Positions 1-64,000 of a stretch of DNA of 64,000 nt are shown here, piece by piece. The number at the start of each line of letters is the position of its first letter. The stretch's first letter is position 1. The notes beneath the pieces were generated by a model that saw only the letters and a program-made list of their open reading frames with translations, ran no database searches and had not been told where the DNA came from. A program made the translations under genes and the position numbers. The stretch comes from Octopus vulgaris (Eukaryota): NCBI GenBank assembly GCA_951406725.2, contig OX597822.1, forward strand, positions 41,168,001 through 41,232,000, given 5' to 3'.

Positions 1-51
1 TCTATCTATATATATATATATATATATATATATCTATATATATATATATAT

Positions 52-123
<72 letters not shown>
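1..123. repeat. (TA)n followed by (GATA)n microsatellite
   Basis: Directly visible tandem repeats. Confidence 0.95.
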
Positions 124-265
124 GTTTAAGAGACAGAATCACCCCCAAGCAACTCAATCATCATTGAACGACATTATCCACGATAGGTACATATAGGACT
201 AAATATTAAAATTATCAAAATTAATACCTTCAATTCTTATTCCAAATCATATACTTTACATTATA

Positions 266-372
266 TAGACTACGTGCGTTTCATGACAACATATTCCTCG
301 ATATTGCTGAAATAGAAGATCTCGAAATACAATACCATATTAAAACGATTTTATTGCCAACCTTCAGGTCTA
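266..372 (-). ncRNA. Type I hammerhead-like motif with long stem II and a variant core
   Basis: Minus strand reads TAGAC-CTGAAGG-T-TGGCAATA...TGTTGTCA-T-GAAA-C-GCAC-G-TA-GTCTA. Stem I is TAGAC/GTCTA, stem II is TGGCAATA/TGTTGTCA, and the cleavage triplet is GUA. The core is CUGAAGG rather than CUGANGA. Confidence 0.55.
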
Positions 373-602
373 GACTATATGAACTCATTTTGCTATTTAC
401 ATCCTATATAAAGACATGACAAACTAAAATTATATAACTAGATGTTGTTGGAATAATTTTACTTTAGAAAACAATGAACAGAAATGTGGAATAAAAGCAG
501 GAAAAAGAAATGTTAGTAAAAAGAAATGTTAACTTATCTGTACGGTAATTTTCTCTCCACGAATTAAACATGGCCATGTTTAATTCGTGGACTCCCACTG
601 CA

Positions 603-1310
603 TGGCCCAAGGTTCCTAAACTTGGAAAATGGGTACCTCATGAATTGTCCGAAAGCAACCGCAAATCCCGAGTTGGCATCTGCTCTTCTCTCCATTCTCG
701 CAAACTTATTTCACCCTTTTTGGATAGACTTGTGACTGGTGACGAAAAATGGATCTTCTGTCGAAATGTTAAACGTCGAAAACAGTGGCTTGGTAAAAGG
801 GAAGAAGCTCAACCACAACCGAGAAGAGAACTTCATGGAAAAAAGGTTCTTCTCTCTATCTTGTGGGATTGCAAAGGAGTAATTCACTTTGAATTGTTAC
901 CAACTAATGCAACAATCAATGCTCAAGTCAACTGTCTGCAATTAGAGCGTTTGAACCAAGCTTTGAAGAAAATCACATCACAGAAGATCGAAGAGCTTGG
1001 TTAGGAAAATATTCCTCATCCGTCTTATTCTCCCGACCTTGCTCCTTCAGACTACCATTTGTTTCGTAGTTTACAGAATCATTTGGGAACATAACTTCCG
1101 CAAGCCAGGAGGAGGTCAAAACTGGCATTTCAGAGTTCTTTGCTTTGAAACCAAAAGAGTTTTACATTGATGGGATTAAAAAGCTTGTAAATAGATGGAA
1201 GGAAGTCGTAGATAATCAGGGAAAGTACATTGATGATTAAATTTCAATTAAATATAACATGTGATCACTTGTTTCCTTTATTCAAAATTCGGACAGAACT
1301 TTGCCAACCA
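603..1310 (+). mobile_element. Mariner (DD34D-type) transposon remnant, 3' half of transposase pseudogene plus right end
   Basis: Translation gives WVPHEL, LVTGDEKWI and KKVLLSILWDCKGVIHFELL. After a stop at 1002-1004 it continues PHPSYSPDLAPSDYHLF and GIKKLVNRWKEVVDNQGKYIDD* (stop at 1240). The HDNA second-aspartate segment is deleted. A TIR-like GGACAGAACTTTGCCAACC lies at about 1291-1309. Confidence 0.9.
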
Positions 1311-1500
1311 GCATCGCTTCACAACTGGTGTTGGTGTGTTTACGCCCCCTAACTTAGCGGTTCAGCAAAAGTGAGTGATAGAGTAATGAACCAAGCTTAT
1401 AAAGACAAGTACTGAGGTTCGATCCGTTGGACTAAAGTTCTCCAAGGCGGTGCCCCAGCATGGCCGAAGTCTAATAGCTGAAACACGCAACAGGTAAAAG
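1310..1500 (+). mobile_element. SINE family A, diverged 3' half
   Basis: Matches the 3' half of the fuller copies at 41975-42350 and 52600-53012 (GGTGTGTTTACG...TAACTTAGCGGTTC...GGCGGTGCCCCAGCATGGCCG). Confidence 0.75.
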
Positions 1501-1539
1501 GTAAAACGTTTCTATGTAGATATCCAAACTAATAGACGA

Positions 1540-1584
<45 letters not shown>

Positions 1585-1974
1585 CAGACAGACAAACAGA
1601 CAGAGACAGATGCAGACAGACAGACAGTGACAGACAGACAGGCATATTATCCAATATATTTGTTCCATATCATGCATGAATAGAATTTCTACATTTTCCT
1701 CTGCCATAATTTATTCTCACACTTGAATAAAAGTCTTTCTCTTTCTCTCTCACTCTCTCTCTCTCTCACTCTCTCATTCAGGTATACTCTGCCACCTCAT
1801 GAATGAGAATCCATTATTTCATTACCTTGCGGTACAGGGATCAGTGATTGCCACCAGGCGAGTGAAGTCAACCAGAAAGGCCCCCTTCCCTCACATCCCA
1901 CACCTGAGCTTTTATTCCAAAAACCGAGAGAAAGAAAGGGAAACGTATAAGAAAATGAAACAGACTTAAATCAT

Positions 1975-1978
1975 TTAT

Positions 1979-2050
<72 letters not shown>

Positions 2051-2155
2051 TTATATACACATATATATATATACACACACACACGCAAACACACACACAC
2101 ACACTTATATATATATATACACATGTGTGTGCGTGTATGTGTGTTTAAACATATA

Positions 2156-2186
<31 letters not shown>

Positions 2187-2247
2187 GCATGTATGTATGT
2201 ACGCACGTATGTATGTATGTTTATGTATATGTGTTATATATATATAC

Positions 2248-2316
<69 letters not shown>
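1975..2316. repeat. Compound (TA)n/(CA)n/(TG)n microsatellite
   Basis: Directly visible. It is the source of the IYIY/CVCV ORFs here. Confidence 0.95.
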
Positions 2317-2320
<4 letters not shown>

Positions 2321-2546
2321 AAGGACTATTTGCCAACATAATGTGGCAGTCCCGGTTATGATGAGCGTTACTGTTGCTTAGCCACAGGAAACATCGTCTC
2401 CAGCCGGCTATACGACACAATATTCGTGTCCTTATATTTTCGAACAGGGGAGTTCAGCATCCCCAAACAGCACAAAGCAACGTGGGCTAAACAACAGTAC
2501 AGTAGCATTCATCCCAACCGGGACTGCCACATTATGTTGGCAAATA
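2316..2546. repeat. Fold-back (inverted-repeat) insertion flanked by (TA)n
   Basis: TATTTGCCAACATAATGTGGCAGTCCCGGTT (from 2327) is the reverse complement of AACCGGGACTGCCACATTATGTTGGCAAATA (ending 2546). Confidence 0.85.
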
Positions 2547-2554
2547 TATATATA

Positions 2555-2970
2555 CTCGTTTACTCGTTTACTTGTTTCAGTCATTTGACTGCGGCCATGC
2601 TGGAGCACCGCCTTTAATCGAGCAAATCGACCCCAGTACTTATTCTTTGTAAGCCAAGTACTTATTCTATCGGTCTCTTTTGCCGAACCGCTAAGTTACG
2701 GGGACGTAAACACACCAGCATCGGTTGTCAAGCAATGCTAGAGGGACAAACACAGACACACAAACATATACACACACATGCACATATATATATATATACA
2801 TATATACGACAGGCTTCTTTCAGTTTCCGTCTACCAAATCCACCCACAAGGCTTTGGTCGGCCCGAGGCTATAGTAGAAGACACTTGCCCAAGATGCCAC
2901 GCAGTGGGACTGAACCCGGAAGCATGTGGTTGGTTAGCCAGCTACTTACCACACAGCCACTCTTGCGCCT
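2555..2970 (-). mobile_element. SINE family A, full length (tRNA-like head, CORE-like segment, internal microsatellite)
   Basis: The minus-strand head has an A box TGGCTGTGTGG and a B box GGTTCAGTCCC, then a CORE-like CTTGGGCAAGTGTCTTCT segment, internal (TA)/(TG) and a tail GAAACAAGTAAA. There are more than 12 copies in the window. It resembles the tRNA-derived octopus SINEs (OK/OR1/OR2), but the exact family is not verified. Confidence 0.9.
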
Positions 2971-2982
2971 ATATATATACAT

Positions 2983-3390
2983 TGTTGGCATCCTTTTGTC
3001 TCGGGGACAATGGAGTTGCGCATAAACTAATCCAGTCTGGTTTTACATTTCATGTCCTCTCCAGTTTTGCGCAGGCCTAGATGTAAGAAAATCCTGGATA
3101 GCCCAATCGTCAGGATTCTTCTCTCGACCTTGCTGACGTAGTCCAAAGGGGTGCAGCCATTATGTTTGGCACCAGCTTGGTTGCAGGAGCTGCCGGAAGA
3201 GTGTCGAGTCAAACACTAAACAGCCTACGGGATTCCACTCCGGATTTCTTTGAAGGTTGTCTCCTTTCCGTAACCCTGGATAGGGGTTCATACCGGGTAC
3301 TGTCAGCCAGAGCTAGCTGAGCCCAGGACTCGTGTCAGGCAGGGTCGTCACTCCCGGAAATAGTGAAGAAAATCGCTACCCACTACCTAA
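2983..3390 (-). mobile_element. Probable RTE-LINE-derived non-autonomous retroelement
   Basis: GC-balanced non-coding block between (TA) tracts. The minus strand contains AAGCTGGTGCCAAAC and ends CGAGACAAAAGGATGCCAAC, reminiscent of RTE UTR segments. It is loosely similar to 52113-52347. Confidence 0.4.
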
Positions 3391-3445
3391 ATATATACAT
3401 CCATCCATATATAATATATATAAATGCACACATATGTACATACAT

Positions 3446-3528
<83 letters not shown>

Positions 3529-4085
3529 CATACATATATATACATATATATACACACACACATATATATATATATACACACAAACAAGCATACACACACG
3601 TTACTGAATGCCTCAAGTTGAGAGATTTAGAAATAATAATATTTCTATTTATACAGGCACACACACACACACACACACACGAACAAACAAGCAAACAAAC
3701 GAACGAACCACCCCCACACAAGTTAATAAGGCATACGCTCTCCACAGGCGCACCACAAATAAGCGAAGTGCATTTCACCAAAAGTAACCCCTCCCCACAC
3801 ACACACACATAAATATTCCTATAAATTATGAACTATCTGGGATTGAGACAGATATCTCAGTGCCATAGTTAAAAATGCACTGACAGTCAGCTGCAGCAGA
3901 TGAAGATCTCTGAATATTGAGTGGGTGGAGTGGAGGGGTTTCCTCTTTTAGGAAATATTCTCTCTTACAGTTCGTTTCTTGACTGTGTTGCTGTGCTGTA
4001 TGTTGCCGTGTACTATTAATTTTAAAGGGTAGTTTTTAAAGGGTATCTATGTTTGATATCTGTGATATTACATATCTAACCTTAT

Positions 4086-4852
4086 CAGCGCTAGATTAAC
4101 CATTAAACAAAATCAGCACGTGCTTTAGTGCATCAAGGGAAGGCAGACACCACAGAAATGGTAAATGGTTAACGGCACAAAAGAAATCATTAAACGAAGT
4201 GGTTTATATGGTCGGAAATATAATTTTGAAGTGATCATGGTGCCATAGTGAGGATCTGATCAAAGACTTTGCTATTAAAAAAAAGTAGGAGAAAACTGTT
4301 TAAAGATAAACAAAAGCACTCAGAGAGAACAAATCTCCGCCAAGGCAACAACAACGTCCTCGCAACGATTAGTCAGAGATGATTTTTAAAATGAGTATAT
4401 CTGAAATGAACTCGACTGCTCTCACAAACGAGAATACTAAAAATGAACCTGACCGCTCTCAAAATTTAAGTAAAAAAAAAAACAACTGGAAAAATAATTC
4501 AGAATCCTTGTCCGCTACCGGATCGATCCCAAAATCTTATCAATTGGTGCCAGTCACGAGGCCAATCATTCCTGAAAGTTTCATCCGAATCCATCCAGCG
4601 GTTCTTGAGATATCTTGTCCACGGACAAACACGCTAACAAACACGAGTAAAAACAATACCCCCGCCTTCGCTAAGGCGGAAGTAATAAAGTAGAAATTTG
4701 CAAAAATATACATTATTTTCCATCTTACGGTTAGTTACGTTTCATTCTGAGAAAAAAATTAATTTGATAGCTTATTATTGCCTATATTTTGAATTACATA
4801 TATATGGGGGCACCAAGATCATAGGGCCTTTGTGGGTCTTAATCAGGCCCTG
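4086..4852 (+). mobile_element. MITE-like DNA element (hAT-type ends), interrupted by the insertion at 4309-4688
   Basis: The ends CAGCGCTAGATTAA and TTAATCAGGCCCTG form an imperfect TIR. The body (GGCACAAAAGAAATCA...GTGAGGATCTGATCAAAGACTTTGC...TATATGGGGGCACCA) recurs at 12102-13058. Confidence 0.55.
4309..4688 (-). mobile_element. Helentron-associated non-autonomous element (HINE/DINE-like)
   Basis: The minus-strand 5' end is TTATTACTTCCGCCTTAGCGAAGGCGG (subterminal IR and palindrome). The 3' end is CCTTGGCGGAGATTTGTTCTCTCTGAGTGCTTTTGTTT (matching subTIR, then a short stem-loop). It is inserted at a T-rich site. Confidence 0.6.
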
Positions 4853-5252
4853 AACCTTATCGTAGGGAAACTGAAACTTTGAGGTGTCCTGTGTATTGGT
4901 TAGCGAGATGTGAACGTCGTTAATTTTATTCTTTTCTACTTTAGGAAAAAGCCCGAATGTTTTTGGGGAAGTGGGTGGGGGTGGGGGGATTGTCGATTAG
5001 ATCGACCCCAGTACGCAACTGGTACTTAATTTATCGACCCCGAACGGATGAAAGCCAAAGTTTATTCTTTAGCTTTCGGTTGCAATTTCGTTTAGGTCGA
5101 GTGGACAGGGTCTCTTTCATTGGCTCCAATAGAACAATGGTAAGGTTAACCGTTTTCATGTCGAGAGTATTTTCATAACGCGTAACAAAAGTAATCGTAG
5201 CCATCCTATTGAAAACTTGTAGCTAGAAACCTCTAACTACAAGCATTCAATA

Positions 5253-5456
5253 TACGGGGGGTACTGAAAAGTTCCTGGCTTTAAAGGTGTCGCGAAAGGT
5301 CTGGTTGGATGCCCAACCTTCCGTGGTTTTTTACAGGGCTTAGAAAAACTGAAGGACCTCTACAGTAAGTGTGTGAATCTGAGAGGGGAATATTTTGAAT
5401 ATTGGCTGAAGGCTCAACCGTCCGTGTTCTTTTGCAAGGCTTAGAAAAACTGAAGG
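5253..5456 (+). mobile_element. Mariner-derived MITE fragment
   Basis: Begins with a TIR-like TACGGGGGGTACTGAAAAGTTCC. The interior translates as GLEKLKDLYSKCVNLRGEYFE, like a mariner transposase C-terminus. Confidence 0.55.
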
Positions 5457-5699
5457 TTTAGTAAAACCTCTGATCGTACAGACCTATGAACACAGGCGTC
5501 CTTACCATGACTATCTCTCTTTCTAGAATATGTCTTACCTCTATAAGAGGATATGGTGAGTTATTTTACAGATAATTGGCTGTTGGTTCTAACTTGTTGG
5601 CTCGAATATAACGAGAGTGAGACTATTGCAGGAGGAGCACAGCATGACCGTAGACTTCTCCATTTGCCCTTACCATCAGCCTTTTAATTAAATAATGAA

Positions 5700-5968
5700 C
5701 TCTGGAGTCGATGTAATCAACTTAGCCCCTTCCCTGAAATTGCTGGCCTTGTGCCAAAATTTTAAACCAATATTATAGACGACGGTGAGCTGGCAGAATC
5801 GTTTGCACACAGGGCAAAATGCATTTCGTCCATCTTTACGTTCTGAGTTCAAATTCCGCTGAGGTCGACTTTCCTTTCGGGGTCGATAAAACTTGAGTAT
5901 AGGGGTCGATGTAATCGACTATCTGCTCCCACAAATTTCAGGCCTTGTGCCTATAGCAGAAATGATTA
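5700..5968 (+). mobile_element. SINE family C, one copy plus a preceding tail fragment
   Basis: GGTGAGCTGGCAGAATCG head, B box GAGTTCAAATTCC and GGGGTCGATGTAATCGAC. The family recurs throughout the window (for example 4930-5060 and 12170-12340). Confidence 0.8.
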
Positions 5969-6339
5969 TATACATTTGTCATAACTTTGAACTGTTTTAT
6001 AAACAAAGCAGATTTCTGGTCAGAATTGAACATAAAGCTTTTGGCTCATTGACCAAAATTCTTGGCGTTAACTTTGACTTCTGAAGCCAAAGGATTTTCG
6101 ATATTTGTGTTTTAGTTGATTAGAAACAAATCAACCAATCAGAAATGTCCGTTGGATGCCCTGCTGGATGAGTCATTTTACTTGTGAGCTTTTATAAAAA
6201 TAGGGCTCAGTGGAGTAAAAAAAATATAAAACTACTGACAGAAACTATAGACAGCGGACGTCTAGTAACTATGATCCAGTTTACTGCTTACATGAACTTC
6301 CAGCATCAAAGTATAATGACACAGATGCAAGCATCATTA

Positions 6340-6686
6340 AACACACACACATACACACACACACTCACTCATACATACACACATTCAAGCATTCACACAT
6401 TCACATGCACTCACACATACACACATACACACATTCACACACACTTTCACACACACTTTCCTTCACACTCACACACACAGACTCTCTCTCACTCTCTCTC
6501 TCTGTATCTCTCTCTCTCTTCCTCTGTATCTCTCTCTCTCCCACCCACTTTCTCTCTGTCTCTCTTGCACACACACATTCACCCATACCGTCTTTCCTTC
6601 ACTCTCTCACACACACATATGCGCGCGCACATATTCTCTCTCAGACACACAAACATATTATCTCTCTCAGACACGAACACTCACTT

Positions 6687-6738
<52 letters not shown>

Positions 6739-6743
6739 ACACT

Positions 6744-6802
<59 letters not shown>

Positions 6803-6876
6803 ACACTCATTGGCACACGCGCACATTTTCTCTCTCTCTCTCTCTTTCTCTCCCTCACCCATACATACACACACAT
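6340..6876. repeat. Compound (CA)n/(CT)n microsatellite tract
   Basis: Directly visible. Confidence 0.9.
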
Positions 6877-7142
6877 GTTATGAACAAAACTCTTATGAAC
6901 GATATAAAACTCTTTTCATCTAACAAAATAAGCGTCTGGTTAACATTATTTTTCACTTATTTATTGTATACGTCGATCCGATTATCGATCCAACCTGATC
7001 ATAAAGAAGTGTTAAACGCTTTGTTATAACATTTTGTTGGTAAATTTTTCAAACATCTTTTGCGCCCAGCCCGACAAAAAGCTTAAAACACGTTCGTTGA
7101 TGACATCATATGTATAAAAACGGATTTTTAACTTCTCTTTTT

Positions 7143-7377
7143 CACTCTTTTACTCTTTTCCTTGTTTCAGTCATTTGACTGCGGTCATGCTGGAGCACTG
7201 CCTTCAGTCAAGCAAATCGACCCCAGGACTTATTCTTCGTAAGCCTATTACTTGTTCTATCGGTCTCTTTTGCCAAACCGCTACGTTAAGGGGACGTAAA
7301 CACACCAGCATCGGTTGTCAAGCGATGTTGGGCGGGGGAGACAAACACAGACACACAAACACATACACACACATACA

Positions 7378-7378
<1 letters not shown>
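7143..7378 (-). mobile_element. SINE family A, 3' half (5' half at 10928-11100)
   Basis: Colinear with 2555-2780 and ends at the internal microsatellite. Confidence 0.9.
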
Positions 7379-7443
<65 letters not shown>

Positions 7444-7460
7444 TATATACATATATATAT

Positions 7461-9110
7461 ATCCCTCACCACGAAGGACTGCAGGCCCTTCGACACTTTC
7501 TTGACCTCCGCTCCAATCCTGTACCTGACACCTCCACACTCATTCGTCTGGCCGAACTTGTCCTTACTCTGAACTGCTTCTCGTTCGCGGGCGAGTTCTA
7601 CCATCAGTTCTCGGGAGTGGCCATGGGAACGCGAATGGGCCCCAACTATGCGAACCTGTTCGTTGGCTATGTTGAGGCCCAAATATTCTCTAATTTCACT
7701 GGTCCCACTCCTGAACTATATGGTCGTTACATTGACGACATTATCGGTGCCACCTCACTCTCCCGTGAACATCTAGATTCCTTCCTCTCTTTCGTCCAAT
7801 CTTTCCATCCAGCCCTCCACTTCACTTCCACTATCTCCAACACCTCTGTCTCCTTCCTCGACATTTCGGTTAGCATTCTTCACTCCACTCTTACCACCTC
7901 CATTCACTACAAACACACAGACTCACACTCATACCTCAACTTCTCTTCCTCCCACCCAGAACACACCAAGCTTTCCATCCCCTATTCCCAATTCCTCCGC
8001 CTACGTAGGCTCTGTAGTGACGACCATGACTTTGAGACTCAGTCTCAACGTATGGCTCACCACTTCACCCTACGTGGATACCCCCTCACCACTATCCACA
8101 CCGCCCTTGCCAGAGCACGGTCCGTGGACCGTGTATCTGCTCTCTCTCCCCGAACCCGCCCTGTAGTCTACCGCCTCCCTTTTCCCCTCACTTACCACCC
8201 CACGACCCTACGTCACCAACGCACCATTCTTCGAGCTTTCCGTCATCTCCAGTCCGACCCGTCCACTTCACACCTCTTCCCTAACCGACCCCTCCCCTCT
8301 TTCAAACGAGCCCACAACCTTCGAGACCTTTTGGTCCATAGCTCCTTCCCTGACCCTACCTCCCAACCCGGCTCGTTCCCCTGCTCCCGCCCACGTTGCC
8401 GCACTTGCCCATACCTCTCCAACACCACCCTCCTCACTAGCACCCATCATCGACCCTATCCCATCATCCACTCCTTCACCTGCACCTCCAGCAATATTAT
8501 CTATTGCGTCTCTTGCTCTCTCTGCCATTCCTTGTACATCGGACAAACGGGACGCCGCTTGGCTGACCGGTTCGCGGAACACCTTCGTGACATCCACCTT
8601 GCGAACGACACACCGGTTTCTCGCCATTTCCGCTCCACTGGTCACTCCTTGCAACACCTATCTGTGTTCGGTTTGTCCTTACACAGAGGCCATCCGGATT
8701 CCCGTTTGCGCCGTGAACAGGAATTAATCTTCTCTCTTCGCTCTTATACGCCATTTGGTCTCAACTCTCCCCCTCCTCATCTAACCCCCTCTCCCCCTCC
8801 TCACCTACCTTTCCCCCCGACCCCTACTTCTTCAGTCCTTCATCCTTTCACCCCTACTCCCCTTCCCTTCTTCCCTCTTTCTCCCTCCCTCCTTCCCTCT
8901 TCCCCTTCCCTCTGCTCCCTCACTCCCCTTCTCTCTCCCCCTCTCCCTCTTTCCTCCTTCCTCCTCCCCCTCCCCTCCCCTCCCCCTCCTCTATCTCCCT
9001 TCCCCCTCCCCCCTCATCAACCCCCCTCTTCTCCTCTCTCCACACTACACCACACGACTTTACACATCACATCATATATGATGTGCCATACTAATACATA
9101 CACCAACTAA
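7461..9110 (+). CDS. Partial PLE reverse transcriptase plus GIY-YIG endonuclease (no start codon; conserved part ends at about 8770)
   Basis: Open in one frame from 7461: [39 protein letters not shown], a Cys linker [46 protein letters not shown] and FGLN. The first RT aspartate motif is lost by 5' truncation. The Pro-rich tail after FGLNS is low-complexity read-through. Confidence 0.88.
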
Positions 9111-9465
9111 TACATACCAATACATACTAATACATACTAATACATACTAATACATACACCAACCCTATACATACACACGTCCAGACCTCTCATACGCACT
9201 AATACTCTCTCATACACACACACCCTTATACATATTAATACGTACTAATACATACTAATACATACTAATACATACACCAACCCTATACATACACACGTCC
9301 AGACCTCTCATACGCACTAATACTCTCTCATACACACACACACACACACTCTTATACATACTAATACATACTAATACATACACCAACCCTATACATACAC
9401 ACGTCCAGACCTTCATACGCACTAATACTCTCTCATACACACACACACACACACACACACCCTTA
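9088..9465 (+). repeat. Minisatellites in the PLE 3' region
   Basis: CATACTAATA 10-mers interleaved with three copies of CATACACCAACCCTATACATACACACGTCCAGACC...CATACGCACTAATACTCTCTCATACAC. Confidence 0.85.
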
Positions 9466-9639
9466 TGTTGGAGCTGGTCACTCAACCCTATTATCAACCC
9501 TATTATCTCCCCTAATTTCGCTCTCGCGTCTCATGTTTGATCTTTGACTTCTGGCCGAAATCAGATCGCCATGTTGGTTCGTTAGTTACTGCACGCATTT
9601 TTTTCTCTCCTTCTTTCTGTGTTTTTTTCTCTCTGTGTA

Positions 9640-9677
9640 TCTTTCTGTTGAAGAGCGTAGGCTCGAAACGTTAAAGA
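9640..9677 (+). ncRNA. Minimal PLE-type hammerhead-like motif with a variant core
   Basis: TCTTT-CTGTTGA-A-GAGC-GTAG-GCTC-GAAA-C-GTT-AAAGA. Stem I is TCTTT/AAAGA, stem II is GAGC/GCTC, and stem III has no loop, so it would need a dimer. The core is CUGUUGA. Confidence 0.6.
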
Positions 9678-9875
9678 CTTGTTTTATTTATATTTCCTGA
9701 GCGCCATACTAATACAATTGTTTGTTTGTTTTCCACCTGCCTTCGTCTTTTGTCTATTTTCATAAAGCTTCCCGTTATATATATATATATATATATAACT
9801 CGCTCTGATACTGAGTTGAGTTGGTGCCTTCTAGTATCTCAAAATTCAATATATAATCACTTATGATTATAGTAT

Positions 9876-9975
9876 TCTACGCTGAAGAGAAAAGAAGTTT
9901 GGGTAACGTAGAATTATTTAATATTTAATTCTCATGCTTTCCTAAAAACTTGATTTCGAAACGTGCGTCCGTAGA
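9876..9975 (+). ncRNA. Type I hammerhead ribozyme, copy 1
   Basis: TCTACG-CTGAAGA-GAAA[long stem II]TTTC-GAAA-C-GTGC-G-TC-CGTAGA. Canonical CUGANGA/GAAA core, 6-bp stem I, GUC triplet, predicted cut after 9969. Confidence 0.82.
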
Positions 9976-10471
9976 TAACTTAAAATTGTATGATAGATTG
10001 CCGTCAATTCATTCTCTCTTACCTGTTTGTGTCTGCCTTCCAATTGCTGTGTTTTTTACTGAGATCTCCCTTTTTAGTAGAAGAAATAGCTATAACTCTT
10101 TGACTGCTATTTCTAAATTCGGTCTGTGGTAAGGCAATTCGTTGCTAAACCCTTTATTGCTTAGTATTACTTAAATTTTCCTCGAATGAGGCTTTTACAT
10201 GCCGAAGACTACTTGGTGTAATTGATAATTATTCCAAATTAATTAATTTCACCCTTCATTATTACGGATAACCATATTTTATCTCAGTGGATGACCATAG
10301 CATCTTGTTTTGGCTACACGCGGGTGGGAAGGGGCTGGTGACACAATCCTTTCATTCACACGTTGAGTTTGGTGATACTAGTTGCGGATTCTAGCTCGCT
10401 CTGATACTGAGTTGAGTTGGTGCCTTCTAGTATCTCAAAATTCAATATATAATCACTTATGATTATAGTAT

Positions 10472-10571
10472 TCTACGCTGAAGAGAAAAGAAGTTTGGGT
10501 AACGTAGAATTATTTAATATTTAATTCTCATGCTTTCCTAAAAACTTGATTTCGAAACGTGCGTCCGTAGA
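10472..10571 (+). ncRNA. Type I hammerhead ribozyme, copy 2
   Basis: Same sequence as 9876-9975, with a predicted cut after 10565. Confidence 0.82.
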
Positions 10572-10853
10572 TAACTTAAAATTGTATGATAGATTGCCGT
10601 CAATTCATTCTCTCTTACCTGTTTGTGTCTGCCTTCCAATTGCTGTGTTTTTTACTGAGATCTCCCTTTTTAGTAGAAGAAATAGCTATAACTCTTTGAC
10701 TGCTATTTCTAAATTCGGTCTGTGGTAAGGCAATTCGTTGCTAAACCCTTTATTGCTTAGTATTACTTAAATTTTCCTCGAATGAGGCTTTTACATGCCG
10801 AAGACTACTTGGTGTAATTGATAATTATTCCAAATTAATTAATTTCACCCTTC

Positions 10854-10927
<74 letters not shown>

Positions 10928-10933
<6 letters not shown>

Positions 10934-11100
10934 TACGACGGGCATATATACAGTTTCCATCTACCAAATTCACTCACAAGGCTTTGTTCGGCCCGAGGCT
11001 ATAGTAGAAGACACTTGCCCAAGGTGCCACGCAGTGGTACTGGACCCGGAACCATGTGGTTGGTAAGCAAGCTACTTACCACACTGCCACTCCTACACCT
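10928..11100 (-). mobile_element. SINE family A, 5' half (continuation of 7143-7378)
   Basis: Colinear with 2800-2970 and includes the tRNA-like head. Confidence 0.88.
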
Positions 11101-11454
11101 AAATTCTGCCTCCGGTGACTTGTGCAGTATTTAGTCTACAGAAATACAGCCTTGTTTTAAAAACTGCTGCTGTTTGCAGTGCGTTATATTTTGCACTCAA
11201 TATTGGTGCTCGTATTTTCCAGAAAATGTATCTACCTATATAAAATGAGTAAATTTCTGAAAAAGATGTGAAATTTAAGTGTGAAAAATAATTGCACAAT
11301 GATCCAGTTTAATTGAGCTATGATCCGGACGCGGCTGTGTGGCTTCCCAATCAGATGGTTCCGAGTTCAGTCTTACTGCGTGACACCTGACCAAAGCTTT
11401 GCAAATGGAAAGGAGCCCATTGCATATGTGTATGTGTGTGTGTGTGTGTGCGTG

Positions 11455-11529
<75 letters not shown>

Positions 11530-11531
<2 letters not shown>

Positions 11532-11680
11532 GGCGGGCTTCTTTTAGTTTCTGTATACTAAATCCACTCACAGGGCTCTGGACCGTCCGATGCTATAACA
11601 GAAGTCACTTGCACAGTTGGACTGAACCCAAGACTACATGGTTGGAAAGCAAGTCGCTTACCCACACAGCCACGCCGGTT
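11530..11680 (-). mobile_element. SINE family A, diverged 5' half
   Basis: GACGGCGGGCTTCTTTTAGTTTC...GGACTGAACCC...CACACAGCCACG. An oppositely oriented head fragment lies at about 11330-11400. Confidence 0.7.
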
Positions 11681-12101
11681 TTTGTTTTTTAGCTGGAATT
11701 ATGATAGCCGAACCGACTCATATTGCTTTTTAAGAAATCTCGTTAGTAAACACATTAAAGGCAAAGGCTCGCGTTTTGGCAGAGCTAGGTATTTTGCCGA
11801 TATGCAGAGAAATTAACCTTCCTGTATTTAGATTACTCAATCAAATGTAATGCTTACTTCTTCACATTGTTTTCAACTAGTCATGCTTTGTCTCAAGGCT
11901 TTGAAATTTCAAGGATGTGATTGTTTATTTCTAGGACGAGATTGTCGGGTAGATTTGAGATTTGCCTGTTTTTGAAGATAAAACAGGTAGAATATTTTGG
12001 CTGGATATGACCAGTTTAAATGCCAAATGGTTATGACAATACTGGCAAATGAAGCATTCTTCGTGTATTAGTATATCTTTATTGGATCCCCAATGTACCA
12101 C

Positions 12102-13058
12102 CAGCGCTGGATTAACCATTAACCCATTTTAACCCACTGTCTCCGTTTGAGGACAGTTGTATTTGGTTTGTTTACTTAGCGTTATTTCATCTGTCTTTAC
12201 GTTCTGAGTTCAAATTCCACCGGGGTCAACTTTGCCTTTCATCCTTTCGGGGTCGATAAATTAAGTACCAGTTGCATACTGGAGTCCACCTAATCGACTG
12301 GCTCCCCCTCTCCAAAAATTTCAGGCCTTGTGCCTCGAGTATATATATAAAAATAGTGCCTGTATTTATTTAACCATTATGATTGGTTTATTTACTCCAA
12401 TAAAGGTTAATTGGACACTTCCGTATGTTTGTTATCCCTATTTATATAACTATCTTCAAAATTTCGACAGGGTTAACTTGGGTCAAAATGGATTAACCAA
12501 AATAGCACGTGCTCAAGGCATCGAGGGAAGGTGGGCACCACAGAAAGGGTAAATGGTTTACGGCACAAAAGAAATCACTTTAAACTTGCTAAAATAATAT
12601 TCAAAGCGTTTCATATGATTGGAAATATAAGTTCGAAGTGTTCATAGCTTTATAGTGAGGATCTGATCAAAGACTTTGCAATTTAAAAAAAAGTAGGGGA
12701 AAATTTATCAAATATAAATTGGAATACAGTTCTATATTTAAGAGATGAGGAATTATGTACATTATTTACATTATTTACATTTGACGGATATTTGTCCTCA
12801 CCTTGTTTCTTGTTAACACAACGTTTCGGCTGATATACCCTCCAGCCTTCATCAAATGTAATAATGTATATAAAATGGAAGAACACAAAAATAGACATTA
12901 TTTTCCAGAGAGGGGGCCTGTCGATTAGTTTTGTTTCGTTTTGAAAAATCAAAATTTATTTTATGAATTATTATTGTTTATATTTTGAATTACATGTATA
13001 TGGGGGCACCAGACTATCTTAACTCCTTAGGGCCGCTATGGGTCTTGATCTGACCCTG
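12102..13058 (+). mobile_element. Second copy of the 4086-4852 MITE-like element, with nested SINE C and PLE-end fragments
   Basis: Starts CAGCGCTGGATTAACCATT and ends TTGATCTGACCCTG. Body blocks are shared with 4086-4852. Confidence 0.55.
12727..12855 (-). mobile_element. PLE-type 3' end fragment with a partial hammerhead motif
   Basis: Minus strand reads TGATGA-A-GGCTG-GAGGGTATAT-CAGCC-GAAA-C-GTT-GTGT. The same sequence recurs at 13260-13346 (-), 13561-13680 (+) and 14480-14537 (-). Confidence 0.6.
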
Positions 13059-13259
13059 TGTAGCACCAAGTAAAAAGGATTAAGAACTACGGCTCTACTC
13101 GGCCAGTTTAGACATTTATCTAAAGCTTTGGTTCTCATCTATTTTTCACCTTCATAGATATTCGATGTTTAAAAAGACTTGTTATGCTTTTATAATTAAA
13201 TATTATTAAGAATTGTATAAAAAAAAATATTTTGTGTATTGTGGAAGTATACGCAATTT

Positions 13260-13430
13260 ACATTAATTACATTATTTACATTTGACGGATATTTGTCATC
13301 TTGTTTGTTGTTAACACAACGTTTCGGCTGATATACCCTCCAGCCTTGGGGAAATTTCGAACTTGGGTTCTCATTCCTAAGGTATTTTTCGATGTTGTTG
13401 TTGTTGTCATCATCATCATCATCATCATCG

Positions 13431-13508
<78 letters not shown>

Positions 13509-13679
13509 TCACTGCCTGGAATCGAACTCGGAATCTTGGGGTTAGTAACCCGCGCCATATGCTGGAGGGTATATCAGCCGAAACGTTGTGTTAACAACAA
13601 ACAAGATGAGGGCAAATGTCCGTCAAATGTAAATATTGTAAATAATGTACATAATTCCTCATCTCTTAAATATAGAACT
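13260..13679. mobile_element. Inverted pair of PLE-type end fragments with a 13-bp flanking direct repeat
   Basis: 13260-13345 and 13561-13645 are reverse complements with (ATT)n in between. GTATACGCAATTT flanks both sides (13247-13259 and 13680-13692). Confidence 0.7.
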
Positions 13680-14268
13680 GTATACGCAATTTATTGCCCA
13701 TGAATTTTACTAAAAAAATTTTATATGCCCCCCCCCAAAAAAAACGTCATGTGGTCCCCCTAGAACCATATAGACCCAGTTGAGAACCACTGATCTAAAG
13801 CTTTTTTTACAAGTGTTAAGATGACATAAAAACTGAGAGAGGGCACATGATGTTCTGTCTATAAGACAGAAACTAACCCTTATAAAAAATAATATACCAG
13901 AAACCTATCTTATAATAAACATCAGAAACCTATCTCCCAGACAACAAATGTCATAGTAGGATTTACCCCGAAATAAGCTTGATTATGTTCTTGGAGGAAA
14001 GTGACATTTTAAGGAACAGCAATTACTTTGATGCAGCCAACGATACCCTTTCAACAGCATTCCTCCACTTAAATCGTAGTCCTCTAAAGCTGTTGTTGTT
14101 GTTGGTATTTAACACTAAGTCAGCCCTGATTAAGCAGGCCTATGATCAAAGCAATTCCAGCCATGATCATCCCACTTATTTTTCCCACCAATGTCCAGAG
14201 AACTAAAGTCCACGTCATTTAAAGTGACAACCTGTTGTGAGTTTAGGGAGATTTAGCAACTTAATTCG

Positions 14269-14537
14269 ACCCTGTGTAACACCAAGTGAAAAAGATTAAG
14301 AACTACGGCTATGCTCGGCCAATTTAGACATTTATCTAAAGCTGTGGTTCTCATCTATTTTTCACCTTCAAAGATATTCGACGTTTAAAAAGACTTGTTA
14401 TGTTTTTATAGTTAAATATTATTAAGAATTGTATTAAAAAATCATTAAAATATTTTGCGTATTGTAGAAGTATACGCAATTTACATTATTTACAATATTT
14501 ACATTTGACGGATATTTGTCCTCATCTTGCTTGTTGG
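14269..14537 (+). repeat. Local diverged duplication of 13052-13312
   Basis: GACCCTGTGTA.CACCAAGT.AAAA.GATTAAGAACTACGGCT...GTATACGCAATTTACATT...TTGACGGATATTTGTC is present in both places. Confidence 0.85.
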
Positions 14538-14571
14538 TCCAAACCTGTTGATTCCTTCTGGTAAACCGTAG

Positions 14572-14653
14572 CTGTGACATGGGACAGTGACATGGGACAG
14601 TGAAATGGGACAGTGAAAATGGGACACTGAAAATTGGACAGTGAAATCGAACA
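14572..14653 (+). repeat. 13-14 bp minisatellite
   Basis: About six copies of GTGA(C/A)ATGGGACA. Confidence 0.85.
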
Positions 14654-14799
14654 GATTTTATTAGATTAAAATTATATTTTGCCAAAAACTGACGGTATTT
14701 CTCATATTTATATTAAAATAAACCTGCAAATATATGTAAAATAACTGTATATATGTATATAAACATACATACCGACGTCTGTGTATATGTGAACACACA

Positions 14800-14818
14800 C
14801 ACCGAGACACACACACAC

Positions 14819-14849
<31 letters not shown>

Positions 14850-15125
14850 TGTATGTATGTATGTATGTATGTATGTATTTATGTATGTATGTATGTACAA
14901 TGTAAAAGGTACTTATGGGTATATGTATAATCATGCACACGTTTAAGTGTGTGTGTGTGTGTGTACGCGCATGTGTGTGTGTGGGGGGGGCGCGTGTGTA
15001 TTTGCAAGGATCCGCGTATGTATGCGTATATGATGTTGGAGAGTGCTATGCGTGTGTGCATGTGTGCTAATGACCATTATTAAGACGCCTATGTATCTGG
15101 ACACGCACACACATATATACACACG

Positions 15126-15160
<35 letters not shown>

Positions 15161-15347
15161 GCACACGCACACACATAATTGCATTAATATTTATTCATGT
15201 ATGTATCGTTTGTTGTTCCTACACGTCTATGTGTATACCTGTGTGCATGGATATGTGTGTGTTGTGTGTATGTGGGTGTAAATTGCTATACAGACGCCTG
15301 TGTATATACGTATATATACATATATATATATACATATATATACATAC

Positions 15348-15383
<36 letters not shown>

Positions 15384-15436
15384 GTACATATATATATATA
15401 TATATTATACACACATATATATATATATATACATAC

Positions 15437-15470
<34 letters not shown>

Positions 15471-15586
15471 GTACATATATATATATATATTATACACATA
15501 TATATATGGATATATATACATATTATACACATATATATATATGGATATATATACATATACATATATATATATATATTATACACATA

Positions 15587-15620
<34 letters not shown>

Positions 15621-15662
15621 CATACATATATATATATACATACATATATATATATATATTAT

Positions 15663-15709
<47 letters not shown>

Positions 15710-15791
15710 CACACACTAATACGTGCGTCTATCGTCATTCACATACGTATATGTATATACCTGTGTCTCTGTGTGTGCGTGTGTGTTTATG

Positions 15792-15830
<39 letters not shown>
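14800..15830. repeat. Compound (TATG)n/(CA)n/(TA)n microsatellite region
   Basis: Directly visible. Confidence 0.9.
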
Positions 15831-15832
<2 letters not shown>

Positions 15833-16421
15833 AAATGAGTAAATGAGTTAAAAATGGCTAGGCGCCCCTCCCCCTCCTCCTCCTTCGCCCCTAATAATAA
15901 TGTCCGCCAGCAACATAACAACAGTTTACAGTCAATTCAACGGAAGTCGGTCAAATATACTTCTTGTATGTCTCTTTTCATAAAACTGAAGAGACGGACG
16001 GGGTGGCGGCGATGTAGGGGGAGGTAAAAAAAAAGGAAAGGCCGAGGGTGGTGGTGAGAGGTAGGGTGTGATGGAGGTGTATGGGGTGTGGGGGTGGCGG
16101 GAGTGGAGATAGCTGAAAAGGAAGATGAATGTTTTCTGTGTAACACATTCTTCATATATATATATATATATATATGATTGTCTGTCTGTTCTTATGTATG
16201 AGTATCTCCCCCCTCTCTCTCTTTCTCTTCATACACACACACACACGTATATATATATATATATTTGTGTGTGTATGTGTACATATGTGTGTACGTGTGT
16301 TCGTGTGTGCGCGTGTATGTGTGTATATGTATGTATATATATTTATAAATGTATATGCATATATTTATATGTATACATATGTATAAAAATATTTGCATAT
16401 ATATATATATATGCATGTATA

Positions 16422-16492
<71 letters not shown>

Positions 16493-16516
16493 AATGTGTG
16501 TAAAAATTAAATTTAC

Positions 16517-16728
16517 GCTTTTACTTGTTTCAGTCATTTGACTGCGGCCATGCTGGAGCACCGCCTTTAGTCGAGCAAATCGACCCAGGATTTATTATTT
16601 GTAAGCCTAGTACTTATTCTATCGGTCTCTTTTGTTAAACCACTAAGTTACGGGGATGTAAACACACCAGCATCGGTTGTTAAACGATGTTGGGGGAAAG
16701 ACACACAAACATACACGCACACACAGAC

Positions 16729-16797
<69 letters not shown>

Positions 16798-16950
16798 TAC
16801 GACGGGCTTCTTTCAGTTTCCGTCCATCCAAGTCCACTCAGAAGAATTTGGTCGACTCGAGACACTTGCCCAAGGTGCCATGCAGTGGGATTGAACCCGG
16901 AACTATGTGGTTGGTAAACAAGCTACTTACTACACAGCCACTTCTACGCC
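16517..16950 (-). mobile_element. SINE family A, near full length
   Basis: Colinear with 2555-2970, with a small deletion and an expanded internal (TA)n. Confidence 0.9.
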
Positions 16951-16993
16951 TATGTATACAAATATGTATACAAATATATATATATATAGATAG

Positions 16994-17027
<34 letters not shown>

Positions 17028-17409
17028 ATATGCATGTATATATATGCATACAAATATGTGTATATGATTATATTTATATACATATACATATATACATACA
17101 CACACACATACATACATATATGTATATATATATATCAACACATAACACATACGTACATATTTATATATACAAGTATATACACCACATAGCACATGTATAC
17201 ATGTATACATCCATCCATTCATACATGCATGCATACATAAGAAATACATACATGCATATATATGTATGTATGTATGTATACATTTGTAGGATAACAAAGT
17301 GCAAAGATTTCACTACTATTTCATAAATTTCGTTCTAAGTGCTTCAGCTGTCTCTACTCTCAAATTCCACTTAATTACGTAATTAAATTATAAAAATACC
17401 TAATTAATC

Positions 17410-17501
17410 TGAATGAGATGAGTCAAACATTTCATCGGTGAATAAACTTAAAATATATTTCAATTTGATTTCCTGACGAAACGGCTTGGTCACCTCATTC
17501 A
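17410..17501 (+). ncRNA. Decayed long-stem-II hammerhead-like motif
   Basis: TGAATGAG-ATGA-GTCA...TGAC-GAAA-C-GGCTTG-GTC-AC-CTCATTCA. Stem I is TGAATGAG/CTCATTCA and stem II is GTCA/TGAC. The start of CUGAUGA appears deleted. Confidence 0.45.
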
Positions 17502-17934
17502 TATACTTAATTATATATTTTCATATATATTAATCATATAATTATATCGGTTGTGAAGACAAGCTATGAAGCTTAGAATAAAATTACGATTTATCAGTGA
17601 ATTCTTCGCTTTCTATTCTTCTAAATACACTGCAATGAACATTTGATATAGTCAATTTATTTATATGCAAACTCATTCCATTCGTGGTTATTACATTGAA
17701 GTAATAGTTATATATTGGAGTTTAATGATGTGCTAGAAATTGAGCTCTTAAATATAGTAAATACATTACTTTTTTAATCGTGTTTAAGCACTAATTGGAT
17801 ATATAAATTATCTATATATTTATAAATGCATATATACGACAAGGAATTACACACATACACACACAAGCATATTTATAGCCATACATTTACCCATATATAT
17901 ATATGCGCGTATATATGCATATATCCATTATATG

Positions 17935-18320
17935 TGGAAGCGCAATGGACAAGTGGTTAAGACAGCGGACTCCCGGTCATAAGAGCGCGGCTTCGAATCC
18001 ACATCCCGGGCGTTGTGAATGTTTATTGAGCGAAAATACCTAAAGCACCACTAGACTCCGGCAGAAGTGGCGAGGGTCGAACTCTGCTGTACTCTTTCAC
18101 CGCAACTTTCGCTCACCCTTTCTTCCTGGTTCTATTGTACCTGTATTTCAAAGGGCTAGCCTTGTCACACTCTGTGTCACGCTGAATCTCCCTGAAAGCT
18201 ACTTTAAGGGTACACGTGTCTGTGGAGTGCTCAACCACTTGCACGTTAATTTCAAGAACAAGCTGTTCCGTTGATCGTATCAGCTGGGACCCTCGTCGTT
18301 GTAACCGACAGGGTACCACG
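17935..18320 (+). mobile_element. SINE family B, full length
   Basis: tRNA-like head TGGACAAGTGGTTAAG...GCTTCGAATCC and tail GCCTTGTCACACTCTGTGTCACGCTGAA...CGTCGTTGTAACCGAC. Colinear with 35601-35938. Confidence 0.88.
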
Positions 18321-19389
18321 ATCCATTATATACTCATGCTTATGTAGACATATACACATACATCCGCATCTTATATTCATCAATCCAGGATCATTTCTCA
18401 CTGCGTAGCACTCTGAACAAATTTCACTAACTATAGCTTCCACTTCACTAATATGCTGTGAGTAGAATTTTATTCTGTGAAATATACAGAAGTCTATCGT
18501 AGAATTAGGCACATACATGAATACAAACATACATCAATACATACATACATACATACATACATACATACATACATACATACATACATACACACACATACAT
18601 ATACAGAGAGAGAGAGAGAGAGAGAGAGTAACAGACAGAGACAGAGAGAGTGAAAGGGAGAGAGATGTTTAAATCTGTATGTGTAAATATATGTATGTAT
18701 TAATATAATGTGATTCTTACGAATACTACATGCACACATAACAAATGGAAGCGGTCACTTACACAAACATACGCATATACAGGCGTACACACAACCACGC
18801 GCGCGCGCGCACACGCACACACACACATTAATAATTCCTGGCAAGGGCACAGTATTTCATTTTACAATCATAATATACAACCAAGTATATAAAAGTTTTA
18901 CAAGTCAACATTGCGTCTCATCTTGTGTTAGCAGTGCGATATTCTTACATTTAATTTTAATTCTTCAGATTTTCTATAGAATTCAGAGTCATTTATGTAT
19001 AAAATCCCGCACGTATGTGCATATGCATTCAAGCAACTTTGGGTGTGCATATTATCAAACAGATATGCATATATTTGCTTTTACATTGATGTTCAGAGTA
19101 CTTCTCAGAATCAAAATGATGGCTTCCAGCAAAGAAAAAAATAGAACCAATTTCTTGAAGCTGGAGAGCAACAACTATGTTACTTGCCAAACTTGAGAAA
19201 ACTCTTGCATATTTTTAGTCCCACTTACAGATTCTATCTGTAAAGTGTGTGTTAGCTATTTTGTTTCCTTGTACACACATTCTAGCTTTCTCAAATTATC
19301 ACATATGCAGTGACTAATGTAACAGTGCGCCAATAATTACTGGTATCAATGTGAATTTGTAATCAAGTTAAAGAAACTGCAATTTTTAT

Positions 19390-20200
<811 letters not shown>

Positions 20201-20568
20201 TACAACCACTTCCTTCCGCTGATTTTAAAGGACAGGTTCACATCCGCAAGACAGCTGACCTCTATGATTATACAAGATCTTTTTTCTCTGCTCTATATAA
20301 CTATACCAAAACTATTGTGCTCGCACTTGGTAGATGTATTCATGGGAATGTCCCACCAATATATGTATATATGTATGTGTGTATACATATGTATGTGTGT
20401 ATACATATGTATATATATACACACACTCATACATATACTCACATGTATATGATACATATATACGCATGTATTTACGTATAAATGCATGTGTGTATGTGCA
20501 TATATAGAAACATGAAAGAATGTTATCTGTATGTTTTTTGTGTATATATATATATATATAAATGTGTG

Positions 20569-20607
<39 letters not shown>

Positions 20608-20988
20608 GTGTATGTATGCATACATGTATATGTGTGTATATGCGCGGGTGTGTATATGTATATGTTCAAATATCTGTATAGACAGATAGCTATAAACGTC
20701 TAGGTCTGTCCAGACTTTTGTGCATGCATGTGTTTGTATGTATGTGTGCGAGTGTATTTGCGGGTATAATTATGTGTGTGCATGCGTGTTCGTGCGTGTG
20801 CGTGCGTGTGCGTGCGTGTGTGTGTGTCTAGAGCCAGGGTATATACTTAAATACATTAGATCTAATTAGAACATTGCCTGTGGTTATTGTCACAGTCATT
20901 TTATTTCACTGCCGACTCACACAATACACCCCACGCAGCTTACCACCACCACTGGCGCTCTACTCTTTCAATATAATTGACTTTAATT

Positions 20989-21806
<818 letters not shown>

Positions 21807-21807
<1 letters not shown>

Positions 21808-22050
21808 TCGTTTATGGATTTGGTTTGAAAGATTCTTTATGTGAGTTCCTATGTTGAAGAATATTCTGTTTTGTCTGGGGAGAGTCATTTTCCTTTTGTG
21901 CCTTATAATTTAACATACCGGTAAAATTTCCACTTATTTCTTATCTTTATTTTTATTTTCCTATAAACATAAGAAATAAGTAGGAATTTTACCGGTGAGT
22001 GTGTTAAATTATAAGGCACAAATAAAAATGACTCTCCCCAGACACAACAG
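21807..22050. repeat. Fold-back insertion between (TA)n tracts
   Basis: 21866-21944 (CTGTTTTGTCTGGGGAGAGTCATTTT...ACCGGTAAAATT..ACTTATTTCTTAT) is inverted at 21969-22050. An unpaired segment lies at 21807-21865. Confidence 0.8.
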
Positions 22051-22332
22051 TATATATATATATCATTGTATGTATATATAGATATAACATGGGTGCATCC
22101 AGGATTTCGACTAACGCATTTTTGGGTTATTATTAGGAATTCATCATTGGCCGTTTTAAATTGTGAAAAACACAAAATTTAAGTCAATTTTTGACAAATA
22201 TTCTAATTTCCAAGCCACTCCGTAAGATGGCGGTATCGTGGAACTGTTAGCCACATGTGTGTGTGTGTGTGTGTGTGTGTGCGTTTGTGTTTCAATGTAT
22301 GCGTATATGTCTGTGTCTGTCTGTTTGTCTGT

Positions 22333-22372
<40 letters not shown>

Positions 22373-22487
22373 ATTGAATACTACGCAAATATATCCGGCA
22401 TAAGACCAGAACAATTGTGCCAAATGAACCATTCTCGACATCTGCAGTTTGGGCAAAATATACACTAATTCCAAAAACGTGGATGAA

Positions 22488-22797
22488 GCTTGCTTGCTTC
22501 CCAACCATGTGGTACTGGGTTCAGTCCCACGGCGTAGCACCTTGGGCAAATTTCTTCCACCATAAACATTGTCTGAGTTGATTTCGGAAACGGAAACTGA
22601 AAGAAACCCGTCAAACCTATATATATGTATACATTTATGTATGCGTGTTTTGCGCTTGTGCTTGTCTCTCCGCCGCTTGACAACCGACGTTAGTATGTGT
22701 ACATCTCCGTAAATTAGTAACCCCACAAAATATATTAATAGACTAAATATCAGGCTTTCAAATAAGGATCAAGGTTGATTTGTTCAAATAAACCTTT
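22488..22797 (+). mobile_element. SINE family A, diverged
   Basis: GGGTTCAGTCCCAC...CACCTTGGGCAA...CGGAAACTGAAAGAA...GCTTGACAACCGA. Confidence 0.75.
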
Positions 22798-22831
22798 CAT
22801 ATAGATGTTAACACACACACAAACACACACG

Positions 22832-22864
<33 letters not shown>

Positions 22865-22926
22865 ATATATATATATATATACACACATATACATATGTGT
22901 GTGTGTGTGTGTGTGTATGCGTATGC

Positions 22927-22962
<36 letters not shown>

Positions 22963-23215
22963 GTGGAGGCGCGTGGCTTAGTGGTTTGGGTGTCAGCATT
23001 ATAATCGCAAGATTGTGGTTTCGATTTCTGGACCGTGCGACGCGTTGTGCTCTTGAGCAAAACACTTCATTTCACGTTGCTCTAGTCCACTCAGCCGGCA
23101 AAAATGAGTAACGCTGAGATGGACGGGCGTCCCATCCAGCTGGGGAACACATACGCCATTGAAACCGGGAAACCGGGCCCATGAGTCTGGCTAGGCTTTA
23201 AAAGGGCGCATTTGT
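22963..23215 (+). mobile_element. tRNA-headed SINE (family B-type head, different tail)
   Basis: GGAGGCGCGTGGCTTAGTGG...GTTTCGATTTC...CTTGAGCAAAACACTT...GTCCACTCAGC. The head is shared with 44232-44547. Confidence 0.8.
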
Positions 23216-24082
23216 TTTATTCTATATGTGTGTATATATATATGTATAATAAAAACTTGGAGAAATAAGAAAGTGACGCGAGGCGTTCAATCATATAATA
23301 ACAATTTAACAAATAAAACATATGCATACATACATACATATATATACATACCCACATCTATATGTATATATACATGCATATATATATATATATATATATA
23401 TTTAAGAGTACAGGACACCACAAATAAACGTAGAACACAACGAGAAACGAAAACAAAAACAAACAAGGAAACGGACTTTTTTTAACAACGAAAAAACAGA
23501 GTATAAGACAAACAATACAATGAATATTCCCCTTCATCAGCTGCCCCTGGTTCGACTCAATGCGTAATTATTTTCCTGTTTGCACTTGCATTATCATTTC
23601 GTAACGTTATGGTCATCCAATAGCTGAAAGACCCTTTCTGTTATTTATTCATTTGTATTCGTAAATTTACAATTGTTTTCCTCCTTTTGTGTATAGCAGA
23701 AAGGCGTTCCGTTGTACGTGTATAATTCTAGCTTTCTTGGTTTTGTTCCCGTTCATGTTCTCGTTCTTGTATGCATTCGTTTGCCTTTCCCCAGAAGCCT
23801 AAAGCCTTTATTTTAACACCCTGGCACTCACCGGAATCGAGCAGTCTCGGGGGATAAGTAGAGCGAAACTGCAAGGACTTTTCGCACACCGACTGAAGAA
23901 GAAATCGGCTTCGAATGATCCGTTGTATCATGTTTTTGTCCTGTTTGCCGTCTGTTATGTTATCAACTATTTCCCCACATGTTGTGCATGTTGTGCTTTG
24001 TTAATTTCTGCTTGTTGTGTTCTTTCTGTTCTACCTTTGATTTAGCCATCCGGCGTACCTTACAACCAGTTTTTTTTTACTT

Positions 24083-24116
<34 letters not shown>

Positions 24117-24155
24117 AAAAAAGGAGATGTCGAACACGAGTGGTGATATATAAAA

Positions 24156-24318
24156 AAGGAAATGAAGAAAATGCTGACAAATAATTGAAGTAATTTAAGT
24201 AATTTAATTAGGTGAAAGTCCTTTTTACCGGTTGCGCAAATGCGCAACCGGTAAAAGAACTTTCACCTAATTAAATTACTTAAATTACTTCAATTATTTG
24301 TCAGCATTTTCTTCATTT

Positions 24319-24322
<4 letters not shown>
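24156..24322. repeat. Near-perfect palindrome with arms of about 82 bp
   Basis: AAGGAAATGAAGAAAATGCTGAC...ACCGGTTGCGCA-AA-TGCGCAACCGGT...GTCAGCATTTTCTTCATTTCCTT. Confidence 0.92.
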
Positions 24323-24377
<55 letters not shown>

Positions 24378-24406
24378 TATATATACACACACATATATAT
24401 ATATGC

Positions 24407-24439
<33 letters not shown>

Positions 24440-24532
24440 CATTCACACACATATATATATATATATATATACACATCTATATATATATATGCATATATAC
24501 ATATGTATATATATACAGATATATATATATAT

Positions 24533-25794
<1,262 letters not shown>

Positions 25795-25913
25795 ATAAAA
25801 ACATGATGCCAAGGATTCAGCGGTACATATGTTTCGGGCCTTTATTAGACGGATTTATAACAATGCATAATGTATGTCTGTGGGTGCTTACAATTATCAA
25901 GTACTCACCCCGA

Positions 25914-25963
<50 letters not shown>

Positions 25964-26194
25964 CTTTATATATAGTTATACACACGAACGCACACGAACA
26001 CACACACATTTACACGCACGCACACACACACACATATATTCGTGAAAATATCTATAAATATGAATATAATATGTTTGTGTGTGAGTGTGTGTGTATGTAT
26101 ATATGCGTGCCTGTGTGTGTGTTTGTGTGTGTATTACGTATGTAGTATATTTATGTATATAGATATACATACATATATACATAGATACATACAC

Positions 26195-26225
<31 letters not shown>

Positions 26226-26529
26226 TAAATATATATATATATACACACATATAAATATATATACACATATATATATATATATATACGCACACATTCATAG
26301 ATACAAACATATATACATATATACACGCACGCACTCATAAAATTCTTTACATACAATATGACACTTGTCTGTTGATATGTAATTAAAAAATGCGCTAATT
26401 ATGTGTACACCGCTGTAGCTCCTATTCATTAGCCACACTACATGCATAAATGACCAGATCTATTCAAGTTTAAAACCTGTAAACACACACACACAGATGT
26501 ACACGCGCGCACACACATACATGTATACA

Positions 26530-26890
<361 letters not shown>

Positions 26891-27096
26891 GGAAAAAAGT
26901 AAAGATAGAAAATGCTAAAATAATTTTATAAAAAACATTTCAGTACCGGTTTCATTCATTGAGACTTTTTCAATTGTAAGTATTGTAACATTTTGGAAAA
27001 ATTAAAAGAAAAGTTTTTAAAAGAATATTTGCATAGTGTTCAAATACCAGTGGCATTTTCCTTGTTTCTGCCTGTCTCTGTCTTTCTTCTTTTGTG

Positions 27097-27155
<59 letters not shown>

Positions 27156-27524
27156 CTATTTTTGCTTGTGTGTTTATTTATATGGAAGTGGAGACATTTA
27201 TTCATATGACTGGAGAAATAGGTAAAGTGTGACAGCTGTGTGTTTATAATTATATGTTGGTGTCATTTATACAAACTTGTAACTGGAAATTTTGCTCGAA
27301 CACAGAGTTTCATGTATACACATTCAAACACACGCACACACATCCAATCAAGTACTTGCCCATGTATGTATGTATGTATGTATGTATGTATGTATGTATG
27401 TATGTATGTATGTATGTATGTATGTATGTATGTATGCATGCATGCATGTATGTATGTATGTATGTATATATATATATGTATGTATGTATGCATGTATGAG
27501 TGTATGTATGCATGCATGTATGTG

Positions 27525-27720
27525 CTGTAATCCCTCGACTATCGAAGGTGTTACGTTCCAAAAACCTCCGAGATAGGTGAAAATCCGCGAAAGGTGAAAA
27601 TCCGCGAAGTAGAAACTGTATATATTTTTTATTATTTTTATCATTTGTATATATTTATTTTACTATAAATGCAAAACAACACACCATGGAGGAATCGACG
27701 TAAGCTTAAATAATAAACCA
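27525..27720 (-). mobile_element. Truncated copy of the pogo/Tigger-like MITE at 47454-47687
   Basis: TIR-like GTAATCCCTCG. The body AAAATCCGCGAAGT...GAGGAATCGACGTAAGCTTAAATAATAAACC is the reverse complement of 47500-47640. Confidence 0.7.
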
Positions 27721-27739
27721 AGATACGTGAACGCAAGTT

Positions 27740-28000
27740 ACCGCCTCCCTTGAAATTGCTGGCCTTGTACCAAAAATTTGAAACCGATATTATTGCAAAG
27801 TTAATGGTATTTCCAAAAATGCTGGCAGAATCGCCAGACCGTCGGAAAAATGCTTTGCAATATTTAAGGCGCTTTACGTTCTGGTTTCAAAACCCCCTCA
27901 AGCCATGCCTTCGATAATAAAAAGTACCGATGAAGTACTGGATCGTTGGCACCGAGTACCCCTCCCCTCAAAATTGGTGGTTCTGTGCCTAAATTAGAAA
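27740..28000 (+). mobile_element. SINE family C, diverged fragments
   Basis: GAAATTGCTGGCCTTGT.CCAAAA tail and GCTGGCAGAATCG...TTTACGTTCTG head. Confidence 0.6.
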
Positions 28001-28009
28001 CAAGTATTG

Positions 28010-28041
<32 letters not shown>

Positions 28042-28458
28042 GGTGGTGATGATGGTGGAGGTATTGTTTATTATTCCAATTATTAATTATTGTCAACATC
28101 ATTACCTGAAACATGATGATGATGATTATGATGATTATAATGATGATGATGATGATGATAATGAAGATTATGTTAATTAGATGTGAGACTGAGTTGGCGT
28201 CAGGCATTTTATAGGGTTTGGCGCTCACATAATTTTCTCAATTTTCAACCAGAGGCGTTACAGTCGTCATCATCATTATAATCATCATCATCATCATCAC
28301 CATCACCGCCTCCGTCATCGACACCACCTCAACCATCCCCAGCAGTAAGTATTAGGAATCAAAAGTTCTCAATGTGGAATAAATTATTTTGCTGTGTGGA
28401 AGAGGAAAGAATTAAAATATTTGTGGCATAACTTCCCTGGTCGGGGAGAGAGAGAGAA

Positions 28459-28505
<47 letters not shown>

Positions 28506-28592
28506 CGGGCAAGCAAACAAACAAACAGACAGGCAGGCAGAAAGACTGGCAGCTAGACAGACAGACAAGCAGATAGATAGCAAGATAGATGA

Positions 28593-28664
<72 letters not shown>

Positions 28665-28688
28665 ACAGCTAGATAGCTAGCTAGCTAG

Positions 28689-29857
28689 ATTTCTTTATTG
28701 GCCACGCAGGGCTAAACACAGAAAGGACAAAATACAAAGTAGAGCTTTCCTTTTTTGGAAGAAGAGAAGGGGGTAAAAAAGGGGGGGGGGCGGCGAATTC
28801 CGATCGTGAAAAAAAAAGGCGGGGAATTCCGATCAAAAGGGATCGCGAAAGAAAAAGTGGGGCCGATCAATACGGATACAGAAATGTCAATGTAAAAAGG
28901 GAAAACAGATTAGGTTTGTCCGTGGATAGAAAAGCCTACGAAAAAGACCACGGGAACCTTGGGCAATTGTGTCATGCAAAAAGAAAACACATTACAGTAA
29001 GTGGGTCTCTTTTTTCCTTTCGTTTTTTTTTTTTTCTTTTCGTTCATAGGATTATGCTCAAGCTGGCTCCGCCATTCACACGTGCCATCCTTGCAACATT
29101 CACCCATCTTTTTTTGAAACATTCACTAGATAAAACTTCTCTCTCTACTTTCACCTTCCTCTTCAAGTGATACTTGAAGAAGTTGATGAGAGATTGACCA
29201 GAGAGGAAACTGTTTCTCTCTAGGCCTTTCAGACGCGTCCACCATACACATTCTTTCGCTATAGCCACAAGTACGATGAAAATGGCTCTTCCTTCCCGTT
29301 TGAAGGAAGGAGGCGCAACAATATAAACCGACTCGTCCCACACGCGATAACAGTCGTTCGACATAGACCAACAGGTTGGAAATAGTTGGACACTGTACGA
29401 GTGCGTGCAGGACAGTTTCGTCGCTCTGACCGCATCTCGGACAGGTCGGCCCCGTGTTTCTCGATCCATGCCTGTAGAGCTTATCCCAAACGAGTAGCGC
29501 TTCTCGATAGCACTGCCAGGCCAGGAATCTCTGGAAGTTGTCCATAGGTCCCGGCCCGAAAGTCGTCTTGAACAGGCGGGTCAGGTATTCCTCGTCGACG
29601 CCCAGGTTCGCCCCGAGATCGTCGTCGTACCTCCCCTCCACTAATCTCCTATAGAATGCTTTGGTTGTGTTGAAGTCGCTCAAGGTCGACCCGGGACGGC
29701 ATAGTTGCTTGAGAGGAACGCGACACCAGCAGTGCCACTCGCCCTTCCTCGGCCTCTTTTTGATCCACGACTGCAGTTCGGTCATGGAGACGAGCTGCGG
29801 GAAAGTGCGCCTCACAAACGGTGACCATACCTGTTCACCGTCGTCTACGTAGAGCCG

Positions 29858-29858
<1 letters not shown>
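28689..29858 (-). mobile_element. L1/Tx1-clade LINE, 5'-truncated 3' end, flanked by (GATA)n
   Basis: Minus-strand ORF2 C-terminus with FQRFLAWQCYREALLVWDKL and a zinc knuckle CPRCGQSDETVLHALVQC (several frameshifts). A T/C-rich 3' UTR follows and ends AATAAAGAAATC then (TAGC/TATC)n. Confidence 0.85.
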
Positions 29859-29942
<84 letters not shown>

Positions 29943-30169
29943 AAGACAAAGACGAAAAGATGATGGTTGATGTCATCTGCGACTAGCGGTTCCGACAGAC
30001 ACCATGCCATACTCCTAATCTCTGCATCAGAATAATTATCCATTCCACCCAAAACTAATTACTGAGGTAATCTGCTCAGAGACACTATGTTGATGATAAA
30101 AAGACAACAGAACTATTGTTAAGTTAACGAGTATTAACAAATCTAATTAGCAATATATAAACTGGTATT

Positions 30170-30340
30170 CCATCGGTTACAAGAATGACGAGTGTTCCAG
30201 TTGACCCAATCAACGGAACTACCTGCTCGTGAAATTAACGTGCTGAGCACTCCTCAGACACGCATACCCTTAACGTAGTTCTCAGCGAGATTCAGCGCGA
30301 AAGTGACAAATCTGACCATTTGAAATAGAAGTACTACTTT
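30170..30340 (-). mobile_element. SINE family B, 3' fragment
   Basis: Reverse complement of the GAGAACTACGTTAAGGGTA...CACGTTAATTTCACGAGCAGG tail. Confidence 0.75.
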
Positions 30341-30436
30341 TTATTCTATTTTTCTTTTCGTCTACTCTAGGCACAAGGCCCGAAATTTTAGGGGAGCGGG
30401 GCAAGTCGATTAGATCAACCCCAGTACGCAACTGGT

Positions 30437-30705
30437 ATAATATTTAAATAATTGATGTTACTCCTATGATATTTAATGGATTTACGTTACTCCTATAACT
30501 TTTAAAGGATTGATGTTACTCCTATAACTTTTAAAGGATTGATGTTACTCCTATAATATTTAAATGACTGATGTTACTCCTATAACTTTTAAACGATTGA
30601 TGTTACTCCTATAATATTTAAATGATTGATGTTACTCCTATAATTTTTAAAGGAGTTATGTTACTTCTATAACATTTAAAGGATTTATGTTACTCCTATG
30701 ATAAT
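30437..30705 (+). repeat. Minisatellite with a unit of about 29-30 bp, about 9 copies
   Basis: Head-to-tail TTGATGTTACTCCTATAA(C/T)(T/A)TTTAAA(G/T)GA units with no spacers. Confidence 0.92.
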
Positions 30706-30709
30706 ATCC

Positions 30710-31065
30710 CTTTCTACTATAGGTCTGAAATTTTGTGGGAGAACGTTAGTCGATTGCACTGAACCCAGTACTTAACTGGTACCTCTTTTGTTTGCCCTGA
30801 AAGGATAGAAGGCAAAACCGACTTCGGTGAAATCTAAGCTCGGAACTTAAAGATGAACAAAATGCCGCTAAACATTTTGTTCAATGTGCCAACGGTTCTG
30901 CCAAGAAGACACAAGGACTGTAATTTTAGGGCGAAGGGGTAGTCGTTTATATCGATCCTGATGATGGACTGGTACTTATTTAATCGACCTCGGATGGATG
31001 AAAGGTGAATGCTGACCTCAGTGGAATTTGAACTCGAAGCGTAAAGCCGGAAGAAACGCCTTCAA
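30710..31065 (-). mobile_element. SINE family C, two diverged tandem copies
   Basis: CTGGTAC.T.TT...GAAAGGAT..AAGG...GAC.TC.GTG.AATTTGAACTC is repeated. Confidence 0.65.
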
Positions 31066-31094
31066 TAACAAGCCTCAGTGTCGAGTGAATACAT

Positions 31095-33500
31095 TACCAC
31101 CATTATCACTAACCATTATAATAATCATCACTATCAACATAATCACAACTACTGCTTATGTTGATGGTGGTGGTAGTGGTGGTGATGGTAGTAGTGGTGG
31201 TGGTGTTTTTGTTTTTGCTGTTGTTGTTGCTGTTGTTCAGAAATGGTTCCTAGGACCAATGAACTGTAGTACTCTACCACCACCACCACCACCACCACCA
31301 CCACACTATCACCACTGCCACCATCATCATATTCGGCTACAACAAACACCGCCGTTACCATCACCATCATCATCACGATTACCATTATTGCTATTACTAA
31401 TATTGTTATTGGTATAACACAACAACAACAACAGCAACAACGCTGACGACAATGGCGACGAGGGTAAACAAATGTCTTAAAGAACGAGGGAACTGATCGT
31501 GATGAATAAAGAACCCATCTTACCTTTTACCATTCCGACCATTCTTCAAGTCTTGTTTCTTTTCCACTCAATTAACGTCACATTCCTCAGCAATACACCT
31601 CCGCCATACCCTCCACCATTCCTCTCATGCCACTCCCCATCGGCAATTGATGCCACTTCCACCAACCTCCTTCATCCACTCTCTCACCATTCTCCGTTAC
31701 TGTTTCTACAAAGAACTTTTTAAAGATGCAGAAAATATTCGAAGTTGGTGAAAAAGCATTTCTAATGAATGAGTATTACCGAAGTCTTTATAAATATTCA
31801 CCTAATTTATCAAACTTGCTTTTCATTTACAAGGAATGCCTTGCCTTAATGGTGGAAATTCTTGTCTAAGAGATACTGCTGCTGCTGCTGTTGTTGTTGT
31901 TGTTGTTGCTGCTGTTATTGTTGTTGTTGTTGTGGTGTCGGTGCTGATAGTGATGGTGGTGGTGGTGGTATTGATGTTTGTTGCAGTTATTATTATTGTT
32001 GTTGCTGTTGTTGTTGTTGTGGTGGTGGTGTTGGTGGTGGTGGTGGTGGTAGTGGTGGTGGTGGTGGTGATGATAGTGGTGGTGGTGATGGCGGTGGTGG
32101 TGGTGGTGGTGGTGGTGATAGTGGTGGTGGTGATGGCGGTGGTGGCGGTGGTGGTGGTGGTAGTGGTGGTAGTGGTGATGATGACGGTTGTTTTTGTTGT
32201 CGATGTTGTTGTGGTGGGGTGGTCATAGTGGTATTAGTGATGGTGGTGGTGGTAGTAGTAGTGGTGGTTGTGATGACGGTTGTTTTTGTTGTTGATATTG
32301 TTGTTGTTGTTGTTGCTGTTACTGTTGTTGTGGTGGTGTTGGTGCTGATGGTGGTGGTAGTTTCGGTGCTTGTAGCGATGGTTGTTGTTGTTGCTGCAGA
32401 TGTTGTTGCTGTTATGGTGGTGGTGGTGGTGGTGGTGGTGGTAGTGGTCGTAGTGATAATGGTTGTTTTTGTTGTCGATCTTGTTATTCTTGTTGCTGCT
32501 GTTACTTTTGTTGTGATGGTCGTGGTGATGGTAGTGGTGGCGGTGGTGGTTGTAGTGTTGGTATGATGGTGGTGGTATTGGTGGTGGTGGTAATGGTGGT
32601 GTTGGGAGTGATGGTTGTTGTTGTTGCTGTTGGTGTTCAGAAATGGTTCCTTGGACCAACGAACTGCGGGTGGGGCATCATTCAAGACTGCAGTGCCGCT
32701 CTCAACAATTTTGATGGAGTTCGTGCCTCTCTGAGCAACACCAATGTAAAGAGGGCGGAGGAGTTGAAGAACTGGTCAATTTTACAGTGCTACCACCGAT
32801 TACATCGATTATTTTCTCTTACATGATAATAACTGTTGTTATTTATATGTATGTCTGCTCTTCGAGAAGACATTCCAGGCATGACCATCCCATTTTTCAG
32901 ATAGTGTATACTTGTGTTTTACCTTTTTGGTTATTGTTGTTGTTATTGTTGCAGTTTAGCCCCAGACCAGCACTAACCCAGCAGATCTATGGTCGAAGAT
33001 GTTCCAGCCATGACCAATCTTATTCAGACATAGTATACCTAGAATTACATTATCTAGTGTACGGTATGGTAGTTAGTATTAGTGTTCATACTGACCTGCT
33101 TAGCCCCAGGTCTGTATGAATATCTCAAAACTCAAAATCGCCAAAAACGGATGCTAAAGTGCGCATGTCGGAAATCTTGGTTTCGCCGATGGCCATCACA
33201 CATACAAACCTAGCGACCTATAGTATTTGAATAGGCGACCCTGCTTCGAGGGCGAGCCCAGGTCACGCACATTAAGTAGCAGGTTTTTTATTGTTTCTTG
33301 TCAGTATTGTTGTTGCTGTTGTCCGTCCTACTGCTGCTACTGTTGGTGTTGGTGTTGCTGCTGCTGCTGCCACCACTGCTGCTGCCGCTGCTGATGCTAC
33401 TGTTGCTGCTATCTCTGCCGATGCTGCTACTATTGTTGCTGCCGCTATTGCTGCTATTGCTGTTGCTGCAGCCGCCACCGCTGCTGATGCTGTTACTGTA
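31095..33500. repeat. Trinucleotide-rich region, (GGT/GTT/GCT/CAC)n
   Basis: Directly visible. GTTCAGAAATGGTTCCT.GGACCAA.GAACTG is duplicated at about 31235 and 32635. Confidence 0.88.
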
Positions 33501-33984
33501 GTACGCTGTTGTTTTAGGAGCTATGATGTCAGCATTCGTAGGTGCTTCTCTTTTGCTTTTTGTTTTTTTTGTTTTGTTTTTGTTGTTGTTTTTCCATTGA
33601 GGACAGAAAGCTCTAAAGTGGTTTCCGTACTACAGAAGTGGCAACCAGTTCGTACGGGATTCCCCTCTCTATTTTCGGCAGTTGAATCTTAAGAGTTAGT
33701 ATATGTAGGAGAGTCAAGTGGGGACAACTTTGACAGACAGATCGCCTGATACTGAATGGTTCCGATAGATGACCATTCGCTCTTACAATCAAGCAGATGT
33801 CGTTATACCTTGCGACAATTCAACCTCCAAAGACAAGCCCCAAAACGACTGATTTGGGGTTAGCTATAAATTACTGGTGATCGATCCTCTCGGTGGCATT
33901 TGATTGATATAAGCACCCTGGCTTTCTAAATTCCTTACTTACCCTCTCTATGATGTATCACATGGGGTGGCAGCAGAGCGGGGA

Positions 33985-35260
33985 GTGTCCCGTTCAGCAG
34001 CCTTTTGCGGCAGGTATTTGCCAATAGTTCACCGAACATGTCTGGCATATAAGTGTGAAGCTCGAAGGATAGACCACCCAAACCAGATTGTTTTCTCCTT
34101 GTCCAGCTAGCCATTGCTTCCTGTACTTCCGCAATTGTTATCGGCTTCTCGCAACACTCTATCTCCGTCGCCGAGAGCCGCAGCAAGCTCCTGAGGTAAG
34201 CTTTGATATCTATCCTGCTATCCGGACCGCCAGTCACCCCAATCAACTGATCGAAGTGCCTCTGAAAAACCGCATACATCTGTTTCAAATCGAGTAACAC
34301 ATGCTCACCATTGTCCGTCAAAAACCGAATTGCAGCATTATAACTATGTAGAACGGCTTTTGTTTCGCCGTCAGTATGTGCCTACAAGGCCGATTTCATA
34401 TTTTGCAGAGAAGAATTTGTCGAATGTCAATATCGCTAAAAGCGATATCAGCATTCGACAAATTTCCCCAAATATGTGGTATTTCCCAAGTACCTCTTCC
34501 AAGTTTCTAACAAAATCTCCTTCTAACCTAGTCTTCTCTATCACTAGCCCCTTATTATATTTTACCAGTTCTGCTCTAATTGCCCTTTCAAGAGGAATTA
34601 TCATTTGTTGGTGATGAATATTCAAGTCAAAACCAGCTTATCTAATTCCGTAGAATGATCCGTGGAGGGACACGCTCAATTTTTAGTAACCGTATCTCAG
34701 CCGATTAAGCCTAACTAGGTCGACCGTACAGATTACAAATTTTAATTTGTGTAGTGGACGGTTTTTAATTGTGAACAACCGACTTTATCTGTATCTACTA
34801 ACTTACAGAACATCCTTTTTAGGTACGATCCGGATGATCCAACGTGGTTTATGCATGTTAATATCAACACATACGCAAAAGTCGGTATCTGTTAGATAGC
34901 TGGAAATATTTCGGGGTGGTCTGCAAGGATTTTGCCTAGCTACTAATCCCTACAATCCCAGTGTGCATCTAAGATGTTGTTCCAATCTCCACGAGAACAA
35001 CAGAACTGGAAAGCCTCCAGACGCCAAAAGAAATCTGCCTGCTATGTCCTATCGGAGCGTAGACAGCTATTATTCGGATGGTATGGCCTTCGCTGCTGGT
35101 CATGTCCATCACCACTGACTTACTCACGGAGTCAAGGAAGATAACTCCGTATCACTGCTAAACCGAGGATTTCCGGGAGTTATCGATGACAGTCCCTGGC
35201 TCAATAGTTCTCCAGAACAAACCAGTCAATTTGTCATCGTCTGCGCTTAGAGTTCCTTTG
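33985..35260 (-). mobile_element. Decayed L1/Tx1-like LINE ORF2 fragment (endonuclease-to-RT linker)
   Basis: CEKPITIAEVQEAM..RRKQSGLGGLSFELHTYMPDMFGELLAN aligns with the KSPGLDGLPYEFY..DLFG.LLA region at 60300-60450. Upstream frames are broken. Confidence 0.7.
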
Positions 35261-35600
35261 TGAACGTAATCGCTCTAATCTATCACTAATCCTATATGTA
35301 TATCGCTAAAGCGGAATTTTCACCAACTTCATTACCAGAGGGCGGTGACCGCCTTATCACTAACAGAGCAGCTGCAATTGCAGCAGTGACAATAGCAACA
35401 ACAACAACAACAGTAAAATTAACAATAATTATGTCAATAATTATGTCAAGCAAAAGTAACTACAACAACACCAAAAAGTCAAAGAGTGCCTCAAAACAGC
35501 CACTTGACATGCTAGAAATAGCTGCCAAATTTTACTCATCTCCTACTCAAAATAAAAGAACTCATCAAATAATGTAGTCATAGATACATTATGTCTATAT

Positions 35601-35938
35601 ATGGAGGCGAAATGTCCCAGTGATTAGGGCAGCGGACTCGCGGTCGTAGGATCGCGGTTTCGATTCCCAGTCTGAGTGTTTATTGAACGAAAACACTTAA
35701 AGCTCCACGATACTCTGGCAGCGGGGGGGGGGGGCAACCCTGCTGTACTCTTTCACCGCAATTTTCTCTCACTCTTTCTTCCTGTTTCTGTTGTACCTGA
35801 ATTTCAAAGGGCCTGCCTTGTCACACTCTGTGTCACGCTGAAGCTCCCTGAGAACTACGTTAAGGGTACACGTTAATTTCACGAGCAGGCTGTTCCGATC
35901 AACTGGAACCCTCGTCATCGTAACCGTCGGAGTACCAT
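35601..35938 (+). mobile_element. SINE family B
   Basis: tRNA-like head with B box GTTTCGATTCCC. Colinear with 17935-18320. Confidence 0.88.
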
Positions 35939-35962
35939 AATGTCAATATGTAGCAGGAAGTT

Positions 35963-36172
35963 AAGGCGGTAAGCTGGTAGAATCGTTAAGCACGCCGGAC
36001 AAAATACTTTGCGATATTTCGCCCGTTTTTATGTTCTAATTTCAAATACTATCCGAGGTGGACTTTGCCTTTCATCCCTTCAGGGTCGATAAAATAAGTA
36101 CCAGTTAAACTTTGTGGTCAATGTAATCGACTTACCCCCTCCCCCGAAATTGTGCCAAAATTTGAAACCAAT
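35963..36172 (+). mobile_element. SINE family C
   Basis: GGCGGTAAGCTGGTAGAATCG head and GACTTTGCCTTTCATCC...GGGTCGATAAA. Confidence 0.8.
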
Positions 36173-36381
36173 ATATAGTTGGATGGTCACGGATGGAAAC
36201 TCTTCGATTCTATGTCACCTGGATCAGCGACTAAACAAACCATAGCAGCATTATTGATACCATCATCAACAACAACAAAAGCTGTGATGCTGTCTACGAC
36301 AACGTCAACAACATTAAAAAAAAAACAGCTGCGGCAGCAGAAATAACAACGGCAATAACGGCTTAAAACAACATGGAAGCC

Positions 36382-36415
<34 letters not shown>

Positions 36416-36548
36416 GCAACAGCAATAGCAGCTGCAGCAACTGCAAACAATAAGAGACAAATTGAATAAGAAAAGAAACAGCCAGCGCCACCACCAAGAA
36501 CAACGCGAATAACGTCAACAGCTATAACAACAACAAAAACAATACAAC

Positions 36549-36550
36549 TT

Positions 36551-36583
<33 letters not shown>

Positions 36584-36669
36584 AGAAGAAGAAGAAGAAG
36601 AAGAAGAAGAAGAAGAAGAAGAAGAAGAAGAAGAAGAAGAAGCAGAAGAAGAAGAAGAAGAAGAAGAAG

Positions 36670-36699
<30 letters not shown>
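36549..36699. repeat. (GAAA)n/(GAA)n microsatellite
   Basis: Directly visible. Confidence 0.95.
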
Positions 36700-36700
<1 letters not shown>

Positions 36701-36983
36701 GCAATAAACAAAAAGAAAAAAAAACAACAACAACAACAAAAAAAAAGGTCCATCTACAATAGAAATGAATGATGTAAAATGGACGCTGATGGTTTTTGCC
36801 GCCATGACCCAGACATGTGGCGCCCTCTCGGGGAAGCTTCAAACACTATTCTTTCAATGATTACATTATTGTTTCTGCTTTGCCTGGGATAGTTTTCTGC
36901 GTCTGTCTGTGTGTCTGTATGATTTTGTATGCATTGTGTATGCCTCTGTATGTATACCCTTGCGTCAGTCTGCTTATGCGTGT

Positions 36984-37025
<42 letters not shown>

Positions 37026-37157
37026 CTTTATTTAATATTATTGTTCGTTATTAATGTCGTTGCTGCTGACGATGCTGCCGCTGCTGTTGTTAACATTTTA
37101 ATAAAAGGTTAAATATGCGAAATGATTCGGTCATATTGCAGGCTGTAATAACAGCAG

Positions 37158-37279
37158 ATAATGATGGCGACGATGATGATGACGGTGATAGCGGTGATGA
37201 TGGCGTCGATGATGATGATAATGACGAAAATGATGGTGGTGGTGTAGGCGGCGGCGGTGGTGGTGGTGGTGGTGTCGGC

Positions 37280-37366
<87 letters not shown>

Positions 37367-37496
37367 GGTGATGATGGTGGCAGTGAAGTAGGTGATGGTG
37401 ATGATGATGATAATGACGAAGATGATGGTAGTGGCAGTGGTGGTGGTGGTGTAAGCAGCGGCGGCGGTGGCGGTGGTGGTTGGTACTGGTGGCGGC

Positions 37497-37557
<61 letters not shown>

Positions 37558-37630
37558 ATGGTGGTGGTGTTGATGTAGTGGTGGTGGCGGTGATGGTGGC
37601 AGTGACGTAGTTTGACGATGGTGATGATGA
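37158..37630. repeat. (GAT)n/(GGT)n microsatellite region
   Basis: Directly visible. Confidence 0.92.
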
Positions 37631-37964
37631 ACGTAATAAAGATTTTAAGAGAGAGACAGAGACCTCAACTTCTGAGATGCGGGTGTATAATGCTCAACTT
37701 GCCCCTCAGTATTCCACTGGCCCTTTTCTTCATCGACCACTACTGCACGTTAAAGATGAGAATAAGGGAATACAGTAATGCGCGCCTGGCCACGATATTC
37801 ATGAGCGTGTCTGTCCCGGATGTCATAAAGAATAAAGACAATTCCTTAGATCGTATAATCAAATCGAAGAATGAAAACCGAACGAAAATATTACACTAAA
37901 GCAAGTCGAAAATTTACCATCGTGAAACACTCTTGGAACGAAAATATTAGGATGTAGAACATTA

Positions 37965-38540
37965 ACTTCAAATTTCGGTACAAGGCCAGCAACTTAGGGG
38001 AAGTGGTAAGCCGATTATAACGACCCCGGAGATTAAAGGCAACGTCGACCTCAGTGGATTTTGAACTAACAACATTAAGACGGACGAAATGACGCTAAGT
38101 AGTTTGTCCGGCATGCTAAGGGTTCTGCCTGCTCGCCAATTTAGAGTTTTAAATATTCTTTTTTACTCTAGGCACAAGGCCCTTAATTTTTGAGGAGGTG
38201 GGGCCAGTCGATTAGATCGACCCCGGAGGGTAAAAGGCAAAGTCGACCTCAGTAGATTTTGAACTCACAACTTTAAGACGGAGAAATGACGCTAAGCATT
38301 TTGTCCGAAATAATAAGGATTCTGCCTGCTCGCCACTTTAGGATGTTAAATATTCTTTTTTACTCTAGGCAAAAGGCCCTTAATTTTTGAGAAGGGGGCC
38401 AGTCGATTAGATCGACCCCGGAGAATAAAAGGCAAAGTCGACCTCAGTAGATTTTGAACTCACAACTTTAAGACGGACGAAGTGCCGGTAAGCAGTTTGT
38501 CCGGTATGCTAAGGATTCTGCCAGCTCGGCGCCTTAACGA
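37965..38540 (-). mobile_element. Three tandem SINE family C copies, about 185-bp period
   Basis: CAAGGCC...TCGACCCCGGAG...AAAGGCAA.GTCGACCTCAGT.GATTTTGAACT...TTCTGCC.GCTCG occurs three times. Confidence 0.85.
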
Positions 38541-38589
38541 TATTGAATATTAACGTCAAAATAATATCTTTTATTCTATATTTTCTATT

Positions 38590-39230
38590 TGTGTCATTCT
38601 CTAGACTCCGGCCATGCTGGGGCACCGCCTTGAAGAATTTTTAGTCGACGGAATCGACTACCGTACATTTTTTTTATTAAAGCCTGTTACTTATTCTATC
38701 GATATCTTTGCCGAACCGTTTGCTTGGCAGGCGGTGGTGAGGACAAATGCAGACACAAAAGCACACACACACACACACGCACATACACACGCACGCACAC
38801 ACACACACATACACACACACATACGCACGCACACAGACAAACACGCACACACACACACATACACATGCACCCGCGCACGCACACATATATATAATCTTTT
38901 TCATGTACCAGTTTCTGGACAGCGGCCATATTGCAAGGGTTTAGTCGAATGAATCGACCCTAGAATTTAATTTTTGTAAAGCCTGGTTCTTCTATCGGTC
39001 TCTTATGCCGAATCACAAGAAGTTAAGAGGACGTAAACAAACCAAAACCGGTTGTCAAGAAGTGATTAAGGACGAACTCAAACACACATTGACGAGCTTC
39101 GTTCAGTTTCCGTCTACCAAATCCACTGACCAGGCTTTAATCGGTGTAGGGTTATAGTAGAAGACATTTACCTTGTAAGTGCCAAGCAGTGGGACTGAAC
39201 TCGGAACCATAACGTTGGGAGCAAACATAT
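38590..39230 (-). mobile_element. Two diverged SINE family A copies
   Basis: GGCCATGCTGGGGCACCGCC...TTTGCCGAACCG, then CAGTTTCCGTCTACCAAATCCAC...GGGACTGAAC. Confidence 0.75.
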
Positions 39231-39557
39231 GTGTGTGTGTGTGGAGGGGAACGTGTGCGCACAAGACATACATTCTCACAGACGCATTATCAGCAATCCC
39301 TCGGGTGATTAGCCACTAAATGTAACTAATGTGGACTCTTAATGTGTTCAGTAAAAACATTAAGCACTAACGAACATACGTATATGTCCGTCAACCTATT
39401 TATATATACCATGCATACACACACATGCACACAAACACACACACACACACACATATATATACTGATAGATATACACACTTCAGTTAAACCTGTTATATAT
39501 ATATATATATACGTGTTTTTTTCAAAGTGTATACATATATGCGTAAACACATACATG

Positions 39558-40070
<513 letters not shown>

Positions 40071-40370
40071 GACACGAATAGGGGGGGAGGAGGGAGAGTG
40101 TCAGTCATTAGCAAAGCCAAACAACAAAGTACAAGGTTATAGTTTTCCAATCAAGCTCCCTAGCAAGTAAAGTAAATGAGCCCAAAGACGGCTACAAGAA
40201 TACTTCCCATATGATATCTCACTTAGTAAAAGAGAATTTCATTGAAGACAAACATAGACGAGACTTCGAAAGACGCCATCTTTTCGTGGCGTCATCTACG
40301 GCTTTATCTTTCAACTACTTCATCGTAGTGAGATAGGAGTCTTACACGAGATATTAGCTACATGGCGGTA

Positions 40371-40525
40371 ATAATATTTTTGTCTTCTTCATTGCTTGTG
40401 TGGTACATTTATGCATAACACACATACACACACACATATTATTTCATACACACACACATATACATATATATATATATCTACATATGTATATATATATATA
40501 TACATATATATTATTATGTATATAG

Positions 40526-40556
<31 letters not shown>

Positions 40557-40583
40557 CATACATACGTATCTATATACATACAT

Positions 40584-40623
<40 letters not shown>

Positions 40624-40678
40624 GTGTGTGTGTGTGTGTTATGCATAAATGTGCCACACAAGCAATGAAGAAGACAAA

Positions 40679-40686
<8 letters not shown>
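40371..40686. repeat. Fold-back palindrome with a microsatellite core
   Basis: ATAATATTTTTGTCTTCTTCATTGCTTGTGTGGTACATTTATGCATAACACAC is inverted at about 40633-40686. Confidence 0.9.
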
Positions 40687-40749
<63 letters not shown>

Positions 40750-40824
40750 CATATTAATATATATTAATATATGTATGTATATTAATATATTATATTAATA
40801 TAATGCACGCATACATACACACAT

Positions 40825-41005
40825 ATTCTTTTACTTGTTTCAGTCATTTGACTGTGGCCATGCTGGAGCACCACATTTAGTCGAGCAAATCGACCCCAGG
40901 ACTTATTCTTTGAAAGCCGAGTACTTATTGTATCGGTTCTTTTGCCGAACCGCTGCGTTACGGGGACGCAAACACATCAGCATCGGTTGTCAAGCTATGT
41001 TGGAC
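40825..41005 (-). mobile_element. SINE family A, 3' half
   Basis: Colinear with 2555-2750. Confidence 0.88.
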
Positions 41006-41427
41006 ACACACACACACACATACACACACACACACATACACACACACACACACACATACACACACACACATGCATGCATGCATACATACATACATACATA
41101 CATACATACATACATACATACATACATACATACATACATTAGTTTTTATTAAAGAACCAAAATCACTTCCCAGACTGTTACTCAGAGTTTCCCGTTACCA
41201 TTCGTAGGGCAGTTGTGATTATATTATCAGTATAATCTCAACTGTCCGACAAGCGGTAACGCGAAACTAAGTAAGTTTTTGAAGTGTTCTTCGGCTTCAG
41301 TAAAGGGTACTTTATTCAACGTTTGGTATGCGAGTACTATTAATTCCAGCATGTCTTGCATCTATGTGCTTACTTATGCGCGTGTATGTGTGAGTGCGTG
41401 TGTGTATGTGTGTGTGTCTATATGTGT

Positions 41428-41692
41428 GTGAAGGCACGTGGCTTAGAGGTTGGGGCTTTCGGCTCACGATTATAACGTCGTGAGTTCGATATCCTTCAGC
41501 AAGACACTTTATTTATCGTTGCTCCACTTTACTCACTTGGCAAAACGAGTTGCACCTGTAAGTCAAAAGAGACAGCCTTGTCACACTCTGTGTCACGTTG
41601 GATCTCCCCCAGAACTACGTTAAGGGTACACTAGCAGGCTGTTCCGTTTATCCGATCAACTGGAACCGTCGTCGTCGTAACCGACGGAGATA
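41428..41692 (+). mobile_element. SINE family B variant
   Basis: GGCACGTGGCTTAGAGG...GAGTTCGATATCC head and AGAACTACGTTAAGGGTACAC...CGTAACCGACGGAG tail. Confidence 0.8.
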
Positions 41693-41808
41693 CGGGCCAT
41701 GGATGAATGCATACAAGCATACACACCTGTATATGTGTGTGTGTGTGTGTTTTACGGTGTGTGTGTGTATACATACACACACACACACCGTAAAACACAC
41801 ACGCACAC

Positions 41809-41927
<119 letters not shown>

Positions 41928-41974
41928 AGTATGGCCGCAGTCTAATGACTGAAACAAATAAAAGACAAATGACG

Positions 41975-42350
41975 TAGCTTGTTTACCAACCACATGGTTA
42001 CGGGTTCAGTCTCACTGTCTGGCACCTTGAGCAAGTGTCTTCTACTATAGGTTCGGGGCGACCAAAGCCTTGTGAGTGGATTTGGTAGACGGAAACTGAA
42101 AGAAGCCCGTCGTATATATGTGTATATATATATGTATGTGTGTGTATACGTTTATGTGTCTGTATTTGTCCCCCCAACATCGCTTGACAACCGATGCTGG
42201 TCTGTTTACGTCCCTGTAACTTAGCGGCTCGGCAAAAGAGACCGATAGAATAAGTACTAGGCTTACAAAGAATAAGTCATGGGGTCGACTTGCTCGACTA
42301 AAGGCGATGCTCCAGCATGACCGCAGTCAAATGACTAACAAGTAAAAGAA
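41975..42350 (+). mobile_element. SINE family A, near full length
   Basis: Reverse complement of 2555-2950. Confidence 0.92.
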
Positions 42351-42611
42351 AATACCCGCATATAACAGCATTTTGAGGATATGTATGAATGAATTTATGT
42401 GTGTATTTGTGTGTACGTCTGTGTCTGTGTTTGTGTATGCGTGTGTCGTAACTTTGTGTGTATTGTTATACTTTCTCATATATGTGTGCGCGTGTACGCT
42501 TGCTTGTGTGTATGTGTACACACAGGACTTCATAATACCTTCGGAGTGTAGTATGGTCGTGTGTGCAACGTTTCTTAATACGCGTCCATATATGTATGAG
42601 TTTCTATATAC

Positions 42612-42660
<49 letters not shown>

Positions 42661-43228
42661 ACAGCCACATAACCCTACAATTACACCCACCCACCGTCAT
42701 AATTCTAGTTATTCCCTCTCTCTCCAAATCTTGTCATGTAATTCACCCCAAACTTACCAAACTCACTTCTCACTCTTTTACGTTTTACCGAAGTCAGCAG
42801 ATTTTCGGTTAACAATTCTCGCAGACTTTTCTCAGAAGAACCAACTTGACAAAAGTTAAATTAAATATTTAGGTTTTTTTGGGTTTTTTTTTAAAGTGAA
42901 AATGTTGTTTCACAGAGCTAGCAACATACTTACTATACTTACACCAAATTACTTCCTTTACCATTTATTTGAGAAACATAATAGCTGGAGTTTTCTTTTT
43001 GTTTATATTTTTATTTATATTTCCATAAACAAAACCTAAGGTGGTGGTGGTGGTGATTAGCAGAATCGTTAAAAGGTTCGGGAAAAAACACAGCTCGCAG
43101 AAGTGTCCTGAGTTCAAATCTCGCCGATATCATCATTGTATTTCATCATTCCAAATCCCAGAATTAGTCTTATCTAACTTTGGTATAGGGCTAGCAATTT
43201 TAAGAGAGGTGGGGATAGTCGATTATAT

Positions 43229-43555
43229 ATTTCTTTACTACCCACAAGGGGCTAAACACAGAGAGGACAAACAAACGGATTAAGTCGATTGTATCGACCC
43301 CAGTGCGTAACTGGTACTTATTTAATCGACCCCGAAAGGATGAAAGGTAAAGTCGACCTCGGCGGAATTTGAACTCACAACGTAGCGGCAGACGAAATAC
43401 GGCTACGCATTTCGCCCGGCGTGCTAACGTTTCTGCCAGCTCGCCGCCTTTATAGTCGATTATAGCGACCCCACTGCTCAATGAGTATTTTATTTTATCG
43501 ACCCCCCGAAAGGATGAAAGGCACAATATCGTCGGCGGAATTTGAGCTCAGAAGG
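43229..43555 (-). mobile_element. SINE family C, full copy (43229-43450) plus a partial copy
   Basis: Minus strand GGCGGCGAGCTGGCAGAAACG...GAGTTCAAATTCC...CTCTCTGTGTTTAGCCCCTTGTGGGTAGTAAAGAAAT. Confidence 0.9.
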
Positions 43556-43709
43556 TAAATAATATACCAATAAAGTTATGAGATCGATTCTCCTCTTTCT
43601 CTCTCTCTCCCCATCTCTACGCTTCGTTGCATGTGTGTTGTGACATTCAAATAACCTTCTTTGTCCAAGAAACGGGTTAGAAGCCAAGGAATATGGTTGG
43701 CATATATAG

Positions 43710-44030
43710 AAATATCTGATTTATGTGCTGTATGGAACAATTAAAAGAAGACTGATGGGATTGATGTGGTATACAAAACGGTTTTAAAAAGACCGATATG
43801 ATAGATGTACTGTGCGGAGCCGTTACAAAGACTGGTGTGACCGATGCGCTGTAAGGAACGTTTAAACAGACAAAAATGATCGATGGACTGCGCGGAACGT
43901 TCGAAAAAGACTCACGTCACTGATGCGCTGCACGGAAAGCTTAAAAAAGACTTATGTAGTTGATGTTCTGTATAGAAGGGTTAAATATGACTGATTTGAT
44001 TGAAGTGTCGTACGGAACAGTTAAAACAAG
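43710..44030 (+). repeat. Diverged tandem repeat of about 40 bp, about 8 units
   Basis: Consensus is approximately GACTGATGTGATTGATGTGCTGTACGGAACNGTTAAAAAA. Confidence 0.8.
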
Positions 44031-44231
44031 TTAAACAATAACAAAAGATAAATATTCTCAAATGAATTACAATGCTGTTTAGATTGCGATGGTGAGTCTT
44101 AATCTCAGATTTGTCCTGAGTAAGTTAATAACAAATAACCCCTGGGTATTGTTCCCCTGAAATGTCTACACGGAGACGAGGCAGGCCGACGAAGTAATCC
44201 CTATATATATTCATATACACTCATATACACG

Positions 44232-44547
44232 CGTGAAAGCGCGTGGCTTAGTGGTTAGGAGCATTCGGTTCGTGATCGGAAGGTCGTGAGTTCAATTCCC
44301 GGCGGCGCGTTGTGTCCTTGAGCAAGACACTTTATTTCACCTTGCTCCAGTCCACTCAGCTGGCAAAAATGAGTAGTACCTGTATTTCAAAGGGCCAGCC
44401 TTGTCACGCTGAATGTAACCCGAGAACTGCGTTAAGGGTACGCGTGTTTGTGGAGTGCTCGGCCACTTGCACGTTAATTTCACGAGCAAGCTGTTCGGGT
44501 GATCGTATCAGCTGGGACCCTCGTCGTCGCAACCGACGGAGTGCTCC
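44232..44547 (+). mobile_element. SINE family B variant, full length
   Basis: TGGCTTAGTGG A box, GAGTTCAATTCCC B box, TGTGTCCTTGAGCAAGACACTT segment and the family B tail. Confidence 0.88.
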
Positions 44548-44869
44548 TATATATATATATAATACGTTTACTGGGCTTAGAGAAAATAATAGAAGTAATT
44601 TGTTGAATAAAAATTTTATTTCTTAATATGGAGATGATCTACTTTTGGCATTAATCACAGTTTTTAATAGTTGTTAATGGAATTTTGAGTCATTCTTTAA
44701 GTAAAACCTCATTTAGCTATTTCACTGACGATGGTGGAAGGAAACCGCTTGATATTTGATTATATTGCGATCCAGTTATTGTTAGCGCTCAATCTAGTGC
44801 TCTTCGTACTAATTAGTTATGTGAATCGGCACATTACCGTCTCAGAACATTACATTACTATCAGAGCAC

Positions 44870-45520
44870 AATGATATACCATGGGATGGACATAATTAGA
44901 ATCAACCAAACTTCTCAGATAATCCTTGGCGTTAATTCTGCCATGTTGAATAACTAAAGGACCACGAAAATTCCGTAAAATTGTTGCTCAAATCATCACA
45001 GAGCCACCTCCAAGCTTTACACTAGGAGGGGCCATATAATCAAACTCAAAGACATGGATTCACTCTAATGTATAAAAAAAGGTGAATGAAAATTCATCAG
45101 AAAAGATAACATTGTTCTACCGAAGCAATGACCACTTCTAATAGTTTAGACACAATTTTTTTTTGCCTATCAATGTTATTGAGGTACAGGATAGAATTAG
45201 CTTTTACGGCCCTCTAATGGTATCCAACTAAACTGAACTTATGACAAATGGTTTTGGTTGACACAGGGCTGGCAAGGTAATTGCTTAGTTCTGCTGTCGC
45301 TTTTCTCTGATGTAGTTCCACGATTTTTAGATACAAAATGTTTTCCTGTTCTGCAGTCCTTTTCTTTGAACTTTGCTTTTCGTTCAGAATTGTGCTTCAA
45401 AGAGCTGGATTTACTTTATTTTTGAAAGGCCAACATGATTTTAGAGACTCTACTTCTCGAAGCACTAAATAATTCAGCAGTTTTAATGACTGAAGTTCTA
45501 GCCATCCGCGCTCCAGCAAT
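44870..45520 (-). pseudogene. Tc1-like transposase remnant
   Basis: Minus-strand broken frames give KHNSERKAKFKEKDCR, TAELSNYLASPVSTKT, VIFSDEFSF, VKLGGGSVMI and GPLVIQHGRINAKDYLRSL. These match the Tc1 VIFSDES, VKHGGGSVMVW and GxMNAxxY motifs. No ORF covering these motifs is in the supplied track. Confidence 0.75.
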
Positions 45521-45566
45521 TTTCCTTGATTGAAATTAATTAAGTCACACATTTTAACTTCTATAA

Positions 45567-45605
<39 letters not shown>

Positions 45606-45699
45606 CGGAAACACCAAAAAGGAAGCACAAGGTATATATAATGCAGGTGGACACATAGAGGCTTATATAGACGACAACAGTTTTGAATTTGTCACATTC

Positions 45700-46252
45700 T
45701 TTTCTACTCTCGGCACAGGGCCCGAAATTTTGGGGGAGGGAGCCAGTCGATTATATCGACCCCGAAAGGCAAAGTCGACCGCGGCAGAATTTGAACTAAG
45801 AACGTAAAGACAGACGAAATACCTATTTCTTTACTACTTACAAGGGGTTAAACATAGAGGGGAAAAACAGGGACAGACAAACAGATTTTATCATTATTGT
45901 ATATGTTTTTATATATTATTTTATTCTAAGTAACCGGTACTTAATTTATCGACCCCGAAAGGATGAAAGGCAAAGTCGACCTCGGTGGAATTTGAACTCA
46001 GAACGTAGCGGCAGACGAAATACCTACATCTTTACTACCCACAAGGGGCTAAACACAGAGGGGACAAACAATGACAGACAAACGGATTAAGTCGATTACA
46101 TCAACTCCAGTGCGTAACTGGTACTTAATTTATCGACCCCGAAAGGATGAAAGGCAAAGTCGACGATCGGCGGAATTTGAACTCAAGCGGCAGACGAAAT
46201 ACGCCTACGCATTTCGCCCGGCATGCTAACGTTTTTGCCAGCTCGCCGCCTT
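45700..46252 (-). mobile_element. Three tandem, partly truncated SINE family C copies
   Basis: AAAGGCAAAGTCGAC...AATTTGAACT...CAGACGAAATAC occurs three times, with CTTTACTAC..ACAAGGGG.TAAACA.AGAGGGG tails between. Confidence 0.9.
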
Positions 46253-46726
46253 TTCAATTTGCCATATTGCCTACAGAAAAAATAGTTTTAAAAAAAGTGG
46301 TGTTTGTATGCTCGTATTATAATAATTCATTGTATAACCGCGAAATATTTAATTATTTCGAGTAGTTATTTGTTCAGTATCTTCGCTTGAGTAAAACGAT
46401 TAAACATATTTTAAACAGGATGATATTTTACTAACAAAATATCTTTAAGACACTGTTAGCATTCATTTCAGGTTTTAATTATATTTTTGTAGATAGAATT
46501 CATTAATTGAATAATTTGAATTAAATCACACTCTCACAGTCTCAAAGCCTGTCTCAGAAGGCTTTGCTCGGTCCGGGGCTTTAGTAGATAAGACTTGCCC
46601 AAGTTGCCACACGGCAGGACTGAACATAGAACCATGTGGTTGAGAAGCTATCTTCTTACCACACAGCCACGCCATCACCTTCGTACTACGCACCCACGCC
46701 TACGCCCAAGCCTCGATATATATATG

Positions 46727-46812
<86 letters not shown>

Positions 46813-46829
46813 CATACATAAATACATAC

Positions 46830-46887
<58 letters not shown>

Positions 46888-47298
46888 CTATATGATTATA
46901 TATCTGTCTGTTTGTGTGCATTGTATGTGACAATCTGTTAAATATACGGTATAACGCGATGAAATGATATGTCTGTCTAAAATCTTATCAAGATATTCTA
47001 AATGTCCCTTTCTCTTCCACCATCTACTCCTAAACATTCTTCTCCGCCCCCCACCCCCACCCCTGTATAAATGCTCCGAACTGCTCAGAGACAAATACGA
47101 GTCTGTTGATAGACAGGAAATTCTTAAACAACCACTTTTATTATCGTGAGAATACATAAGCCGGTTGTATATTTAGGTTGAAGTTTGATAATATGTGGGT
47201 ATTTAATTTAAAATTTTGAAACATGTATCCCTTGCAGATACAAGCATACATTCACACACACAGTCATAGTCACACGCACACACACACACACACACACG

Positions 47299-47335
<37 letters not shown>

Positions 47336-47453
47336 ATACATGCACATGTACATAAATATATACACTCGCACGAGCACGCACATATACATATATAATATGC
47401 ACGTTTGCATATGGATATACAAATATACGTCTATGCAGATATGTATGCTCAGA

Positions 47454-47687
47454 CAGTAATCCCTCGCCATATCGCAGTTCACCTATCGCGGTTCACCTAT
47501 CGCGGTTTATTATTTAAGCTTACGTCGATTCCTCTGTGATACTGTTTTACATTTATAATAAAATAAATATATACAAATTATAAAAATAATAAAAATATAC
47601 AGTATTTTATTGTTTCCACTTCGCGGATTTTCCCCCATCGCGGTGGAGTTTGGAACGAAACACCCGCGATAGACAAGGGATTACTGC
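47454..47687 (+). mobile_element. pogo/Tigger-like MITE
   Basis: TIRs CAGTAATCCCTCG and CAAGGGATTACTG, with internal TATCGCG repeats. A second copy lies at 27525-27720. Confidence 0.75.
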
Positions 47688-47710
47688 ATATTTAATATAC
47701 ACACATACAC

Positions 47711-48218
47711 AAGTTCAGGTTTATACCTGTTATTATTAGGGCCCTGGGATATGTAACACACTGCCTAGATACCAATCTTGAGAAATTAGGCTTCTCAAAA
47801 CCAGAAAGGAGAAAGCTAATTCGAAGACTACAGATCCAATCCATCACTGGAACTGTAAAAATCTGTAAAACTCTCCAGAAGTTTATCATATATATGAGCA
47901 TGTCTACATATGCAACTATATGCATGAGAATACAGACATAAAACATACAAATCTATAATACATACATACAGACAGACAGACAGACATGCATGCATGCATA
48001 CATACATACATACATACATACATACATACATACATACATACATACATACATGCATACATACATACATACATACATACGTACATACATACATACATACATA
48101 CATACATACAAAAATACACTGTTGTTGATGTTGAAATTCCAATGAAGGAGCCTTGGATCTAGGTTAGAAACCGGTTCTTTCTCTATTGGCAAGAAATCTT
48201 GAAATAAACCGAATAATC
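47711..48218 (+). mobile_element. 3' end of a restriction-like-endonuclease (R4/Dong-type) non-LTR retrotransposon
   Basis: Frame from 47711: KFRFIPVIIRALGYVTHCLDTNLEKLGF...LQIQSITGTVKICKTLQKF, matching the IPVVIGALG...Q...GT..I C-terminus of RLE elements. The 3' UTR has internal (CATA)n, AATAAA and a CATA tail. Confidence 0.7.
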
Positions 48219-48887
48219 ACATACATACATATTAATATTACACACATACATCACACACATAGATGCATGTATGTGTGTATATGTACATGTATAAATAATT
48301 ACATTGATATATGCATGTTATATATGTATACATACTGTGATTGATACATACATACATACATACATACATACATACATACATACATACATACATACATACA
48401 TGCATGCATACATACATAGACTGATAGATTGATTGATTGTAGTATTGGAAGCAGAACTAATCATTGCTCATTAAAATTTCCAATTTCCGCATCTCTACAC
48501 CTTTGCTGCTGTGCTACAAATATTCAATCTCCATCGCATTCAGTTAAATATTGCGATATCGCAATAAACTTTTTACATCGTCTTTACTTAGTTTTCATAA
48601 AAAAAGCGCGTCTATAAACATTTCTTAAAATTTCTTAAAGCTAGTCGCTTTAATGATATGGAAATAAGTATCGAATCTATTTCACATAGTTTGTACTCAC
48701 CCCTTTAGTTAAACAGGGTTTCAGAAATCTCTTATATAGACTGTACGCAGTTTTAATGATTCCTCCCAAAATTCATAAACAGGTACGAGATATTCAACAA
48801 TAGGTTTGATATTTTAGAAGTTTCGTAAACAACAGGTGCCGTCCACGCTACAAAATATGCATGTAATATATATATATATATATATAT

Positions 48888-49192
48888 ATCGTGACGCATA
48901 TTTGCCATTTGAATATGGCTAACCCCTAAGGGTGGATGCTACTGTAGTTTGTAGCCCCAGGAAGACACCTCCTCCAGCTGGCTATAGACACACTTTCTGT
49001 GCCCTATCAGTATTTGTGAAGGGAAGTCATCCTTCCCGTCTTCAACTTATGATACACACGGACTCGAGTTTCCTGGGGCTACAAACTACAGTAGCATCCA
49101 CCCTTAGGGTTTAGCCATATTCAAATGGCAAATATACGTCACGATGTGTTACCGCTACTGTTTATAACTCGCTCTGAGATTTATCATTGTTA
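48888..49192. repeat. Fold-back insertion flanked by (TA)n
   Basis: 48888-48963 is inverted at 49070-49145 with few mismatches, followed by an unpaired tail to 49192. Confidence 0.9.
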
Positions 49193-49214
49193 TATATATA
49201 TATATATATATATA

Positions 49215-49380
49215 TACCACGAGTTATTTTATTCTCTCTCTGTTTATTTCATCTTGTTCGTTTCTGTTGAAGAGCGTAGGCTCGAAACGTAAAGGACTTT
49301 CTCACATTCCCGAGCGTCAAACTAATACACCTGCTTCTTGTTCATATACCTGTCTTCGTCCTTTGTTTTTCGGCAAACTT
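49215..49380 (+). mobile_element. 3' end fragment of the Neptune-type PLE family with a hammerhead-like motif
   Basis: TTTCTGTTGAAGAGCGTAGGCTCGAAACGTAAAGGAC...ACCTGTCTTCGTC is homologous to 9600-9760. A more decayed copy lies at 51555-51750. Confidence 0.8.
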
Positions 49381-49394
49381 TAGCTACACTCATT

Positions 49395-49612
49395 TCTCTT
49401 TTACTTGTTTCAGCCATTTGACTGCGGCCATGCTGGAGCACCGCCTTTAGTCGAGCAAATCGATACCAGGACTTATTCTTTGTAAGCCTAGTACTTATTC
49501 TATCGGTCACTCTTGCCGAACCGCTAAGTTACGGGGACCTAAACACACCAGCATCGGTTGTCAAGTGATGTTGGGGGGACAAACACAGATGCACAAACAT
49601 ATACATACACAC

Positions 49613-49661
<49 letters not shown>

Positions 49662-49832
49662 TATATTCGAGGGGCTTCTTTTAGTTTCCGTCTACCAATT
49701 CCACTCACAAGGCTTTGGTCGGCCCGAGGCTATAATAGAAGACACTTGTCCAAGGTGCCACGCAGTGAGACTGAACCCGGAACCATGTGGTTAGTAAGCA
49801 AGCTACTTACCATGCTCCCACTCCTGCGCCTA
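49395..49832 (-). mobile_element. SINE family A, full length
   Basis: Colinear with 2555-2970. Confidence 0.92.
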
Positions 49833-49834
49833 TG

Positions 49835-49879
<45 letters not shown>

Positions 49880-49901
49880 ACAAACATATATATTAATATA
49901 G

Positions 49902-50228
49902 AAAAAAGACAAGAGGAAAATTTGACATGCCTATATATAATTTAAAAAACGTGTAGCAAATAAACAAACGAATATATACTAAATACGCAGGTGAACAGAA
50001 AACACGGTCACCAACTTCTCATTAGTGATAAGCCAGACGGTCGAACGCAATTTCGGCCATCATCGATAAAATTACATTTGGCCTTCTGGCCGATAATTGA
50101 TGAGGAGTTGGTGACCTTCTGTATTTTCTGTTCGCCTGTATATTTGGTATATCTTCGTTTGTGTTATTTGCTTCAGGTTTTTTTAAAAATTATATATAGG
50201 TGTGTCAAATTTTCCGCTTGTTTTGTTC
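49902..50228. repeat. Diverged fold-back palindrome with arms of about 150 bp
   Basis: GGAAAATTTGACATGCCTATATATAATTT...GAACAGAAAA...GGTCACCAACTTCTCAT is inverted as ATGAGGAGTTGGTGACC...TTTTCTGTTC...AAATTATATATAGGTGTGTCAAATTTTCC. Confidence 0.8.
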
Positions 50229-50311
50229 GTTTTATTTAATCCTGAAAATATTATTTATGCAGCGTTTGCACTCCTTAATTTCTTACCGGTGTGTGTATGT
50301 ATGTGTGTGTG

Positions 50312-50343
<32 letters not shown>

Positions 50344-50471
50344 CGTGCGTGAGTCTGGGTGCGTGCGCGCGTGTGCATGGTTCAAAACTGTACAAAGAGA
50401 ACAAACAAAGCAGACAAATGAGAGAACATAAGGCGTATGTATGTATATATATACATATATATATATGTACA

Positions 50472-50505
<34 letters not shown>

Positions 50506-50645
50506 CATATATACATAAATATCTGCATATAAACACACATACATATACACACATATATGTGTATATACTACGTATGTATATATATATATATATATATATA
50601 TCGGTCATTTTAACTTATAGACAGATATATATATTTATATATACG

Positions 50646-50677
<32 letters not shown>

Positions 50678-51240
50678 CATACATATATGTATATATACAT
50701 ATATGTGTGTTTGCGTGTGTGTGTGTGGTGTATGTGCCGATCATATTGTATAATATTTAAAATTAAAAGAAAAATTACAAAATGTACTAGTCTCCGCATT
50801 CTTTGTAATTGTTCTAGAGTCTCCCTTCCGGCGATATTCAAAATCCAGTGAATCGAACCCGGATCAGAAGAATTATTGTGATATTGCTTACCTCAGGCGA
50901 TCCCTGGTGCTTCTTATTACTTGATGCTTGTCTATACCTGAGTGCTCTTTCGGTAACCGCTTAGATATTTTTTCCTGGATCGAAATTAAACTGGTAAACA
51001 CATTTTCGTCGAATGGTTGTTAAGTTCGACTCATCCACTGTAGTATAGTGCTTATATTGTTTTAAAATTTATGTATTATCTTATCAACAGGATCTTTTTT
51101 TCTTTTTTGTTTTTCAGTTATGGTGTTAATGCACTCATTAATCTATTCCTGAAATCTGCAGGAAACAGTTGTAATGAAGTGATATGTATCTAGCCTTTTG
51201 TTATTTCTCAATTTGTTTATATATTGTTTATATATATATT

Positions 51241-51285
<45 letters not shown>

Positions 51286-51333
51286 TTATATATATATGTC
51301 TCAATTTGTTTATACAGATATAGATATATAAAT

Positions 51334-51390
<57 letters not shown>

Positions 51391-51756
51391 CAGACAGATG
51401 ATTCTGGGATATCGTATAGATATAGATAGGTACACACACGCACACATATATACGTAGATACGTATATGTGTGTCTGTGTGTGTATACACACACATATATA
51501 TGTGTATATATGTTTGTACACAACCTGCACACATACACACACCGCATAGTAGCATGATGTGACCGTCTAATTGAGACACGCCTATTCTTTTCTCTCAATT
51601 TTTTCCCTTCTCACCTTTCCTTTCCGTAGAAGAGCATAAGAGCGAGGCGCTAAGGACTTCTTCCAGTTTTTCGAAACATCAATCTCATATACCCTGCTTA
51701 TTTGATTTTTTTCACCTCGTCTGCATGTTTATATTTTAATTTTTATACAGTATATA

Positions 51757-51992
51757 TATTGGGTTGTTGCATAATTATTGCAGCTTCTTTTCAACAAATA
51801 TCATTTAAAAAAAAACATTGACAATATTTAACAGAAACATTTTTAAATGACGGTCTAACCGTCTGCCAAAGCAAATGGGAAGCAGTAATTGAAGTAGATG
51901 GTGAATATGCTCCGGAATAATCATTTAAAGTTGTTTTTCTTACATGTTGTTGTGGAATAAAATTTGTTGAAAAACAGCCGCAATAATTATGT
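51757..51992 (+). mobile_element. Mariner-derived MITE
   Basis: TIRs TATTGGGTTGTTGCATAATTATTGCAGC and GCCGCAATAATTATG (right TIR truncated). The interior encodes KWEAVIEVDGEYAPE*, like a mariner C-terminus. Confidence 0.75.
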
Positions 51993-52029
51993 ATACATAC
52001 ATACATACATACATACATACATACATACA

Positions 52030-52063
<34 letters not shown>

Positions 52064-52076
52064 CATACATACATAG

Positions 52077-52112
<36 letters not shown>

Positions 52113-52115
<3 letters not shown>

Positions 52116-52347
52116 TTGGTTGGGACCCCCTTCGGTCATGACTGACCGTGGGTTTGCGCCTAGAAAGTTACCCTCCCAGGCACAAGTCTGGGCAAGATTG
52201 TTTATGGAAGACCAGCAGTCACCCATGCATACCGGCCTCCCCTCTCCACGCCACCAGTGTTAACCAAGGGAAAGGCAAAGGGACCGATACAGCTTGGCAC
52301 CTGTGACGTCGCAACTGAGTGAACTGGAGCAACGTGGAATAAAGTGG
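52113..52347 (-). mobile_element. Probable RTE-related SINE fragment
   Basis: The minus strand starts CACTTTATTCCACGTTGCTCCAGTTCACTCAG (shared with family B heads), then GGTGCCAAGCTG, and has a CCAACCAACC tail. It lies in (TA)n. Confidence 0.45.
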
Positions 52348-52459
<112 letters not shown>

Positions 52460-52599
52460 CTTAGGTATTGCGTGACCAATAACACGATATAGATGTTAAT
52501 ATACGGATATTTTAGAACGACGTGTTGGTGAGTATTGAGCGGTGGTTATAAGAAAGAGAGACGACGAAGGAATAAATGATTATCGGAAGACCTTCATTA

Positions 52600-52762
52600 G
52601 GCTGTGTGGTAAATAGTTTGCTTACCAACCACATGGTTCCGGGTTCATTCCTACTACGTGGTACATTGGGCAAGTGTCTTCTACTATAGCCTCGGGCCGA
52701 CCGAAGCCTTGTGAGTGGATTTGATAGACGGAAACTGAAAGAAGCCCGTCGTATATATGTAC

Positions 52763-52816
<54 letters not shown>

Positions 52817-53012
52817 CTGTGTTTGTCCCTCCAACATCGCTTGACAACCGATGCTGCTGTGTTCACGTAACCGTAACTTAGCGGTTCGGCAAAAGAGACC
52901 GATAGAATAAGTACTAGGCTCACAAAGAATAAATCTTGGGGTCGATTTGCTCGACTATAGGCGGTGCTCCAGCATGGCCGCAGTCAAATGACTGAAACAA
53001 GTAAAAGAGTAA
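52600..53012 (+). mobile_element. SINE family A, full length
   Basis: Reverse complement of 2555-2965. Confidence 0.92.
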
Positions 53013-53014
53013 TG

Positions 53015-53328
53015 AGCTTACAGTTGTTTCTGCTATAAGACGCAATGGACTCATAGTTGAGTGCCTAAATAACACCTTACATCTTCATCGGAGCTATATA
53101 TATGAAGTGCAATTCATATGCGAAAGAATTACGTTTATGCTTATATGAGGAACGGCATCAACAAAAACATGTTTCTCCGTTGTCAATGCCGTTCCGTGTA
53201 TAGACACAACTGTAATTCTTTCCAAATAAATTGCACTTCATATTCGAGGCTCCGATGAAGCTATAATGCGTTATTCAGGCATTCAACTATGTGTTTATTG
53301 CATCTTGTCGCAGAAACAGTTGTAAGCT
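53015..53328. repeat. Diverged fold-back with a long-stem-II hammerhead-like motif in each arm
   Basis: The plus arm reads GGCT-CCGATGA...GAAA-C-AGTT-G-TA-AGCT (53248-53328) and is mirrored at 53015-53094. Confidence 0.65.
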
Positions 53329-53407
53329 AACGAAGTTATTAATATAATCATTTAAACATTTGTCATATATGTATATGCATGTATAAGCATGCATAAATAT
53401 GTGCATA

Positions 53408-53515
<108 letters not shown>

Positions 53516-53646
53516 CACCCATATTAATGTACACATATACACGCATGTACTCGAACATACAAATACTCACCACGTGTGAACAAAGGAGTTTATGTATGTG
53601 CAAATATGTGAAAATGTTGAACCTGAAACGCTTACAACATACTAGT

Positions 53647-54518
53647 TCTGATCAATAAGTATCCGGACTGTTACCGTGGTAACGAAGCTAAAGTAAGTAG
53701 AGTGAAGCCCCATAGCAGACATTGAACTCTGCTGTGCATGCCCATTAAGTTTTAACGTACTATCTCACCTCTGCTGTTTACAGCAGTGCTTTGAAGGAAG
53801 GTGTGTAGCGTGTGATCGTCACATTGACCATGACAGAAGAAGTTGTCATGGCGATACTACTCAGAGGCCTACGCACAGTTGCAGAAAGTGTATGGAGAGG
53901 AGTGTATGAGCTGCAAAAAAGTGTACGAGTGTTTCAGAAGTTTCCAAGATGGCCGAAAGAATGTCAATAGTGACGAACGTCCTGGGAGACCAACAACCAG
54001 CAGAACAGAGAAAAACATCGTAGATGTGCGTGCAGCTGTGAGGGGAAATCGTCGAATCACTATGAGTGAGTTATCAGAGGATGTGCAGATTAGTTACGGT
54101 TCATATCAGTCCATTATCGCTGAAGATTTGGATATGAGACGTCTGTCTACTAAGTTTGTGCCCAAACTGCTTGCAGCTGACTAAAAAGACGCCCGGGTTT
54201 CAGTTCCACAAGATCTTGTTTGTGTTGAGAGCAATGAAAATATTTTGAAAATTTTGCGTGGGTCTCTGAGCAGATATCGCCAAGTTTTTGACAAAATTCG
54301 ATGCAGATTCTCTGCTCAATTTTCTCTGTCATGATCAATGCGACGGCCACACGCTACACACCTTCGTTTCAAACACTGTTGTATACAGCGAAAGTGAGTT
54401 AGAACGTTTAACTTAGTGCGCATGCACAGCAGAGTTGAAGGTCAATCTGTGCCAAGCGGCTTTACTTTGCGTGCTTTAGCTTCGTTATTATGGCAACAGT
54501 CTGAAAACTTTTTGATCA
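53647..54518. mobile_element. Mariner derivative built from two facing left ends
   Basis: 53647-53838 is inverted at 54320-54518. The plus arm encodes the HTH region (QKVYGEECMS...DERPGRP...KFVPKLL). The minus arm encodes the N-terminus MTEKIEQRICIEFCQKLG. Confidence 0.85.
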
Positions 54519-54855
54519 AATTACGTAATACGCTAAAATCAAATAATTTGAATGAAAATCGGAATTAGAAATTATATTGTTGAAATTAAGGGATTGGATA
54601 ATTAAAATATAATTAAGTAAATAAAATAATAAAATAAATAACAAAAAAGAAAAATATAAAATTAAAGAGTAACGGTAAAGTACATCTCTTAGCCAGTCAA
54701 AGAGGTGAACGTCCTCCATTAGTAAATTGAACGTGAAAACCATTTGCGCATAATCAAATGTGTGTGTGCGTGCGCGCGCATGTGTATGTTTGTGTGTGTC
54801 TGAGCGCGCGCATTTATGTGTTTGTGTCTACATATATATATGTAAATATTATTTA

Positions 54856-54889
<34 letters not shown>

Positions 54890-55047
54890 CTTATACACGC
54901 ATACACACATGTATACACACATATGTGTGTATATATATATATTTCGATATATGCATATATCATTTAAATTTGTTTACAGGAAACGTTTCGAAGATACAAA
55001 TAAAGCTCTTATTCCATTATGGCTGCCACATATACATACATGTGTTC

Positions 55048-55108
<61 letters not shown>

Positions 55109-55131
55109 TGTGCGTGTGTGTGGTCGGCATG

Positions 55132-55167
<36 letters not shown>

Positions 55168-55200
55168 GAAAGAGAGAGAGAGAAAGAGAGTCAGACAGAG

Positions 55201-55313
<113 letters not shown>

Positions 55314-55596
55314 TGAAGGTTATATATATAATATGTAATGTACTTATAAGTCTTTTGACGGGCAATGATGGCTTGTAAGCCATATAATAAAAACGGTATA
55401 ATGATGGTGTACAACCATAATATAAAGAATTGAATGTGTGGTGCGCGATTGGATAATATGGTATATATCAGAAGAATAAAGTTACGAGACTCTATGGAGC
55501 ATAGGTAGAGAACAGAAGGCAAAGAGGTGAAAATATGATTATATGTGGTCGTGTGAACGATTCCAGAGATAGTAGTAACGACAGTGTATCATCCAG

Positions 55597-55970
55597 TTAG
55601 TTTGAAGAATAGGAGAAGAAATTTCTTTTGGTGGGGCATGAAGAAATCAACTTTAATGTAAATTCTAATAACTTAAACGGTTGATTATGTTGAATTTTGC
55701 AAACCCTACGCTTGTTGCCAATAATGTAAACTGGGGCGGGTTTTATAACAAACCATTTAAATTTATACTTATCTCCTTCATTCAAGCTCCAGATGTATTT
55801 TGAAAGTCCTGATGCAGATCTTTTGCGCACATATCTGAATGCGTGCACACCCTGAGAGTACCTGGATTTAAATGAGCACCCCGCAGGGCCGATATACCAC
55901 TTTCTGTCATTGTTGTAGCCATAGGTGGAAACTTTAGCACGGTAAACGATATATATTCGAAGGTATTTAT
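55597..55970 (-). pseudogene. Decayed PLE GIY-YIG endonuclease domain (possibly Naiad-like)
   Basis: IVYRAKV...WYIG...FKSRY...LSKYIWSL...FKWFVIKPAPVY...ISSCPTKRNF. The clade assignment is tentative. Confidence 0.7.
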
Positions 55971-56397
55971 CATATACAGTCCTGACCAAAAGTGTAGAAC
56001 AATTTTAAAAAAATTAAAATTGTTACGCCCAATATACGTTCCGACCAAATATAACTTTGGGCATTTAATATAAAAATTTCAGATTTATGCTCTTTTACTT
56101 GGTTCAGTCATTTAGCAAATCGACCGCTGGGCTTATTCTTTGTAAGCCTAGTACTTATTCTATCGGTCTCTTTTGCCGAACCGCTAAGTTACAGGGACAT
56201 AAACACACCAGCATCGGCATAGACTCCACTGCTCAACTGGTACTTAATTTAGCGATCTCAAAAGGATAAAAGTAAAGCCGACCTGGACGAATTTCGAACT
56301 CAGAAAATAAAATAAAGACACACGAAATACCGGTAAGCGTTATGTCCAGCCTGCTAACGATTCTGTCAGTTCACCGCCTCGTATATACGTATACACA

Positions 56398-56461
<64 letters not shown>

Positions 56462-56493
56462 AATATATGTGCTTATACATACAAACATATATA

Positions 56494-56546
56494 TTTGTTT
56501 TCCACCTGCCTTCGTCTTTTGTCTATTTTCATAAAGCTTCCCGTTA
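56494..56546 (+). mobile_element. Extreme 3' terminus of the Neptune-type PLE
   Basis: TTTGTTTTCCACCTGCCTTCGTCTTTTGTCTATTTTCATAAAGCTTCCCGTTA matches 9725-9777, with (TA) on both sides. Confidence 0.85.
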
Positions 56547-56569
56547 TATATATATATATATATATACTA

Positions 56570-56719
56570 ATTTACTCTTACTTGTTTCAGTCATTTGACT
56601 GCGGCCATGCTTTGTAACCGTAGTACTTATTCCATCTGTCTCTTTTGCCGAACTGATTAGTTAAGGGGACATAAACACACCAGCATCGGTTGTCAGGCTG
56701 TGTTGGGGAGACAAATGCA

Positions 56720-56763
<44 letters not shown>

Positions 56764-56905
56764 CATATATGCGACTGGCAATTTTCAGGATTTGGTCCGC
56801 CCGAGGCTATAGTAGAAAACACTTGCCCAAGGTGCCACACAGTGTGACTGAACCCGAAACCATGTGGATCGTAAGCAAGCTACTTACCACACAGCCACTC
56901 CTACG

Positions 56906-56910
<5 letters not shown>
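56570..56910 (-). mobile_element. SINE family A with internal deletions
   Basis: Tail and head both match 2555-2970. Partial A and C copies also lie at 56090-56380. Confidence 0.85.
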
Positions 56911-56955
<45 letters not shown>

Positions 56956-56968
56956 CACACACACAAAC

Positions 56969-57033
<65 letters not shown>

Positions 57034-57227
57034 CAGATAGATAGAGAGAGACCGAGATGGAGATAGGGAGAGAGAAGTGGAAGGAGAGAAAACGAGAGAG
57101 AGAGAGAGGGAAAAGAAAGAGAGCGAGAGAGAAAGCAAAGTAACTAAACACTATAATGCCCTTAAGCGTTGCTACATCCTATATTAAGTCACAGAAAGTA
57201 AGATCAAAACAAGCAACACACGTAATA

Positions 57228-57309
<82 letters not shown>

Positions 57310-57807
57310 GCTATACATATACCCACATACATACGTACACACAAACAAGTAACATAGCAAAAAACTAAAAACAAACACCGTTACAAATATGGCGCAGTAA
57401 TTCTATAAAAGCAGATGATAGTTTGTGTGTTAGTAGCGGAAAATTAAAAATTGTTGAGACAAACAGCGATCTGTTTGACCTCCGCCGTTTTTGTTGTTTT
57501 GGTGTGGCATCATTAACAGAAAAAGAAGAAGCCAGAACGTATTCTATAGACAACGTAATATCTGTCTGTATGTCCTACTTAGATTTGGTGAGTTCAGTTC
57601 AGAAGAACAATTAAAACGTTTTCAAGATGGCCATTTGTTTGTCTTTAATTTTCGTTTTCTGTGCTGGGGATTTGAGGTGTGTGTTTGTGAGATTGTGTTT
57701 GTGTGTATGTGTGCGTGTATGTGTATGCATGAGTGTGTGTGTGTCTGTGTGAATGTGTGTGTGTGTGATATATATATACATATATATATACAGAGAGAGA
57801 GAGATAC

Positions 57808-57860
<53 letters not shown>

Positions 57861-57913
57861 ATGTATATGAATGTATATTTATATAAGTATATATATATAT
57901 GTATATTTGTATC

Positions 57914-57968
<55 letters not shown>

Positions 57969-57969
57969 T

Positions 57970-58021
<52 letters not shown>

Positions 58022-58573
58022 CATGTATATGTATATATATATATTTCACGCCTATATGTTTATATATACATATATGTTAAGTTACACATGTGTACATGTG
58101 CACATTTATATATACACGCACCTACACATACATACAAACAAAATTAATAGACACACATACGCAAATACACACGCGTGCGCTCGCACACTCTCACACTCAT
58201 ACATTTACATGTGTGTGCGTATATGTGTATAACAAAATGTTGGTGGAAGTGTGACTGTGCGCGCACGCGTGCGTATTTGAGTCTGTGCACCAAATCTATC
58301 CGGAATTTCATTTATGATTAATTCAGAGAAAACTCAAAACATTACTTTAAGCTTCATAAGTATTGGTTCCCAGACTTGGTTTACACCTCGCAGTTGCTAA
58401 GTTTTCTCGGTAATCTGTTAATCCAGTAATCCGCCATAAATTTTATTTTGCTTTGGCGAACGTGGTTTAACAACTTATATAAGAAGGGCCAGCTGAGTTA
58501 AGAGATGTTATTGTCATCAGTATAAGACAATTGGCTCTAAAATCCCAGTCTTCGGTAACCCAATTGTTTTAAT

Positions 58574-58574
<1 letters not shown>

Positions 58575-58652
<78 letters not shown>

Positions 58653-58661
58653 CAACAATAA

Positions 58662-58758
<97 letters not shown>
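58575..58758. repeat. (AAT)n microsatellite
   Basis: Directly visible. Confidence 0.95.
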
Positions 58759-58759
58759 C

Positions 58760-60452
58760 ATGCCCGGACACTGAACAAGTGCATGCAGGACGGTTTCGTT
58801 GCTCTATGAGCACCTCGGACAAGCCCGTCTGACAGTACATCCGTTCCTGTACTGCTTATCACGAACCGGTAGCGCCCTCTGGTAGCACTGCCAGGCCAAA
58901 GACATCTGGAAATTATCCATAATAGTCCCCAACGGGAAAGTCCTCCGGAGTAGACTAACCAGTTCGTCTTGTCGACACCTAGGGCATCGTCGCATTTTCC
59001 CGCTACTAATCCTCTGTATATAGCTAAAGTGGAACATCCACCGATCCTATTGCCCGACTTGTAGAGGACAGTGAGCACCTGACGGCATTCTAAGTGCCAG
59101 ACGCCCAATCTCGGCCTATCTTTTACCCAAGACTGCAGTTCCGTCAAAGAGACGAGCTGCGGAAAGGCGTGTCGCACAAATGGAGCCCACACACGTTTAC
59201 CTTCAAGAAATTGTTGCAGGTAGCGCAACCTGAATGCGTGCCTGCACATCAAAAGCCACGGCATGCCTAAGCCGCCACACAGAGGGAGTTGCAGCAGACC
59301 AACCGCCTAACCATTGGAACGCGTCCCTTTTACAAGAATATAAACAGGATACGCTCCAATCTAATCAAGCAGTAACTGGGACAAGGCTCGACGGTCAGAT
59401 GATAAATAATGAAAGGGGCGATGTAGGTATTCTCCACCTCTGCCCGACCTTTCAGGGACAACTTCCTTTCTGCCCATTTCTGGGTAAGACAGGCCACTCT
59501 GTTCGTCACCTCTTCCCAATTCTTATCCACCTGGAGGTCAGGGCCGGACCAGACCCCGAGTAGTTTCACAGGTCCGTCAGTCCAGCATCCAACGGCATTG
59601 ATCTGAATCTCCAGGTGCTCAGTCGCAATCTCAGCGACTTGTCAGCGTTGATTTTAGCCCCTGCTACTGATTCATATTCCCTTACAATGGAGCCGACCGT
59701 CTCCTGTTCGGAGGCGTCCAACACAATGACGGTGAGGTTGTCCGAGTACGTCGACACTGTTCTCTCGAGTCCAATTTCGAAAGGGATGCCTCTTAACTAT
59801 TCCAACACATACAGTAGAGGTGACAGCGGACAGCCCTGACGGACCGAATGTGCGATACTAAACGGTTCTGATAGGTGACCATTTACTTTGACAACCGAGC
59901 AGGTGCCGCTGTGCATTGCAGCAATCCAGCTTCTGAAAACGGGTCCGAAACCGACCTTTCTAACAATGGCTTCCAAGTAGCGGTGCTCGATCCTATCGAA
60001 AGTTTTCGACTGATCTAAATTGATCAGCGCCCCACCGAAGCCAGCTTTAGTCTTAGCCCTCTCTACGATCTATCGCATAAGGTGGAGGTTGTGGATAGAT
60101 TAGCTCTGGATTGCGCACGTTTGTCCTCCCCGATCAGACTACCAACGACAAGCACCAACCTTTTCGTCAACAACTTGGGCAAAATAGTAAACTCTGGGTT
60201 TAGCAGAGTTATGGGCCAAAAATTCCCTAGTGCGTTCCCGTTGTTAGCGTCGTTTCTCCACAGTGTTACCACATCTTGGCTAACAGCACAAGGGATTCTC
60301 CCGTTCTGCTGCCAGTTTCTGTAGACAGACGTCTGCCAAGAGGCTGCCAAACAAATCTTGCATGAAATCATAGAATTTGTATGGTAGTCCATCCAGACCG
60401 GGCGATTTGCGATTTGTGCAATTGCTCATCGCCTCCCGTATTTCAGTGGATG
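58760..60452 (-). mobile_element. L1/Tx1-clade LINE ORF2 pseudogene (RT plus zinc knuckle)
   Basis: Broken minus frames give KSPGLDGLPYEFY-like sequence, NFWPITLLN, LINLDQSKTFDR, VRQGCPLSPLLY, YSDN (decayed YADD), KLSLKGRAEV, LAWQCYQRALPVRDK and CPRC. It is homologous to 28689-29858. Confidence 0.9.
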
Positions 60453-60710
60453 TAAATTAACGGCAAGTGGCTGAGCACTCCGCAGACACTCCTACCCTTA
60501 ATGTTGTTCTCAGCGAGATTCAGCCTGACACAGAATGTGACATGGCCGGCCTTTTGAAATACAAGTACTACTCACTTTTGTCTCTTGAGGTGACTGGAAC
60601 AACATGAAATAAAGTGTCTTGTTAGAGGACACAACGTGCCGCCAGTTATCGAACACGCGACCTAACAATCGTGAGCCGAATACCGTAACCACTAAGCCAC
60701 GTGCCTTCAC
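60453..60710 (-). mobile_element. SINE family B variant
   Basis: Minus strand GGCACGTGGCTTAGTGG head and GGAGTGCTCAGCCACTTGC tail. Confidence 0.78.
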
Positions 60711-60833
60711 TAAGACATTGATACATTACCATACACACACGCAAGCACACACAGACACAAACCCTGCACAGTCATATATATGTATATATATAATTACATA
60801 TGTATGAACTACACACATATATATAAACACACA

Positions 60834-60892
<59 letters not shown>

Positions 60893-60914
60893 CATATTTG
60901 TATGTATATATATA

Positions 60915-61310
60915 TATTCTTTTATTTGTTTCAGTCATTTGTCTGCGACCATACTGGATCACCGCCTTTAGTCGAGCAAATCGAACACAAGACTTATTCT
61001 TTGTAAGCCAAGTACTTATTCTATCGGTCTCTTTTGCCGAACCGCTAGGTTACAGGGCCGTAAAGACACCAACATCGGTTGTCATGCGATGTTAGGGGTG
61101 GGTGGGAACAAACACAGAAAGACAAAAACATACACACGCACACACACACATATACATATACGACGGGCTTCTACCAAATCCTCTCACAAGGCTTTGGTCA
61201 GCACGAGGCTATAGTAGAAGACACTTGCCCAAGGTGCCATGCAGTGGGACTGAACCCGGAACCATGTGGTTGTGAAGCAAGCTTCTTACCACATAGCCAC
61301 TCCTGCGCTT
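60915..61310 (-). mobile_element. SINE family A, near full length
   Basis: Colinear with 2555-2970. Confidence 0.88.
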
Positions 61311-61459
61311 ATATGTATTTATTCATACATGCAGGCATACATATGTACGTACGTACGTACATACATACATACATACATGCATACATACATACAGACATAC
61401 ACACATACCTACACGTGATACACACAAAGCGCATACATAACAACGTCATACATATACAC

Positions 61460-61890
<431 letters not shown>

Positions 61891-62276
61891 CATTGTAACC
61901 ACCCAGGGGGCACCAAATGTTAATAACATCCTTTATATTTCTCCGTTTAAATCTAAATTAATTAGTTTGGTATTAGTAAAGAAAATAATCAACTCTAATT
62001 GACTAATTAATTATTAACTTTGATAATACCCTTATTATTTAGAAATGTATTTAAGTTCTGTGTATACACGGTGTGTATAAACAAATATACACGTTTAGGC
62101 TTGTATGCACTCGTGCGCACACTCGTCTTTATATATTATGTACGCATTTATGTGTGTGTGTGTGTTTGTGTATGTGTGTGCATGTGCTTATGCATGTGTG
62201 CATGAATGGATATATGTATATATATATATTTTAGGACCATGCCTACATTTTAGAAAATTCCTGTGCACACTCGTCC

Positions 62277-62330
<54 letters not shown>

Positions 62331-62519
62331 CATTTTATAAAGGGCTTAGTAAAATAAATTACTTTGCCACATACTGAACTCATTAGAAATAGCAGCCCAA
62401 AAAATTTTTTTAGCCAAGTTCTAATACTTAAAGAAAATTTCTCTCAGATAGTGCTTACTCAAAATAGCCCACGAAGGTATGGGGGTAAAAACATTAAAAA
62501 ATCACAAGTGCAAAGGTTA

Positions 62520-62581
62520 TTTGAGAACGTACGTTTCTAGATCAGCCAAATACAATTCGACATTTCTTTCGTCAGCTCAAA
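62520..62581 (-). ncRNA. Type I hammerhead-like ribozyme, antisense copy
   Basis: Reverse complement of 62761-62822. Confidence 0.7.
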
Positions 62582-62760
62582 ATTCCTTAATTCGGATTTG
62601 TAAACACTGAAAGTAGGAGCATACCCTTTTGGCGACTTTTCACCTCCGAAGATCCGTTCAGACTAACAGTGCCAACAAATTCAAAATATGAATCGGAGGT
62701 GAAAAGTCGCCAAAAGGGTATGCTCCTACTTTCAGTGTTTACAAATCCGAATTAAGGAAT

Positions 62761-62822
62761 TTTGAGCTGACGAAAGAAATGTCGAATTGTATTTGGCTGA
62801 TCTAGAAACGTACGTTCTCAAA
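62761..62822 (+). ncRNA. Type I hammerhead-like ribozyme, copy 1
   Basis: TTTGAG-CTGACGA-A-AGA..GTCGAAT-TGT-ATTTGGC..TCT-A-GAAA-C-GTAC-G-TT-CTCAAA. 6-bp stem I, palindromic stem III loop, GUU triplet, predicted cut after 62816. There is an A.A mismatch at the base of stem II. Confidence 0.72.
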
Positions 62823-63325
62823 TAACCTTTGCACTTGTGATTTTTTAATGTTTTTACCCCCATATCTTCGTGGGCTATTTTGAGTAAGCACTATCTGAGA
62901 GAAATTTTCTTTAAGTATTAGAATTTGGCTAAAAAAAATTTTTGGGCTGCTATTTCTAATGAGTTCAGTATGTGGCAAAGTAATTTATTTTACTAAGCCC
63001 TTTATAAAATGTAATATTTTGAATTCGCCTTAAATGGTCCCTTTACATACTGAATACTTGGTGAAATTGATTAATAATTAATTAATTTTACCCTCAATTG
63101 TTGAAATTATAATTCATTTCTCTCTGTTTAATGCTTCGGTTTTCACCGATAAAATTATGGTGTTTGCTAGGTTAGCCCACGTGGGTGGAAAGGGGAGGGC
63201 AGAAATTCTTCGCTTGCATATTTTGAATTTGTTGGCACTGTTAGTCTGAACGGATCTTCGGAGGTGAAAAGTCGCCAAAAGGGTATGCTCCTACTTTCAG
63301 TGTTTACAAATCCGAATTAAGGAAT

Positions 63326-63387
63326 TTTGAGCTGACGAAAGAAATGTCGAATTGTATTTGGCTGATCTAGAAACGTACGTTCTCAAA
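63326..63387 (+). ncRNA. Type I hammerhead-like ribozyme, copy 2
   Basis: Same sequence as 62761-62822, with a predicted cut after 63381. Confidence 0.72.
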
Positions 63388-63668
63388 TAACCTTTGCACT
63401 TGTGATTTTTTAATGTTTTTACCCCCATACCTTCGTGGGCTATTTTGAGTAAGCACTATCTGAGAGAAATTTTCTTTAAGTATTAGAATTTGGCTAAAAA
63501 AATTTTTTTGGCTGCTATTTCTAATGAGTTCAGTATGTGGCAAAGTAATTTATTTTACTAAGCCCTTTATAAAATGTAATATTTTGAATTCGCTTTAAAT
63601 GGTCCCTTTACATACTGAATACTTGGTGAAATTGAGTAATAGTTAATTAATTTTTCCCTCAATGGTTG

Positions 63669-63713
<45 letters not shown>

Positions 63714-63766
63714 GCGTTTCTGTGTATATATGTGTATACGTGTGTGTGTGTGTGTGTGTGTGTGGT

Positions 63767-63813
<47 letters not shown>

Positions 63814-64000
63814 AAGGAATTGTGCAAAATTTTGGCATTGTAAGCTACACCAATGCTAGAACGGGACGACACTGCATAGTGCCAAAGATCCCAGTAATGC
63901 CACCACGCTTCAGGACCAGCTTCTACAACAGCCTGGGTTTCAAGGGCCCACAGTTTTTTAATATTCTCCCAAAGAGTCTGAGGAACTTGCACAAAGTAGA

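Follow-up and report, generated by a model that had tools for sequence, protein, structure and literature searches.

Retrozymes have been proposed to be non-autonomous derivatives of Penelope elements (PMC7229834; 10.64898/2026.07.22.740005). The Penelope reverse transcriptase starts at two internal sites, the sequence between them forming the genomic tail; both strands of the target are nicked and extended, and a dimer of the enzyme is predicted (PMC11167929). Penelope insertions often have a 30-40-bp tail at one end only and include an inverted 5'-truncated copy, and members of the Hydra clade insert in (TA)n (PMC8557442). In the anole element PAc, start sites of reverse transcription mapped in vitro are alike on both strands (PMC11167929). 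Open questions named in these papers are the way in which animal retrozymes borrow an enzyme and the origin of the Penelope tail and inverted ends (10.64898/2026.07.22.740005; PMC8557442; PMC11167929).

We analysed a 64,000-nucleotide stretch of Octopus vulgaris DNA (GenBank assembly GCA_951406725.2, contig OX597822.1, positions 41,168,001 to 41,232,000, forward strand), referred to below as the window, which contains two insertions, E1 and E2. We class both as non-LTR retrozymes that leave a Penelope footprint and form a variant marked by long units, a ~95-nt tail and, at the start sites, a conserved fold. Our main reading, to which we assign a probability of about 0.7, is that E1 and E2 represent two related non-coding hammerhead families with a shared 170-nt core, and that the predicted multi-helix RNA fold of this core is the likely signal for recruiting a Penelope-type reverse transcriptase/endonuclease and placing its two start points. 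The insertions are laid out as follows.

9799..10857, plus strand: E1 insertion, a single arm of 1.78 units of a 596-nt non-coding monomer, stopping at site B and flanked on both sides by (TA)n.
62693..63676, plus strand: E2 direct arm, 1.74 units of a 565-nt monomer, with its outer end at site B, followed by (TA)n.
62325..62690, minus strand: E2 inverted arm, 0.65 unit, with its outer end at site A, followed by (TA)n.

E2 is an AB insertion and E1 a single B arm, A and B being two fixed stop sites in the monomer. The internal repeat of E1 is perfect, with 460 of 460 bases matching at period 596, and its coding content is confined to short chance frames. Neither insertion has protein-coding sequence, an LTR, a PBS or a PPT, and their arms continue into further units, not into ORFs.

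The six blocks that the preliminary description of this DNA had listed as common to E1 and E2 were all found in place, in identical order, and within the window the long shared blocks are confined to these two elements. The kinship it claimed for the monomers also held beyond shuffled controls: their local alignment scores 88, against a mean of 22.8 and a maximum of 36 in dinucleotide shuffles (0/1000), a likeness that supports common descent. The signal is concentrated in the core (10104-10260 versus 62947-63100, z = 12.9, 0/1000 shuffles); z is 3.6 in the post-core region (2/1000), 2.9 between the G-rich box and the next ribozyme (1/1000), 2.1 in the ribozyme part (34/1000) and 0.4 in the stretch from the ribozyme to block 1. 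Identity is 70.9% from block 1 to P5, 56.2% over the whole monomer and 47-53% in the remaining regions. The two elements had further been given the same 3' end, which is correct for both plus-strand arms, stopping past the ACCCT block and entering (TA)n, but not for the inverted E2 arm, which ends ~95 nt earlier, at site A.

Each unit carries a hammerhead motif.

9877..9974, plus strand: E1 type I hammerhead motif, with helix I CTACG/CGTAG, core CTGAAGA at 9882, a long helix II and GAAAC-GTGC-GTC; predicted cut after 9969; second copy at +596.
62760..62822, plus strand: E2 type I hammerhead motif, with helix I TTTTGAG/CTCAAA, core CTGACGA and GAAAC-GTAC-GTT; predicted cut after 62816; second copy at +565.

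The core and helices of the type I motif are present in every unit, in both window elements and in genome copies, arranged as helix I, CUGAnGA, long helix II, GAAAC, helix III (2 bp, closed by a palindromic loop) and finally GUC in E1 or GUU in E2. The helix III loop varies (GTAC, GTGC, GTAAC, GTTGAC and others), its most frequent forms still being self-complementary. Co-folding two copies as a double hammerhead, the form described for short-helix-III motifs (PMC4209133), gave -49.8 versus 2 x -20.2 for E1 and -29.6 versus 2 x -10.9 for E2. Among E1 variants, helix II carries GAGA/TCTC, GAAA/TTTC or GGAA/TTCC. The ribozyme stems had been described as differing completely while keeping their pairing; helix I and distal helix II do differ, but helix III (GAAAC-GTRC-GT) is common to both families, older E1 variants have GAGA/TCTC or AAGA/TCTC at the helix II base, near the AAGA/TCTA of E2, and in most E2 copies pairing at that base is broken by an A-A mismatch. 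Rfam models gave no gathering-score match in the window, hammerheads included, and two sRNA matches on the minus strand (E 0.03-0.3) were taken as chance. The 5' ends of arms showed no pile-up at the predicted cut site (3/100 passages, p 0.12; 2/109, p 0.38).

The features of the shared core, with the two stop sites, are these.

10083..10113, plus strand: P1 hairpin, GAAATAG / CTATTTC, containing block CTGCTATTTCTAA; 93.1% paired, with no both-side change; missing from the RNAalifold consensus.
10118..10206, plus strand: P2 long-range helix, TTCGGT.TG / CATGCCGAA, surrounding P3, site A and P4; 98.1% paired, with G-C replaced by A-U in 7/23 rows.
10128..10151, plus strand: P3 hairpin, GGT..GCAA-loop-TTGC..ACC; one pair is C-G in 15 rows and U-A in 8, and U-A/C-G occurs at the outer stem.
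10152..10176, plus strand: site A, a UA-rich tract that follows P3 and in which short-end arms stop; monomer positions 345-380, mode 369 (10167); 56/101 E1 arms.
10215..10253, plus strand: P5 hairpin, GGTG.AATT / AATTTCACC; 91.7% paired.
10254..10277, plus strand: site B, a UA-rich tract that follows P5 and in which long-end arms stop; monomer positions 460-480, used by the window E1 at 10857; 33/101 E1 arms.
62916..63111, plus strand: the E2 conserved core P1-P5, with site A at ~63017 and site B at ~63111.

Sites A and B lie ~95 nt apart, each preceded by a helix base, 'ACCCT' and a UA-rich tract. We collected 101 distinct E1 and 103 distinct E2 arms from 200 loci, dropping arms at a locus edge or below 82% identity. 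Their 3' ends fall in zones A and B, which were drawn after the data were seen and occupy less than 10% of the unit, in 89/101 E1 and 92/103 E2 arms (181/204). Inner 5' ends are scattered, with 11 (E1) and 14 (E2) inside the zones, and 84 of the 204 arms (41 E1, 43 E2) exceed one unit, the longest reaching 6.2. The suggestion that an AT-rich block sets the start of reverse transcription gains support from these non-random genomic 3' ends, and can be refined from one start site to two.

The two sites are also combined in a regular way. There were 81 TA-bounded segments whose two sides both show a core end (68 AB, 6 AA, 3 BB, 4 B plus another end), of which two BB were dropped as paired nested passengers, leaving 68 AB, 6 AA, 1 BB and 4 B plus another end among 79 two-ended head-to-head segments. 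The AA/AB/BB counts of 6/68/1 compare with 21/37/16 expected under independent choice (chi-square p ~1e-12), in a test that covers segments with both ends classified and leaves aside 76 one-end-classified segments found under a looser TA rule. By sample, the AB share was 19/24 when loci were chosen by the full unit, 25/27 with the tail motif, which cannot miss BB, and 24/28 with the upstream motif, which favours A ends. Both arms of an insertion have subfamily variants in common.

Folding of the core points to a conserved RNA structure. From a 23-row alignment, RNAalifold independently predicted P2 (TTCRGTRTG with CATRCYGAA), the inner P3 hairpin and P5. In a 36-pair core structure, derived from the tested sequences themselves, 93.8% of 823 cells are paired across the 23 variants, compared with 38-53% in slid controls, the 23 rows being related to one another. 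The covariation score is 0.188, versus 0.136 in shuffles (0/500), and 26 cells are changed on both sides, versus 11 (0/500); two of the five structure measures do not rise above shuffles, namely pairs changed on both sides (6; 129/500) and further pair types (265/500). The clearest compensatory swaps split the E1 from the E2 side: G-C to A-U in P2 (12 versus 7 rows) and C-G to U-A in P3 (15 versus 8). Whole monomers fold with z of -4.95 and -4.99 (0/100 shuffles each) into predicted rods of like topology that are strongly self-paired, and conservation is highest around sites A and B. Where the preliminary description proposed selection on both fold and cis motifs, the covariation check agrees with selection on the fold, and the shared blocks are better read as complementary arms of one predicted, conserved RNA structure than as separate DNA motifs.

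The fixed ends could also arise solely from microhomology between a (TA)n primer and UA-rich patches, with the fold kept for RNA stability or circularisation and not for directing the enzyme. Such an origin would fit the E1 end sub-sites, which in each zone fall on UA steps (359-378 and 464-479), and the folding of the whole monomer as a rod, as in other retrozyme circles (PMC7229834), but we consider it unlikely: it predicts AA and BB segments at the chance level given above, far from the counts seen, other UA-rich patches (in the helix II loop and the pre-ribozyme stretch) are almost never ends, and conservation peaks near both sites.

E1 and E2 belong to a large superfamily. Exact matches to the tail motif number 3,342 genome-wide (2.8 Gb, ~30 large contigs; reversed control 1) and those to block 1 number 11,962 (reversed control 0). 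Further lineages were sampled from the first listed matches on one contig (C1), and these loci yielded many more, with the layout of E1 and E2. A tree of 23 cores has supported E1 and E2 clades, intermediate lineages that join E2, at least five other lineages and an unresolved backbone. Between 46 and 92% of the sampled E1 words were found in sequencing runs with six organism labels from nine studies, and contigs from five further organism labels cover part of the E1 unit. Private array variants, as one template per insertion would leave, were present in every unit of the array at 5/27 E1 and 10/18 E2 loci; variants in only some units were also common, and the template may have been a circle or a uniform multimer.

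An autonomous Penelope-like element carrying the same blocks, which the preliminary description suggested looking for, was sought in 200 core loci, 50 Hydra loci and 30 GIY-YIG loci, and none came to light. The E units contain no RT or GIY-YIG ORF, none is linked to them in the 200 loci, and the core has no match in the termini of the sampled autonomous families, which are a minority of those in the genome. In its absence among these loci, the connection to any particular enzyme is drawn from the shape of the insertions. Autonomous Penelope elements do co-occur with the E families: a Hydra-type family with open frames of up to ~720 aa, whose copies are 97-98% identical and which carries the Cx Cx5 C linker as in PMC8557442, and a GIY-YIG family with 781-aa frames.

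The Hydra-type family is young and very abundant (L092:4477-5953, minus strand; L201-L250), with 34,800 first-look candidates and a long microsatellite-rich 3' region. It has two ends ~70 nt apart, one short and one long in 8/10 two-strand loci as read by eye, and thereby obeys the rule of the E families, but it lacks their predicted fold. We rejected it as the partner, the small inverted E2-type insertion in its 3' region being a passenger that is absent from at least five loci (L219, L223, L225, L226, L230) and its own terminal repeat being different. A Hydra-type sub-lineage with this passenger has spread it. At L231:3090-3290 the Hydra terminal repeat and the E core have short words in common (TTAATTTTACTCT, CTGCTAT, TGTGGT..AACCC), perhaps by chance, with no profile match. 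Core matches near GIY-YIG frames, seen at 2/30 loci, were both nested insertions. The family with 781-aa frames (L297, L302, L305, L319, L320) ends at two sites ~33 nt apart before (TA)n. Other hammerhead repeat families that lack the E core occur at L238:7469-8004, L240:6623, L245:7103-7661 and L234:1380, one having a 535-nt period and an inverted arm.

In the window, positions 7464-9778 (plus strand) hold a 5'-truncated Penelope element, which we take to be Neptune-like, with an open 434-aa RT-thumb-GIY-YIG frame, a CxxxxCxxC linker and its own hammerhead motif at ~9645-9680. It is read as a separate insertion, ending at its own site before (TA)10 directly 5' of E1. Its last 55 bases recur as a 100% copy at 56494-56548, and Pfam returned no family for the 434-aa fragment. 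Elsewhere in the window are a weak Hydra-like endonuclease remnant (55714-56004, minus strand; tblastn E 4e-6), two related open frames resembling the C-terminal regions of LINEs (29046-30058 and 58760-59306, both minus strand), a 197-nt tandem of 2.6 copies (38012-38528) and a 29-nt minisatellite of 9.2 copies (30436-30703).

One might take E1 and E2 for the 5'-truncated ends (pseudo-LTRs) of an unsampled autonomous Penelope element, the monomer being its terminal repeat. The insertion footprint is like that of autonomous elements in this genome, and vertebrate retrozymes resemble pLTRs (10.64898/2026.07.22.740005); we nevertheless hold this origin to be very improbable, as arms that pass the ribozyme enter the preceding monomer, over up to 6.2 units, and at none of 200 loci does a Penelope ORF lead straight into the core, cases near an ORF being split off by (TA)n, on the other strand or nested passengers.

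Downstream of the core, both monomers contain a G-rich box.

10317..10334, plus strand: E1 G-rich box; predicted partner the pyrimidine tract at 10013-10031; isolated duplex not significant (73/500 shuffles).
63178..63195, plus strand: E2 G-rich box; predicted partner at 62857-62872; duplex of -29.9 kcal/mol, with 0/500 shuffles as low.

In both monomers the box is predicted to pair with a pyrimidine tract 40-60 nt past the predicted cut site, with a probability of ~1 at most positions. As an isolated duplex, this pairing is clear against shuffles in 2/9 variants (0/500), weak in one (24/500) and absent in six, and cognate partners average -22.7 versus -20.6 for those of other families. The evidence that the box pairs inside a predicted RNA rod is moderate. 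Since such pairing makes a promoter role unnecessary, the idea that the box is an internal promoter element finds no support here, though the box may have a double role at the DNA level. The CACG and G-rich run, seen again in several lineages, shows a possible likeness to E-box and GT-box motifs. That the shared blocks, this box foremost, are DNA promoter elements driving transcription of the next unit, in the manner of the pLTR promoter proposed for Penelope (PMC11167929), is nonetheless highly unlikely, given that core blocks change in complementary pairs, that pairing of the box is predicted in both monomers and that its spacing differs among lineages.

The (TA)n flanks were compared with empty sites at two insertions that lie within other repeats, of which copies without the insertion are readable. 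For L186:3209-3623, nine of ten distinct empty loci have ~4-9 TA units and one has ~18, versus 9 + 22 at the filled site; for L182:3275-3902, one empty paralogue has ~4 units, versus ~24 + 27 at the filled site. In these two cases filled-site TA exceeds a target duplication, so TA grows at or after insertion, by enzyme addition or later slippage. A search for the empty site of L024 in other DNA runs gave no joint across the insertion among the matches listed, both flanks being repetitive; the flank of L040, tried for the same purpose, proved to be the end of another TA-tailed repeat, with no empty site. At L147:1474-2145 an E1-type arm, flanked by 6 TA units at one end and 39 at the other, lies within the decayed remains of a Hydra-like coding region. 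The available portion of PMC9977147 makes no mention of an added microsatellite.

A more daring extension, which we offer tentatively and regard as doubtful, is that the core is a portable two-part cassette: its two similar helix-ACCCU-UA modules would load both subunits of a single Penelope dimer onto a single RNA circle, providing one start site per DNA strand, and the telomerase-related enzyme would stutter on the UA tract, writing new (TA)n at both ends of the insertion. The TA growth seen in the two flank comparisons is used for this extension only. If this is true, cassette repeats make TA microsatellites and do not merely land there, and the cassette would be enough to turn any RNA into a passenger.

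For the main reading, a core that recruits the enzyme and sets its two start points, common descent and membership of a large superfamily are shown, and the features seen directly are the fixed outer ends A and B, the scattered inner ends, arms of more than one unit, head-to-head A+B insertions and (TA)n flanks; the fold, the rod-like monomer and ribozymes working as dimers are predicted from models. We propose that tandem copies would be transcribed and that the ribozymes would cut the RNA to unit length, after which it would probably be circularised; alternatively, uncut multimer could serve as template. A dimeric Penelope enzyme would nick both strands of self-complementary (TA)n, and each nicked 3' end would pair with one of the two UA-rich tracts behind a helix base and 'ACCCU'. 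The two cDNAs would extend 5'-ward beyond the ribozyme site, halt at random and be joined head to head, or one arm alone would be kept; the A-to-B stretch would correspond to the Penelope tail. The enzyme most likely comes from a (TA)n-targeting clade such as Hydra, which is a best guess only, because several clades in the genome end in (TA)n. The absence of a strand difference in the anole start sites means that the A+B rule is not given by that system alone.

The element class and the two-site idea are already known, and the gain is a sharper, testable model and not a new system. The superfamily amounts to a natural mutagenesis series: its 170-nt fold is defined, both start sites are mapped, and the one-A-one-B rule, which is near-strict, could be put to the test with the in vitro assay that exists for Penelope.

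A literature search, with most subscription papers and bioRxiv supplements outside its scope, found no octopus retrozyme or conserved fold at reverse transcription starts. Of the published systems, metazoan non-LTR retrozymes (Cervera and de la Pena 2020, PMC7229834; Li, Clavereau, Pollet, 10.64898/2026.07.22.740005) share with E1 and E2 the non-coding tandem units with one type I hammerhead each, low GC, a self-paired monomer, dispersed high-copy families and co-occurring Penelope elements. Unit length differs, at 565-596 nt in E1 and E2 versus ~170-400 nt in invertebrate retrozymes and a vertebrate consensus of 51-972 bp (same sources). Expression and circles have been demonstrated for the known retrozymes, whereas E1 and E2 are known here from DNA sequence; the conserved start-site fold, fixed ends and inverted two-arm insertions are features of E1 and E2 that the available parts of these two reports do not describe.

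Penelope short-helix-III hammerheads (Cervera and de la Pena 2014, PMC4209133) are, like those of E1 and E2, of type I, with a 2-bp helix III, a palindromic loop and predicted dimeric activity. Helix II is far longer in E1 (~70 nt) and E2 (30), and E2 differs further in the A-A mismatch at the helix II base and the GUU triplet. Hydra-clade Penelope-like elements (Craig et al. 2021, PMC8557442) resemble E1 and E2 in (TA)n insertion, hammerheads, an inverted 5'-truncated arm and a tail that is often one-ended, but they encode RT and GIY-YIG. Neither of the exact core motifs ctgctatttcta and ttaattttaccct occurs in the available supplement text of that paper, and the Hydra-type family in this genome has a terminal repeat without a match to the E core.

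The anole Poseidon element PAc (Frangieh et al. 2024, PMC11167929) has, like E1 and E2, two internal start sites 3' of the ribozyme, an AT-rich target and a tail between the sites, with both strands primed. At ~95 nt, the tail of E1 and E2 is ~3 times longer than the 30-40 nt of PAc. Unlike that of PAc, it lies in non-coding RNA, on a predicted covarying multi-helix fold, and the two arms use different sites, whereas PAc has no strand difference in vitro.
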